From NCBI GenBank assembly GCA_045047115.1, contig JASFYR010000019.1:32001-96000 (forward strand): a DNA stretch of 64,000 bases, given 5' to 3'. The position numbers and the translations under genes were made by a program. The notes under the pieces are model-generated. The model had not been told where the DNA came from. It did no database searches and saw only the letters and a program-made list of their open reading frames with translations. This DNA comes from Sulfurospirillum sp. (GTDB lineage Bacteria; Campylobacterota; Campylobacteria; Campylobacterales; Sulfurospirillaceae). Positions within the stretch are counted from its first letter, which is position 1. Every line of letters starts with the position of its first letter. Shown one piece after another: positions 1 through 64,000 of the stretch.

Positions 1-2
1 AC

Positions 3-419
3 TCATCTAAAATAAGAGAATTCATAAAAAACGGAGAGATTAAGAAAGCCAACACTTTTTTAGGCAGAGAGTATAGCATAGTCGGTAAAGTCATAAAAGG
101 GCAGGGTTTAGGAAAAAAAGAGCTTTTTCCTACACTCAATATTGAAATTCAAAAATATATCATGCCTAAAAACGGTGTTTATGCCACAAGAGTTTTGATA
201 GAGGACAAACTGTACGATTCTGTGACATTTATAGGTATAAGAGAGAGCACTGATGGAAACTTTGCCTGTGAGACACATGTGATAGACAAGGATATTTCGC
301 AAATTGATGAAGTAGAGATATTTTTCGTTGATTTTATAAGAGAAAACAAAAAATTTGACTCTTTGAGCGAACTAAAAGACGCGATAAAAAAAGATATAAC
401 AGTAAGCACCAATCCATAA
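3..419 (+). CDS. ribF: bifunctional riboflavin kinase/FAD synthetase, C-terminal part (truncated by window edge)
   Basis: Open frame from base 3: SSKIREFI..GQGLGKKELFPTLN..GVYAT..ETHVID..FIRENKKF, riboflavin kinase motifs. Confidence 0.9.
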   Translation, partial: SSKIREFIKNGEIKKANTFLGREYSIVGKVIKGQGLGKKELFPTLNIEIQKYIMPKNGVYATRVLIEDKLYDSVTFIGIRESTDGNFACETHVIDKDISQIDEVEIFFVDFIRENKKFDSLSELKDAIKKDITVSTNP

Positions 420-431
420 AGATTTGCTTGG

Positions 432-1235
432 CTAATACTTTTGTACTGATCTAATTAGTTGTTGTTTTTTGTCTTTATACATCAAGGAGTCTACATTTTT
501 AAAGATTTCTTTAAAATTATTTTTCTCTTTAAAATCAACAATCCCAAAAGAGAAGGTTATATTAAATGTTTTATTCTCATGCTTTAAATTTGTAGCTTCA
601 AGATTTCTTCTTATGGCTTCCAAAAGTTTTGTCAGTTTGTTTTTGTCGTGATTTTCACTGATGAGTATAAACTCGTCCCCCGCAAAACGAATAGCAAAAG
701 TATCCTCAACCTTCCTGAGAAGGGAGCCAATCATTGCTAATACTTTGTCTCCTGTAAGATGTCCATAATTATCATTGACGCTCTTGAAGCTGTCAATATC
801 AACAAAAGCAAAAACTCCGCTGTATTTGAATTTTTCTAAATCAAGATATTTTTCATATAGCCATCTTCTGTTGTATAGGCGGGTCAGTTCGTCTATATAC
901 AGATCTTCTTGAAGGTGTATTATCTTTCTTTCTAGCGATATGACCGCCTCTTCTATCATTTTTAGATCATTATCATTTTTTTCTACGATGGCTGTTCTGG
1001 CTTTTTGAATATTTGTTTTTAAAAGAGTTGTTGATTTTTCAGTCTCGTCTTTCATCTTTTGAATCTTATTCATGGCATATATAAGTGCTTTCTTTTTCTC
1101 TTTTTCATTGATTTTTATACCTAAATCGTTTGCTTTGGTATAGAAAATATCATTATAAATTTCTGGCAACACAATATCTAGTTTGCGAATCTCTTTTATA
1201 GTCTCGTCGGTTAGTTCGTGTAGCTTTTTATTCAT
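432..1235 (-). CDS. coiled-coil + GGDEF diguanylate cyclase
   Basis: DELTRLYNRR, DIDSFKSVNDNYGHLTGD, RFAGDEF motifs. Confidence 0.9.
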   Translation of the reverse strand: MNKKLHELTDETIKEIRKLDIVLPEIYNDIFYTKANDLGIKINEKEKKKALIYAMNKIQKMKDETEKSTTLLKTNIQKARTAIVEKNDNDLKMIEEAVISLERKIIHLQEDLYIDELTRLYNRRWLYEKYLDLEKFKYSGVFAFVDIDSFKSVNDNYGHLTGDKVLAMIGSLLRKVEDTFAIRFAGDEFILISENHDKNKLTKLLEAIRRNLEATNLKHENKTFNITFSFGIVDFKEKNNFKEIFKNVDSLMYKDKKQQLIRSVQKY

Positions 1236-1299
1236 TTTATTCTCTTTTTGGTATAATGTTATATGATTACCCCAAAATTATACCCAAAAAAGATGACAA

Positions 1300-2004
1300 A
1301 TGGATGAAGTTTTTAAGAAACCTATAGAAAAACAGTTTGAATTTGACGAAAAAATAGCTAGTGTTTTTGATGATATGTTAAATCGCTCTATCCCTTTTTA
1401 CGAAGATGTGGTTTCTTTGGTTTGTGACATCATAGCACTACATATAGAGGACAACTCAACTGTGCTAGATCTTGGTTGCTCTACAGCAAATACACTGCTA
1501 GCTTTGCATAGGAGATGCGATTACTCTATAAAAAGTATAGGATTTGATAGTTCAGAGGCTATGCTAGTGCAGGCAAAGAGAAAGATAGATGCATATGGCG
1601 CTGATATAGAGCTGAAGCTTGCAGATATACTGGATGTCAGATTACCAAAAAGTGATGTTGTTATAGCTAACTATATGTTACAGTTTATAAGACCTCTACA
1701 AAGAGAAGAATTTATAAAAAAAATTTATAATTCACTTAAAGATGACGGGATATTTGTCTTTAGTGAAAAAGTTATTTATGAAGATAAAAGATTAAATAAA
1801 AAAATGATTGATATATACTATAATTTTAAAAAGAATCAAGGGTACAGTGAATTTGAAATATCTCAAAAGAGAGAAGCACTAGAAAATGTTCTTGTGCCTT
1901 ATAGTGAAGAAGAAAATAAAAACCTGATTTTAAAATCAGGTTTTAAAAATATAGAAACTATATTTAAATGGGGAAATTTCGTCACTTTTTTAGCTATTAA
2001 ATAG
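1300..2004 (+). CDS. cmoA: carboxy-S-adenosyl-L-methionine synthase
   Basis: FEFDEKIASVFDDMLNRSIPFY, LDLGCSTA, EISQKREALENVL. Confidence 0.92.
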   Translation: MDEVFKKPIEKQFEFDEKIASVFDDMLNRSIPFYEDVVSLVCDIIALHIEDNSTVLDLGCSTANTLLALHRRCDYSIKSIGFDSSEAMLVQAKRKIDAYGADIELKLADILDVRLPKSDVVIANYMLQFIRPLQREEFIKKIYNSLKDDGIFVFSEKVIYEDKRLNKKMIDIYYNFKKNQGYSEFEISQKREALENVLVPYSEEENKNLILKSGFKNIETIFKWGNFVTFLAIK

Positions 2005-2241
2005 TTTAGGCTCTCTTCTTTTTATATGATTTATAACAGTTATAATTTCATCTAGCCCCATTTCGCTATCATCATCTTCATCAAATACTTCATCTATAGC
2101 ATCAAGATAGGCATCCACTGCTTTTTTTAGATTTTCTTTTTTAACTCCGGCGAAAAACAGTGCCGCATTTAGCATATCTGTTAGTTGTATCGCCAACTCC
2201 TCTATCTCTAGCTCAATATCTTGTATATCTTTATCTAGCAT
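1990..2241 (-). CDS. acidic hypothetical protein
   Basis: 83-aa ORF overlapping the stop of the DHH gene, with a GGAG RBS. Confidence 0.7.
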   Translation of the reverse strand: MLDKDIQDIELEIEELAIQLTDMLNAALFFAGVKKENLKKAVDAYLDAIDEVFDEDDDSEMGLDEIITVINHIKRREPKLFNS

Positions 2242-3278
2242 TGTTTGCTCCTGTTTTTTTTTGTTATAACATCTTCTATCTGTTTTTTGATATTTTTATA
2301 TATGAAACTGTCTTTAAAATTTCCAATCAAACCACCGCTTGCATTTGGATGTCCACCCCCGTTTGCCAGATGCACTGCCATTTTACTTACATCCACTTTA
2401 CCATTTGCCCTAAGAGAGATTGTTTTTCTTGATGTGATATCCATAAAAAAATCAAAATCAGGATTTGCTTTCAGAAAGTCGTTTCCGATCACAGAAACAT
2501 TTCCTATATTGTAGGTAAGTATGCCTTTATAGCCCTTGTATTTAATCTGCATTTTATCTCTGTTTTGGCTTAGCATTTTAACATTTTGTTTTGATATTAG
2601 ATTATTGAGTGTATCATCGTTACTTTGCTTAAAAATCTCTTTTTTTATCTTATGTATATTTTCATCAAGTACAATGTGTGGATTTTTCTCATCAAAATAA
2701 GGTTGTATTTTGGTAAGTAGTTCAAACATATATAGACTATTCTCCTTTGGAAACATAATTCTGTTTATCTCTTTTGCTCCGCTTATGAGTCCTAGACAAA
2801 CCTTTCCTAATTCAAACTCTTTTTTATCATCAAGCCAGATATCTACAGCATTTATAACATCTGTAAGTTTGGAAAGTTTTTTATCTTCTTGAAAAATTGA
2901 TGAAAAAAAGTCATAAGCTATTTTAGTAGCACATCTACTGTCATCAAGATAATACCATTCAAAGTCATTTGCACAATTCTGCCCTGATTTGTGGTGGTCT
3001 AAAAGCAAAAGCATTATTTTTTCACCTGCAATTTTCACTCTTGAATCAAAATCCTTTGCTTGTTCCGGTGTTAAGTTGAGATCTGTTACAAGTATGATAT
3101 TTTTTTCATAGCCATCACTGTTTATATCATTGAAAATTTCTTCAAACCTTTCGTTTATCTCTTTACCATAGTTTGAATTATAAAATTTTATATTATCAAA
3201 ATATTTGTTTGTGACCATTTGGCATCCATATCCATCTAGATCAGTATGCGATAAATGGTACACTTTGTAATTGTTCAT
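2235..3278 (-). CDS. DHH/DHHA1 family phosphoesterase
   Basis: SHTDLDG, LLDHH, GGGHPNASG motifs. Confidence 0.9.
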   Translation of the reverse strand: MNNYKVYHLSHTDLDGYGCQMVTNKYFDNIKFYNSNYGKEINERFEEIFNDINSDGYEKNIILVTDLNLTPEQAKDFDSRVKIAGEKIMLLLLDHHKSGQNCANDFEWYYLDDSRCATKIAYDFFSSIFQEDKKLSKLTDVINAVDIWLDDKKEFELGKVCLGLISGAKEINRIMFPKENSLYMFELLTKIQPYFDEKNPHIVLDENIHKIKKEIFKQSNDDTLNNLISKQNVKMLSQNRDKMQIKYKGYKGILTYNIGNVSVIGNDFLKANPDFDFFMDITSRKTISLRANGKVDVSKMAVHLANGGGHPNASGGLIGNFKDSFIYKNIKKQIEDVITKKNRSKQC

Positions 3279-3287
3279 TAATTTCCT

Positions 3288-5465
3288 TTACAGATTTTCT
3301 ATTTCAATAGTCCCGACTACTTCAAATTTTGCATTTGTATCAATCTCGGCATGACTCAATACGACAACATCAAGATTAAATTTTTCAAAAATGTCATTTA
3401 AAGATTTTCTTAGAAGCGGATCAACTACTATGATGACCGGTGCGATTCCTTTTTGTAAAACTTTGCTTGCTTCATCACTGACAACTTTCACTAGCTCGTT
3501 AATCTGTCCAATATTTAGAATTAGATCTCTCACTCCTTCTCTGTCGTGAAGTGCATCCAGCATTTTTTGTTCCGTATTTGCATTAAAAGTCAACAGTTTT
3601 ATAAAACCCTCTTCATCTTTGTACATTTTTGTGATTATGCGAGAGAGATGAGATCTCACCTGTTCGGTTATAATCTCAACATTTCTTGTTATTTCGGCAA
3701 CATCACTTATGGTTTCCAAAATAGTCAGCATATCTTTGATTGGTATTTTTTCGTGTAGAAGTGCTTTTAAAACTTTCTGTATAAGTCCTATATTTGCAAC
3801 TTTAAGACAGTCTTCCACAACTACTGGAAAATTGTCTTTTGTTTTATCTACGAGTGACTGTACATCCTGCCTTGTTAAGAGCTCTTCTGAGTATTTTTTG
3901 ATGAGCTCGCTTAAGTGTGTAGATATCACAGTAGCAGGATCAACGATGGTGTATCCTTTTATGATGGCATCCTCTTTCATGTCAGCATTGATCCACAAAG
4001 CATCGAGTCCAAATGCCGGCTCTTTTGTAGCAATGCCTTCTATTTTATCTATGACCAGACCGCTATCCATAGCCAAAAACTTATCGGGATATATATCTCC
4101 ACTGCCTATTTCCGCACCTTTTAGGAGAAGTTGATACTGGTTTGGCTGTAAGTGTAGATTGTCTCTTATTCGAACTTGAGGTATGAGGTAGCCATAATCA
4201 GTAGCTATTTTTCTTCGCATGCTTTTTATTCGATCCAGCAAGTCTCCACCTTGCACAGGGTCGGCTAATTTTATGAGCTGATACCCTAAATCAAGCTCCA
4301 AAATTTCAATTTTCAGTATATCGTTTAGTGCATCTTCTTCCTCTTTTTTTAGCTCTTGAGCTGATTTTTTTTGAGGTTTTGAACTTGGCGCGTCTATTTT
4401 GGCCTCTTTGCTTGTAGTTTGATTTGGACTAAAGAAGTTTTTGATAGAAAAATCATCTTGTGCAGCTTTTTTGATAAAGTATGACAGTGTAAGAAATATC
4501 ATGCCTACAAATCCAAGTGATATAGTTGGAAGACCGGGTACTAATGCAAACATTATGAGTATTAAGCCAACGATAAAAAGGGTCTTATAGTCGCTAAAAA
4601 GTTGGTTGACTGCTCCTGTGGCAAAATTTTCATCATCTTTGTTTGCTCTTGTGATGATTATACCTGTTGCTGTAGAGATTATCAAGGCCGGTAGTTGAGA
4701 TACGAGTCCGTCACCTATAGTTAATATAGTATATGTTTTTGCACTGGTAGCAAGATTAAGATCGTATTGAAATGCACCTATAAGAAAACCACCAATTATG
4801 TTTATAATCGTGATGATTATACCTGCTACTGCATCACCTTTGACAAATTTGCTAGAACCGTCCATTGCCCCATAAAAACTAGCTTCCTGGATGATGTCTT
4901 CTCTTCTTTCTCTTGCTGTTTTCTCATCAATTAAGCCCGCATTTAGATCTGCATCAATTGCCATCTGCTTGCCAGGCATCGCATCCAGCGTAAAACGGGC
5001 GGCTACTTCTGCAACCCTTGTAGAGCCTTTTGTTATAACCATAAAGTTTATGATAACCAAAATAGAAAAAACTATAACTCCTATGACATAGTTTCCTCCA
5101 ACAACAAACTCACCAAAGCTGGCAATTATATCGCTGACAGCGCTGGGACCCTCATGTCCATGGCTTAAAATCATTCTTGTCGTTGCTACATTTAAAGAGA
5201 GTCTGTATAGTGTTATGACCAGTATCAAAGTGGGAAATGTTGTCAAATCTGTCGGTTTTGGTATATATAATGATATAAGAATAATTAAAACAGAGATAGA
5301 TAAAGATATGGTTAAAAAGAAATCAAGCGCAGCACTGGGTAGAGGTACTATTATAATAGCCAATATTGCAATTATAAAAATTACCATTGTTAAGTCTTTG
5401 GATTTTAGAATAAGCCTTAGTATAAGACCCAGTGGTGCCAAGAGATTTTTGCTGTTTTTTGCCAT
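3288..5465 (-). CDS. flhA: flagellar export apparatus protein FlhA
   Basis: [42 protein letters not shown]-terminal transmembrane helices. Confidence 0.97.
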
Positions 5466-5469
5466 ATAT

Positions 5470-5874
5470 CTAATTTTCTATCATATCTTTTAATGTAATT
5501 TTATCTAAAAAGAGGTCTATTTTCATTTGTAATTTGACTAAAATCGGCAATATTTTACAAAAATCTTCTTTCCCGCTCGGGCATTTTGCTTCAGGAAGTG
5601 AACATTCAAAAACTTTTGTTGGTTTTTTTTCGGCAGATTCTATAATTTTTTTTAAGCTCAAATCCTCAGGAGGGAATGCAAGTATGAAACCTCCCCTTGT
5701 TCCTTTGAATGATTTGAGAATACCCTCTTTTGCTAATGATTGCAAAATTTTTGCCAAAAAACTTTTGGAGATACCCAATTGGGTTGAGAGAGTATCAACA
5801 TCCTGGGGAGTATCCTTCTCTGAAATCATAATCAATGATAATAGTGCATATTCGCTAGCTTTCGTCAACAGCAT
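5470..5874 (-). CDS. Rrf2 family transcriptional regulator (three C-terminal Cys, probable Fe-S ligands)
   Basis: [27 protein letters not shown]-x6-C-x7-C. Confidence 0.9.
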
Positions 5875-6059
5875 TAAATACCTTTATATTAAATAGGATA
5901 AATATTGTACTAAATATAAACTAGATTTTCCTTTAATTTCAAAAAATAATTTCAACTTATTTTTTGAAATTATTAAAAGTTAGACTTATTTACACTTTTT
6001 AGATATAATACGAGCCCTTTTTCCAGGAAAAAGGAAAAATACCAATCAAGGAGGTCATT

Positions 6060-6332
6060 ATGGCTTTAGGTTCGGCGGAAAAATTGGAAATCGTCAACAA
6101 ATTTGGAAGAAAAGAGGGTGATACAGGTTCACCAGAGGTTCAAATAGCACTTTTATCTAAGAGAATTATGGATTTAACAGAGCATTTGAAAATTAACAAA
6201 AAAGACCACTCTTCAAGATTAGGACTTTTAAAATTAGTAGGACAGAGAAAAAGACTTTTAAGATATCTTAAAAAGACTAATTTTGTTAAATACACCCAAG
6301 TTATAAAAGAGTTGTCAATAAGAGACAAATAA
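6060..6332 (+). CDS. rpsO: 30S ribosomal protein S15
   Basis: [33 protein letters not shown]. Confidence 0.98.
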
Positions 6333-6339
6333 ATCAAAT

Positions 6340-6368
6340 ATAAAGAGTCTGCTTTATAGACTCTTTAT
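6340..6368 (+). terminator. hairpin after rpsO
   Basis: ATAAAGAGTCT-N7-AGACTCTTTAT, 11-bp inverted repeat. Confidence 0.65.
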
Positions 6369-6571
6369 CTCCTTGCTTCCAATACAATTAAATAAAACCA
6401 TACAAATAACCGTATAAAAGTGTTACAAATTGATATATAATTACATTTAAATGCATATAAAATATAGATTTTGTTGTATAAATTAACAGAAATTGAATAT
6501 TTTAGATATAATATTTGATATTTTATCACTATTTAGGTGTAATTAATTTTGTCTTGGTTAAAATAAACTCT

Positions 6572-6826
6572 ATGAAAACTAATGACATTTTTAATCTCCT
6601 TCATAATGCAGTAGAATCAAAATTTTTTGGTAAAAAAATAAGCCAAAGAGAGATGGCCCAAAGACTTGGTATATCTATGAGAACATATCAGGACTGGAGG
6701 CTGGGTAATTCTAATCCGCAGGCTGCCATAGCTATCTTTAAAATGTTAAGTGAGCTTGAGGATGAAGAGGTTTTGCGTATAACAAAACGAATCCGTTTGA
6801 GATTAAAGGAGGATTTGGATGAGTAA
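6572..6826 (+). CDS. XRE-family helix-turn-helix protein
   Basis: ISQREMAQRLGISMRTYQDWRLGNSNP; ATG at 6572 preferred over TTG at 6515. Confidence 0.85.
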   Translation: MKTNDIFNLLHNAVESKFFGKKISQREMAQRLGISMRTYQDWRLGNSNPQAAIAIFKMLSELEDEEVLRITKRIRLRLKEDLDE

Positions 6827-6992
6827 TTTGACAAAAAATGAAAAACAGGCACTTAATGACCTGTTTGCCTCTCTGAAAGAGAAAAGAAACTCGCTCGAAC
6901 ATGTCAAAAACAGTAAAAGAACTCTTGTCTTTGTTTTTGGTTTTCTCTTTAAATTTAAAAAAGCTGCTTCTAGTCTGCGTAATCACTCTTGA
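6819..6992 (+). CDS. small hypothetical protein (57 aa), not in ORF track
   Basis: AAGGAGG RBS; ATG overlaps end of XRE gene; MSNLTKNEKQALNDLFASLKEKRNSLEHVKNSKRTLVFVFGFLFKFKKAASSLRNHS. Confidence 0.65.
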   Translation: MSNLTKNEKQALNDLFASLKEKRNSLEHVKNSKRTLVFVFGFLFKFKKAASSLRNHS

Positions 6993-7095
6993 TTTAGAAT
7001 TTTCAGTTTATTTCCCCACTGACTAATAGTGTAATAAAATCTTCATATTTGTGCTTCTTGTTTCATTTTCTATATAAAATTATCTACTAAATTAA

Positions 7096-7116
7096 CTTTA
7101 GTCTACTAGACTCAAG
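7096..7116. promoter_or_regulatory. HAIR-like (HspR) operator
   Basis: CTTTAGT-N7-ACTCAAG vs consensus CTTGAGT-N7-ACTCAAG. Confidence 0.8.
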
Positions 7117-7124
7117 AATATTAC

Positions 7125-7154
7125 TTGACAAAACATCACTCAATGTTGTATAAT
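7125..7154 (+). promoter_or_regulatory. sigma70 promoter of hrcA-grpE-dnaK
   Basis: TTGACA (7125)-N18-TATAAT (7149). Confidence 0.8.
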
Positions 7155-7158
7155 TCCA

Positions 7159-7185
7159 TCAGCAATTAAAAGATAAGAGTGCTAA
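7159..7185. promoter_or_regulatory. CIRCE-like (HrcA) operator
   Basis: TCAGCAATT-N9-GAGTGCTAA vs TTAGCACTC-N9-GAGTGCTAA. Confidence 0.8.
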
Positions 7186-7210
7186 TCAACCAATTAGGAA
7201 GTTAAATTAG

Positions 7211-8008
7211 ATGAAGTTGTCTAAGAGAGAGATAATTTTAGAGTCAATTATAAAAGAGTACTTGAAGTCAAAAAACCCTATAGGTTCAAGTGAACTTCAA
7301 GAAAGAATGATGCTAGATATTTCTCCCTCAACTATAAGAATTTACTTCAAAAAACTCTCGCAAGAGGGTTCGTTGGTGCAGTTGCATGTCAGTAGCGGAA
7401 GAATTCCAACTCATAGAGCACTTAGGAATTATTGGGTGAGTAAGATAGAGCCCGAGAAGCCTATAGAGATTGATGATATACAGGGGATTCAAAACGCCAT
7501 AAGAGATTATGGTTTGTATTGTATCTTGAAAAAAACTAAAAACTCTATATTTAATGAGTTGATGAGTGTTGGTAAACGCTTTTTGATATTGGTGTTTGAT
7601 GATGAGGAAATTGTTATCAAATATCATCCAAAGATTGAGATTTTTTTAAATGACTTCATAGGTTACAGTATGAAAGATTTGAAGAAAATTGCAAGTTCTG
7701 TCGGTTTATTTGAGTTATATAGTAAGCTAAACAGCGTTCTTTTGCAAGATGCTTTACTAAAAGAAGGTGTAAATGAGCTGTATGATATAGCTCAAGAGTT
7801 AAACGATGAGACATTTATACAAAGAGTTGTTGAGCCAAATTTTTTGGATTCGCTTGGTATTGGTGTCTATTTTGATGATTTTGTACCAAGAGGATGTATG
7901 GCGGTAAAACATAATGCAGTGATTAATGAAGAGTCTCTGCAAATGTTTTGCTTAGGCAGGTTAGACAGTGACTTTGAAAGCTTTTTTAAAAGGAGTAAAA
8001 ATGAGTAA
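7211..8008 (+). CDS. hrcA: heat-inducible transcription repressor HrcA
   Basis: ILESIIKEYL..PIGS..SPSTIR..QLHVSSGRIPT; upstream of grpE-dnaK. Confidence 0.93.
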   Translation: MKLSKREIILESIIKEYLKSKNPIGSSELQERMMLDISPSTIRIYFKKLSQEGSLVQLHVSSGRIPTHRALRNYWVSKIEPEKPIEIDDIQGIQNAIRDYGLYCILKKTKNSIFNELMSVGKRFLILVFDDEEIVIKYHPKIEIFLNDFIGYSMKDLKKIASSVGLFELYSKLNSVLLQDALLKEGVNELYDIAQELNDETFIQRVVEPNFLDSLGIGVYFDDFVPRGCMAVKHNAVINEESLQMFCLGRLDSDFESFFKRSKNE

Positions 8009-8549
8009 AGAAAAAGAAAAAGATTTATCAGAGAAATTTGATGAAAAAGATACATTAAGCGAAGCAGAGGAGAACTCGACCAATGTTGACGAGATAGAAG
8101 TGCTGAATCAAAAACTTCAAGAGTGTGAAGATAAGTATCTCAGGATTAATGCGGACTTTGAAAATATAAAAAGAAGAATGGAAAAAGAAAAAGCCGTAGC
8201 TATCAGCTATGCGCACGAACAGTTTGCAAGAGATTTATTGCCTATTATCGACTCGCTTGATATGGCTTTAAATACTTGTAAAAATGATAAGTGCGATGTG
8301 AGTGAAAACCTTTTGGACAAGGTCAAGGAGGGAATTGATTTAACGATAGAGCAATTTAAAAAGACATTTGAAAAACATGGAATTGAATTAGTAGACATAA
8401 ATGAAGGTTTTGATCCAAATTTCCATGAAGCAGTTATGCAGTTAGAAAGTCAGGATAAGGAGTCTGGTGAAATACTTGAAGTATTTCAAAAAGGCTACAA
8501 GATAAAAGACAGAGTGCTTAGACCGGCAATGGTAAGCATAGTTAAATAG
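8001..8549 (+). CDS. grpE: nucleotide exchange factor GrpE
   Basis: ADFENIKRR, FDPNFHEAV, FQKGYKIKDRVLRPAMV; AAGGAG RBS before ATG 8001. Confidence 0.96.
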   Translation: MSKEKEKDLSEKFDEKDTLSEAEENSTNVDEIEVLNQKLQECEDKYLRINADFENIKRRMEKEKAVAISYAHEQFARDLLPIIDSLDMALNTCKNDKCDVSENLLDKVKEGIDLTIEQFKKTFEKHGIELVDINEGFDPNFHEAVMQLESQDKESGEILEVFQKGYKIKDRVLRPAMVSIVK

Positions 8550-8568
8550 AGTCTCTTGGCAAAGCCAA

Positions 8569-8701
8569 AGCTTTAGTAGCGTGTGAATTTTACGGGAATT
8601 CACTTCCTGTAAAAGATGACAGAGCGAAGCTTCTAGCCGATAGGCTTAGCTTTAGTAGCGTGTGAATTTTACGGGAATTCACTTCCTGTAAAAGATGACA
8701 G
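8569..8701. repeat. two identical 54-bp palindrome-containing direct repeats (8569-8622, 8648-8701)
   Basis: AGCTTTAGTAGCGTGTGAATTTTACGGGAATTCACTTCCTGTAAAAGATGACAG x2, 25-bp spacer. Confidence 0.95.
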
Positions 8702-8733
8702 TTAGATAAAAAAATTAATATAAAGGATAAGAA

Positions 8734-10611
8734 ATGGGAAAAGTAATAGGTATAGATTTAGGAACAACAAATTCATGTGTTGCGATTTTTGAGCATGGAG
8801 ACAGTAAAGTTATCCCTAACAAAGAAGGGAAAAATACAACACCGTCAGTTGTAGCATATACTGACAAAGACGAAGTTTTAGTTGGTGATACTGCAAAAAG
8901 ACAAGCAGTTACAAACCCAAAAAGAACCATATATTCAATAAAGAGAATAATGGGTTTAATGTGTGATGAAGATAAAGCAAAACAGGCAAAAGATAGATTG
9001 CCTTATGAGATAGTTGATAGAAATGGAGCCTGTGCTATAGAAATAGATGGAAAAGTCTATACACCACAAGAGATAAGTGCAAAAGTTTTAATGAAGTTAA
9101 AAGAAGATGCAGAGGCATTTTTGGGTGAAGATGTGACTGATGCTGTTATAACAGTGCCGGCATACTTTAATGACTCTCAAAGAAAAGCAACAAAAGAGGC
9201 TGGTGTGATTGCAGGGCTAAATGTTCTTAGAATTATAAATGAGCCTACAAGTGCGGCACTATCTTATGGCTTAGAGAAGAAAAATGCAGAAAAGATTGTA
9301 GTTTATGATTTGGGTGGAGGAACATTTGATGTTACAGTTCTGGAGACAGGTGACAGTGTTGTAGAAGTTCTTTCAACAGGTGGTGATGCCTTCTTGGGTG
9401 GTGATGATTTTGATAACAGACTTATAGATTATCTTGCAGACGAATTTAAAAAAGAAAATGGTATTGATTTAAAAGCTGATGTTATGGCTCTTCAAAGGCT
9501 AAAAGAAGCAGCTGAAAATGCCAAAAAAGAGCTTTCAAGCTCAACCGAAACAGAGGTAAATCTCCCTTTTATCACAGCAGATGCTAGTGGTCCTAAGCAC
9601 TTGGTTAAAAAAATTACAAGAGCAAAATTTGAAGCTCTTATAGAAGATTTGGTTGAAAAAACCATCGTAAAGATAAAAGAAGTTGTAAAAGATTCTGATT
9701 TGGATAAAAATGAGATTAAAGAAATTGTCTTGGTAGGAGGCAGTACCAGAGTTCCACTTGTCCAAGAAAAAGTAAAAGCGTTTTTTGGAAAAGATTTAAA
9801 CAAATCAGTAAACCCTGATGAAGTTGTTGCTATCGGTGCAGCCATACAGGGTGCTGTTATAAAGGGTGATGTTAAAGATGTGCTATTGCTAGATGTTACA
9901 CCATTGAGTCTGGGAATTGAGACTCTTGGTGGAGTAATGACTAAATTGATAGAAAAAGGCACAACTATACCTGTCAAGAAAACACAGATATTTTCAACAG
10001 CAGAAGATAATCAGCCAGCAGTTACTATCCATGCCTTGCAGGGTGAGAGAGAGTTTGCAAAAGATAATAAATCATTGGGACAGTTTAATCTTGAAAATAT
10101 TTCACCTGCTCCAAGAGGTGTGCCTCAAATCGAAGTGGCATTTGATATAGATGCAAATGGTATATTAACAGTAAGTGCTACTGATAAAGCAACAGGAAAA
10201 GCACAAGAGATTAAAATCACAGGTTCAAGCGGACTTGATGAAAATGAGATAGAAAAAATGGTAAAAGATGCAGAGCTTCATAAAGAAGATGATGAGAAAA
10301 GGAAGAAGACAGTAGAAGCCAGAAATCAAGCTGATGCACTTGCTCATCAAACTGAAAAATCTCTTGAAGAGATGGGTGACAAAGTTGATGCCGGAGAAAA
10401 AGCCAAGATAGAAGATGCCCTAAAAGCACTCAAAGATGTTTTGGCTAATGATTCTGCGACAAAAGAGCAGATTGATGAGAAAGTTAAGGCATTGACAGAG
10501 GTAAGTCATAAGTTGGCAGAAGCTATGTATAAAAAAGATGATGCTAAAGGCGCAGAGCCTAAGAAAGACTCTAAAGCAGATGATGAAATTATAGATGCAG
10601 AGGTAGAATAA
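8734..10611 (+). CDS. dnaK: chaperone DnaK
   Basis: [25 protein letters not shown]. Confidence 0.99.
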
Positions 10612-10620
10612 TACTGTATA

Positions 10621-10646
10621 GGAGCCAATCCATTTTGATTGGCTCC
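10621..10646 (+). terminator. hairpin after dnaK
   Basis: GGAGCCAATC-N6-GATTGGCTCC. Confidence 0.7.
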
Positions 10647-10709
10647 ACGATTTTAAAAATATTTACTTAGTTTTGATAAAATAATAGAATTTTATCAAAA
10701 GGTGCCTTT

Positions 10710-12512
10710 ATGACAATTCAACTACTTAGAAAAATAGCCAGAGTATTAATTTTGCTATTTTTTATAAATATAACTCTATATGCCGCATTTCCAAAACAAA
10801 ATATTTTATCTCCGGAAGATGCTTTTAAGGTCAGCTCAGTCCAAACAGATAAAGGCGTAGATATAAAAATTAAACTTGGTGAAAAGATGTATGCTTATGA
10901 CAATAAGCTTCATGTTGAATTAGTTGCACCAAAAAAAGTTTTGTTGGATAAGGAATCTACTCGTCCAAAACCTGTGAAATTTCATGAATTTATAGTGCAT
11001 AGAAAAGATATAAATATAATTATACCGATGAGTGTTATCCGAAAATATGTAAAAAATGGAAAATATAAAATAAAAGTTTTATATCAAGGTTGCTCAGAGC
11101 GGGGACTCTGCTATTCACCTATGAGTAATACCTATGAATATTCACTATTGAAAAAAGTCCAAAACACCAAGAAGCAGAAGACAGCCAAGATAATTACTAA
11201 TGTTTCCCAGGAAGATACGATAGCCCAAAGTATAAAAAACAGTAGCTTTTTTATAGTATTGTTAACATTTTTCGGTTTTGGTTTACTGCTCTCTTTGACA
11301 CCTTGTGTTTTTCCTATGATTCCGATACTCTCTTCGGTTATAGTTTCACAATCTGATAAAAATATGAATGCTAAAAAAGCTTTTTTTCTGTCATTGGTGT
11401 ATGTTTTAGCCATGTCATTGGCATACACTATAGCCGGTGTTTTGGCAGGTTTGTTTGGTGCAAATATTCAAACTGCTCTTCAAGACCCTTGGGTATTGTC
11501 TGTTTTTAGTTTGGTTTTTGTGCTTTTATCGCTCTCTATGTTTGGTTTTTATGAGATACAGATGCCCTCTTTCATTCAGTCTAAACTATCTAAAAGAAGC
11601 AACAATAACAAAGGAGGAGTCATAGGCGTTGCAATTATGGGCTTTTTGTCTGCACTGATAGTTGGACCTTGTGTGGCTGCACCACTTGCGGGAGCACTTA
11701 TATATATTGGTCAAAGCGGAGATGCATTGCTAGGTGGAGCTGCATTGTTTGTTATGAGCTTAGGTATGGGAATTCCACTTTTGATTATTGGAGCGGGCGC
11801 AGGAAAGTTTATGCCTCATCCTGGAGTTTGGATGGATAATATAAAGGCAATATTTGGTGTGTTGATGCTGGCTGTTGCTATATATATGCTTTCTCGCATA
11901 TTGGATTCTCAAATTACTATGCTTTTGTGGATGGCACTGTTATTGATTACTTCTGTATACATGGGAGCACTTGAGCCTTTAAAAGAAAACTCTTCGGGTT
12001 GGTCTAAGCTTTTTAAGGGTCTGGGCATCATTGTTTTTATATATTCTCTGTTTTTATTTGTAGGCGCAATGCGAGGCACAACAAATCCACTAAACCCACT
12101 AGAAGAAAAGAGTGCTCAAATACTTCAAATTCAAAATTCAAATATGACAGCAGAACATGCTGTATTTAAAATAGTAAAAACTTTGGATGAATTAGATAAG
12201 ATTGTTAAAAATTCTAAAAAACCTGTTATGATTGATTTTTATGCTGATTGGTGTATCAGCTGTAAAGAGTTGGATGAAAAAACTTTTAAAGATGTTCAGG
12301 TAAGAAATAAAATGGATAGATTTAATTTAATAAGGATAGATGTTACAAAGAATGATTTGGAAGATAAAAAGCTTTTAAAAAGATTTAATGTTTTCGGTCC
12401 TCCTGCAATTATATTTTTCAAAAATGGCAAAGAATTAAAATCTTTAAAAGTTGTAGGATATAAAAATGCAGAGGAATTTGCACCTCAATTAGATAAGGTA
12501 TTGGCAAAATGA
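10710..12512 (+). CDS. dsbD: thiol:disulfide interchange protein DsbD
   Basis: YQGCSERGLCY, TPCVFPMIP, GPCVAAPL, ADWCISCKE. Confidence 0.95.
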   Translation: MTIQLLRKIARVLILLFFINITLYAAFPKQNILSPEDAFKVSSVQTDKGVDIKIKLGEKMYAYDNKLHVELVAPKKVLLDKESTRPKPVKFHEFIVHRKDINIIIPMSVIRKYVKNGKYKIKVLYQGCSERGLCYSPMSNTYEYSLLKKVQNTKKQKTAKIITNVSQEDTIAQSIKNSSFFIVLLTFFGFGLLLSLTPCVFPMIPILSSVIVSQSDKNMNAKKAFFLSLVYVLAMSLAYTIAGVLAGLFGANIQTALQDPWVLSVFSLVFVLLSLSMFGFYEIQMPSFIQSKLSKRSNNNKGGVIGVAIMGFLSALIVGPCVAAPLAGALIYIGQSGDALLGGAALFVMSLGMGIPLLIIGAGAGKFMPHPGVWMDNIKAIFGVLMLAVAIYMLSRILDSQITMLLWMALLLITSVYMGALEPLKENSSGWSKLFKGLGIIVFIYSLFLFVGAMRGTTNPLNPLEEKSAQILQIQNSNMTAEHAVFKIVKTLDELDKIVKNSKKPVMIDFYADWCISCKELDEKTFKDVQVRNKMDRFNLIRIDVTKNDLEDKKLLKRFNVFGPPAIIFFKNGKELKSLKVVGYKNAEEFAPQLDKVLAK

Positions 12513-12799
12513 AAGTGGTTTTGATAGTTGATGTTCAGAACCTTGATGATAAGATAGTTTTTGACAAACATCTTAAAAGAGAAGGTTTTATAGGGGTTGA
12601 AGGAGAAGAGTTTGCTTATGAGGGTGAGGCACATACTCATTTGTTTAATACAAGAGCTTATATATTGGAGGTTGTAACAAAAGCTTTAGCCAAAATCTCT
12701 TTTGATAGTTGTGGAATAATTTTCCAAATTGGTGAGAATCCTATCGAAGCATATGTCTTTAATATGGAGAAAAAAGAGTTTCTAAAAGCCAAAGTTTAA
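12509..12799 (+). CDS. hypothetical protein (possible ferredoxin-like fold)
   Basis: 96-aa ORF coupled to dsbD by an ATGA overlap. Confidence 0.75.
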   Translation: MKVVLIVDVQNLDDKIVFDKHLKREGFIGVEGEEFAYEGEAHTHLFNTRAYILEVVTKALAKISFDSCGIIFQIGENPIEAYVFNMEKKEFLKAKV

Positions 12800-12803
12800 T
12801 TTA

Positions 12804-12819
12804 TGGAACTTTTTTTGCT
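12804..12819 (+). promoter_or_regulatory. sigma54 -24/-12 promoter of flgH
   Basis: TGGAACTTTTTTTGCT = GG-N10-GC. Confidence 0.85.
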
Positions 12820-12833
12820 TTAAACTATATCAA

Positions 12834-12873
12834 TAGACTTATCGCAATATATCTTTATATCGCAACAAGTCTA
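12834..12873. repeat. 40-bp dispersed palindrome, copy A
   Basis: TAGACTTATCGCAATATA-TCTT-TATATCGCAACAAGTCTA; 34/40 identical to 51065-51104. Confidence 0.85.
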
Positions 12874-12893
12874 ATAAAAATACTGAGAGAAAC

Positions 12894-13604
12894 ATGAAAA
12901 AAACCATGATATTGATTTTTGCAGCACTGCTGTTTATTGGTTGTTCGGTTCATCCTGCTGATCCTAAAATAACTATGAAGGCTCCTGTGTATGTTGATCA
13001 GCTTCCTCCAAAAGTAAATGATACACCAAGATCAAATCCTGGAAGTCTTTTTGGACAAGGGGATAATCCTCTTTTTGCTGATTTAAAGGCTATGCACATA
13101 AATGATATAGTTACAATTGTAATAAGTGAAAACATAGCCCAAAGCTCAAAGGCAAAAAGAGATCTGACAAAAAACAGCAAAGATTCACTAGGTGGAGGAT
13201 TGTTCACAAGTGGAGGCTCAAATGCTGCTGTAAATAGTATTGCAAACAAAATAAACGGCATTACAAATATTGGTTTTCAAACAGGCTCTACAAACTCTTT
13301 TGCAGGAAGTGGTACAAATAGTAGAGATGAAAAGTTTACCACAACAATTTCTGCAAGAATTATTAAAATACTAAATAATGGAAATTATTTTATAGAAGGC
13401 AGCAGAGAGCTTTTGCTAAATGGAGAAAAACAGATTATCCAGATAAGCGGAGTTATAAGACCTTATGATATTGATCAAACTAATACTATTGATTCTAAAT
13501 ATATCGCAGATGCCAAGATACTCTATAAAACACAAGGGGATATGAATCAAAATATGAAGAAACCATGGGGTTCAAGACTTATGGAGTCAATTTGGCCTTT
13601 TTAA
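12894..13604 (+). CDS. flgH: flagellar L-ring protein FlgH
   Basis: lipobox LFIGC, NPGSLF, ISGVIRPYDI, IADAKI, C-terminal WPF. Confidence 0.96.
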   Translation: MKKTMILIFAALLFIGCSVHPADPKITMKAPVYVDQLPPKVNDTPRSNPGSLFGQGDNPLFADLKAMHINDIVTIVISENIAQSSKAKRDLTKNSKDSLGGGLFTSGGSNAAVNSIANKINGITNIGFQTGSTNSFAGSGTNSRDEKFTTTISARIIKILNNGNYFIEGSRELLLNGEKQIIQISGVIRPYDIDQTNTIDSKYIADAKILYKTQGDMNQNMKKPWGSRLMESIWPF

Positions 13605-14842
13605 TTTTTTACGGCTTTTGCAAGATCCCACATAGGCATAAAGATACCAAGCGCCATTAGTAAAACCATACCGGCAATAAAACCAAGAAGTATAGGCTCA
13701 ATATAGCTTGAGATATTGTCAATAATCTCATTAAATCTTGATTTAAAATAATCTGTTACTTTTTCAAGCATTTTATCGAGTGTACCGCTTTGTTCGCCTG
13801 CTTGTATCATCTGGATAAGCATCCCCTCAAAAAGACCAGTTTCCCTAAATGCTTCAGTTAGAGAGATACCTCTTTGGACTGAAACATTAACGCTTGTCAG
13901 CCTCTGTTTTAAATACATATTATCCAAAGTCAATAAAGATGTTTCAAGTGCATCGGCTATTGGGATTCCTGAACGAATTAGTTCTGTGAAAACTAAAGTA
14001 AATCTTGCCATGGTGGCATAAAATACAATATTTCCTATCAAATATATCTTAAGTATATATTTATCATATTTCTTCTTGAACTCTTCATTATTTGCAAGCA
14101 TATATTTGAAAAAAACTATAGTCAGAATTATAAACCCGAGAAGATAAAAACCATAGTTATGTATGATATTTTCCAAAAATAGAAGTATCTTTGTTGGCAA
14201 AGGCAGTTCTGTTTTGAATTTTGAAAAAATTTCTTTGAATTTTGGAACAACATATACCATTAAAATGGTAAAAGCGATTGCAATAGCTACCATTACTGTG
14301 ATAGGGTATCTCATAGCTTTTTTAAATTTTTGTCGATTTTCTTCCATCTCTTCAAGAATTTCTGCTAATTTTTCCAAAGATTCTGACATATTTCCCGTAC
14401 TCTCTCCAAGTTCAACCATAGCCAGAGTTACATCTCCCAGGTCTGTTCTGAAAGGCATCATGGATTGTGTGAGACTAAGTCCTGAATTTAGATCATCATT
14501 GATGCTCTCAAATATATCTTTAAGGGTTTTATCAACACTTGCTTTTGCTACTTCTTTGATACTGTCATGTATAGATATACCAGCATTTGTCATAACGGCC
14601 AATTGCCTGATAGCCGCTATTAGAGCTTTTATATTGATTTTTTTCTTTATGATAGATTTTACAAATTTAGCTTTAAAATCTGAAAATTTATCTTCAACAG
14701 GAGCCGAAGCAGTTTTGATATTTAAAAGAATTCCAGGTATTTTTGTTTTTGCAATCGTTATCGCATCTCTTTTGTTTGGTGCTTTGATAACTTTTGTCTC
14801 TTTCTTGCCCTTAAATAGTGATGTTACTTCAAAATAATTCAT
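13601..14842 (-). CDS. ctsF: GspF/PilC family platform protein (CtsF/MshG-like)
   Basis: RQLAVMTNAGI, GESTGN, KAMRYP, GEQSGTLD, IEPI. Confidence 0.9.
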   Translation of the reverse strand: MNYFEVTSLFKGKKETKVIKAPNKRDAITIAKTKIPGILLNIKTASAPVEDKFSDFKAKFVKSIIKKKINIKALIAAIRQLAVMTNAGISIHDSIKEVAKASVDKTLKDIFESINDDLNSGLSLTQSMMPFRTDLGDVTLAMVELGESTGNMSESLEKLAEILEEMEENRQKFKKAMRYPITVMVAIAIAFTILMVYVVPKFKEIFSKFKTELPLPTKILLFLENIIHNYGFYLLGFIILTIVFFKYMLANNEEFKKKYDKYILKIYLIGNIVFYATMARFTLVFTELIRSGIPIADALETSLLTLDNMYLKQRLTSVNVSVQRGISLTEAFRETGLFEGMLIQMIQAGEQSGTLDKMLEKVTDYFKSRFNEIIDNISSYIEPILLGFIAGMVLLMALGIFMPMWDLAKAVKN

Positions 14843-16587
14843 CCTTTTGCCACCCTTACAACTTCTTCGATAGTTGTTATGCCTTTAGAGGCCCTTAAAA
14901 TTCCATCTTTGTACATATCAACAAAGCCTTCATCCAAGGCTTGTTGTTTTATCTCCTCTTTACTTCTTCCTTGTGCAATCATACTGGAAATTTTTTCACT
15001 GACTATTAAAATCTCAGAGAGCATTTCTCTCCCGATATAACCGGTTTGTGAACACTTTTCACATCCATTTTGTTTATAAAACTGAAAATCCCTCGGAAGA
15101 AAATCCTTTATGTCCTCATAGGCAGTTTTTGGAAGAGTAATCTCTGTTTTGCAGTGTGGGCAGAGTTTACGCACAAGTCTTTGTGCCTCAATTGCAACTA
15201 AAGAACCACTAAGCAGATATGGCTCTATTCCCATATCCATAACTCTTGTAACTGCGCTTATCGCATCATTTGTATGAAGTGTAGAAAATACCAAGTGGCC
15301 AGTCAATGCAGCTTGAACAGCAATTCGCAGAGTCTCTTGATCTCTAACTTCACCAATCATTATAATATCCGGATCTTGTCTTAAAATTGATCTTAGAGCA
15401 GAAGCAAAAGTTAGATTTGCCTTTTCATTAACCTGGACTTGTTGTATAAGATTTAATTGGTACTCAACTGGGTCTTCAACAGTTATGATTTTGGTTTCTA
15501 CATTTTTTATCGCATTTAGTGCTGCGTATAGAGTGGTGGTTTTACCGCTGCCTGTAGGACCGGTAACAAAAATTATACCAAATGGAGCTCTCATTGCTGT
15601 GCTGAATTTTTCAAAATTATTTTTATGCATACCTAAAGATTCCAGTTTTATCATAACTTTTGATTTGTCCAAAATACGCATAACTATGGATTCTCCATGC
15701 AGTATAGGGAGTGTTGAAATTCTAAAATCATACTCTTTTCCAAGAATTGTTGCTGAAAATCTGCCGTCTTGGGGTTTTCTTTTTTCTGCAATATCCATAT
15801 TTGAAAGAAGTTTAAGGCGAGAGGCAAGAGGTGGATATATATCTTTATCAAAAATAAATGTTTCGGTAAGCATACCATCAATTCGGCTTCTGACCACACA
15901 GTTGTTTTTCGTTGGCTCTACATGTATATCACTGGCCCTGGCTAAAATTGAAGTTTTTAGTATAACCTCTATCAGTTTTAATATTCCTGAGGAATCCTGA
16001 GGATTTTCACTAGCATTTGAAGTTATCTCTTTTCTTATTTCTGCTATTAATTCTTTTATGCTGTCGCCGAGCTCTATCTTATTTATATATTTCTCTATAA
16101 GTGATGGTTCGCTTATGACTGTTTTTACAAGTTTTCTAGGAAAAATTCTCTGGATAGCCTCTTGTGCATTGAGATCAATTGGATCTTTGAATGCCACATA
16201 GACATTGATCTCATCCTCTTTTACAGGCAGTGCATGAAATTTTCTTAATTGTGCAAATGGAAGTTTTGAAACCATTCTGTGGTTTATATCGATAGAATCC
16301 AGATCAATATATATTGCGTTTAGATTTTTTGCCAACTCTTTCAAGAAGTCTTCAATGTCAACTGCAAAATATCTATTTATGTCTTCTATTTGGATATTGC
16401 CTTTTTTGTAAAATTCTACAATCAAAAGCAAAAGATCAGATTTTTCAAAGAGGTTTCTATCCAAAAGAATTTCATATATATCTTTATTTTTTTCTTCTGA
16501 TTCATTTTTAACTATGGAAGCAGTATTTTCATCTAAAATTCTATTTTTAATTAAATAATCCAATAAAGATAGATTCATATTACTCAT
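14839..16587 (-). CDS. ctsE: GspE/PilB family ATPase (CtsE/MshE-like)
   Basis: ASDIHVEP, GPTGSGKTT, EDPVE, LRQDPD, CPHC..GCEKC. Confidence 0.93.
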   Translation of the reverse strand: MSNMNLSLLDYLIKNRILDENTASIVKNESEEKNKDIYEILLDRNLFEKSDLLLLIVEFYKKGNIQIEDINRYFAVDIEDFLKELAKNLNAIYIDLDSIDINHRMVSKLPFAQLRKFHALPVKEDEINVYVAFKDPIDLNAQEAIQRIFPRKLVKTVISEPSLIEKYINKIELGDSIKELIAEIRKEITSNASENPQDSSGILKLIEVILKTSILARASDIHVEPTKNNCVVRSRIDGMLTETFIFDKDIYPPLASRLKLLSNMDIAEKRKPQDGRFSATILGKEYDFRISTLPILHGESIVMRILDKSKVMIKLESLGMHKNNFEKFSTAMRAPFGIIFVTGPTGSGKTTTLYAALNAIKNVETKIITVEDPVEYQLNLIQQVQVNEKANLTFASALRSILRQDPDIIMIGEVRDQETLRIAVQAALTGHLVFSTLHTNDAISAVTRVMDMGIEPYLLSGSLVAIEAQRLVRKLCPHCKTEITLPKTAYEDIKDFLPRDFQFYKQNGCEKCSQTGYIGREMLSEILIVSEKISSMIAQGRSKEEIKQQALDEGFVDMYKDGILRASKGITTIEEVVRVAKG

Positions 16588-16591
16588 GTTG

Positions 16592-17143
16592 TTACCAATA
16601 TACTCTTATTTTTATTATTTTATTATTTTTATAGGTTCTTAGATACATTTTTTTTATATTGTTTCTCTCTTCGAGGGAGAGTCTGTATTTGATAGCAATA
16701 TTTTTATCATCACTAAACCAATATGATCCATTTTTTAAATCATACTCGCCTTTTACGAATTTGTCAAAAATTTTAGATAAAATATAGTTTGTTTTAGGAA
16801 GATTTATATATGATATATCAATATTATTGCATAGTGCATAATATAGCATTTTCTTCTGATAGAGTATAGTTGTGAAATAAGCGGCATTTTCTCTTGCCTG
16901 CTTTGTTTTGTATAGTTTGATTATCGGTAGCACCATTCTATTGACCATATCTGATTTTAGACAAGAATCAGCAAACATATTCAAAAAATTTTCATCATTT
17001 TTAAATGCAACATACATACTGCCTGAGAGGGAACACACTTTTGCATATTTTTTATTTATATAGAGTTTTTTGATATCATTTAAAGTATAGGCAAATGAGA
17101 TATTTATAAAAATAAAACAAAAAACAAAAATTTTTTTAGTCAT
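16592..17143 (-). CDS. exported hypothetical protein in cts cluster
   Basis: signal-like N-terminus; coupled within operon. Confidence 0.75.
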   Translation of the reverse strand: MTKKIFVFCFIFINISFAYTLNDIKKLYINKKYAKVCSLSGSMYVAFKNDENFLNMFADSCLKSDMVNRMVLPIIKLYKTKQARENAAYFTTILYQKKMLYYALCNNIDISYINLPKTNYILSKIFDKFVKGEYDLKNGSYWFSDDKNIAIKYRLSLEERNNIKKMYLRTYKNNKIIKIRVYW

Positions 17144-18032
17144 TTAACACTCCGTTAATTATATCACGCAAAAGAGATTTGATATTTTCCGAACTGTTTG
17201 TTTTCAGAAAAGATCTAAGTGCTTTAACTGCATCATTTTTTTGATGTAGTCTGTATTTTGATTTTGCAAACCAAATCCAACTTCTTTCGCTACTGCTGTC
17301 TATATCATTTGCTATAATCGACCATTTCAAAGAATTTCGATAATCCTTCTGTTGATAATAGTTTTCGCAAAGCATTAAGGCAAATACAATATCATGCGTT
17401 CTCTTAAACTTGTTGTTAAGATATTTAATTGAATCAATATCCTTCATCTCTATATTGATTTTTGGCTTTTTCTTCTCTCCATCTGTTATTGTAGCATTTT
17501 TCTTTGTATTTTTAGCTATCTTATCATTTTTTTTATTGGTTTTTGCTACTGTAATATCATGGAATGGGTAGAAAAAGATCAAACTTCTTCTATTTGAGTG
17601 GTCTATTACAAAGGTGTTTGACGGACGAATTCTAAATACAAAATTTTCTTGTGTATTGTTCTTTTTTTTTGGTATTACAGTTTTATTTAAATCATCAGAG
17701 GAAATATATTCGCTTTTTTGGACTTTAACTGTTGTGTTTTTTTCTGCAGTTTTTATAGGTTGCTTTGATGCTAAAATGCTATTTTTTTTCAAGCTTGTAT
17801 TTTGATCTTTTTTTAAAAAAAGAGTACTTATATTTTTTTCGGCAATTTTTTCTATAGGTTGCATTTTTTTGATTTGAATTTTTGATTTGTAAAAGTAAAA
17901 AATGTAGTATGTAGCAGATGAGGCAAATAGAGTAAAAAACAGAGCAATAAGAAAAGATTTGAATCTTTTCTTTAAAATGTATCTGGAATATTTTTTCTCC
18001 AAATCTGCTATATCTTTTGTGCTAAGCATCAA
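17136..18032 (-). CDS. membrane-anchored TPR protein (CtsX/MshN-like)
   Basis: N-terminal TM helix, low-complexity linker, C-terminal TPR-like helices; follows the ATPase. Confidence 0.75.
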   Translation of the reverse strand: MMLSTKDIADLEKKYSRYILKKRFKSFLIALFFTLFASSATYYIFYFYKSKIQIKKMQPIEKIAEKNISTLFLKKDQNTSLKKNSILASKQPIKTAEKNTTVKVQKSEYISSDDLNKTVIPKKKNNTQENFVFRIRPSNTFVIDHSNRRSLIFFYPFHDITVAKTNKKNDKIAKNTKKNATITDGEKKKPKINIEMKDIDSIKYLNNKFKRTHDIVFALMLCENYYQQKDYRNSLKWSIIANDIDSSSERSWIWFAKSKYRLHQKNDAVKALRSFLKTNSSENIKSLLRDIINGVLND

Positions 18033-18834
18033 TCATCCCTTGCGAAATTCCTGCCATTTCAAGATATTTTATTTGTAGTGATCTTTGGTTTATTTTTGAT
18101 GGATTTGAAGTATCATAGTATTCTAAAATTTCGAATAATTTAAATAAAAGTTTGTTTATAGTTCTCAGGTTGCCTTTGGTAAGTTTCATAATCATCTTTA
18201 AATGCTTCTCTTTAAATAGAGAAAGATACTCAAATTTATTGTGAAATATCAATTTTTTTTCTATATATGTTTTAACTTCTATATAGTTGGAATTTTCCAA
18301 CTCAATACTCTCCCAAATACGAGTTTTAAAATAATCTTTTGCAAGAATGTCTTCTTCATCGGTCTTATGCACAGTAAAGAGGAATTTAAATTTTCTAGAA
18401 TCTGCCATAAGCCTGATTTTCTCGATTAAGTCACCCGGATAAAGTTGAGATTCGTCCATGAGTACTGTGGTTGCAACTCTGTTTTTATCTAATTTTTTTG
18501 TAACTATTGATAAAAATTCATCGTAGCCACTAAATTTTGGTGCAGTTTCTTTGAAACTTTTTTTGTATAAAACTTTTAGAAATTCAATCTCATCAAAAAA
18601 AGGTCTTGGAAGAAAAATGATATTTTTCTTTTTTTTAAAATCATTATATATTTTTTGCAGAAGAAATGTTTTTCCTGTGCCTGGTTTACCGTAAAACAAG
18701 ATAAGCTTTAATGGTTTGTTTATGGCCTGTATAAGCTTATCATACGCGATAGATGATTTGTCCAGATTTACATAATCAAAAACTTCACCATCTAGAAAAA
18801 TATTTTTTAAATCAGAATATTGACTTTTATTCAT
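18022..18834 (-). CDS. ctsP: AAA ATPase (CtsP/MshM/ExeA-like)
   Basis: GKPGTGKT Walker A, VLMDESQ Walker B, TKGNLRTINK. Confidence 0.85.
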   Translation of the reverse strand: MNKSQYSDLKNIFLDGEVFDYVNLDKSSIAYDKLIQAINKPLKLILFYGKPGTGKTFLLQKIYNDFKKKKNIIFLPRPFFDEIEFLKVLYKKSFKETAPKFSGYDEFLSIVTKKLDKNRVATTVLMDESQLYPGDLIEKIRLMADSRKFKFLFTVHKTDEEDILAKDYFKTRIWESIELENSNYIEVKTYIEKKLIFHNKFEYLSLFKEKHLKMIMKLTKGNLRTINKLLFKLFEILEYYDTSNPSKINQRSLQIKYLEMAGISQGMIDA

Positions 18835-20308
18835 ACATTCTCTTGGAAAAGCCTAACTCTCTTAAAGAGGTTTTTGTTACACCGTTTACACCAATTATTT
18901 TAGGAGTTATAACAAAAATTAGCTCTTGTGAAGTCAAACTATCGCCAGTATGTTTAAAAGCATTACCCAAGATAGGGATATCACTAAGTAGAGGTACTCC
19001 GGAGTTTGCCTTCCCTTTTGAATTTGTTATTAAGCCACCTAATATTATTGTACTTCCGTTTTTTACTCTAACAACGGTAGAAAGCTTTTTCTCTGAAGTG
19101 TCAGGCGCTATTTCTCTCGGAACTGTTTGCTTTCCGTCATCCACGCTATATTTAAAATTGCTTACTGATGGATTAATTCTCAGTATTATTTCACCATTAT
19201 TGGATATTTCGGGTGTTATGTTTAAGAGTACTCCTATAAATATAGAATAATTTTTATATGTTGTTATTGTAGGTGCATTTGATGTGTTGCTTGTTGAATT
19301 TTCAGGTACACGATAATTTATATTGTCTCCGACTGTTATTAGTGCTTGTTGATTGTTTAGGGTTAAAACTTTTGGACTTGAAACTGTTTTGGTGTTTCCA
19401 TAAGTCTTAAGAAAATCAATTAAACCTGACATTGTAAATAAATTTTTACTTATTACGGTATATGTATTTGTATAGTTTAGAGCTTTTAGAGGAGTTGTGC
19501 CTGTTCCATTAAGATTGAAATCTGCAGTGTTATTTAAGGATAGATTAAACTTACTCCAGTCTATACCTGTAGAACTTTTGTTTTCAAGACTCACAGAGAG
19601 TATTGATACACTGATTAAGACCTGCTTATGAAGCCTTTTTCTGAGAATTTCTATATATTTTTCAACTCTATCAAGCTGTTTTTTTGTTGCGGTTACTGTT
19701 ATGATTCCAGCGCTCGAGTTTATGATTGGTTTATCGGCCTTGTATTTGTCTTCAGCAGTATTTAAAACAGCAGTCAGTTCGTCTGATATTTTTGCCCAAA
19801 AATCAAAAGTATCATTTGATGTTATTTTATTATCACCGTTTATAGTTCTTGTTCCACCTTCAGCCATGGGGGTTGCATCTACTGAAGCATTTAATACTGC
19901 GGTTCCATTTCTAACAGATGTTATGTAGTCTATATTAAATATTTTAGTGTTCAATGAAGAAATTTTTAAAAAATTTTGATCAAATGTATAGTATAAGTCA
20001 TTTTCCCCTACCAATAATTTGAAAAGTTCATTTAGTGAAAGATCTTTTATATTGACGCTGTCTAGGTTTTTTTTCAATATTTCTCTGGCAAAATCATCTT
20101 TTATAACAACTGTAAAATTACATGAATCAGCAAGTTGTGACAATAGGTCCATATTGCTTACCTTGTCATTTGTTTTAATGGTAAATGCTCTATATTCACA
20201 AGATTTATTGTTTTTTGCAGCATAAAGAGGGAAAACTGCAAAACAAGCTAAAACTATCAGTGAAAAAAGTTTTTTGTTATTTTGACGAAAATTTGATCTT
20301 AGACTCAT
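18827..20308 (-). CDS. ctsD: secretin (MshL/CtsD type)
   Basis: QVLISVSILSV..GIDWS, SPKVLTLNNQQA, GVPLLSDIPILGNAF, ELIFVITP. Confidence 0.9.
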   Translation of the reverse strand: MSLRSNFRQNNKKLFSLIVLACFAVFPLYAAKNNKSCEYRAFTIKTNDKVSNMDLLSQLADSCNFTVVIKDDFAREILKKNLDSVNIKDLSLNELFKLLVGENDLYYTFDQNFLKISSLNTKIFNIDYITSVRNGTAVLNASVDATPMAEGGTRTINGDNKITSNDTFDFWAKISDELTAVLNTAEDKYKADKPIINSSAGIITVTATKKQLDRVEKYIEILRKRLHKQVLISVSILSVSLENKSSTGIDWSKFNLSLNNTADFNLNGTGTTPLKALNYTNTYTVISKNLFTMSGLIDFLKTYGNTKTVSSPKVLTLNNQQALITVGDNINYRVPENSTSNTSNAPTITTYKNYSIFIGVLLNITPEISNNGEIILRINPSVSNFKYSVDDGKQTVPREIAPDTSEKKLSTVVRVKNGSTIILGGLITNSKGKANSGVPLLSDIPILGNAFKHTGDSLTSQELIFVITPKIIGVNGVTKTSLRELGFSKRMYE

Positions 20309-20729
20309 TGTCTTTCCTTATAAAAAGTTCTTTTTTTGTGTTTTGACTTCTTAATAAAACACTTCTTTTTTTTATTTTTATCAATCTGTACGCTCCAATT
20401 TTTGCACGCTTTTTGTACCACTTACCGTTTATCATAGCTTTCTTATTGAAAATCGCATCTAAATTATATATGATTTTTGCTTTTTTGGTCTTGTTTGTAT
20501 CACCAGCCTTTTTATATATAACTACAAAAGGATTTTTGATTTTATTTATAGTTTTTGCAGCAACACCGATTCTTGTTTCGCTTATTCTTTCAAAAATTTT
20601 ATTATACTGTTTTGTATTATTACCAAGATTTAAGTTTGCGCTTGAAAATAAAAAAGCCGGTAAAAAAAGTATGAAAATAAAAAGTATATTTTTAAAGTTG
20701 ATTAATTTTTTCAATATTTCATCCCCCAT
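20277..20729 (-). CDS. PilP/MshK-like accessory protein
   Basis: KNPF motif, AIFNKKAMINGKW; position upstream of secretin. Confidence 0.65.
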   Translation of the reverse strand: MGDEILKKLINFKNILFIFILFLPAFLFSSANLNLGNNTKQYNKIFERISETRIGVAAKTINKIKNPFVVIYKKAGDTNKTKKAKIIYNLDAIFNKKAMINGKWYKKRAKIGAYRLIKIKKRSVLLRSQNTKKELFIRKDNESKIKFSSK

Positions 20730-21358
20730 ACACCTATATTTATGTAGCCATCTACTCCAGCGGCTCCTGTTAGCTTCATTTCGTAAATATCTACTACGAG
20801 TTTGCTCTCTTCAATGGTATTTATGAATTTCATAATATTTTTAAATCTACCATTGAATTCAACTTTAAGATTCAAAATTTGTTCAATCTTCTGTAGGCTT
20901 GGTTTGTTGATTCTGTTTTTTATAATTTTGATTTTTACATGATTTTTTGCAGCTATAATTGTAATGGAATTAAGGAATTTGGCCCAATTTTGATTGTTAA
21001 ACAGAAGATATGATAAATCTTTCAGTTTGTTATCAACATATGTGTTGGTGTAAGTTGTCTTTTCTAACTGTATCTTTTCACCCTCAATTTCACTTTTGGC
21101 TTTTTTTATATAAAATCTCTCATCCCCGTTTCTTGTAACAGATCTAAGATAGCTCTTCTCGTTTTGAACTTTTTTGTTAATGGAGAGTAAATTTCTTTTT
21201 GTGATTTTTAATTTTTTTTCTGTTATTGGAAACAGATATGAATATACAATAAATCCAACAAAGACAAATATCATTAAAAAAATCAGAGCAAGTTCACTCT
21301 CTTTTTTTTCGGCTAAAGTTGCATCTATCTTTTCAAATATATTTTCTGAGCTACTCAT
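20711..21358 (-). CDS. PilO/MshJ-like protein
   Basis: TM helix, coiled coil, VEFNGRFKNIMKFINTIE. Confidence 0.75.
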   Translation of the reverse strand: MSSSENIFEKIDATLAEKKESELALIFLMIFVFVGFIVYSYLFPITEKKLKITKRNLLSINKKVQNEKSYLRSVTRNGDERFYIKKAKSEIEGEKIQLEKTTYTNTYVDNKLKDLSYLLFNNQNWAKFLNSITIIAAKNHVKIKIIKNRINKPSLQKIEQILNLKVEFNGRFKNIMKFINTIEESKLVVDIYEMKLTGAAGVDGYINIGVWGMKY

Positions 21359-22874
21359 TGATTAATCCTATAGTTACTTTTGATATATACTTTTGTTTTT
21401 TATCAACTTTTTCTATTTTGTCAGTATTTATGTTATATTTATTGAGTGCTGTTAGATTTTTTATGAATTCTGTAATTCTTTTATCGCTTCTATTTTGTAT
21501 ATCAAATATGAATTTGTTATTTTTAAACTCTATGTCGTCAATTTTTGAGTTGTATTTATTTGAAATTTTAAAAAATTCAGCCAAGATAAGGGCTTTCATC
21601 GGATAGGATATCTTTTTCTTGTAAATCTCTGTAAGTAATTTTTTTCTAAACTCAAATTTATCACTCTCTTTTTTTAAAAGGCCATCAAGTCTGTTTTTCT
21701 CCTGCTTTAGAGTAGCAAGACTGTTTTTGATAGCGGATGTCTTTTTATTAAGTTTCACAAATGTTTTTGTCTGTTTGTCGAGCTTTAGTTGTAAAAAATA
21801 ATCATATCCTGTTTGGTATGCCGGATAAGCTAAGGATAAAATTATACTGGCTGCAACTACCCCGAGAAGTTTCCCTGATGGTCTTTTTGAAAGTGGAGGA
21901 GGGCGCCTGAAAGGTGAAAAGTTTAGACTGTCATCTTTCTCTTCAAAATATGCCTGTGCAGCCAAAATCATAAGTATGTGAATCTGATCTATATACCACT
22001 CTTTTGAGTTGATAGCTATACTAAAATTAAAATCATGTGATTCCAGGCCAAGATAGCTTTGTGCATACTCTTCAATGCCAAGAAGTTCTCCAATTTCCGA
22101 ACCGATATACAATTTATCAATTGACTCAAGAGAGTATGATCTTTTTGCATATATCAAAACATCGTTGATATATAAAAATATCTCTCCAAAAAGTTTCATA
22201 AGATGTTGCTGATAGTCCAGATTGGTGCCTTTTAATCCTTCTCTTGTAAGAAGACTATCAAAATCTTTATCTTCAATTCTTTCACCTATTAATTCACAAA
22301 ATTTTTCATTAATTTGCGTTAGAGAATAGTGTAAGGACTTTGAATATATGTATTCCCCATCTCTGTAAATCGCAAGAAAAGCATCTTTTTTTTGAAAATA
22401 GACAAAACAATCAATTCCATCTGGCTCGATAAAAGCTTTTTTGTAGAGAGATTGCATTAAAAACGGAGTACCGGTTGCATAGTCTATGTATTTTGTATGT
22501 TTTTTTATTGGAGTGAGTCGCTCATCTACAGATGCTGCGTCTATAACAAAGACATTGAATGTTCTGTTTTTTGTATCATTTGTCTCAGTTTCAAGATATG
22601 TAATCGAATAATTTACAGCGGAGTCAAGTCCTAGCTCATCATATACTTTTATCTCTATAGCGTCTTTTAAATCGCTCTCAGGTATATTTCTGCTCATATC
22701 AATTGCGGCAGAGATGATATCTTTTGAAGGAATATAAGAGATGATAAAAGATTCTTTTTTGCTCTTTTCAAGTTTATTGACTTTGATTTCATTTTTGGAG
22801 TATTCGTAGGAATTAAGAGTTATGGGGTCAACGGAAATGATGCTTGAAAAGTTCTTATCTTTGTTTGTCGCCAT
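21351..22874 (-). CDS. PilM/PilN-like fused alignment protein (MshI-like)
   Basis: cytoplasmic N-domain, LNFSPF + TM helix + coiled coil; first gene of cluster. Confidence 0.7.
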   Translation of the reverse strand: MATNKDKNFSSIISVDPITLNSYEYSKNEIKVNKLEKSKKESFIISYIPSKDIISAAIDMSRNIPESDLKDAIEIKVYDELGLDSAVNYSITYLETETNDTKNRTFNVFVIDAASVDERLTPIKKHTKYIDYATGTPFLMQSLYKKAFIEPDGIDCFVYFQKKDAFLAIYRDGEYIYSKSLHYSLTQINEKFCELIGERIEDKDFDSLLTREGLKGTNLDYQQHLMKLFGEIFLYINDVLIYAKRSYSLESIDKLYIGSEIGELLGIEEYAQSYLGLESHDFNFSIAINSKEWYIDQIHILMILAAQAYFEEKDDSLNFSPFRRPPPLSKRPSGKLLGVVAASIILSLAYPAYQTGYDYFLQLKLDKQTKTFVKLNKKTSAIKNSLATLKQEKNRLDGLLKKESDKFEFRKKLLTEIYKKKISYPMKALILAEFFKISNKYNSKIDDIEFKNNKFIFDIQNRSDKRITEFIKNLTALNKYNINTDKIEKVDKKQKYISKVTIGLINE

Positions 22875-22943
22875 AATTCACAACTCCTATTTTTAAATAA
22901 ATAAAGTTAATCTACGATCAATTGTACCATAAAAAATTTATTT

Positions 22944-23837
22944 TTAATCTAAAACATACCCCATTTTCTTCAAAAGTTCCCTATTTTGGCTCCATCCAGG
23001 CTTAATAGTGACAAAAATTTTCAAAAATGCCTGCTTATCAATGATTTTTTCTATCTTCTGTCTAGCCCTTCTACCAATCCTTTTAAGCGTCTGTCCGTCT
23101 TTGCCTATAATGATGCCTTTTTGACTCTTTTTTTCGACTATTATATTGGCAAATATGCGTTCAATTTCTTCATCTTCTTCGACACTGTCAATAATTACAT
23201 CGGCAAAATAGGGAATCTCTTCACTTGTATTTTCGAAAATCGACTCTCTTATATATTCTTTATATATGTCTCTCATTTTTTCGGTGGTTAAAATTTCAGG
23301 ATCATACAGATATGGGTGTTTTGGTATATATTTTGAAATCTCCTCGAGTATATAGCTTTGCGTAACTCCTTTTTTTATAGAAATGGGGATTAGGGATAAA
23401 AATTTATCCTGGTATTTGCTAAATTCCATTATTTTTTTGAGAACTTTTTCATTCTTGACCTGATCTGTTTTTGTGAGTAGCACCATATGAGGTGTGTTTT
23501 TGCTGTTTTTTTTCAGAAAGTCAAGATAATAGTCGATTTTGTCTGTTATGGGTGATAAAAAGAGAATCAAGTCACAATCTCCCATAGCCTTGAGTGCCTC
23601 TTCGAGCATAAATTGGTTTAACAATCTCTCTTGTTCGTGAATTCCCGGGGTATCTATGAAGATAATTTGGGTGTTTTCATGAAGTGCTATTATTTTGGAT
23701 CTTCTTCTCGTGGCATTTGCCTTATGGGAGACCATAGCTATCTTTTCTCCCACAAGCCAGTTTAAAAGGGAGCTTTTGCCTGCATTTGGTCTGCCGACTA
23801 CTGCTACGAAGCCGGATTTTGTATTGATATCTTGCAT
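22944..23837 (-). CDS. era: GTPase Era
   Basis: GRPNAGKSS, DTPG, QKGIIIGKDG KH domain. Confidence 0.96.
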   Translation of the reverse strand: MQDINTKSGFVAVVGRPNAGKSSLLNWLVGEKIAMVSHKANATRRRSKIIALHENTQIIFIDTPGIHEQERLLNQFMLEEALKAMGDCDLILFLSPITDKIDYYLDFLKKNSKNTPHMVLLTKTDQVKNEKVLKKIMEFSKYQDKFLSLIPISIKKGVTQSYILEEISKYIPKHPYLYDPEILTTEKMRDIYKEYIRESIFENTSEEIPYFADVIIDSVEEDEEIERIFANIIVEKKSQKGIIIGKDGQTLKRIGRRARQKIEKIIDKQAFLKIFVTIKPGWSQNRELLKKMGYVLD

Positions 23838-25162
23838 TAGAGAATATACCTGCTACTGTCTTCGTCCTCTACTATGGAATCTAGTTTTTCATGTACTAAC
23901 TCTTTTGTTATTTTTATATTTTCTCCTGCGCGTTCATCCGCGCTAAAGCTTATGTCCTCGAGTACTTTTTCTATGACTGTATGAAGTCGTCTTGCTCCAA
24001 TATCTTCCGTCTTCTCATTTGTCAGATGAGAGATTTTAGCAATTGCTTTAACTGCATCGTCTTCAAAAACAAGATCTACATTTTCAGTTTTGAGAAGCTC
24101 TTTGTACTGTTTGAGAAGAGAATTTTTTGGCTGAGTCAAAATCTTATACAAAATTTCTTCACTTAGAGAGTTGAGCTCTACTCTGAGAGGAAATCTTCCC
24201 TGAAGCTCAGGAATCAGATCGCTTGGTTTGCTAAGATGGAAAGCTCCCGCAGAGATAAAAAGGATATGGTCAGTTTTTATGACACCGTATTTTGTATTTA
24301 CATCACTTCCTTCTACTATCGGAAGCAAGTCTCTTTGTACACCCTCTTTGCTGGGGTCACTTCTGTTTCCGGCGTGAGAGCCAACGGCGACTTTATCTAT
24401 CTCATCTATAAAGATTATGCCACCATTTTCAGCTCTGTCTTTTGCCTCTATTTTTATGGCTTCAAAATCAAGCAGTTTTTCACTTGCTTCATTTTTCAGT
24501 GCCTCTTTCGCCTCTTTTACTTTGAGTGTTTTTTTGATATTTTTTTGATTGGAGCCCAATATTTTTATAAAAGATTCTTGGACCTTTACGACTTCGGGAG
24601 GCAGCGATGAGTCAGAGAGATCACTACTGCTGTTTGAAACTTCTATCTCTATCTCTAAATCATCCAGTTCTCCGTCACGAAATTTTTGTCTCATCTTTCC
24701 ATAGCTTCTTTGGTAGTCGCTTTTTTTCTCCTCGCTTGCGCCTTTTGGCAGAAGAGGGAGGATTTTTTCTATGATTTGTTTCTCTACATGCAGAGCTATC
24801 TGATCAGCATTTTTTTCTTTATGTTGAGCCCTGATTAGATTAACTGAAGCCATCATTAAGTCTCTCACCATCGACTCTACATCTCTTCCGACAAATCCAA
24901 CTTCAGTGTATTTGCTGGCTTCAACTTTTACAAAAGGCAATCCCATCATCTTTGCCATTCTTCTTGCTATTTCTGTTTTTCCTACACCGGTTGAGCCTAT
25001 CATGAGGATGTTTTTCGGCATTATCTCCTCTTGCATCTCGGTAGATAACTGCATTCTTCTATATCTGTTTCTTAGTGCAATTGCTATGGATTTTTTTGCT
25101 TCTAGTTGTCCTATTATGTATTCGTCTAAGTATTTAACTATCTCTTTTGGAGTTAAATTCAT
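23837..25162 (-). CDS. hslU: HslU ATPase
   Basis: GSTGVGKTEIARR, EGVQRDLLP, IGARRLHT. Confidence 0.98.
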   Translation of the reverse strand: MNLTPKEIVKYLDEYIIGQLEAKKSIAIALRNRYRRMQLSTEMQEEIMPKNILMIGSTGVGKTEIARRMAKMMGLPFVKVEASKYTEVGFVGRDVESMVRDLMMASVNLIRAQHKEKNADQIALHVEKQIIEKILPLLPKGASEEKKSDYQRSYGKMRQKFRDGELDDLEIEIEVSNSSSDLSDSSLPPEVVKVQESFIKILGSNQKNIKKTLKVKEAKEALKNEASEKLLDFEAIKIEAKDRAENGGIIFIDEIDKVAVGSHAGNRSDPSKEGVQRDLLPIVEGSDVNTKYGVIKTDHILFISAGAFHLSKPSDLIPELQGRFPLRVELNSLSEEILYKILTQPKNSLLKQYKELLKTENVDLVFEDDAVKAIAKISHLTNEKTEDIGARRLHTVIEKVLEDISFSADERAGENIKITKELVHEKLDSIVEDEDSSRYIL

Positions 25163-25705
25163 CTATTTTGTTTCCTCTAAAGTATAAATTTTTATATTGT
25201 CATTTGTGTATATACAAAGTTCGCTTGCTATTTTCAGACTCTCTTTGACTAAAGTCTCTTCATCTAGACTAGAGTGTCTTTGAAGTGCTCTTGCCGCTGA
25301 AATCGCAAAGTTTCCACCGCTTCCTATGGCTGCAATCTTTTCATCTTCAGGTTCTACCACATCACCGTTTCCACTCAATATGAAGATATGCTTTGTATTG
25401 AGTACAATCATCATAGCTTCAAGTCTGCGAAGCATCTTGTCTTTTCTCCACTCTTTTGAAAACTCTATGACAGATTTGTAGAGATCACCTTTTTTTTGAC
25501 CTAAAATTCCCTCGAACATATCAAAAAGATTGAAAGCATCAGCAGTGCTTCCCGCAAAACCTGCTAAAATTTTCCCATTATACAGGCGCCTTATCTTTGT
25601 AGCGTTACTTTTCAGTACGCTGTTGCCAAAAGTAACTTGACCATCCCCACCTATGACTGCCTTGTCTTTGCCTTTATAGGCAAGTATGGTTGTAGCTTCA
25701 AACAT
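25163..25705 (-). CDS. hslV: HslV protease
   Basis: [24 protein letters not shown]. Confidence 0.98.
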
Positions 25706-25707
25706 TC

Positions 25708-26154
25708 CTATTCTCCAACAATCTCGACAGTTAATTTAGCATGAATGCCATGTCCCAGCTTTGCAGATATATCAAATTCACCTGTCATCTTTATGGCTTT
25801 ATCTATCTCTATACTCTTTTTGTCAATCTCTATATCATATTGGTTTTTCAGCTCATGTGCTATCTCATCTTTTGTTACAGCTCCAAAAAGACTGCCATTT
25901 GCACCAAGTTTTCTTTTGATTACGAGTCTAATGTCAGCCAATTTTTTTTCTATATCTTTAAGCCTTACTAATTCATCAGCTGTCTCTTTTGCTTTTCTTT
26001 TTTGTTCTGCTTCATATCTTTTTATGACATCATTTGTGGCATGTAGTGCAAAACCTTTTCCTATCAAAAAATTTCTTCCATAGCCATCTTTCACCTCTTT
26101 AATCTCACCTTTTTTGCCAAGTGATTTTACATCTTTAATCAATAAAACTTTCAT
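25708..26154 (-). CDS. rplI: 50S ribosomal protein L9
   Basis: [36 protein letters not shown]. Confidence 0.97.
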
Positions 26155-26549
26155 CTTTTCTCCTCAATATTTTTTGGTAACTTTGTATTTTTTCCTGTTT
26201 TTCCGGAATATGCAATAATTCCTTCGCTTAAATGGGCTATTTTATCAAAACCCATTCTTTTTAGTATCATCAATACCTGTTCTGTCCTGTTTCCTGTCCG
26301 GCAGTAGAGTATAATATGCTCATCTTTTATCTTTTCAAGATCTTCTATATGTCTGTGCAATAGCGTTGTCGGATAGAGCAAATCTGTTTTATCTATACTC
26401 CTGTCGCTATACTCATAAATTTCACGAATGTCTATCAATTTAAAATCAAACTTGCCTTCTTCTTTGTATCTAAGTAACTCCTGTAAATCTTCATCTTTCA
26501 CTTGAGCGCTTGAAAATACTCTTTTTTTTATCTCTTCCAAGTCATGCAT
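26151..26549 (-). CDS. rhodanese-like domain protein
   Basis: [17 protein letters not shown]; start probably the ATG overlapping the end of argG. Confidence 0.85.
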
Positions 26550-27771
26550 CGCCATAGAATTTTTTGTTTTTTCCGCCAATTATGAATCTAAGAGCATTTA
26601 GTTTGATGAAACCTTCCGCATCTTTTTGGTTATAAACCTCATCCTCTTCAAATGTACAAAACTCTGCATTGAAAAGATTATTTTTTGCAGAATCTCTTCC
26701 TACTACCATTACATTGCCTTTATATAACTCAAGTCTGACAGTGCCATTTACATTTTCCTGGGATTTGTCTATGGCGGCTTGCATCATTTCACGCTCGGGT
26801 GAAAACCAAAAGCCATTGTATATGGTTTTTGCATATCTTGGCATAAGCTCGTCTTTAAAATGTGCAGCTTCTCTATCAAGCGATATGCTCTCTATAGCTC
26901 TGTGGGCCTTTAGCATTATGGTTCCGCCGGGAGTTTCATAGCAACCACGACTTTTCATACCTACAAAACGATTTTCAACTATATCGATTCTTCCTATGCC
27001 GTTTCTGCCACCTATTTCATTTAGGGATTCCAGCATCTTGGCAGGGCTCAATCTTACACCATTTAGTGCAACAGGATCACCTTTTTCATACTCTATCTCT
27101 ATGGTTTCTGTGTAATCGGGTGCTTCTTGCGGGCTTTTTGTCCATCTCCACATATCTTCTTCAGGTTTTGCATTTGGATCTTCAAGCACCAAACCCTCAT
27201 ATGAGATATGAAGTAAATTTGCATCCATGGAGTATGGAGATTTATTTCCTTTTTTCTCTATATTTATATTGTGTTTTTTTGCATACGCCAAAAGTTTTTC
27301 GCGAGAGTTCAAATCCCACTCTCGCCAAGGTGCTATGATAGTCAAGTTTGAGTTGATGCCAAGATATCCAAGTTCAAATCTAACTTGATCGTTTCCCTTG
27401 CCTGTAGCCCCATGACTTACAGAATCAGCTCCTGTGAGTGCTGCTATCTCTGCTTGCCTTTTGGCGATAAGTGGTCTTGCTATGGAAGTTCCAAGAAGAT
27501 ACTCTCCCTCATATATGGCATTTGCTCTAAACATAGGAAATACATAATCTCTAACAAATTCCTCTTTGAGGTCTTCTATGAAGATATTTTCAGGTTTTAT
27601 ACCCATCTCTATAGCTTTTTTGCGGGCAGGTTCCAGCTCTTCACCCTGTCCCACATCGGCAGTAAATGTCACTACTTCGCAGTTAAACTCATCTTGAAGC
27701 CACTTTAAAATTATACTCGTGTCTAGTCCACCAGAATATGCAAGGACTACTTTTTTAATATTTCGTTTGAT
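26542..27771 (-). CDS. argG: argininosuccinate synthase (apparent ATC start codon)
   Basis: In-frame extension [24 protein letters not shown] upstream of the track [22 protein letters not shown]. Confidence 0.95.
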
Positions 27772-27942
27772 GATGTATCCTTTTTAATATAAATTAAGAG
27801 GTATTTTATCAAAAAATAGTAAAAAAGTAGCTTATTTGTATAAATAACAGACCTAATAGAGTGCAAAAATCGTTCCATACAATTTGTATTTAAAAAATCT
27901 TTTGCTACAATTTTAAAAACTGATGAATATTGAGGAGTTGCT

Positions 27943-28188
27943 TTGAGGATAGATAAATTTTTAAATTGTGTGAATATAACCAAAAGAAGAGCCATTTCGG
28001 AAGATATGTGCAAAAGCGGTGTTGTGAGCATAAATGATGCCATAGTCAAACCTGCAAAAACGGTAAAAATCGGTGATATTATCACAATAAAATATCTAAA
28101 GCATAACTCAAAATATGAAGTTTTGGAGATACCTGCTACAAAAACGATTCCAAAGACAATGCAGTCAAAATATGTGAAGGAGCTATAA
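27943..28188 (+). CDS. S4-domain RNA-binding protein (HslR/RqcP-like)
   Basis: MRIDKFL..KRRAIS..KPAKTVKIGD; GAGGAG RBS. Confidence 0.88.
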   Translation: MRIDKFLNCVNITKRRAISEDMCKSGVVSINDAIVKPAKTVKIGDIITIKYLKHNSKYEVLEIPATKTIPKTMQSKYVKEL

Positions 28189-29168
28189 TGTTTGATATAG
28201 CAAAAGAGAAATTTCAAAAGATATTTGAAGACAAAATTTCAGCTGATGAGGCAAGAGAGTATCTTGTTGAGTTGTACAACAGAGGCGAAAGTGCAGAAGA
28301 GATAGCAGCAGCCACAGAGGTGATGAGGGAACACAGCATCAAACTCATTATCCCCGGGGTTTTAAGAGAAAAACTTATAGATGTGGTAGGAACAGGCGGG
28401 GATAAAAGCAATAGTTTTAATATTTCAAGTACTGTCTCTTTGCTTCTTCCAAGCTTGGGTTGCTCTGTTGCAAAACACGGTAACAGGGCTATAACGAGCA
28501 ATTCCGGTAGTGCAGATATGCTTGAAGCATTAGGTGTAAATCTAGCTCTTAAACCTGACCAGCAGTCAAAAATGTTACAAGAGTGTGGTTTTGCATTTTT
28601 ATTTGCTATCAATCACCATCCTGCGATGAGATATATAATGCCAATCAGAAAGAGCTTAGCACATCGTACCATCTTTAACATGCTGGGACCTCTTACAAAT
28701 CCGGCTGGCGCCAAAAAATATCTTATAGGTGTATTTAGTGACAAATTTCTAAATAGAATCATAGTAGGACTTAGTCTCTTAGATACCAAAAATGCGATAG
28801 CAGTGAGCAGTAGAGATGGTATGGATGAGATAAGTATATCTGATATAACCTATGCAACTATGCTTAAAGACAACAGAACGACAGATTTTATAATTGACCC
28901 GCAAGAGTATGGTCTTAAATTATCGCCCAAAGAGGGAATTTTAGGCGGGGATGCGAAGCAAAATTCAAAGATAACATACTCAATTCTAAAAGGAGAAGAG
29001 GGTGGGGCTAGAAAAAATATAGTTCTTTTAAACGCAGCTACCGCACTTGTAGTGGATGATAAAGCAAGAGATATAAAAGAGGGTATTGAGATGGCAAAAG
29101 AGGCGATTGATAGTGGAAAAGCTTTTGAGAAGTTGCAAGAGATTATAAAGGTTTCAAATTCACTATGA
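28188..29168 (+). CDS. trpD: anthranilate phosphoribosyltransferase
   Basis: DVVGTGGD, FNISS, KHGNR..SGSAD, RTIFNMLGPLTNP. Confidence 0.96.
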   Translation: MFDIAKEKFQKIFEDKISADEAREYLVELYNRGESAEEIAAATEVMREHSIKLIIPGVLREKLIDVVGTGGDKSNSFNISSTVSLLLPSLGCSVAKHGNRAITSNSGSADMLEALGVNLALKPDQQSKMLQECGFAFLFAINHHPAMRYIMPIRKSLAHRTIFNMLGPLTNPAGAKKYLIGVFSDKFLNRIIVGLSLLDTKNAIAVSSRDGMDEISISDITYATMLKDNRTTDFIIDPQEYGLKLSPKEGILGGDAKQNSKITYSILKGEEGGARKNIVLLNAATALVVDDKARDIKEGIEMAKEAIDSGKAFEKLQEIIKVSNSL

Positions 29169-29587
29169 ATGAGAAAGTTTGTACCTTAGATGAGTTGGAG
29201 AGTTTTGCAAAAGAGATTGCAGAATTGGCAAAAGATTGCGGAGTTGTCTTGCTAAGAGGTGATTTGGCGAGTGGCAAGACAACATTTGTAAAAAAATTTT
29301 CAAGTGCTTTGGGACTTAGAGAAGATGTGGTATCCCCAACATTTTCGGTTCAAAACAGATATGGAGAAAGTCTGTATCATTACGATATTTACCAAAATGG
29401 CATAGGGGGTTTTCTCTCTTCGGGACTGCTTGAGGAATTGGATAAAGAGGGTTATCATCTGATAGAGTGGGGTGACGAAAAACTTGAAAGTGTTTTGAGA
29501 AAATATTTTATAGATTATATTGTTGTTGATATAGAAAAAAAGTCTGATGAGAGTAGAGTATATAAGGTTAAAAAATGCATAAACTAA
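29165..29587 (+). CDS. tsaE: tRNA threonylcarbamoyladenosine biosynthesis ATPase TsaE
   Basis: [24 protein letters not shown]. Confidence 0.92.
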
Positions 29588-30297
29588 AAGTTGATAACTT
29601 AATAAAAATAATCAAAAAGACAAATATAATAAACGGTGTTTCACTAGAGGTAAAGAGTGGAGAAATAGTGGGACTTCTTGGTCCAAATGGTGCGGGTAAA
29701 ACCACAATGTTTTATATGATATGTGGAATCATTTCACCAAATAGCGGGGAGATATATCTTGATAATAAAAACATAACAAAAATGCCCCTGCATAAAAGAG
29801 CAAAAGAGGGGGTAGGGTACCTGCCTCAAGAATCAAGCATCTTTAAAGAGCTAAGTGTCGAAGAGAATCTTCTGTTGGCGGCAGAGATTGTCTATGATAA
29901 TGAGGAGGAGGCACAGCACAGGGTGGAAAAACTACTTGAGCTCTTAAATATAGAGCCAATCAGAAAAAGAAAAGGCATAAGCCTGAGTGGTGGAGAGAGA
30001 AGAAGATGCGAGATAGCCAGATCATTGGCGAATTTTCCAAAATTCTTACTTCTCGATGAACCTTTTGCGGGAGTTGATCCAATAGCCGTAACTGACATAC
30101 AGGCTATCGTCAGAGATCTTGCAAAGCTAAATATTGGTGTGCTTATTACTGACCATAATGTAAGAGAGACTCTAGGTATATGTGACAGGGCTTATGTTAT
30201 GAAAGACGGGGCTTTGCTTGCAAGTGGAAATGCCGGGGATGTTGCAAACAATAAACTGGTGAAGACACATTATCTTGGGGTTGATTTTAAATTTTAA
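29575..30297 (+). CDS. lptB: LPS export ABC ATPase LptB
   Basis: [39 protein letters not shown]. Confidence 0.96.
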
Positions 30298-30312
30298 TAA
30301 GGAGAAAGATCT

Positions 30313-31593
30313 GTGAAATTAAGGACTAGAACAGAGCAAGCTACAAAGCAGAAGCTCTCTTCTACGCTTAGGAGTTGGCTGCCTATACTACAGTCCGATT
30401 TAGAGTCCTTACAAGAGGTACTAGAGCCTTTTGCCAAAGAAAATCCATTTATAGAGATAAAAGCTGGAAATGAAAAAGTAGAAAGGAGGTTTGAGAAAAA
30501 GAACTTTTTCCAGCAAATATCAAAAGATTCTGTTTCAGGTGTCATTGAGGCACTGACAATAGATAAAAAATCCCTGTACGATGTACTTTATGAACAGATT
30601 AATTCTCCTCTTTTTCCTACTTCCAAATCACAAGAGATTGCTTATGAGATTATAGAAAATTTAGATAGCGAGGGATATTTCTCCAAGGATGCTTTTGAGA
30701 AAATATCACAAAAATTTACCTGCAAATTTGAAGATGTTGACAAGATAAGAAAAAGGTTTTCAAATTTGATACCCAGCGGAGTCTGTGCTCTTGATTTTAA
30801 AGAGTCTTTTTTATTTCAATTGGATGATTTTGATTTGGATGATGAGTTGTATAGATTTACAGTAGAGTTGATTGAAAATTTTGAATCTTTAGAATCTTAT
30901 ACTGCCGAGTCTTTGTTTGCAGATGCAATTAAAATTATCAAAAAATTTAAAAATCCTCCGGCTATCGAGTATTTTGAGGATAACAGACAAATTATACCTG
31001 ATATTTTCATATTTAAAACAGGTGAAAATATAGAGGTGAAACTAAATGATGCGTATTATCCTGATATAGTTCTTGACACTGACGGATTGGATGATAAACA
31101 CGAATTTGTATCGAGAAAAATTAAAGATGCAAAGGATCTGATTGATGCTCTCGAGATGAGAAAAGCAACACTGTATAAAATAGGGCTTTTGATAGTAGAG
31201 TATCAGTATGATTTTTTCTTTGGCAGAGCTATTGCTCCTATGAAACTCAAGGATTTGGCTACAGAATTGAAACGAAATCCATCTACAATTTCTCGAGCAA
31301 TTTCTGGTAAATATATATCTTGTAACAGGGGAGTGATTCCACTGAAGAGTTTTTTTGCAACAGCTTTGGATATGGATGTTTCAAATAGTGCGATAAAAGA
31401 GTATATGTGCGAATTAGTAAAATACGAAGATAGAAAAAAGCCTCTTAGTGATGCTAAGATATTGAACTCTATCGAGAAAAAATTTGGCATAAAATTAGTT
31501 AGAAGAACTATAACAAAATACAGACAACAGTGCAATATAGCAGGTTCAAGTGAAAGAAAAAAACTATATATGCTTATTGCTTCACCTTATTAG
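30313..31593 (+). CDS. rpoN: RNA polymerase sigma-54
   Basis: STISRA, PLSD, RpoN box VRRTITKYR. Confidence 0.95.
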   Translation: MKLRTRTEQATKQKLSSTLRSWLPILQSDLESLQEVLEPFAKENPFIEIKAGNEKVERRFEKKNFFQQISKDSVSGVIEALTIDKKSLYDVLYEQINSPLFPTSKSQEIAYEIIENLDSEGYFSKDAFEKISQKFTCKFEDVDKIRKRFSNLIPSGVCALDFKESFLFQLDDFDLDDELYRFTVELIENFESLESYTAESLFADAIKIIKKFKNPPAIEYFEDNRQIIPDIFIFKTGENIEVKLNDAYYPDIVLDTDGLDDKHEFVSRKIKDAKDLIDALEMRKATLYKIGLLIVEYQYDFFFGRAIAPMKLKDLATELKRNPSTISRAISGKYISCNRGVIPLKSFFATALDMDVSNSAIKEYMCELVKYEDRKKPLSDAKILNSIEKKFGIKLVRRTITKYRQQCNIAGSSERKKLYMLIASPY

Positions 31594-31608
31594 GCGGAGC
31601 AATAAAAA

Positions 31609-32451
31609 CTAAGCTACAGAAACTATTTTTTTTTCATATGTATGGTGAATTTTCAGCATCTCATAGGCATATTGAATCTCTTGAAATTTTTTATTATAAT
31701 AAGATTTTAATGATAGGTTTGAGATGCCAAGTCTATCCGGATGATACTGTTTGACCAATTTTAAGTATCTTTCTCTGATTACTCCAAAGGAATCAACTTT
31801 TTTACATCCTAGTACATTATAGTAGTCTTCGAGTAGGTTAAAAAGTGCAAAATATCTATTTTTCCTCGATTTTTTTTCATTTAGAACTAATTTGTATGTT
31901 TCTATTTCGTCAGGATTAAAGTTGAAATTCACAAAAGAACCAAGCAATTCTCTTTGTACTAATAAATTTTCCAACAATTCAACAGTCTTATTTGAATTTG
32001 GATATATAGTCATGATTCTTGTCTTGCTTCTATAAGAAATGAGATGATTTTTAAAATAATTTTTTAGATATGTGACTAAAATAGAAAAATTTGTTTCAAA
32101 ATGAAGGAGTATGACATAGTTGTCTTCTATTTTTATTTTAATATTGACATGTTGCGTGATTTGATTTGCTTTTAGAAGAGAGAGTTTTATATTTTTGTTG
32201 TACGAATTCTTAATTTTTTCTAGCTCTTTTTTATTTGTATTTGTATTTTTTCTTTTATATATCTTGCTAATTAGTTTCAGAAAGTATCTTCTTTGAACTT
32301 TTTCATCACTTTCTTTAAAAACTATAATTTTCTCTTTTTTGCCTATTTTCTTTCTAAAATGCTTTTCTATAAGATTTTGTAAAAAATAAAATGTTTTACT
32401 ATCCTCTTGAATAGTTACTGCTATCATATCTCTGGAATAAGAAATTTGCAT
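31609..32451 (-). CDS. protein with C-terminal DnaJ (J) domain
   Basis: YYNVLG..YLKLVKQYHPD..FQEIQYAYE; GGAGA RBS before ATG 32451. Confidence 0.85.
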   Translation of the reverse strand: MQISYSRDMIAVTIQEDSKTFYFLQNLIEKHFRKKIGKKEKIIVFKESDEKVQRRYFLKLISKIYKRKNTNTNKKELEKIKNSYNKNIKLSLLKANQITQHVNIKIKIEDNYVILLHFETNFSILVTYLKNYFKNHLISYRSKTRIMTIYPNSNKTVELLENLLVQRELLGSFVNFNFNPDEIETYKLVLNEKKSRKNRYFALFNLLEDYYNVLGCKKVDSFGVIRERYLKLVKQYHPDRLGISNLSLKSYYNKKFQEIQYAYEMLKIHHTYEKKIVSVA

Positions 32452-32508
32452 TTTATCTCCCGTAAGGTTAGTTATTAGACTAAATAAAGCAACTTCCATT
32501 CCAAAATA

Positions 32509-33240
32509 TCAGCTCCAAAACTCCTTTTCAAAGTCATTTGGATTATTTTGTAAAATTTCAAACGGTTTAAATCTGTCTTTATAGTTCAAGCTAGGGCAAT
32601 CCTTGACATAGTAACCAAGGTAAATCCATCTTAAATTAAAATTTTTAGCCAATTGGATTTGCATATAGATAGAGTACCGACCGAGAGAATATTTTGAAAA
32701 ATCTGGATCATAAAAGAAGTATATCGAAGAGATTCCATCATCCATAAAATCCACCAAATCAACCGCTACAAGTCTATCATCGATATAGTATAAAATCTCT
32801 TTACCAAATTTTTTTGCTCCGGTGATATAGAGTTCATGGTAGCTCTTGGGTTTTATTTCATAAGATTTCCAACCTTTTTTTTGCTCCATATATTTATGGT
32901 ATTTTTCATAAATTTCAAGATGCTCATTGGAGATAGTAGGTTTTTGTATAGTAAATACAGTGTTTGCATTTTTTTTGATTGTTTTTTTGGCATTTTTACT
33001 GAATGCATAGTTTTTTGCATCAATTCTAAGGCTTTTACACTCATTGCATGTAGAACATTGCGGTCTGGAGTAGTAGTTTCCAAACCTTCTCCAGCCCTTT
33101 TTGATTAGTTTATCATTTAAAATACTTGGGCAATTTTCTATATATTTGTATTGCATTCTCACAAATCTGTCTTCTAGATAAGAGCACTCGGAGTCCAGTG
33201 TTGAAAACTCTATGATTTTAGATTGAATTCTATTTGTCAA
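32509..33240 (-). CDS. ATE1/Bpt-family aminoacyl-tRNA-protein transferase
   Basis: CSYL, GWRRFG..RPQC..C..LRI, YFFYDPD..SLG, YLGYYV..C. Confidence 0.9.
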   Translation of the reverse strand: MTNRIQSKIIEFSTLDSECSYLEDRFVRMQYKYIENCPSILNDKLIKKGWRRFGNYYSRPQCSTCNECKSLRIDAKNYAFSKNAKKTIKKNANTVFTIQKPTISNEHLEIYEKYHKYMEQKKGWKSYEIKPKSYHELYITGAKKFGKEILYYIDDRLVAVDLVDFMDDGISSIYFFYDPDFSKYSLGRYSIYMQIQLAKNFNLRWIYLGYYVKDCPSLNYKDRFKPFEILQNNPNDFEKEFWS

Positions 33241-33403
33241 GCTTCTTTATACCACTATCTTTTATAAAATTTATAAACTCATCTTTAAGTTTTTTCTCTT
33301 TTTCTTCTTTTATATCGCTTGCTCTTTTTTCATTTTCCATCTTTTCTTGTTCAGCCATCTCTTTTTTTAGATCTTTTAATTCATCAAATAGTATATTTTG
33401 CAT
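33230..33403 (-). CDS. small charged coiled-coil protein
   Basis: MQNILFDELKDLKKEM..DSGIKKLDK; coupled to downstream transferase; start uncertain. Confidence 0.65.
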   Translation of the reverse strand: MQNILFDELKDLKKEMAEQEKMENEKRASDIKEEKEKKLKDEFINFIKDSGIKKLDK

Positions 33404-33458
33404 CTTTACCACCATACTGTTTTTATAACTGACATAGTGCATAAGGTCAGTTATTTGT

Positions 33459-33494
33459 ATTATATCCAAAAATCAATTGAATTTTGGATATAAT
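33459..33494. promoter_or_regulatory. 36-bp palindrome carrying back-to-back -10 boxes
   Basis: ATTATATCCAAAAATCAA|TTGAATTTTGGATATAAT, 17/18 pairs; TATAAT on each strand. Confidence 0.7.
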
Positions 33495-33531
33495 TGTGTA
33501 TTTAAACACCCACTTATGCAAGGAGAGGTTG

Positions 33532-33825
33532 ATGAAGATTATATTTAATGCATTTAGTTTTTTAAGAAAAAAATTAAAAGAACAAAATATTCCCTATGTT
33601 GAGGCTTCATTAGAGTTTCCAGATAATTTTACTCCTCAAAAAATAATAGAAAAATTTGGTTTTAAAGATTCAGAAGTAGAGGCTGTATTTATCAATAGAA
33701 AAGTACAACCAAAAGATACTCTCCTTCATGACGGAGATAGAATAGCCCTGTTGCCCCCAGGAACACCTGGTTCTTATAGGTTAATTTTAGGTATAAAAAA
33801 AATAGAAGAGAAAGACAAAAAATGA
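33532..33825 (+). CDS. MoaD/ThiS-like ubiquitin-fold protein lacking C-terminal GG
   Basis: AVFINRK..LHDGDRIALLPPGTPGSYR; AGGAGAGG RBS. Confidence 0.8.
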   Translation: MKIIFNAFSFLRKKLKEQNIPYVEASLEFPDNFTPQKIIEKFGFKDSEVEAVFINRKVQPKDTLLHDGDRIALLPPGTPGSYRLILGIKKIEEKDKK

Positions 33826-33847
33826 GCTAAAGAAGGAGGAGAGGGCT

Positions 33848-34090
33848 TTAGCCCCCTCCAATTTTTGGAAAAACGGCAAGTATCTGTTCATCTTGCAAAA
33901 CATAATCTTCTTGCATATGTCTTCCGTTGACCATCAAAACTCCGATTGGTAGTTTTCCCAAATCAAGCCCTATATCATTAAGCACATCTTTAATAGTGGA
34001 GTTTTTTGCATAACTCCTTTTTTCCACCTTGAATTTGCCCTCTCTGTATTGGGCGAAGAGTTTGACTGTTATATGTATCATCTCTGGCAT
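33848..34090 (-). CDS. MoaD/ThiS sulfur carrier
   Basis: VKLFA..MVNGR..AVFPKIGGG C-terminus. Confidence 0.88.
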   Translation of the reverse strand: MPEMIHITVKLFAQYREGKFKVEKRSYAKNSTIKDVLNDIGLDLGKLPIGVLMVNGRHMQEDYVLQDEQILAVFPKIGGG

Positions 34091-35826
34091 TAAAAATTCC
34101 AGAACTCATCTATCTCTTCATTTGTAAAGTCCCAAATAGCACCTGTTGGTGGCAAAGCCTCGTATTTCATAAACTCAGGGATTCTATCATCTGCGCTTGT
34201 AAGTCCGGCTTTTAGATTAAACTCATGCTCAATTTTGAGTATATTCTTACCAAGATTTGTTACATCGTCTCCTGTAAGTTTTGCACCAAATCTAGCATTT
34301 ATCATGTCTATCAAAGCAGGTAAGCATTTCGGATCATCGAGTGCAGGAAATGCAACAAATATACACATACCGGTACTATCAACTGCAGCAGAGGCAATTT
34401 GTAGGTTACGAGAGAGCTCAACCTGACCATCTTTTTTGAGTGGATCGATATATCCACCACTGTTTAGTATGTTTGTAGCAACCGCATACCCGGCTGTGTG
34501 GTCGGCACCCATAGGAGTTGTAACATAGGTGATTCCTTGACCTTTGACAGCTCTTGGCTCATAAGCAGGGATACTTTGGTTTTTAACAACAGGGACTCTT
34601 ACTAAGCCATAAAGTTTTCCAAGATTCCCGGCACCTGCTCCTATAATTCTGCCAAGTGGCGTACCGCTTGCCACATCATTTGCAAGAATCTCGTAAGCTC
34701 TTATTCCATCACCAAATTTTATAAGTCCTGCATCAACAGCTACACCAAAGGTTACTCCGGTCTCGATAGCATCAACTCCCAAATCATCCATTAAATGATC
34801 TATTTTTGCTATTTGGTCTAAATCATCGATACCAAAGTTTGCACCAAATGCCCATATCATTTCATACTCGAAACCTGATGTCAGATACTTTCCTTCTTTA
34901 TCATTATAGACTTGAGAACACTGTATGACACATCCGGCATGACAACCGTGTGTAGTTTTACCGCCTCTTTCTTTGATATTTTCAGCCATTGTTTCACCAC
35001 AGATGTCTTCGGCATTTTCTGAATTTCCTGATCTAAAGTTGTGTGACGGCAAAGCTCCTGCTTCATTGATGATGTTTACAAGTACATTCGTGCCAAATGC
35101 CGGTAAACCTTCACCACTGATTGGGTTTTCTTTAAGGGCTTGTGTAAAGATTTTACTGGCTTCTTTAAATTTTTCAGGGTCAGCTATATGAGCTTCTTTA
35201 TAGTTTTCGGCATCTACAGTTATGCATTTTATCTTCTTAGAGCCCATAACAGCACCTAGTCCACCACGACCATGACTCCTTAGTTTGCCTTGAGGATCTT
35301 TGACAGATATGTTCGAAATGAGCATTTTTTGCTCACCCGGCCGTCCTATGCTCATAACAGCTACTTTTTTACTGTATTTTTCCATCATAGCATCAAGAAC
35401 AGCAAAGTTGTCTTTACCTACCAACTCAGGAACAGCCTCAATCAAAACTTTCTCTTTCGTTACATGTATATGATAAAAAGTGGAGTCATCTTCAGGAATT
35501 CCCTCTATGATAAGGGCTTTTACACCAAGTTTTGCCATGATGCCGGCACTCGTGCCTCCAACATTGCTCTCTTTGATACCGCCGGTCAAAGGACTTTTTG
35601 CGCCAAGAGAGTTTCTCCCGCTGTTTGCAGCGCTTGTTCCGGAGAGTAATCCAGGAGCAAATACCATCTTGTTATTTGGTCCAAGAGGATGACATTCGGG
35701 ATCAACTTCAGTAGCCACGACAGTAGAAGTAAGTCCTCTACCACCAAGTCCCAGCCACTCCTCTGGTACATCCTCTATCTTATAGGTAAGATTGGACATA
35801 TCCACTCTGTAAATTTTGTCTGACAT
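34090..35826 (-). CDS. aor: aldehyde:ferredoxin oxidoreductase (tungstopterin AOR family)
   Basis: GLGGRG, AKSPLTGGIKESNVGG, GRGGLGAVMGSK, CHAGCVIQC, EYE, PMGADH. Confidence 0.93.
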   Translation of the reverse strand: MSDKIYRVDMSNLTYKIEDVPEEWLGLGGRGLTSTVVATEVDPECHPLGPNNKMVFAPGLLSGTSAANSGRNSLGAKSPLTGGIKESNVGGTSAGIMAKLGVKALIIEGIPEDDSTFYHIHVTKEKVLIEAVPELVGKDNFAVLDAMMEKYSKKVAVMSIGRPGEQKMLISNISVKDPQGKLRSHGRGGLGAVMGSKKIKCITVDAENYKEAHIADPEKFKEASKIFTQALKENPISGEGLPAFGTNVLVNIINEAGALPSHNFRSGNSENAEDICGETMAENIKERGGKTTHGCHAGCVIQCSQVYNDKEGKYLTSGFEYEMIWAFGANFGIDDLDQIAKIDHLMDDLGVDAIETGVTFGVAVDAGLIKFGDGIRAYEILANDVASGTPLGRIIGAGAGNLGKLYGLVRVPVVKNQSIPAYEPRAVKGQGITYVTTPMGADHTAGYAVATNILNSGGYIDPLKKDGQVELSRNLQIASAAVDSTGMCIFVAFPALDDPKCLPALIDMINARFGAKLTGDDVTNLGKNILKIEHEFNLKAGLTSADDRIPEFMKYEALPPTGAIWDFTNEEIDEFWNF

Positions 35827-35899
35827 ATAATCTCCTTCTATTAATTTTTATATATTATATGTTAAATCATTTAAAAGTACATAAAAGTTGCAAAAAAAT

Positions 35900-35942
35900 T
35901 GTAAAATTAGAATATGCGATTTTTGCATATTCTAATTTTACA
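35900..35942. terminator. 18-bp perfect inverted repeat downstream of xerH
   Basis: TGTAAAATTAGAATATGC-N7-GCATATTCTAATTTTACA. Confidence 0.6.
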
Positions 35943-35946
35943 CACT

Positions 35947-36987
35947 TTAGTAAATATCTGTTGTCTTTTTTAACTTTTCTTTATCGAAGTGGGTATAGAT
36001 TCTAGATGTATTTATATCAGCATGACCAAGTGATTCTTGCACAAGTATGAGGTCATGACTTTTTTGATAAAGCAAAGTTGCAAAAGTATGTCTTAGCATG
36101 TGAGCGCCATTTTTTTCTTTTTTAATACCGGCGCTCATCAGAATTTTTTCAACAATTCTGCTTATGTATGCCTGGGTCAGTTTTCTGCCAAATTTATTGC
36201 AAAAGAGTAGGTTGTTTTCGCAAACTCTTTTGCCTAAGTAGTTACTTAAATCATGCTCTATTATACCTTTTTTAATCATCACAACTCTTGGTTTGTTTCC
36301 TTTGCCTCTGACTTGTATGGTATAAAAATCATCTTGGGCATATATATCTTTCAAACAGATTCCCAAAGCTTCACCAACTCTAATTCCGGTGTAGAGTATA
36401 ATTTTTATGAGCAATCTGTTTCTAGAGAGAGTTTTTGGACTGAATTTATAAGCATCTATAGCTTGAATAAATTTTTTGACTTCATCTTTTTGCATATGAG
36501 AGGGCAGTTTTTCTCCACTTTTGCCACCAAGTCCTCCCCAATTTTTCAGCTCAATCAAAAAGCTGAATTTTTCATCATTTTGCTTATCTAAGAAGCCAAA
36601 AAAGCCCAAGAGTGCTATGCGATAATTTTTCTTTGTTGCATCTGAAAGTGTTGAAGTCTCAATGGCCAAAAATTCACTCAAAAACTCTTCATCTGTCTCT
36701 TTGAGAGATTTTGCTCCATAATTTGATATATAATTGAAAAGTTTTTCAAGCGGTATAAAATACATATGTATGCCGTTTATGCCTACATTTCTTATCTTTT
36801 TTACCAAATCTTTCAAATCTTTTAAATTCTCTACATGTAGAGTTAGATTTTGAAGATACAGAGCCAGTGCCTCTTTGTCGTTTACTTGACGGTTAGACAA
36901 GGTGGTGACTTTGTACTTGATAAATCGACTGATCCAGAAAAGAAGGGACTTTTCTATGGTATTTTCTATATCAATGGAGTATTTCAC
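35947..36987 (-). CDS. xerH: tyrosine recombinase XerH
   Basis: YTGIRVGE, GKGNK, HMLRHTFAT, LGHADINTSRIYTH; ~350 aa with epsilon-type N-terminus; adjacent dif-like site. Confidence 0.88.
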   Translation of the reverse strand: MKYSIDIENTIEKSLLFWISRFIKYKVTTLSNRQVNDKEALALYLQNLTLHVENLKDLKDLVKKIRNVGINGIHMYFIPLEKLFNYISNYGAKSLKETDEEFLSEFLAIETSTLSDATKKNYRIALLGFFGFLDKQNDEKFSFLIELKNWGGLGGKSGEKLPSHMQKDEVKKFIQAIDAYKFSPKTLSRNRLLIKIILYTGIRVGEALGICLKDIYAQDDFYTIQVRGKGNKPRVVMIKKGIIEHDLSNYLGKRVCENNLLFCNKFGRKLTQAYISRIVEKILMSAGIKKEKNGAHMLRHTFATLLYQKSHDLILVQESLGHADINTSRIYTHFDKEKLKKTTDIY

Positions 36988-36999
36988 AATATAACCTTT

Positions 37000-37027
37000 T
37001 AGTATTGGAAACTATAATTTCCAAACT
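37000..37027. other. difH-like chromosome dimer resolution site
   Basis: TTGGAAA-CTATAA-TTTCCAA: inverted arms around a 6-bp spacer, directly upstream of xerH. Confidence 0.8.
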
Positions 37028-37290
37028 ATTATATCATGATAACCTTTTAAAAACTTTACACAAAAAATAAATCTTTGCATAATCAATTACACGAGCAACA
37101 AAAAGACAGAAATAATAATAAAACGCGTAGTAAGAAGAATTTACGGCAAGATTACAACAAATTAGGCTTTTATAATTTCTTTAAGTAAAATTGCGCTAGC
37201 AAAATAAAAGCCCTTAAATGGGCTCCTATGGCTTAAATTATACTTAATTTAGTAAAATATGCTATAATTTCCAAAAATATAGGATGTAGC

Positions 37291-37686
37291 ATGTTATTAA
37301 CAACTAAAAGTACTTTTATGCCATACTTTGATTTTTTTCAAGTTGCAAACAAAGAGTACGAAAAGAAACCATCATTTTTAAGCAAAAAAATATTATCTAT
37401 CATTGCCAATAATTTACATAAGCAATATATTGAAATAGAAAAAATAATCATAGACTTAGATAAGTACAGTGTTGATCACTTGAATTTATTGTGTGATGAA
37501 CTTTATGACAGCCTTGATGAAATCAAGTTATTAAAATCAAAAATCAAAAATAGCAATAGAAATAATTTTGAATATGAAAATTTATACAACAATGCTGATG
37601 ATTTGCACAACTTAATTTTAACGCTTATTGAAAAAACAACATCTAAAGAAATACACGAACTTAAAAATAAAAACCATGCAGCCTAA
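37291..37686 (+). CDS. helical hypothetical protein, putative antitoxin
   Basis: 131 aa; extended -10 TGCTATAAT and AGGA RBS upstream; overlaps the downstream toxin-like gene. Confidence 0.7.
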   Translation: MLLTTKSTFMPYFDFFQVANKEYEKKPSFLSKKILSIIANNLHKQYIEIEKIIIDLDKYSVDHLNLLCDELYDSLDEIKLLKSKIKNSNRNNFEYENLYNNADDLHNLILTLIEKTTSKEIHELKNKNHAA

Positions 37687-37975
37687 ATATGAGATTATAA
37701 AAACATCAGACTACAAGAGAACCAGTAATAAATATATCAAAAGAAGAATATTAAAGATACAAGAGATAGAAACTTGTGTACAAAAACTAATAATAGACAA
37801 ACATGATCCAAAGTTAAATTTTAAGAAGATAAACTGCAAGCAAGATAAAAACCGATATTCAATAAAAATAAACAATCAAGGATATAGAGTTCTTTTAAGC
37901 ATAATTGAAAATGAAATATTTTTAAGATGTATATGTGATCACGATGAATATGACAGACGAAACAAAGATTGCTAA
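37676..37975 (+). CDS. RelE/ParE-superfamily toxin-like protein
   Basis: 99 aa, basic; YEIIKTSDYKR..DPKLNFKKI..YSIKIN..YRVLL..ICDHDEY. Confidence 0.7.
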   Translation: MQPKYEIIKTSDYKRTSNKYIKRRILKIQEIETCVQKLIIDKHDPKLNFKKINCKQDKNRYSIKINNQGYRVLLSIIENEIFLRCICDHDEYDRRNKDC

Positions 37976-38217
37976 TAAATTATTCAAGCTAAAAACGAAC
38001 CTTGCTACATCACCACAGTAATACTTATCATAGAAAAAATGAAACCATAAGAAGTAAAAATGTTCTTACTGTTATCTCAATATACTTGTCGCTAGAAATC
38101 TATTTGGCTTAGGCAAAGAGAAAATAGAATTTATGAATCACTCATCCCTTCAAATAGGAACCTTTTGCCCAAAAGCGGTACAAAACTATAATTTCCAAAC
38201 TTTATAATTATATCGAC

Positions 38218-38745
38218 TTAAAGCTTAAATGTATTTATTGGTGGTGTATTGATCTTGTGTTTTTTGGGATAGTCAAAAAATAGAATTTTACCCGTTCCCT
38301 CTTTAATTTTCTTAAAACTATCTATATCAAATTCTATACAAACGATAGAACAGGTTGGCATATTTGTTAAAATTGCACCGCTTAAAATTTCTCCGACTTC
38401 TGTAATGGTTGGGTTATGGGCTACAATAAAAACAGAGTCTATGCTCTTTTCAAGTGAGTCAAGTATATAGCGATAGGTTTGATATGAACTCTCATATAAA
38501 GAGTCTATATAGGATATTTTGGATTTCTCATAGCCTATGGTTTGTGCTATCTCTGTGGCAGTTGTCTTTGCTCTTTTGGCAGGACTTGAAATTATGAGGT
38601 CCGGCATGATAGAAAAAAATTTCAATCTTTTTGCCATAAAATCCAAGTCAGCTCTGCCTCTTTTGTTTAGTATTCTCTCGAAGTCACTTTTGCCCTCTTC
38701 TTTCCAGCTTGATTTGGCGTGTCTTATAAGGTATATTTTTTTCAT
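38218..38745 (-). CDS. sixA: SixA-like phosphohistidine phosphatase
   Basis: LIRHAKSSW..DFER.L..RG, SSPAKRA, VAHNP. Confidence 0.88.
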   Translation of the reverse strand: MKKIYLIRHAKSSWKEEGKSDFERILNKRGRADLDFMAKRLKFFSIMPDLIISSPAKRAKTTATEIAQTIGYEKSKISYIDSLYESSYQTYRYILDSLEKSIDSVFIVAHNPTITEVGEILSGAILTNMPTCSIVCIEFDIDSFKKIKEGTGKILFFDYPKKHKINTPPINTFKL

Positions 38746-38761
38746 GGTGAAATTATACACT

Positions 38762-39043
38762 TTAGTATATAAAATTTTCCAAAATCCATTTTTTTATCAA
38801 CCTTCGGTTGACTGCAAAAAACGGAAGTTCAAATCTCAGCATAGTTTCTGCTCTTTTTATGCTGTATTCATCTTCTATGTTTAGATCATTTGCAATGCTT
38901 TGAAGCATCAAAAGCATCTGTTTGTTTGAGTTTGTATCAAATTTTTCACTCCCCTCCTCTGCAAAAAACTTAGATATATCATATGATGCACTGTCATTTT
39001 CATACTCGAACTGCAACATTTTTTCCTCTACATATAAAGCCAT
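38762..39043 (-). CDS. hypothetical protein
   Basis: 93-aa ORF co-oriented with sixA. Confidence 0.7.
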   Translation of the reverse strand: MALYVEEKMLQFEYENDSASYDISKFFAEEGSEKFDTNSNKQMLLMLQSIANDLNIEDEYSIKRAETMLRFELPFFAVNRRLIKKWILENFIY

Positions 39044-39107
39044 TTTTTTACCTTATGATATAATACTTCTAGTTCAACAATTATACACAACTATTGCTGA
39101 GGAGTCT

Positions 39108-40196
39108 ATGATGTATTTTAAGAAGTGGAAAGACCACAGGGGATACACCCTAGGGGCAGAATTGGAGGCGAGGATTCAGGATTCACAGAGTTTTGAGCTG
39201 AAAAACTACTCATCTGTTATAAGAGAGAGGTTTAGTGACGAATACAGACAAAAGATACATCAAGAGTTTCTTGAATGTATGGTGGAGTTTGTAAGTCCGG
39301 TTTGTGAAAGCTCTTTTGAGGTTATAAGAGAACTTAAAGAGCAGATTTTATATCTCAAAGAGATAATCAAAGATGATGGTATTACCATAGCTACTTCAGG
39401 TTCACACTCCTATAAAATAGGAGCATTGGAGCATGTAAACGAAAAGAGATATGATGATTTTGCAGATGAATACGGTATATTGCTCTCCCGTTTTCATATC
39501 TGTGGTTTTCATATACATGTAGCTCTAAAATCCTCAGTAGAAGCTATGAGGGCATACAACTTTTCACTCGAATTTCTACCCATTTTTTTAGCTCTTAGTG
39601 CAAACTCTCCATACTTTAATGGTGAAGATGCAAGGCTTTTGTCTTATCGTGCAAAGATATTTGAGCAGCTTCCGCGAGCCGGGCAATCTAGCTATTTTGA
39701 AAATTTTTCGCAAATGAAAGAGTTATACGAAAAAATGAATCAAGCAGGCAGTGTAAAAAGTGCCAAAGATATCTGGTGGGACTTACGAATCAGTCCAAAA
39801 TTTGGAACTTTGGAGATAAGGATATGTGATGCCAGTAGCGACTTTGAAAGGCTTAGGCTTTTGATTGTCTTATTTCAGGCGCTATGTCTTTTTGCTCAAA
39901 ATCAAGAGCTAAGAAGAATTCCACATCAGATTTTACTGCAAAACAGATGGAATGCTTTGAGACACGGACTAGATGGACTCTTTCAAAACAATGATGTCAT
40001 AACTACGGTAAGAGAGCATTTTTTAGATTTAGTAAATCGTATGGAAAAAAGTGGTATATTTTCAAAATTAGAAACCCAGGATGATATAGCCAAACTCAAA
40101 GATTTGGCTTATCGAGATGAGCTGGCAAAAAAACAACTCAAAGTCTATGAAGATACAAAAGATTTCAAAGAAGTGGAGAAACTAGGGGTATTATGA
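39108..40196 (+). CDS. YbdK/GCS2 family carboxylate-amine (glutamate-cysteine-like) ligase
   Basis: TLGAELE, CGFHIHV, ALSANSPY, IWWDLR.SP.FGTLEIRICD; GAGGAG RBS. Confidence 0.9.
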   Translation: MMYFKKWKDHRGYTLGAELEARIQDSQSFELKNYSSVIRERFSDEYRQKIHQEFLECMVEFVSPVCESSFEVIRELKEQILYLKEIIKDDGITIATSGSHSYKIGALEHVNEKRYDDFADEYGILLSRFHICGFHIHVALKSSVEAMRAYNFSLEFLPIFLALSANSPYFNGEDARLLSYRAKIFEQLPRAGQSSYFENFSQMKELYEKMNQAGSVKSAKDIWWDLRISPKFGTLEIRICDASSDFERLRLLIVLFQALCLFAQNQELRRIPHQILLQNRWNALRHGLDGLFQNNDVITTVREHFLDLVNRMEKSGIFSKLETQDDIAKLKDLAYRDELAKKQLKVYEDTKDFKEVEKLGVL

Positions 40197-41725
40197 GCGA
40201 AAACAGACTGCAGGGTGTAATAAGCGCAGGTGATATAAATACTGCCAAAGCCGGTGAAGAGATATTGAAAAAAGGTGGCAATGCCTATGATGCCATGATA
40301 GCTTGTCTGTTGGCAGCGCCTCTTTGTGAGCCGATTCTCACCAGCCTTGGCGGAGGCGGCTTTATGCTGAGTCGCAAAAAAGACGAAGATCCTGTGGTTT
40401 ATGACTTTTTTGTTGATGTTCCTCCTAAGAGTATAGAAGAGCCGGAGTTTTTCCCTGTAGATGTTGATTTTGGTGCTACTGTGCAAGAGTTTCATATAGG
40501 ATGTGGTGCAGTTGCAGTACCCGGAGTTGTAAAAGGAATATGGCAGATATATGAAGATTTGTCTTCTATGCCTATGGAAGAGCTCATAAAGCCGGCATAT
40601 AGATATGCAAGCAAGGGTATCTACATCACTAAAATACAAGCTGATTTTTTAAAGCTTTTAACTCCTATATTTACTTCAACAAAAGGCTCTCGTGATCTAT
40701 ATGTCAGAGATGGAAGATTGATAGATGAGAGAGATCTTTTTAAAAATGAGGATTATGCCGATTTTTTAAAAAAGTTTGCAAAAGAGGGCTCGGATATATT
40801 TTATAAAGGTGAGGTAGCAAATAGTATAGAGATTTTGTGTGAGAAAAACAGAGGACTTTTAAATGCAAAGATTTTGAAAAGCTATAAAGTTATAAAAAAA
40901 GCCCCCCTAAAGTTCAGATATAGAGATTATGATATTTTTACCAATCCTCCCCCTTCTAGTGGTGGCATTTTGACTGCTTTTAGCTTGCTTTTACTTGAAA
41001 ATGAAAAACTGGGTGGATACAGAACCAAAGAGTATTTTAATGAACTTATAGAGGCTCAAAAGATCACAGGGGATTTTAGAGCTAAGTATGTGGATGAGTT
41101 TTTGCATACAAATAATTTAAGAGATGTATTAAAAAATAACAAGCTGTTAGATAGTTTTCGAGATGAATTTAATCATAGAGTAAATATATGGGGAAACACA
41201 ACTCATATCAGCATCATAGATAAAGATGGAAATGGAGCCAGTGTGACCACAACAAATGGCGAAGCAAGCGGATATATAGTGCCGGGAACCGGCATAATGC
41301 TAAACAATATGCTAGGCGAAGAGGATCTGAATCCTCATGGATTTTTTGGATGGGAGTGTGGCATAAGATTGCCTTCGATGATGGCACCAACTGCTGTATT
41401 AAAAGATGAAAAACTTCTGCTTTTGCTAGGAAGTGCCGGAAGCAATCGTATAAGAAGTGCACTGTTGCAAACCATACTAAACTATACACATTTTGATATG
41501 TCAGTACAAGATGCTATAGATGAGCCAAGAGTTCACTATGAAGCCAATACAATCTTCACAGAGCCACCTTTGTATATAGAGCTAAAAAACTTAAATAATG
41601 CATATAAACTAAAGCAGTTTGATGCCTTGAACCTCTTTTTTGGTGGAGTTCAGGCAGTCAGCGGCGATATGGATGCAGGTGCAGACCCCAGGAGAGGCGC
41701 ATCTGTGCTGAAAGTAAAACTTTAA
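40193..41725 (+). CDS. ggt: gamma-glutamyltransferase family protein (no signal peptide)
   Basis: GGNAYDA, LGGGGF, NTTHISIID nucleophile, LNNMLGE, PSMMAPT, ADPRR. Confidence 0.9.
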   Translation: MSENRLQGVISAGDINTAKAGEEILKKGGNAYDAMIACLLAAPLCEPILTSLGGGGFMLSRKKDEDPVVYDFFVDVPPKSIEEPEFFPVDVDFGATVQEFHIGCGAVAVPGVVKGIWQIYEDLSSMPMEELIKPAYRYASKGIYITKIQADFLKLLTPIFTSTKGSRDLYVRDGRLIDERDLFKNEDYADFLKKFAKEGSDIFYKGEVANSIEILCEKNRGLLNAKILKSYKVIKKAPLKFRYRDYDIFTNPPPSSGGILTAFSLLLLENEKLGGYRTKEYFNELIEAQKITGDFRAKYVDEFLHTNNLRDVLKNNKLLDSFRDEFNHRVNIWGNTTHISIIDKDGNGASVTTTNGEASGYIVPGTGIMLNNMLGEEDLNPHGFFGWECGIRLPSMMAPTAVLKDEKLLLLLGSAGSNRIRSALLQTILNYTHFDMSVQDAIDEPRVHYEANTIFTEPPLYIELKNLNNAYKLKQFDALNLFFGGVQAVSGDMDAGADPRRGASVLKVKL

Positions 41726-41819
41726 TATAAGTAAATTCTAATGGTTATTATTATTTTACCATATAATAAGTTAAATTTTGATACCATGCAACATTAAAAT
41801 TTTAAAAAAGAATAAATCA

Positions 41820-42857
41820 GTGACTATTTTGAAACTATTATTTACCGTTTTTTTATCTTATATCCTTGTAAAAAACTTGATTCGTTTTGCATACATTTTA
41901 AATTTTTTAGATATACCAAATGAGCGAAGCTATCATGTTGATGCTACACCCAGAGCCGGCGGTATAGGTTTCGTACTTTCTTTTTTTATTTCTATTCTAC
42001 TCTTTAATTTTTCTTTATTTGTGGAAAACTGGTATCTGTTTGTATCTGTTTTTATGGTGTTTTTGGTTGGGGTTGTTGACGACAAGTATGAAGTATCTGC
42101 AAAATTAAAATTTATCGTTATCTTTTTTGCTGTTTTTTTACTTTGGTTTTACGGTCTGAGTATAGATACTATAGGATATTGGTTTGGACAACAAATCAAT
42201 CTTGTTTGGTGGATAGCACTTCCTTTCAGTATGTTTGCACTAGCTGGTTTTACAAACGCTCTAAATCTTGTAGACGGTTTGGACGGTTTGGCTTCTTGTA
42301 TATCTATTGTTATTATCATCTTTTTTGGACTCATAGGTTTAGACCATCAAGACGCACTTATGATTGATATCTCCTTTTATACCATTGCTTCTCTTGCGGG
42401 GTTTTTGTTTTTAAATTGGAATCCTGCCAAGATTTTTATGGGAGACAGCGGGAGTTTGACTCTTGGTTTCATCATAAGTGTACTTGCTGTTTTGAGTCTA
42501 AAGTATATCCACCCTGTATTTATTCTGTATCTTGCGGCTTTGCCTATTTTAGACACTCTTATAGTGATGCTAAGGCGTATCCGAAGAGGAAAGTCTCCAT
42601 TTTCTCCGGATAAGACTCATATACACCATATACTTGTAAAGTTTTTTGAAAATGACATTAAGAGGACAGTAGCTTTTTTGGTTGTTTTACAGACGATATT
42701 TAGCAGTATCGGTTATATGTTGCTAGAGATAGAGATTAGTGAAAGAGGTAATGTTATTCCATTTTTTGCATTGCTTATATTTTTGATGATGTTTTTGTTG
42801 TTTTATATGATATTTACCGGTATGAAAAAACGACAAAAGTTATTAGATATAAGATAG
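41820..42857 (+). CDS. wecA: WecA/MraY family UDP-GlcNAc:undecaprenyl-phosphate transferase
   Basis: D.PNERS.H..TPRAGG, GVVDD, NALNLVDGLDGLA, FMGDSGS, DKTHIHH; start uncertain. Confidence 0.88.
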   Translation: MTILKLLFTVFLSYILVKNLIRFAYILNFLDIPNERSYHVDATPRAGGIGFVLSFFISILLFNFSLFVENWYLFVSVFMVFLVGVVDDKYEVSAKLKFIVIFFAVFLLWFYGLSIDTIGYWFGQQINLVWWIALPFSMFALAGFTNALNLVDGLDGLASCISIVIIIFFGLIGLDHQDALMIDISFYTIASLAGFLFLNWNPAKIFMGDSGSLTLGFIISVLAVLSLKYIHPVFILYLAALPILDTLIVMLRRIRRGKSPFSPDKTHIHHILVKFFENDIKRTVAFLVVLQTIFSSIGYMLLEIEISERGNVIPFFALLIFLMMFLLFYMIFTGMKKRQKLLDIR

Positions 42858-42941
42858 CGTTGAATTTGGTGTCTCTAATATAAATTTATGTAAATATTAG
42901 ATATTATATTGTCTTATTTTATTTTTAAAGAAGGTGTTTGT

Positions 42942-45698
42942 ATGTTTAAAAAAAGTTTTTTGTTTATCACTCTGTTTTCGAGCTTGGTTTTAGCCGGAGT
43001 TTCTCAAACTCAAGTTATAAATGCTGTTAAAGCAAATCCTGCCCTTTTAAATACACCTCAGGCAAAAGCCGAGATGGCAAAAAGAGGCATAAGCAAAAGT
43101 GAAGTACTCTCCAAGATAAACAACACAACCACGGTAAATAAAAATAATACAGATGCAAATCATGCAAAAAACAAGGTTGATTTAAAAGATAATTCAAGCC
43201 AAAACAAAGTGGTTCCAAAAAAACTTTTTAATAGCAGTGCCTCCATAAATCCACTAAAATATAAAGAAAACTATACACTCTTAAAAGAGATAAAATCAAA
43301 ACAATCCATCAAAAAAAGAAAAAACCTCACTAGATATGGTTTAAACTTCTTTAGAAATAAAAACACTCTAAGCACAGATTCCCTGCCCGTTCCTAGCTAC
43401 TATGTTCTTGGTTATGGGGATGGCGTATCCATATGGGTTTATGGTACCAAAAATGAAAATTTTACTCTCAAAATTGACAATAACGGTAATATAAATCTAC
43501 CAAAATACGGACCTCTGCATGTAGTTGGGAAGCAGTTTGGAGAGATAGAAGGATATATAAAAGAGAAGCTTAAAAACTTCTACTCAAACTCTGATGTAAT
43601 TGTAAATATTTCCAGTTATTCCACTATACAGGTAAATCTTGTTGGTGATGTTGTAGCACCCGGAGTTTACAATGTAAATGCCCTATCCACAGTCAAAAAT
43701 CTTCTCATAGCCTCACATGGTGTTAAAGATACGGGCAGTCTTAGAAATATAATCATTAAAAGAGACGGTAAGATTTTGGATAGTATAGATTTTTACAGAC
43801 TTCTTCAAAACGGCGATGAGTCTCTAGGGATAATTCTAAGATCAAATGACACAATCTTTGTGCCAAAAGCAAATAAAATAGTATCAATTGACGGAGAAGT
43901 AAATAATCCTGCAAAATTTGAACTCAAATCAAGTGAAACACTGGCAAACCTTGTAAAATATGCAGGCGGAATAAAAGCAAGTGCAAGCAGATATGGTTTT
44001 ATAATCAACAGATACCTGCAAAATAAAAAGATGAAAACCATAGAGGTGGACTACAATAAGATAAGAAACTTCAGATTGTTAAATAATGATAGAGTTTATG
44101 TCTACAAAATAGATAAAATTCATAAAGAGAGTGTTTATCTCTATGGCAATGTAGTAAGACCTGGAGAAAAAGAGCTTGCAAAAAGTAGAAGTCTAAGAGA
44201 TCTGTTTAAGGATGAAATTTCAAAAGTAGGCTTAAAGGGAGTATTTTTGGGCGATACCCTCTTCTCTTATGCACTCATAAAAAGCAAAACAAAAAATTTA
44301 GACACAGAGATAAAAAGCTTCAATTTATCAAATATCTTAAATGGTAAAAAAGACATAAAACTAAACAATGATGATGAGATATATATATTTAACAAATACA
44401 ACAGCAGTATAACTCCGTATATAACCGTTCACGGAATTCCCATTGTAAATCAAGGAAAATATAGATACTTTAACGGTATAAAGATTTCAGATATTTTAGC
44501 GCAGGCCGGAACTATTTCATACTTTAAAGACTATAGTAAGATAAAAGTTACTACTTATAACACTAAAAACTATATGCCAAAGATATCTATTTTAACAGGC
44601 AAAGAGGCAGAAAATTTTAAATTATCCCCTTTTGATGATATAGAAGTTTATGATTACTATGCCCAACATCATATAAAAACCATAAAAATATCCGGAGAGG
44701 TTAACTTTCCTAAAAAATACAGCTTAAATGACCATACAACACTTAAAGATGCCATAAAGATAGCCGGAGGTTTTACTCCTAAAGCGTATAAGAGTTATTT
44801 TGAGGTACTAAGATACTACATAAAAGATAATAAAAGAGAAAAAAAACTCATAAATGTACCATACGACAAACTTGGAACATTTGAGCTGAAAGACTATGAT
44901 GAGATAACAGTGCATATCATACCAAATTGGAGAGACAGAGAGACTGTAACCGTAAAGGGCGAAGTGAACTTTCCTGGTACATATGTTATAGAATCAGGTG
45001 ACAAACTCTCAGATATCATCAAAAGAGCCGGTGGTTACACAGATAAAGCATTTTTAGAAGGTGCAATTTTTACAAGAGAGTCTATAAAGAAACTCCAAAG
45101 ACAAAGACTTAAACAGTCAATTGTGGAGTTAAAACAAAAAGCCATATCGCTTAGTGTAGCTCCAAATGAGGTGGGTCAAGGAAAAACAAAAGTCAACTTT
45201 ATAGAACTTACAAATGCGATAGACAAGATATCTGCTGAAGCACAAAGCTTGCAGCCTATAGGAAGAATTTCCATAGCTTTAAACGAAGATATGGATAAAT
45301 TTGCAAAGAGCAGATCAAATATAGTCTTAAAAGACAAAGATACCCTCACTATACCGTCTAAAAACGATACTATACTTGTAGTTGGAGAAGTTATGAGTCC
45401 AACTGCTATAGTGTATGAGAGTAATGATGTAAACTACTATATAAACAAGGCAGGTGGCTTGTCATCCGGGGCAGAGAAAAGTGGTATATATGTAGTGCAT
45501 GCAAATGGAAGTGCTGAGAGATTGAGCACAGGTTGGTTTAGCGATAAAACTACTCATATAGTAAAAAGAGGTGATACTATAATAGTCCCAAAAGAACTTG
45601 TAACTCTTACAGGGCTTCAAATCACAAAAGATATATCTTCTATATTTTATCAGTTTTCTTTGACAGCCGTGGCTATGCATGCAGTAGGAGCACTATGA
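42942..45698 (+). CDS. multi-SLBB polysaccharide export protein (Wza/KpsD/OtnA-like)
   Basis: YVLGYGD poly_export domain; repeated GEV..P...AGG SLBB units; signal peptide. Confidence 0.88.
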   Translation: MFKKSFLFITLFSSLVLAGVSQTQVINAVKANPALLNTPQAKAEMAKRGISKSEVLSKINNTTTVNKNNTDANHAKNKVDLKDNSSQNKVVPKKLFNSSASINPLKYKENYTLLKEIKSKQSIKKRKNLTRYGLNFFRNKNTLSTDSLPVPSYYVLGYGDGVSIWVYGTKNENFTLKIDNNGNINLPKYGPLHVVGKQFGEIEGYIKEKLKNFYSNSDVIVNISSYSTIQVNLVGDVVAPGVYNVNALSTVKNLLIASHGVKDTGSLRNIIIKRDGKILDSIDFYRLLQNGDESLGIILRSNDTIFVPKANKIVSIDGEVNNPAKFELKSSETLANLVKYAGGIKASASRYGFIINRYLQNKKMKTIEVDYNKIRNFRLLNNDRVYVYKIDKIHKESVYLYGNVVRPGEKELAKSRSLRDLFKDEISKVGLKGVFLGDTLFSYALIKSKTKNLDTEIKSFNLSNILNGKKDIKLNNDDEIYIFNKYNSSITPYITVHGIPIVNQGKYRYFNGIKISDILAQAGTISYFKDYSKIKVTTYNTKNYMPKISILTGKEAENFKLSPFDDIEVYDYYAQHHIKTIKISGEVNFPKKYSLNDHTTLKDAIKIAGGFTPKAYKSYFEVLRYYIKDNKREKKLINVPYDKLGTFELKDYDEITVHIIPNWRDRETVTVKGEVNFPGTYVIESGDKLSDIIKRAGGYTDKAFLEGAIFTRESIKKLQRQRLKQSIVELKQKAISLSVAPNEVGQGKTKVNFIELTNAIDKISAEAQSLQPIGRISIALNEDMDKFAKSRSNIVLKDKDTLTIPSKNDTILVVGEVMSPTAIVYESNDVNYYINKAGGLSSGAEKSGIYVVHANGSAERLSTGWFSDKTTHIVKRGDTIIVPKELVTLTGLQITKDISSIFYQFSLTAVAMHAVGAL

Positions 45699-45699
45699 T

Positions 45700-46632
45700 A
45701 TGCAAAATACCAATCAAAATACTAACTGTATAGAAGAAGACGAGATAGATTTAAGAGAGCTTTTTGCAACTATTTGGGGCAATAAATTTAAAATTATAAT
45801 TTTTACATTTGTCATTACATCTTTGACTTTGATATATGTTTTGCGTTTGCCAAACAGCTATAGATCTTCAGTGGTCCTGGCACCACAAGAACAGAGCAAA
45901 GGTGCAAGTCTTGGAGGTCTTTCTGCGCTTGCAGGTATGGCGGGAATCAATCTGGGCGGAAGTAGTATGGATGCTTATAACTCCATGAAAACCATCTTGG
46001 ATAATGATGCCTTTGAAGAGATGATTATCAAAAAATACAACTTGGATAAAAAACTAACTCCGGAGTATATGGATAAAAATCTAGTATTTGCTTTTGGTTA
46101 TAGGGGTATATATGATTTATTTAAATCAAAAGCTAAAAAAGATAAAAGTAAAGATGAGATCATCTACAATACTATAAAGAGGTTAAAAAAAATAGTTTCC
46201 CTAAGCAGTGATAAAAAAAGTGGAGCTATAACATTGAGTGTTGAATTGCAAGATAGATTTTTAGCTGAAAAATTACTAGAGATATATCTCAATGAAACTA
46301 CAAATTATTTGCGAAAACTTGATATGCAAGATATCAGTAAAAAACTCAAATACTATAAAAATGAACTCTCAAACATAAGTGATATAGAACTTAAAACTCA
46401 AATCAGCCAGCTTATATCATCTTTGATACAAAAAAAGGTGCTATCTTCTGCCAGTGAGTACTACAATGTAAGATTGATGACTAAGCCATATGTGCCTTTT
46501 ATCAAAGATAAATCAAAGCCAAAAAGAGCGCTCATACTCATAGTGGCATTTATAACTTCTATCATTTTGGCAATTTTTGGAGTCTTTTTTATCGAATTTT
46601 TAAGAAACGAAAAAGAAGAGACAAAAGGCTAG
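45700..46632 (+). CDS. wzz: Wzz-type chain length determinant
   Basis: EDEIDLRELF, two TM helices, KSKPKRALIL. Confidence 0.88.
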   Translation: MQNTNQNTNCIEEDEIDLRELFATIWGNKFKIIIFTFVITSLTLIYVLRLPNSYRSSVVLAPQEQSKGASLGGLSALAGMAGINLGGSSMDAYNSMKTILDNDAFEEMIIKKYNLDKKLTPEYMDKNLVFAFGYRGIYDLFKSKAKKDKSKDEIIYNTIKRLKKIVSLSSDKKSGAITLSVELQDRFLAEKLLEIYLNETTNYLRKLDMQDISKKLKYYKNELSNISDIELKTQISQLISSLIQKKVLSSASEYYNVRLMTKPYVPFIKDKSKPKRALILIVAFITSIILAIFGVFFIEFLRNEKEETKG

Positions 46633-46645
46633 TTCATAAATTAGC

Positions 46646-48145
46646 CTAATTTATAGTTCTAAACTTATAAGAAAAGCCTACATCTACAGCCATAGTATCT
46701 AGATTTCCATCTATGGCTTTTACCTTTCCAAATGATGTCTGAACTCCAAAGCTGTTGTTTATCTTGTACTCTGCTCCTATCATGGGTTGATATATCATAC
46801 CGTTTCCTGTAGCGACACTTCCGCCACCTGCAACGCCGATTGACATCTGTGCAAATAGATTTATCTTCTCTCCCACAGGTATTCTTCTCCCCAAACCTAC
46901 TAGCCCGACTGCATAGCCTCCAGAGTGTCCGCTATACGCACCTAAAGCCTGTCCGCTTATATAGAAGTTTTTATCAAGGTATTTGTCGATTTTAAATCCT
47001 ATTAAACTTAATGCTGAGGCATCCGAGTTCTTTCTTATACTTTTATCGCCTAGGTAGTATTGGTTTGAGATTTCAAAGTTCCATTCATAATCTCCAAAAC
47101 TTTGATAGCTCCTTAAGGGTTGTAAATTTTTGCCGATTGAGAGTGATTTGAGTCTGTAGTTAAAATCAAACTTGAGCAAAGTGGCTTTGAAATTTCCGTC
47201 AAATGCGCCTATATGACCAACCTCAAAACCAAGTGAAAATTTGTTGTTCAATTTTGCATACAATCCGAGAGCTTCTTTGTGTATGACGCCTCCACCTGTA
47301 TCAACCTTTCCTCCACCTGCGGCACCCAAAGAAGCCTTTGCATAAACACCAAAATGTCGGGTAAACGCTTTTTTGTATCCTATGCCCCCCGATACTTCAG
47401 CATATCCATCAGTACCGCCTCCTGCTGCTCCTGCTGCTTCACCAAATAAAAACAGATTTTTATCCAGCTCATAACCATACTCAAATCCTACCAGACTCAT
47501 ATCTTTTTTCATTGAGTTTCCAGATGTGTTTTTAACACCGCCTGGTATCATATACCTTTGCAAAGTCACAGCAAAATAGCTATCACTCCAGCCCATGTCA
47601 GTATGAGTTGATTTCATAAAATCTGATATATCATCTAATATCATAGGAGAGTTTGTATTCTTTTTATGAACAGCTTCAAAAGGTATGGATAGTTGTAAAA
47701 AAACCTGATTGCTGTCTATATTTCCGTTTGGAAATTTAACCTTGCTAAATCCAAGCCCTACTTTGTAGCCAGAGATGGTATATAACAGCGCTATGTGAGG
47801 TCTGAGCATAAGCCCGCCACCCTGAGGTGCTGATCCGCCTCCGCCTCCGCCTGCAAATACTCCGGCATCAAGAGAAAAATTGCGACCTAAAGTGTATTTG
47901 TATCCAGCTTCCAATCCTCCGGTGAAAAATCCGCCCCTTTGCCCCGATACTGCACTATACACTCCAAGACCAAGGTATGCGTGATCAAAATCATACAGAT
48001 AGCCAGTACCTAATAATCCCAATTTTTCATTTCCGGGCAGAATTAAACTGTCATAAGTTATACTATAGTGCCCTTTTTGTATAAAAAGATCACTGGACAA
48101 AAGTGACAGAGCGGTAGCAAAAGTAAAAATAAGAATTTTTTTCAT
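46646..48145 (-). CDS. outer-membrane beta-barrel protein with three internal repeats
   Basis: signal peptide, amphipathic strands, three Gly-rich repeats, C-terminal GFSYKF. Confidence 0.75.
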   Translation of the reverse strand: MKKILIFTFATALSLLSSDLFIQKGHYSITYDSLILPGNEKLGLLGTGYLYDFDHAYLGLGVYSAVSGQRGGFFTGGLEAGYKYTLGRNFSLDAGVFAGGGGGGSAPQGGGLMLRPHIALLYTISGYKVGLGFSKVKFPNGNIDSNQVFLQLSIPFEAVHKKNTNSPMILDDISDFMKSTHTDMGWSDSYFAVTLQRYMIPGGVKNTSGNSMKKDMSLVGFEYGYELDKNLFLFGEAAGAAGGGTDGYAEVSGGIGYKKAFTRHFGVYAKASLGAAGGGKVDTGGGVIHKEALGLYAKLNNKFSLGFEVGHIGAFDGNFKATLLKFDFNYRLKSLSIGKNLQPLRSYQSFGDYEWNFEISNQYYLGDKSIRKNSDASALSLIGFKIDKYLDKNFYISGQALGAYSGHSGGYAVGLVGLGRRIPVGEKINLFAQMSIGVAGGGSVATGNGMIYQPMIGAEYKINNSFGVQTSFGKVKAIDGNLDTMAVDVGFSYKFRTIN

Positions 48146-48263
48146 ATCAAGCCTAGATTTTAAATATTTTCAATTAAAGACACTCATTATAACGAGAATA
48201 AAATGAGATGTGCATTAAAAATCAAAAGTTGCTTGACATATTAATTTATATATGATAATATTC

Positions 48264-48287
48264 TCATATGAACAAAACTTCATATGA
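48264..48287. promoter_or_regulatory. ArsR/SmtB-type operator downstream of TTGACA (48233) promoter
   Basis: TCATATGAA-CAAAAC-TTCATATGA inverted repeat. Confidence 0.78.
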
Positions 48288-48299
48288 AAAGGATTTGAA

Positions 48300-48506
48300 A
48301 TGAAAAAAATATTTAAAGCAAAAAACATAAGTTGCATCAACTGTGCCAATCTCATAAAAAACTCTTTGGAGGATGATTTTGGTAAGATTGAAGTTAATCT
48401 TGATACTACTCCCAAAGAGGTAACTTTGGAGATTCCAAATGAAGAAGTTGAGGCAAAATTTAAAGCCGAAATGGAAGAGTTGGGATATGCTGTGATAGAA
48501 GATTGA
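48300..48506 (+). CDS. heavy-metal-associated (CopZ-like) chaperone
   Basis: ISCINC motif, 68 aa. Confidence 0.88.
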   Translation: MKKIFKAKNISCINCANLIKNSLEDDFGKIEVNLDTTPKEVTLEIPNEEVEAKFKAEMEELGYAVIED

Positions 48507-48507
48507 T

Positions 48508-48879
48508 ATGAAAGATTCAAAAAAACTCATAAGATCCTGCTGTGAAGGAATCAGCTATATAAGTGATATAGACAGAATTTTGCCGAGTGATGATGAAATC
48601 ATAAAACTTACCTATATCTTTAAAGCACTCAGTGACCCAATGCGAGCAAAGATGCTCTTTGCTCTGCTTGATTATGAGATATGTGTAGGAGAGATGTCAA
48701 ATCTACTTGGTGTCTCTCAGTCTCATGTCTCTCATCAGTTCAAGATTTTGCGTAGGTATGAGATAGTGACATTTACCAAAGACAAAAAGATGTCCTTTTA
48801 CAGAATTATAAATGAAGAGGTCAAAGACTTGCTTCATACAGCACTAAAAAGTATAAAACCATGTCAAAAGAGAAAATAA
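48508..48879 (+). CDS. ArsR/SmtB (CadC-like) metalloregulator
   Basis: FKALSDPMR, EICVGE, SQSHVSHQ; N-terminal CC. Confidence 0.9.
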   Translation: MKDSKKLIRSCCEGISYISDIDRILPSDDEIIKLTYIFKALSDPMRAKMLFALLDYEICVGEMSNLLGVSQSHVSHQFKILRRYEIVTFTKDKKMSFYRIINEEVKDLLHTALKSIKPCQKRK

Positions 48880-51035
48880 ACTTAAATATTTCCGGTATGA
48901 CTTGTGTAAACTGCTCAAATGGCATACAAAAAGTTGTAAATAAACTAGATGGGCTTGAGAGTTCAAAGGTGAACTTTGCCTCAAACAGTGGTGAATTTAT
49001 GATTGACTCCGATAAGCTCGATAAAGATAAACTGATAAAAAAAATCAAATCCCTTGGCTATGGAGTGGAGGAAGATATAAAAGCACTCGAACTTGCAAAG
49101 AAAAAAGCATACACTAAACTAAGAAGACTTTTTATAGTCTCTTTGGTTTTGAGTATCTCTATATTTTTCTTTATGTTTTTTCCTGTGCCGAATATAAATC
49201 TTTATATTATATTTACACTAGGCAGCATAGTTCAGTTTTACCCAGGAGGTAGATTTTATTCGCTTGCATTTAAAGCAGTTAGACATAAAAATTTTGATAT
49301 GAATGTTTTGGTAGCACTAGGAACAAGTGCAGCATATTTTTACTCTGCCTTTGTTGTGCTCTTCCCTTCCCTCTTCCCTCCTCATTTGAGATTTGTATAT
49401 TTTGATGGTGCAAGTGTCATAATCACATTTATCATTTTAGGGCGTCTTTTGGAAGAGAGAAGCAAGGCAAAAGCTACCGATTTTCTAAAAAACCTGATGA
49501 ACCTAGCTCCTCTAAATGCTCAAAAGATAGAGCCAAACGGTGAGATAGTCCAGATTTTGGCAAAAGAGCTGGATATAGGAGATATTGTTTTAGTAAAACA
49601 AGGAGAAAAAATTTCAGCAGATGGGGTTGTCATAGAGGGTGGAGCTGAAATTGATACATCAATGATAACAGGTGAATCCCTGCCTGTGTATAAAACCGTG
49701 GATGACGAAGTGATAGCGGGCACTATAAATATGGCAGGTTTGTTAAAGGCAAAAGTCACAAAATTAGCAAATGACACCACGCTTTCAAAAATCATAGCTC
49801 TGCTAAATGAAGCACAGAGTAAAAGCATGCCAATAGCCAGATTTGCTGATAAGGTGGCAAATATCTTTGTGCCTATCGTTATAGCGATATCTGTTTTGAC
49901 ATTTTTTGTTTGGTACTTTTTTGTCGGTGATGCTCTTGGTGCAATACTCGCTTCCATATCTGTTTTGATTATATCTTGTCCGTGTGCACTTGGACTTGCG
50001 ACCCCTATCGCTATAGTGAGTGCTGTAGGAAAAGGTGCAAAAGAGGGAATTTTGATAAAAAACCCTGAAGTTTTGGAAATCATAAAAAATATAAAGTATG
50101 CGGTATTTGACAAAACAGGTACGATAACCAAAGGTGAAATAAGTGTAAAAGATATCTTTATAGATGAAAAATATTTGGATATCTTAGGTTCTGTTGAGAG
50201 TTATAGTGAGCACCCTATATCTAAAGCTGTCACAAAATATATAAAAGACAAAAGCTTTACATGTAGAGCAAAAGTTGAAGATATAGAGGTCCTGCCGGGA
50301 CTTGGGATAAGTGCAACAAGTGAAACTAAAAAAGTCCTTATCGGCAATGTAACTCTACTAGAAAATGCAAAAGTTGATATATCAAAAAAATATATGGAGT
50401 TTTTTCAAAAGACTATAAGTGCAGGAAATGGAGCAGTATTTGCTAGTATAGACGGTAAATGTGTCGGGGTGATAGCCTTAGAAGACAGTATAAAAGACGG
50501 AGCTGTTGATTTAGTGAAGAAACTCAAAGACAAAGGCATAGTGCCGATTCTTTTGACAGGCGATAATGAAACAACAGCCAAAAAGATAGCTTCTGTAGTT
50601 GGCATAGAGTTGGTTTATGCAGAAGTTTTACCTGATGAAAAATATAAAGTTATAAAAGATTTACAAAAAGATGCAAAAGTATTGTTTGTAGGTGATGGTA
50701 TAAATGACTCTGTCTCTATAAAGCAAGCCGACATTGGTATTGCTCTAAATTCAGGCTCCGACATCACTAAAGATGCAGGAGATATCATTTTGATGAACAA
50801 TGAAATTATATCTGTTCTTAAGAGTATCAACCTTTCGCAAAGAGCGATGAAAACCATAAAGCAAAATCTGTTTTGGGCATTTTTTTACAATTCCATAGGC
50901 ATTCCGATAGCAGCAGGAGCACTGTATCCCCTCTTTGGAATTATGTTAACCCCTGTTTATGCAGGAATTGCTATGAGCTTTAGCTCTGTCAGTGTTGTGC
51001 TTAACTCGCTGAGGCTCAAGTTTTCTAAATTGTAA
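48861..51035 (+). CDS. copA: Cu(I)-type P1B ATPase
   Basis: GMTCVNC, TGES, CPCALGLATP, DKTGT, SEHP, GDGIND, YN..GIP, MSFSS. Confidence 0.93.
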   Translation: MSKEKINLNISGMTCVNCSNGIQKVVNKLDGLESSKVNFASNSGEFMIDSDKLDKDKLIKKIKSLGYGVEEDIKALELAKKKAYTKLRRLFIVSLVLSISIFFFMFFPVPNINLYIIFTLGSIVQFYPGGRFYSLAFKAVRHKNFDMNVLVALGTSAAYFYSAFVVLFPSLFPPHLRFVYFDGASVIITFIILGRLLEERSKAKATDFLKNLMNLAPLNAQKIEPNGEIVQILAKELDIGDIVLVKQGEKISADGVVIEGGAEIDTSMITGESLPVYKTVDDEVIAGTINMAGLLKAKVTKLANDTTLSKIIALLNEAQSKSMPIARFADKVANIFVPIVIAISVLTFFVWYFFVGDALGAILASISVLIISCPCALGLATPIAIVSAVGKGAKEGILIKNPEVLEIIKNIKYAVFDKTGTITKGEISVKDIFIDEKYLDILGSVESYSEHPISKAVTKYIKDKSFTCRAKVEDIEVLPGLGISATSETKKVLIGNVTLLENAKVDISKKYMEFFQKTISAGNGAVFASIDGKCVGVIALEDSIKDGAVDLVKKLKDKGIVPILLTGDNETTAKKIASVVGIELVYAEVLPDEKYKVIKDLQKDAKVLFVGDGINDSVSIKQADIGIALNSGSDITKDAGDIILMNNEIISVLKSINLSQRAMKTIKQNLFWAFFYNSIGIPIAAGALYPLFGIMLTPVYAGIAMSFSSVSVVLNSLRLKFSKL

Positions 51036-51064
51036 ATTTTAATTTTATACAAAAAGGAGTATAA

Positions 51065-51104
51065 TAGACTTGTTGCAATATAGGAATATATCGCAACAAG
51101 TCTA
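51065..51104. repeat. 40-bp dispersed palindrome, copy B
   Basis: TAGACTTGTTGCAATATA-GGAA-TATATCGCAACAAGTCTA. Confidence 0.85.
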
Positions 51105-51144
51105 ATACAATTAGTTACTTAATATGGATTGATGAGGATTTTTT

Positions 51145-54100
51145 ATGGATAATTCTATATTTGTCGGCATTGGTGCTAGTGCCGGCGGACTTAAGGCTTT
51201 GGAGAAGTTGGTCGAAAAACTTCCGATTGCTCTAAACAATGTATATATTATAGCACTTCATCTTGACCCCAGCAAAAAAAGCTCTTTAGCCCAAATATTA
51301 GCAAGATGTTCAACTCTTCCTGTTGTGCAAATAGATTCACAAACAATCTTTTTGCCTAATCACATCTACATCATACCTCCTGGCAGCAATCTTGTCTTTA
51401 GAAATAATCATTTGGTGCTAGAGGCTATATCGGGTGAGGATTTTGTATCAAGCCCAAATGTGGATATCTTATTTGAATCTTTGGCACGGTATAAAAAATC
51501 GAAATCTATGGGTATCGTACTCACAGGTTCCGGAAAAGACGGCTCAACTGGAATCAAGAGTATAAAAGACAGCGGTGGTTATACTATAGCTCAAGATCCC
51601 AAAGAGGCATACCACTCAAATATGCCACAAAATGCAATAGATACAGGCTGTATCTATAAAGTATTAAGCATAGAGCAAATCGCAAAATACCTCTCATCAT
51701 CTCTTTTTATAAACAAAAGACTGCTAAATGAAAAGATTACTCCAAAGATATTAAGAACAATAAAAAAAATTCTAAAAGATCAAGAAGGCTTAAATATAGC
51801 CAAATACAAAGATGATACGATTATGCGACGCATAAACAAAAGGATACTTCTTGTTGGAAATAAAACACAAGAAGAGTATGCGGAGTATATAAAAAACAAT
51901 CCACAAGAAGCACATTTGCTATATCAGGATATTCTGATTGGAGTAACTGCTTTTTTTAGAGATAAATCATCCTTCAAGGCACTGGAAAAAGAGCTTGGCT
52001 CTTATCTGAAAGATAAACCTCAAGATTATGAATTAAGAGTCTGGTCAATCGCATGCTCAAGCGGGGAGGAGGCATACTCTATAGCGATATTGATAGCACA
52101 AATAAGTAAGAAGATGAAGAAAAATTTTAATGTTCATATTTTTGCTACAGATATAGATGATGAAGCACTGGATATTGCGAGAAGTGCTCATTATAGTAAA
52201 AATGCACTTGAGGGCATGGATGAAGAGTTGATTTATCAGTATTTTATCGAGACTCAAAACGGCTATAGAGTGGTGCAGTCAATAAGGGAGCAGATTGTCT
52301 TTACTCATCACAATCTTTTGAGTGAGCCACCATTTATAAAACAGGATATCATAAGTTGCAGAAATCTTTTGATATATATAAAACCAGAAACCCAACAGGA
52401 AACTTTTACTCTTTTTCACTATGCCCTAAAAGACCACGGCATACTTTTTCTTGGTTCATCGGAATCTACACTATTGAGTGTAAGATACTTTTTAGCCCTT
52501 GATTTGGAGCATAAGATATATAAAAAAGAGAAGATGAAAAATCCCCCAAAGCTCTCTAGTCACTATTTTTCCAAACATCTTGAACAGGGTTATAAAAGCA
52601 AACCTGCTGTAATCGATAAAATCCAAACAGTTGATATCGAAGAGCAGATATCTAAAAAAATCTTTAATTTTTTTTGCACCGGAGTGTCTATTGATCGATA
52701 AGGATTATTCCGTAGTTTATAAAAAAGGAAAATTGCCGTTTTTGAACTATAAAGATGGATTTGTTACTCTAAATATCCTGGAAAATATAAATGAAGAACT
52801 ACGCTACGATGTAACTATTTTAATCTCAAAGGCTTTTGATTCCGGCAAGGTTTGTAGGACAAAGTTTATCGAGTTTAGTTCAAGCAGTAGCGATACCGAA
52901 TTTTTGCGTATAATTGCATACCCTTTTAAAGAGATGAGTAGCGATATGCTTCTTTTGTATTTCCAAAAGATAAGCGCAAAAGAGTTGGAGTTCAATACCC
53001 AAAATTCAGTGCTTGCAAAAGAATCTTTGGTCGTCACAAGTCTGGTTAAGCAGCTTCAAGAGATAAAAAAAGAGAATCGATTGTTGATAGATAGAATCAA
53101 TGCAGACAAAGAAAACATGCAACTGCTCAATGAAGAACTCCAAAGCTCAAACGAAGAACTCCAAAGCTCAAACGAGGAGCTAGAGACTTCAAACGAAGAG
53201 TTACAAAGCTCAAACGAAGAGTTACAAGCTTCTATACTCAGTACAAAAACACTAAAACGCCAACTTTCTCTTATATTAAACTCTACACTCAATGGCATGA
53301 TTGGCTTGGATTTGGATGGCAGTGTTACTTTTGTGAATGATTCTGCTATAAATATGCTTGGTTTTTCAAGAGATGAATTGATAGGCAAAGATGGACATCA
53401 GCTCTGGCACCATACAAAGTTTGACGGAAGTGTCTATCCGAAAGAGGAGTGTTCACAACACTATGCCTTAAAAAAAGGCACTTCCAGAAGAAGCGAGGAT
53501 CTGTTTTGGAAAAAAGATGGTGCATCATTTGAAGTTGAAGTTTTACAAAATCCTATAGTAGAAGATGAAGAGATAAAAGGCAGTGTGTTGTCTTTTTATG
53601 ACATAACCCAAAAGAAGAGATTGGAAAAACTACTGCAACAAGAACATCAGCTTGCAGAGCTTTTTATGAGTGCTTGAGGGTACATTGGTGATGACTTTGG
53701 ACTTAAATGCCAATGTAACCATGATAAATGAACAAGGTTGTAAACTTTTGAAGCTTGATTATGATGAGGTCATCGGCAAAAATTTTATCGACAACTTTGT
53801 GCCGGGAGAGATTCGCCACGAGATAAAAAATGTCTTCAATGCTGTTATAAACAAAAGAGTCGAAATGGCATCACGCTACAATAATGAAATCATAGATGCC
53901 GAGGGTCAAAGGCATTTGATGACTTGGACAAATAATTATACTAAAGATATAAATGGAAATATAACAGGTATAGTTTCATCAGGATTTGATATAACAAATG
54001 AGCAAAAATTACAAAAAAAATTAGCTCAAGAGGAGAATTTGTACAGATTGACTTTTGAAGAGGCCGATGTGGGAATTGTACATGCTTCACTTGAGGGAAA

Positions 54101-55492
54101 GTGGATAGATACAAATACCTACCTTACAAATCTCCTGGGATACACAAAAGAGGAGTTTGGGAAGCTTAGCGTATCTGATATAACTCATCCTGACGATAAA
54201 GAAAATGACGATAAAATGATAAGAGACCTAAAAAGTGGCAAAATAAATAATTATCATATAGAAAAACGCTATATCCACAAAAACGGAAGTGTTATATGGG
54301 CAAATATAGCTGTAGTTCTTTTGAAAAATGAGTATGGTAAGGCTCTGTATTTTCTAAAAATTATCAGAGATATTACCGAGCTTAAACTTTTGATGTATCA
54401 ACTTGAAAGTGAAGAAGCCAAACTTAAAAATATCATAGAATTTATACCGATCCCTATCATGATTTATGATGAGGATGGTAAAATTTTGATAGTAAACAAA
54501 GTTTTTAAAGAGAGCATAGGTTATATAAAAGATGAGATACTGGATATCGAATTTTTAGTTCAAAATATATATAAAAACGACGATAAAGAGTTCGCCAAAG
54601 AGTTTTATGATAGACCGTTTAAAACAAAAAAAATTGAAAAATGCAAGCAAGTGTTTTTCAACAAAAAAGGTGAGAAAAAAGTAGGTATATTTAACTCTAT
54701 AATGCTAAAAAACAGCTATGACAACAACAAAAAAATCGTAGTTAGTGCTATCATCGACATTACCGAACTTCAAAATAAAGAAGAGGTTATGATTGCACAG
54801 TCCCGTCAGGCTACCATGGGTGATATGCTTGCTATGATAGCTCATCAGTGGAGACAACCGCTCTCTATCATATCCATGGTTTCAAATAATCTTCACGCAG
54901 ATTTGGAGTTAGGGGAAAAGATCACCGTAAACATGCTGGGGAACTTATAAAGACGCTAGATGAGCAGACTCAGTATCTCTCAAATACGATTGATGATTTT
55001 AGAGAATTTTTCAAGCCTGATAAAAGCAAAGAGAGCATTACTGTATCATCATTGTTTGCAAAAATAGTTACGCTGATACAAAAATCTCTCGAAAGCAATG
55101 ATATAGCCCTGGAGCTTCCTAGGCAAAAAGATATAAAAATTGTTACATATCCAAATCAACTCATTCAGGTTTTGATAAACATCATAAACAATGCAAAAGA
55201 CGCTATTAAACAGAGCAATAAAAAAGACGGGTTGATACGAATCTCATTGCGCAGGGATAAAAAACATATAACCATAAGCATATGCAACAACGGCGATGAA
55301 ATAGAACCCTCTATAAAAGAGAGATTGGGTCAACCATATGTAAGTACAAAATCAAAAAACGGTACAGGACTGGGAGTCTATATGTCCAAAGTGATAGTTA
55401 CAAAGCATTTGGGCGGAAATTTGTACTGGGAAAGTGATAAAAGTAAAACCTGTTTTTATATAGAATTGCCAAACGCAGACAAAGAGTTTTAA
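51145..55492 (+). pseudogene. CheB-CheR-PAS-histidine kinase fusion broken by three frameshifts (fragments 51145-52701, 52631-53677, 53670-54950, ~54941-55492)
   Basis: GASAGG CheB, ACSSGEEAYS/ISCRN CheR, NEELQSS heptads, PAS repeats, AHQWRQP H-box, GTGLG; shifts at T8 (52668-52675), near 53672 and G4 (54938-54941). Confidence 0.8.
53129..53230 (+). repeat. coding 21-bp tandem repeats (NEELQSS heptads)
   Basis: AAYGAAGARYTMCAAAGCTCA-like unit, about 5 copies. Confidence 0.85.
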
Positions 55493-57003
55493 TGTCTTTG
55501 TTGAAAACATTAAAAGAAAGCAGTATAGATATTAAAGTTTTGTATGTAGAAGATGACAAAGCTCTTCTTGAAAGTATTTTTAAGTATTTAAGTTTGATAT
55601 TTTCATATGTACAAACGGCAGAAAATGGAAAAGAAGGTCTGGATAAATATGCCAAAGAGAGTTTTGATATAGTCATAACAGATATCAAAATGCCAAAAAT
55701 GAATGGCTTGGAGATGATAGAAAAGATAAGAGAAATTAACAGTTCTCAGGAGATATTGATAACAACTGCCTTTTCTGAAGCAAACTATCTCTCAAGAGCC
55801 ATTGAGCTTGATGTGAGCGGATATATCATAAAGCCCATAAATTTTGAGAAGATAAATGCTACCTTGCATAAGGTGGTTGCTAGAGTAAATATGTCCAAAG
55901 AAAACGAGAGATATAAAATGAAGCTTGAAGAGATGGTTGAGCAAAGAACGATGCAAAATCTTATGCTCCAAAGGGAGAAAATAGACAATTATGAGAAAAC
56001 TCTTCTTTCTCTTGTTAAACTTGTTGAAAAAAGGGATACATATACCGGTGGTCACTCACAAAGAGTGGCTAACTACTCAAAATTGATAGCAAAACATATG
56101 GGTTTTTCACAAGAAGAGTGTAAGCTTATATATAAAGCCGGAATACTGCACGATATAGGCAAGATAGAGACACCGGATGCTGTACTTTTAAATCCGGGAA
56201 AATTGGATGATTTGCAATTGTCGATTATCAAGGAGCATGTTGTGACCGGTACAAGGCTGCTTGAAAATATTCCGATGTACAGCGGGCTTTCAAAAATAAT
56301 TTCACAACATCATGAGAGATATGATGGAAAAGGCTATCCTTTGTGCCTTAAAAAAGATGAAATCTTGCCTTTGGCTCAAATCATGATTGTAACAGATGCC
56401 TTTGATGCCATGACTACAAACCGGATATATAAACCAAGAATCAAACTCAAAGATGCACTTATTGAACTATCGAGATTTTCAGGAACACAGTTTCATCCCG
56501 AAGTAATTAAGTACGCAATTGAGGTTTTAAAAGATGTCAGATTGGATGAAAATATTTTTCAACTCCCCTCAAGCGATATGGAAGAGAAAAAATTTGCTTT
56601 CTTTTTCGAAGATCAGTTGACAAATGCCTATAACAAAACCTACCTTGAGTTGATTTTTGTCCAAAATAAAAATTCATATAAGAGACGATATATAAATGCC
56701 TTGCTTTTTCATAATTTTGGGAAGTATAACAGCAAGTTTGGCTGGAACAGAGGCAATATTTTTTTGAAGAATGTTGTTTCTATATTAAAGAAACATTATA
56801 ATGACAGTTATATCTTTAGGCTTAATGGTGATGATTTTGTTGTGATGTCAAATGGCAAGATACCCATAAATGTCTCTATGTTTGATGAGCTTTTGGATGA
56901 AACGGATAGAGTCTTGCATATAGAGAAAAAAACATCAACAACCAAAGAGATAAACTCGCTTGAAAAGTTAGAAAAATTTATGGACACCTCTAAAAACCCC
57001 TGA
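55492..57003 (+). CDS. response regulator with HD-GYP phosphodiesterase and degenerate GGDEF domain
   Basis: VEDD/TDIKMP receiver; [23 protein letters not shown]. Confidence 0.9.
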
Positions 57004-57166
57004 ATCTCCATATATAAAAGTTACAAAATATAAATTTATGAGACCACTGCACAATGGAGTGTATCCACAGCTTTACCAGATATCGGCGGAAAAGGAGCAA
57101 AGTTTACCATTATATTATAAAATATATCATATAATATCTCTAATAAAAACACAAGGATATGTTTTG

Positions 57167-58429
57167 TTGCATTATTTATCTATAAAAGGAAAGCAAAAGT
57201 TAAGGGGTTCAGTCTCTATATCCGGAGCTAAAAACTCAGCTTTGCCTCTCTTGGCTGCGACTTTGCTCTCTAAAAACAAAATTACTCTATCAAATATTCC
57301 AAGCGTTGTCGATGTTAAAACTCTACTGAAATTATTAGAAAATTTAGGAGCCAAATCAAAATTTAAAGATAGCTCTGTTACAATAGACACTACTACTGTT
57401 GAGTCGGCTTGTGCAAATTATGATATCGTGCGAAAGATGAGGGCTTCCATACTTACTCTCGGCCCTCTTTTAGCCAGGTTTGGTCACTGTGAAGTCTCGA
57501 TGCCCGGAGGTTGTGCCATAGGACAAAGGCCTATAGATTTGCATCTAAAAGCACTGGAGCAGATGGGAGCTACGATAGAACTGAAGCAAGGATATGTAGT
57601 AGCAAAAGCACCGCAGGGATTAAAGGGTGCTACTATCATCTTTGATAAAGTGACTGTTACAGGAAGTGAAAACATACTGATGGCTGCATCTCTGGCTCAT
57701 GGTGTCACAAAACTTGTAAATGTTGCAAAAGAGCCTGAGGTCGTACAGCTTTGCGAAGTTTTAAGAGATGCCGGAGTCAAGATAGAGGGCATAGGAACAT
57801 CAAAAATTACAATTGTAGGAAGCTACGGAGAGTTGCTGGATTTAAAAGATGTAAGAGTTATACCCGATAGAATTGAAGCAGGCACCTATCTTTGTGCAGG
57901 GGCTATAACAAACTCAAAGATAACTATCACAGATGTGATTCCATCTCATCTTGAGTCAATTGTGTTGAAACTTGAACAGATGGGTTTTGGTTTTGAAGAG
58001 AACGAAAACTCCATAACACTTCTGCCAGCACCTAAAATAGAAGCCAGTGATATTGAGACGAGTGAGTATCCCGGATTTCCTACAGATATGCAGGCTCAGT
58101 TTATGGCACTCTGTACGCAGGCAAGTGGTACTAGTATCATTGATGAGAGGCTTTTTGAGAATAGATTTATGCATGTGAGTGAACTTACCCGTATGGGTGC
58201 AAACATAAAGCTCAAAGGCCACAGTGCCACTGTAGAGGGAGATATGAACCTGATAGCAGCCGATGTTATGGCTACTGATTTGCGTGCAAGTTCAGCTCTT
58301 ATACTTGCTGCTCTGGTGGCAGAGGGGACAACTAAAGTGCATAGAATTTATCATTTGGATAGAGGATATGAAAACCTGGAGGGCAAATTTTCTGCTCTTG
58401 GAGCAGATATACAAAGATTGGAAGAGTAA
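57167..58429 (+). CDS. murA: UDP-N-acetylglucosamine enolpyruvyl transferase
   Basis: [37 protein letters not shown] start after AAGGA. Confidence 0.97.
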
Positions 58430-59637
58430 TGCAAAAGTTAACATCAACACCACTAAATGAAGCTATAAAATTATCACAAAATTTAGCAGACACCAAACCG
58501 CTTACACAGTGGATAACTATATCATTAGCGCTTGGAAGAGTCTTGGCATCGAAAGTAGTATGCCAGAAAAACCTGCCATCTTTTAATAACTCGGCACTGG
58601 ATGGATATGCTATTAGACACAGTGAAGCAGGAAAGAAGCTTTTTATAAAAGATACTATTTTTGCGGGTCAAAGCAAAGATGGTGATTTGGATAATGGAGA
58701 GTGTTTTAAGATAATGACAGGGGCTAAAATCCCAAAATGTGCAGATACAATTGTTGCTTTTGAAGATGCAAAATTACTCACTGATGGTTTTGTGCAGATG
58801 CCTCAAATTACAAAAAAAGGAAATGCCTTTAGAACAAAGGGAGAAGAGTTGGCAGAGGGGGAGACTCTTTTTAGCAAAGGCACCACTATAGATTCTGCTG
58901 TGTTGGCGATGCTTGCATCTCAGGGAATTTCGCAAATTCAAGTCTATAAAAAAATCACAATAGGAGTATTTTCAACAGGTGATGAGCTAAGAGAACCATG
59001 GGAGGAGGCAACTTGTGATGAGATTTACAATGTTAACTCTAGCTCCTTGATAGCACTTTTTGCTGAGCATGGTTTTGAGGCTGATTATTGCGGGGTCATA
59101 CCTGACTCCCTTGAAGAGAGTAAGAGATATTTTGCCGGGATGAAAAAATACGATGTACTTGTGACAACAGGTGGCATCAGTATGGGTGAAGCTGATTTTG
59201 TGGAAGATGCACTTCTGTACAACGGATTAAAGCCCTTGTTTCATGGAATAAATATAAAACCGGGTCGTCCCACAATGATTGGTAAGATGGATTCTACTAT
59301 AGTAGCTTCCATGCCGGGAAATCCGCTGGCTGCGTATGTAAATGCTTTTTTAATTCTTGTGCCATTACTTAAAAAACTGCAAGGTTGCTTAGAGTTTGAA
59401 CATAAAATTTTAAAGGCTAAAATGGCAAAAGAGTTAAAAGTCAAGCCAAACAGGACAAATTTGGTGCTAGGCAGATATACCAATGGTGAATTTTTTATCA
59501 CGGGTGAAAACAGATATGGCTCAGGTATGATTTTGCCCATGGTGCAGAGCAATGCACTCTTGGTGATATCCGAAGAGAAAAATTTTATAGACAGAGGCGA
59601 AGAGATAAATCTAATAGTTTTTAAAGGAACTTTTTGA
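58429..59637 (+). CDS. moeA: molybdopterin molybdotransferase
   Basis: PSFNNSALDGYA, IMTGA, STGDEL, TGGISMG, KPGRP, PGNP. Confidence 0.95.
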   Translation: MQKLTSTPLNEAIKLSQNLADTKPLTQWITISLALGRVLASKVVCQKNLPSFNNSALDGYAIRHSEAGKKLFIKDTIFAGQSKDGDLDNGECFKIMTGAKIPKCADTIVAFEDAKLLTDGFVQMPQITKKGNAFRTKGEELAEGETLFSKGTTIDSAVLAMLASQGISQIQVYKKITIGVFSTGDELREPWEEATCDEIYNVNSSSLIALFAEHGFEADYCGVIPDSLEESKRYFAGMKKYDVLVTTGGISMGEADFVEDALLYNGLKPLFHGINIKPGRPTMIGKMDSTIVASMPGNPLAAYVNAFLILVPLLKKLQGCLEFEHKILKAKMAKELKVKPNRTNLVLGRYTNGEFFITGENRYGSGMILPMVQSNALLVISEEKNFIDRGEEINLIVFKGTF

Positions 59638-59663
59638 TACCATTTCAAACTTCTAACAAAAGC

Positions 59664-60632
<969 letters not shown>

Positions 60633-60634
60633 TT

Positions 60635-61156
60635 ATGAAATTGACCATAGCTATAAGCGGTGCAAGCGGAGTTAGACTAGGAGAGAGATTTATAGAAAAA
60701 CTACCGTGCGAGATAGAAAAATATATTATTTTTTCGCAAAATGCTAAAACAGTTTTGCAAAAAGAGGAAAATAGATTTTTTCTGGAAAATTCCGATATCT
60801 CAGCACCCACCTCTTCAGGTTCATTTGGATGTGATGCGATGATAATAGTGCCTTGCAGTATGAATACTCTAGCAAAGATTGCTTGTGGTATAAGCGACAA
60901 TCTTATCACTAGAAGTGCCTCAGTGATGATAAAAGAGAGAAAAAAACTAATCATAGCTCCTAGGGAGATGCCTTTTTCTGCGATAGCTTTGGAAAACATG
61001 CTCAAACTCTCAAGATTGGGTGTTGTGATGGCGCCACCGGTGTTAGGATACTATGCTAAAATAGAAAATTTAGAAGATATGGAAGATTTTTTGATTGGAA
61101 AATGGTTTGATTTGTTAGGAATCAGACATAATTTATTTGAAAGGTGGAGAGGATAA
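60635..61156 (+). CDS. ubiX: flavin prenyltransferase UbiX
   Basis: AISGASG, SSGS, PCSMNTLAKIA.G, REMP. Confidence 0.93.
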   Translation: MKLTIAISGASGVRLGERFIEKLPCEIEKYIIFSQNAKTVLQKEENRFFLENSDISAPTSSGSFGCDAMIIVPCSMNTLAKIACGISDNLITRSASVMIKERKKLIIAPREMPFSAIALENMLKLSRLGVVMAPPVLGYYAKIENLEDMEDFLIGKWFDLLGIRHNLFERWRG

Positions 61157-61629
61157 TGTCGAAAAAAGTGGCGATATATCCCGGTACTTTTGACCCTATT
61201 ACACTAGGACACCGCTCAGTGATAAAAAGAGCTAGAAAAATTTTTGACAAGGTGATAGTTGGAGTTGCGGATTCAGGCACCAAAAAGCCTATGTATGATC
61301 TTGAAACAAGAGTTTTAATGGCAAAAGTAAGTTTAAAAGAGATGAAAGGCGTAGAGGTCTCTCCTTTTTACTCGCTTTTGGTGAATTTTTGTCAAGATCA
61401 AAATGTAAACACAATTATCAGGGGTCTTAGAGCTGTCAGCGATTTTGAGTATGAGCTACAGATGGGTTATGCCAATGCTTCAATAGACAAAAATATAGAC
61501 ACGATTTATCTGATGCCAAGTCTCGAACATGCCTTTATAAGCTCTACGGTCGTAAGAGATATAGTAAGACACAAAGGCGATGCGAGTCATCTTGTGCCTC
61601 GTGAAATTTTAGAATTTTTGGATAGATAG
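61156..61629 (+). CDS. coaD: pantetheine-phosphate adenylyltransferase
   Basis: YPGTFDPIT.GH, RGLRAVSDFEYE, ISST. Confidence 0.96.
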   Translation: MSKKVAIYPGTFDPITLGHRSVIKRARKIFDKVIVGVADSGTKKPMYDLETRVLMAKVSLKEMKGVEVSPFYSLLVNFCQDQNVNTIIRGLRAVSDFEYELQMGYANASIDKNIDTIYLMPSLEHAFISSTVVRDIVRHKGDASHLVPREILEFLDR

Positions 61630-62208
61630 ATGTATGTGATATTTGAAGGAATCGATACAACAGGAAAGAGTACGCAGATAGAGCTTTTCAAAAAAAATTT
61701 TGATGATGTGATAGCTATAAGAGAGCCTGGCGGAACAAAACTTGGTCTTAAATTAAGAGAAATTATCTTAGAGAGTGAAGAGAAGATCTCGTTCAATGCC
61801 GAGTTGTTTATGTTTTTGGCAGACAGGGCGCAAAATTTTGAAGAAAATATAAAAGATAAAAAAGATAAAATTATCATATCTGACAGAGGTATGATTTCAG
61901 GCATCTCATATGCTTTGGCAAATCATCCCTCTTTAGACAAAGATTTTTTGATTTTGATGAACAGATTTGCACTGCAGGGGAAATTGCCGGACAAAGTAGT
62001 TTTGTTTGTCACTACAAAAGAGTTGATTCACAAACGACTCTCATCGAAAAACCACGATAATATAGAGCTCAGAGGAATTGAGTATCTTTTAAGGGTGCAG
62101 GATTTGATGATAAGTATCTTAAATTCACTCCCGATAAAAGTTTTGAGCATCGATGCCTCAAAGCCTATAGATGATATACATAAAGAGATAAAGGGTTTTA
62201 TACTATGA
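61630..62208 (+). CDS. tmk: thymidylate kinase
   Basis: FEGIDTTGKSTQ, REPGGT, ISDR. Confidence 0.95.
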   Translation: MYVIFEGIDTTGKSTQIELFKKNFDDVIAIREPGGTKLGLKLREIILESEEKISFNAELFMFLADRAQNFEENIKDKKDKIIISDRGMISGISYALANHPSLDKDFLILMNRFALQGKLPDKVVLFVTTKELIHKRLSSKNHDNIELRGIEYLLRVQDLMISILNSLPIKVLSIDASKPIDDIHKEIKGFIL

Positions 62209-63422
62209 TACAAGCACTTAGGGGCATGAAAGATTTGTTCTCACCAGTAAGCGAGAAATATATATATTTTATTGAAAATTGTAGCAGGATTGCTAAAAAT
62301 TATGGATTTGAGTATATTGAGACTCCTATACTCGAAGAGACAGCACTTTTTAAAAGAAGTGTTGGAGAGAGCAGTGATATAGTCGGAAAAGAGATGTATC
62401 AGTTTACCGATAAAGGTGGCAACGATGTTTGCATGAGACCTGAGGGGACTGCCGGTGTTGTCAGGGCCTTTATACAACAAAAGTATGATAGAGCAGGAGT
62501 GCAAAAAAAGTTTTTTTATTATGGTCCTATGTTTAGATATGAGAGACCTCAAAAAGGCAGGCTAAGAGAATTCCATCAGTTTGGTATAGAAAGCTTTAAT
62601 CAATCAAACACAAAAGAGGATGCAACTATCATACTAATGCTAAAAGAGATGTTGGATTTTTTTGGTATAGGATACAAACTAGAGCTAAACTCTTTGGGAT
62701 GTAGTGAGTGTATGCCCTCATATAGAGATAATTTGGTCGAGTTTTTAAAAAATCAAGATGGTATTTGTGAGGATTGTAAAAGAAGAAGAGATACAAATCC
62801 TATAAGAGTGCTTGATTGTAAAAACAGTTCCTGTCAGGAGATATACAAGAGTGCCCCTCTTTTGATAGATAATCTATGTTCCACATGTAGAGATGATTTT
62901 GTAAAGTTAAAAGAGATACTGGATATATTTAAAGTAGAATATACCATAAATCCAAAACTTGTTCGTGGGCTTGATTACTATAATAAAACTGCATTTGAGT
63001 TTATTAGTGACGCTATAGGTGCTCAAAGTGCCATAGCAGGCGGTGGACGATATGATAAACTTGTAGAGTATCTTGATGGAAAACCAACGAGTGGTATAGG
63101 TTTTGCTATGGGTATAGAGAGGCTTATGGAGCTTATTATTATGCCTAAGAACAAAAGAGAGGGTTACTATATAGGAGCACTTTGTGATGAGGCAAGTGAA
63201 CTCTGTTTTGAGTTGGCTGTAAAAATGAGAAAAGATAAAAAAACATCACTCAACTACGATAAAAAATCTCTAAAAGTACACCTTAAAAATGCAGATAAAC
63301 AAAATGTAAGATACTGTATTTGTGTGGGAGAAGATGAACTGGCAAAAGATATGTTGTGGATGAAGGATTTGCAAAGTAAGGAAGAGAGGCTTCTTTCTCA
63401 AGATGAACTATTAGGTTTGTGA
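62205..63422 (+). CDS. hisS: histidine--tRNA ligase
   Basis: RPEGTAG, FRYERPQKGRLREFHQ, LVRGLDYY, GGRYD. Confidence 0.97.
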   Translation: MIQALRGMKDLFSPVSEKYIYFIENCSRIAKNYGFEYIETPILEETALFKRSVGESSDIVGKEMYQFTDKGGNDVCMRPEGTAGVVRAFIQQKYDRAGVQKKFFYYGPMFRYERPQKGRLREFHQFGIESFNQSNTKEDATIILMLKEMLDFFGIGYKLELNSLGCSECMPSYRDNLVEFLKNQDGICEDCKRRRDTNPIRVLDCKNSSCQEIYKSAPLLIDNLCSTCRDDFVKLKEILDIFKVEYTINPKLVRGLDYYNKTAFEFISDAIGAQSAIAGGGRYDKLVEYLDGKPTSGIGFAMGIERLMELIIMPKNKREGYYIGALCDEASELCFELAVKMRKDKKTSLNYDKKSLKVHLKNADKQNVRYCICVGEDELAKDMLWMKDLQSKEERLLSQDELLGL

Positions 63423-63423
63423 G

Positions 63424-64000
63424 TTGAAGTACGGTATCGATATTTGGGGAAATGACAATTTTTTTATAGAAAATAAAAAAGTAAAGGTCAATTATAAAAG
63501 CAGCCCTTCTTTGGTTAAAATCACAAAAGAGATAAGAGATGGAGGGGTTAGAGGTCCTATACTGCTGAGGTTTCCTCATCTTATAGAAAAACAGATAGAT
63601 TTGATATATGAAAAATTTAAAAATGCAAAAGATGAATTTGACTATGAGGGTTCGTTTAACGCAGTATATCCACTTAAAGTAAATCAATATCCAAATTTTG
63701 TCAAAAATCTAGTGAGATTGGGCAAGAAGTATAACTATGGATTAGAGGCAGGAAGTAAGGCTGAACTCTTACTTGCGATGGTTTACAACAATGAAAACTC
63801 ACCTATCACTGTAAACGGTTTCAAAGATAAAGAGATGATATCTCTAGGTTTTATAGCTAAAGAGATGGGGCACAATATCACTTTGATTATAGAGGGGTTG
63901 AGTGAGCTTAAAAATATTATAAAGATAAATAAAGAGAGATTTTTACAAACTCCAAATATCGGACTTCGCATCAGACTTCACAGCTCGGGCATAGGTATAT
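63424..64000 (+). CDS. speA: biosynthetic arginine decarboxylase, N-terminal part (truncated by window edge)
   Basis: YGIDIWG..F, PILLRFP, AVYPLKVNQ, YGLEAGSKAEL, VNGFKD. Confidence 0.92.
   Translation, partial: MKYGIDIWGNDNFFIENKKVKVNYKSSPSLVKITKEIRDGGVRGPILLRFPHLIEKQIDLIYEKFKNAKDEFDYEGSFNAVYPLKVNQYPNFVKNLVRLGKKYNYGLEAGSKAELLLAMVYNNENSPITVNGFKDKEMISLGFIAKEMGHNITLIIEGLSELKNIIKINKERFLQTPNIGLRIRLHSSGIGI

Follow-up and report, generated by a model that had tools for sequence, protein, structure and literature searches.

A 1.17-kb toxin–antitoxin (TA) unit in a Sulfurospirillum sp. genome lies between an intact difH site and a second difH copy that is degenerate in its left arm only, and junctions of the same build bound five further inserts in which no recombinase gene was found. 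Judged from these sequences, insertion by the host recombinase XerH, in one form or another, is likely. For the resulting class of XerH-exploiting elements (IMEXs) the support is better, and the interest greater, than for the view of a preliminary description of this DNA, which proposed the 1.17-kb unit itself as a candidate minimal mobile element; its aside that the unit may be a remnant is likelier. The window is the whole stretch of 64,000 nucleotides that was analysed, and its relevant features are as follows.

35947..36987, minus strand: xerH, the single Xer recombinase gene of the host (346 aa; catalytic R, K, HxxR, H and Y intact)
37001..37027, plus strand: intact difH at the left junction (left arm 37001–37011, spacer 37012–37017, right arm 37018–37027); the same site adjoins xerH in congeners
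37028..37037, minus strand: extended −10 box (ATGATATAAT) that points through dif into xerH
37038..37247, no strand: non-coding segment without ORF, hairpin, attC or Rfam match
37248..37277, plus strand: third dif-like site, 22/30 identical to difH (spacer 37262–37267)
37291..37686, plus strand: ORF1, helical 131-aa protein, putative antitoxin that fits no known family
37676..37975, plus strand: ORF2, 99-aa putative toxin with a RelE/ParE fold and an ATG start, from a subfamily with conserved C54, R71, H89, Y92 and C99
37976..38174, no strand: non-coding segment with no detectable homologue or structure
38175..38201, plus strand: degenerate difH at the right junction (left arm GCGGTACAAAA, 4/11; spacer 38186–38191; right arm 10/10)
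38207..38216, minus strand: −10 box in the chromosomal flank behind the degenerate copy
38218..38760, minus strand: sixA-like histidine phosphatase gene, the chromosomal right flank

The insert sits at dif, the chromosomal site of the host Xer system, and both of its flanks are dif-derived, one of them being a full (regenerated) difH. The xerH product matches Helicobacter pylori XerH (PDB 5jjv) with an E-value of 1.6e-96. The 19-bp sequence AAACTATAATTTCCAAACT forms an exact direct repeat at 37009–37027 and 38183–38201 with a spacing of 1174 bp, as the preliminary description had reported. These are its only two copies in the 2.14-Mb genome, with none further at up to two mismatches; at three mismatches, the sequence matches nine places genome-wide. 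Copy 1 (AGTATTGGAAA / CTATAA / TTTCCAAACT) lies 13 bp from xerH, on the upstream side of the gene, and agrees with the published difH consensus (tables of PMC3325230) except for GGAAA/TTTCC in place of GAAAA/TTTTC, a variant that preserves the palindrome and is common to congeners. In copy 2, the spacer and right arm are retained in 16 of 16 positions and the left arm in only 4 of 11, which bears out the earlier view of one intact and one degenerate copy. All seven changes fall in one contiguous left-arm block and none of them in the 19-bp core, a sharp boundary that, as a sequence pattern, is unlike random decay. The polarity of the KOPS-like motif AGNAGGG, the best of four motifs tried, flips at difH (15/3 on the left, 2/6 on the right; Fisher p 0.008). 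On this contig, GC skew neither switches cleanly at difH nor marks the terminus.

Ten of the 13 congeners had a close xerH match, and eight of these showed the dif region. The preliminary description had proposed a search for empty sites and for alternative cargo in relatives, and both were found. In G003 and G005, which are other species of the genus rather than second strains of the source species, xerH, dif and sixA follow one another with nothing between. G010 and G011 carry an insert of 9.2 kb at dif, and the alternative cargo consists of whole integrase-free prophages, a stronger case than had been guessed. Excision in silico rejoins xerH-dif to sixA, as had been predicted, and leaves the spacer 74 bp from a fixed sixA 3′ motif, compared with 68, 77 and 46 bp in the dif-sixA alleles of three relatives. 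Other genes without a second dif site occupy the region in G002, G008, G009 and G013. The xerH–sixA interval gains genes without dif duplication in G008 (14 kb), G002, L057, L058 and L063, so variability alone proves nothing. In G002 and G006, dif adjoins sixA but lies away from xerH. The G008 interval between dif and sixA (L029:5295–15827) encodes a 3510-aa two-partner-secretion-like protein and transporter fragments, with no second dif.

Full pairs of an intact and a degenerate site were found in six cases: the window (G000, 1174 bp), G010 (9214 bp), G011 (9159 bp), G029 (3787 bp), L168 (9295 bp) and G585 (11983 bp). The right arm is complete (10/10) in all six, and the spacer differs only in G010, by a single mismatch. 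The left arm retains 2–7 of 11 positions, a bias that comes from about five independent cases, as G010 and G011 are related and G029 was retrieved by a right-arm-only search able to find only left-degenerate copies. The five other inserts gave no match to eight recombinase queries (E ≤ 0.05; the positive control was recovered at 12/12 loci). In three of them, the degenerate copy lies at the distance from xerH at which dif lies in single-dif relatives (G029, 96 versus 97 bp; L168, 35 versus 35–36 bp; G585, 77 versus 69–78 bp), which indicates that the chromosomal site was split.

The inserts of G010 (L034:4622–13851), G011 (L035:4366–13540) and L168 (L168:671–9981) are double jelly-roll (DJR) prophages that encode a packaging-type ATPase and a capsid protein of 315–319 aa; an HTH replication-like gene and a holin gene are also among the prophage genes. 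The G010 capsid protein has a sub-threshold match to PM2 P2_C; its predicted structure, although of low confidence (pLDDT 49.5), resembles double jelly-roll capsids of the PRD1 type (Foldseek E 1e-9). This capsid family occurs in 4 of 301 genomes of the order, and it had no relative in the viral contigs and no match in the phage collection. Towards their right ends, the G010 and G011 elements have short repeats in non-coding DNA that could be an origin. The G585 insert (L216:2587–14585) is a 12-kb, AT-rich, phage-like element with genes for a lysozyme, a collagen-repeat protein and a 449-aa replication-like protein of no Pfam family, besides genes without an assigned function. A relative of it in a viral contig (L231) is present as two inverted copies around one intact dif, and the degenerate arm in G585 shares AGCGGT with that of the window, one base out of register. 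The G029 cargo comprises glycosyltransferase, radical SAM, LprI-like and lysozyme-fragment genes. A related prophage is present in G244, a host without XerH, where its borders are an XerCD-type dif and a second copy whose XerD arm is degenerate; because its borders are of the XerCD type, this phage group, by its sequences, uses whichever Xer system the host has. The G045 prophage starts beside the only dif-like match of its genome. In L056, G045, L221 and L230, an element adjoins the left arm of an intact dif, and no second site was seen. The viral contigs L221 and L230 are inoviruses with a Zot-like ATPase that end at an intact difH beside xerH, and L221 also encodes a secretin and Rep.

Occupancy of the site is low: same-strand pairs were present in 4 of 54 family genomes. 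Occupied sites were seen at none of 38 metagenome loci and at 2 of 80 xerH loci, 64 of which matched the dif pattern, with 15 of the other 16 inspected. Forty further family regions contained no same-strand second copy and one inverted pair. An order-wide pattern scan matched 154 of 301 genomes, and no close same-strand pair was seen among the 150 of 209 matches listed. Two inverted arrangements were set aside: the pair in G233 falls within a type I restriction specificity region, and the L157 copy is close to a second, truncated xerH in a gapped MAG. In 499 trials with AT-rich 16-mers on these loci, 12 gave a same-strand copy at no more than one mismatch. A few loose copies would therefore arise randomly, whereas the counted pairs are nearly exact and enclose coherent inserts.

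The damage is in the left arm, which in H. pylori difH binds XerH most strongly, is cleaved first and is modelled as the equivalent of the XerD arm; a change at its T4 nearly abolishes recombination (passages of PMC5241119). The G18>C change, placed in both sites, abolished recombination in the same species (PMC3325230, in part). Copy 2 of the window has G18>C and loses T4. By analogy with the H. pylori sites from which these mutational data come, its changes would block XerH, with the proviso that the window presents a wild-type and mutant pair in the GGAAA variant. The degenerate arm is likewise the XerD arm in TLC-phi and GGI (PMC5357621), and the activator XafT raises TLC integration from ∼1e-9 to 1e-6, about 1000-fold (bioRxiv 2021.09.09.459576). 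The cassette has only two ORFs, both accounted for as the TA pair, and so appears to have no spare gene for an XafT-like activator, which argues against independent mobility.

In the lineage of the host, the probable −10 box of xerH lies across dif: of 17 flanks examined in relatives, 12 have a TATAAT-type −10 no more than 5 bp from the right arm. With this layout, an insertion at dif would separate xerH from its own promoter. The first 10 bp of the insert supply ATGATATAAT on the minus strand, likely an xerH promoter element, and the old −10 box that persists behind copy 2 probably served xerH before the insertion. The element carried on the left end had been missed in the preliminary description. 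G002 and L058 have exactly these 10 bp in their chromosomal dif flank. Beyond ∼12 bp the likeness to chromosomal flanks is lost, so the match may reflect either convergence under selection or a chromosomal origin. On the other side of xerH, between its stop codon and an aldehyde:ferredoxin oxidoreductase gene, the window contains a perfect 18-bp inverted repeat with a 7-nt loop (35900–35942) that may be a terminator or an operator.

The interior of the insert has a GC content of 26%, compared with 35% for the genome, and its two ORFs (131 and 99 aa) overlap by 11 nt. None of eight tyrosine and serine recombinase queries (E ≤ 0.05) matched the insert, in agreement with the earlier reading of two overlapping ORFs and no integrase, and no replication, transfer, oriT or Xer-activator gene was recognised in it. 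The two ORFs are a putative type II TA pair composed of a RelE-fold protein, presumed to act as a toxin, and a helical antitoxin; the RelE/ParE fold was found in the product of the downstream gene, and the gene forms a conserved bicistron with an upstream partner. Among structure clusters, the predicted ORF2 structure reaches a TM-score of 0.90 with one that is unnamed and mostly from Campylobacterota, and of 0.80 with a RelE/StbE cluster. Its match to RelE3 (3bpq) has an E-value of 0.006, and NCBI annotates one homologue as RelE/ParE. Neither ORF scored above the cut-offs of Pfam, NCBIfam, PHROGs or PADLOC. A profile search retrieved 46 representatives of the ORF2 family, compared with one relative in a word-based search, which returned none for ORF1. 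C54 is invariant in the family and R71, H89, Y92 and C99 are near-invariant; C54 and the C-terminal C99 possibly form a disulfide, and one family has up to five matches per genome. The profile matches 33 of 401 genomes of the phylum, and the weaker matches are probably other RelE types.

At all 11 other strong loci at which a toxin ORF was called (by an ATG-only caller), an ORF of 109–143 aa lies upstream, and at 3 of the 11 it is a clear homologue of ORF1. ORF1 belongs to no recognised family and has no recognised DNA-binding domain. The two proteins are predicted to bind each other: the model of their complex scored 0.84 compared with 0.00 for the best control, its runs share at least 97% of contacts, and the partner pLDDT is at least 81. 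Among reference pairs, 116 of 157 with solved structures attained the score mark, as against 2 of 215 that were mismatched. The preliminary assignment of a helical protein and a RelE-like toxin thus agrees with the fold and the conserved gene pair, with binding as a prediction. In its antitoxin-first, overlapping two-gene operon and its RelE fold, the pair resembles RelE/ParE type II TA systems, from which it differs in falling below all Pfam and NCBIfam cut-offs, in its conserved cysteine pair and in the helical antitoxin-type partner without a recognised DNA-binding domain or family.

The toxin subfamily was found in none of the 13 congeners; of 60 other genomes of the family, one has it, at a locus away from dif. 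Because the subfamily is absent from the 13 congeners and the unit has a GC content of 26%, the TA unit is, on its sequence features, a foreign acquisition. No dif-like site was found in the flanks (1.5–5 kb) of 15 other toxin loci or at the toxin locus of G043, so that none of these places a member of the subfamily inside a dif element, and the viral contigs yielded no relative of the toxin.

The account towards which we lean, with some reserve, is that a circle with a one-armed attP was inserted at difH by XerH and that the TA pair is stranded cargo, either a remnant or a one-off capture. A circular DNA whose dif-like attachment site had a perfect spacer and right arm but a degenerate left arm would have entered difH through the host XerH and split the site, leaving an intact difH beside xerH that keeps dimer resolution and a crippled copy beside sixA from which excision would be rare. 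The parent would have been a larger XerH-exploiting element, later trimmed by deletion, or a DNA captured once. What is left of the cargo would be a type II TA operon with a toxin of a Campylobacterota RelE-fold subfamily and a helical antitoxin, held in place by addiction and by a left arm that no longer functions. In the variable loci of Vibrio tailless and filamentous prophages, no predicted defence cargo is commoner than TA pairs (parts of PMC11630473). A search for the parent element found none: the non-coding ends of the insert match none of the six other difH/dif elements above shuffles, and against 251 genomes they gave nothing beyond ∼50 bp and only short AT-rich matches. Descent from the G010/G011 prophage specifically was rejected, as the ends share neither DNA nor translated similarity with it. 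The identity of the first 10 bp with the G002/L058 dif flank speaks against stranded phage cargo in that it could mean a chromosomal origin.

The mobile minimal element of the preliminary description appears unlikely. XerH would excise a 1174-bp circle, which would spread by transformation or with a helper phage or plasmid supplying the activator, like a pdif module or a satellite; the predicted circle junction, if the unit were excised, would read ...GGTACAAAA-CTATAA-TTTCCAAACT-ATTATATC... The clean ends, the replacement −10 box brought for xerH and the helpers at the same site within the genus (G010, G011) suit such a cassette, as do Campylobacterota plasmids with difH-like sites near TA genes, e.g. 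between dinJ-yafQ and higA in NZ_CP059996.1, and the inverted sites that bracket a DUF4160/DUF2442 pair in G036 (L262). However, no copy lies at dif in 401 phylum genomes, among the loci examined, and no second copy of the element was found in the genomes, metagenome loci and viral contigs searched. The rarity of the toxin subfamily in the genus and family, its one family occurrence away from dif and the lack of a relative among viral contigs also count against it. With no recognised replication, transfer, oriT or activator gene and with blocking changes at the right junction, the 1.17-kb unit would lack independent mobility.

Quite unlikely is an origin without XerH, by which a TA fragment together with its own chromosomal dif arrived by homologous or illegitimate recombination, or through an integrase since lost, and the redundant dif then decayed, excision of the TA pair being lethal. 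The interval does vary without dif duplication, possible donors exist in G002 and G006 with their dif by sixA and away from xerH, both flanks resemble xerH-promoter flanks, and TA homologues sit at many unrelated intergenic sites. Against it stand the confinement of 7/7 changes to the left-arm block with 0/19 in the core, and the same sharp boundary around five unrelated inserts. Equally improbable is the boldest extension of the XerH readings, in which difH is a general Campylobacterota landing pad for DJR phages, inoviruses, microviruses, small elements and tiny cassettes, the window unit is the smallest mobile member, riding helpers and replacing the xerH promoter, and XerH controls the toxin operon through the third site in place of an antitoxin DNA-binding domain.

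The third dif-like site (37248–37277), absent from the preliminary description, bears on a further reading. The 14-mer CTATAATTTCCAAA occurs three times in the genome, always inside the 1.2-kb insert region of the window, and among 701 CTATAAT sites genome-wide, the only three that continue as TTCCAAA are at this locus. At the third site TTTAGTA is also in exact register, its identity to difH is among the top four genome-wide, and the extended −10 of the TA operon (TGCTATAAT) is formed by its spacer. A 250-bp non-coding unit (37012–37261) and a 924-bp TA unit (37262–38185) could have been inserted successively, with the third site as their junction and now the TA promoter, and tandem IMEX arrays are common in Vibrio (sections of PMC12715192). 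We consider this very unlikely, as TATGCTATAAT is native to four homologous TA promoters, the same 11-mer occurs 16 times in the window genome and the test was post hoc. Because these promoters share TATGCTATAAT, the left half of the third site may be the operon's own promoter, and the site may be a promoter first and a dif mimic second.

A chance repeat or an assembly artefact is extremely improbable: although AT-rich 16-mers do find loose copies at the rate given above, the 19-mer pair is exact, unique in the genome and inside a 106-kb contig with a single-copy interior, the empty-site spacing is correct and other genomes show the same anatomy.

Several other identities were set aside for the unit. 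An integron cassette was rejected for lack of an attC box pair (RYYYAAC...GTTRRRY), with fold z-scores of −0.2 to 1.0, and a CTX-like folded ssDNA att site for lack of a hairpin signal. The one Rfam match (E 0.16; 28.5 bits against a cut-off of 80) was taken as chance, and an RNA gene was dismissed. The unit is chromosomal with direct repeats, not plasmid-borne with inverse sites, and is therefore no pdif module. A promoter/terminator scan gave hits at chance level (9 compared with 9.4) and missed the extended −10 boxes.

The window has its nearest counterparts among elements of other Xer systems. TLC-phi-type IMEXs and GGI likewise combine a canonical dif with a copy that has an intact centre, an intact XerC arm and a degenerate XerD arm (parts of PMC5357621 and bioRxiv 2021.09.09.459576), to which the XerD-like left arm of difH is the parallel. 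The window differs from them in its single recombinase XerH, its size of 1.17 kb and its apparent lack of replication, transfer and XafT-like genes. LME-1 of Legionella pneumophila (XerL) also resides in a single-recombinase host between a wild-type and a modified dif, which recombine at a low level (passages of PMC9765430). Its recombinase and site are different, and the window unit consists of two genes. LME-1 is a large phage-like element.

Vibrio dif-type DJR prophages are integrase-free and have full or one-armed dif-like att sites (parts of PMC12715192). Together with inoviruses, in which as in these prophages TA cargo is common (PMC11630473, in part), they are the closest match to the G010, G011 and L168 prophages. 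Their hosts use XerCD. The window unit has no phage genes. The word "Campylobacter" does not occur in PMC12715192 or PMC11630473. Acinetobacter pdif/dif modules resemble the window in their short cargo, often a TA pair, between dif-like sites (portions of PMC12907356); they use XerCD, whereas the window has direct repeats at a chromosomal site, and L262 is a closer analogue of them than the window unit. Such modules are found mostly on plasmids, with sites that are typically inverted.

DJR prophages have been reported in Sulfurimonas in a text that contains neither "Xer" nor "dif site" (PMC11531552). No XerH-exploiting element is described in the literature searched as full text, where att tables in supplements may hold a mention, or in the searched passages of PMC2731167, PMC5495459, PMC4623255, PMC7062461 and PMC8138268. 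The earlier suggestion of an undescribed addiction cassette of a single-recombinase Xer system thus stands for XerH/difH but not for single-recombinase IMEXs as such, which are known from LME-1/XerL (PMC9765430, in part). Elements of this kind have been described for XerCD, and for XerL as a single recombinase; the XerH/difH case appears to be undescribed.

XerH/difH is the Xer system with crystal structures of synaptic complexes and with no mobile element described in the literature searched. The junctions represent attP sequences from nature in which the damage almost always lies in the arm cleaved first, and the set would allow a test of how one recombinase acting on both arms is steered into one-way integration, and of an XafT-like activator of XerH. 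They also mark the exact borders of overlooked tailless prophages in Campylobacterota. The window cassette itself, probably stranded cargo, matters less; it adds an uncharacterised family of helical antitoxins.

Sites resembling difH were also seen on phages and plasmids. The tailed-phage-like contigs L220, L229 and L062 carry a complete difH of the genus variant between packaging and replication modules with no xerH nearby, and L059, L065 and L080 share the same flank. A 4.8-kb Microviridae genome (PQ006368.1; L289:3466–3493) has the difH-like site GGTCTTGAAAA CTATAA TTTTCAAACT and is on that basis a candidate XerH-integrating microvirus. In G036 (L262:1–820), a DUF4160/DUF2442-RHH TA pair lies between two inverted difH-like sites, by transposase and resolvase genes, an arrangement suggestive of a pdif-module analogue for XerH. 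Single difH-like sites are found on Sulfurospirillum and Campylobacter plasmids, often near TA genes (NZ_CP059996.1 near 9170; L286:8010; L287:11698; L288:6008), and those on Campylobacter plasmids are symmetric, without the extra base of the left arm. A plasmid search with the genus dif variant returned no Campylobacterota plasmid. An integrase that appears from its sequence to be of the integron type and is highly conserved is encoded in G000:C2 near 59000 (L024) and in several congeners. Several Arcobacteraceae have two xerH paralogues (L175/L210, L190/L209, L163/L181), some with their own dif variant, and partial second copies of xerH are present in L045 and L157.
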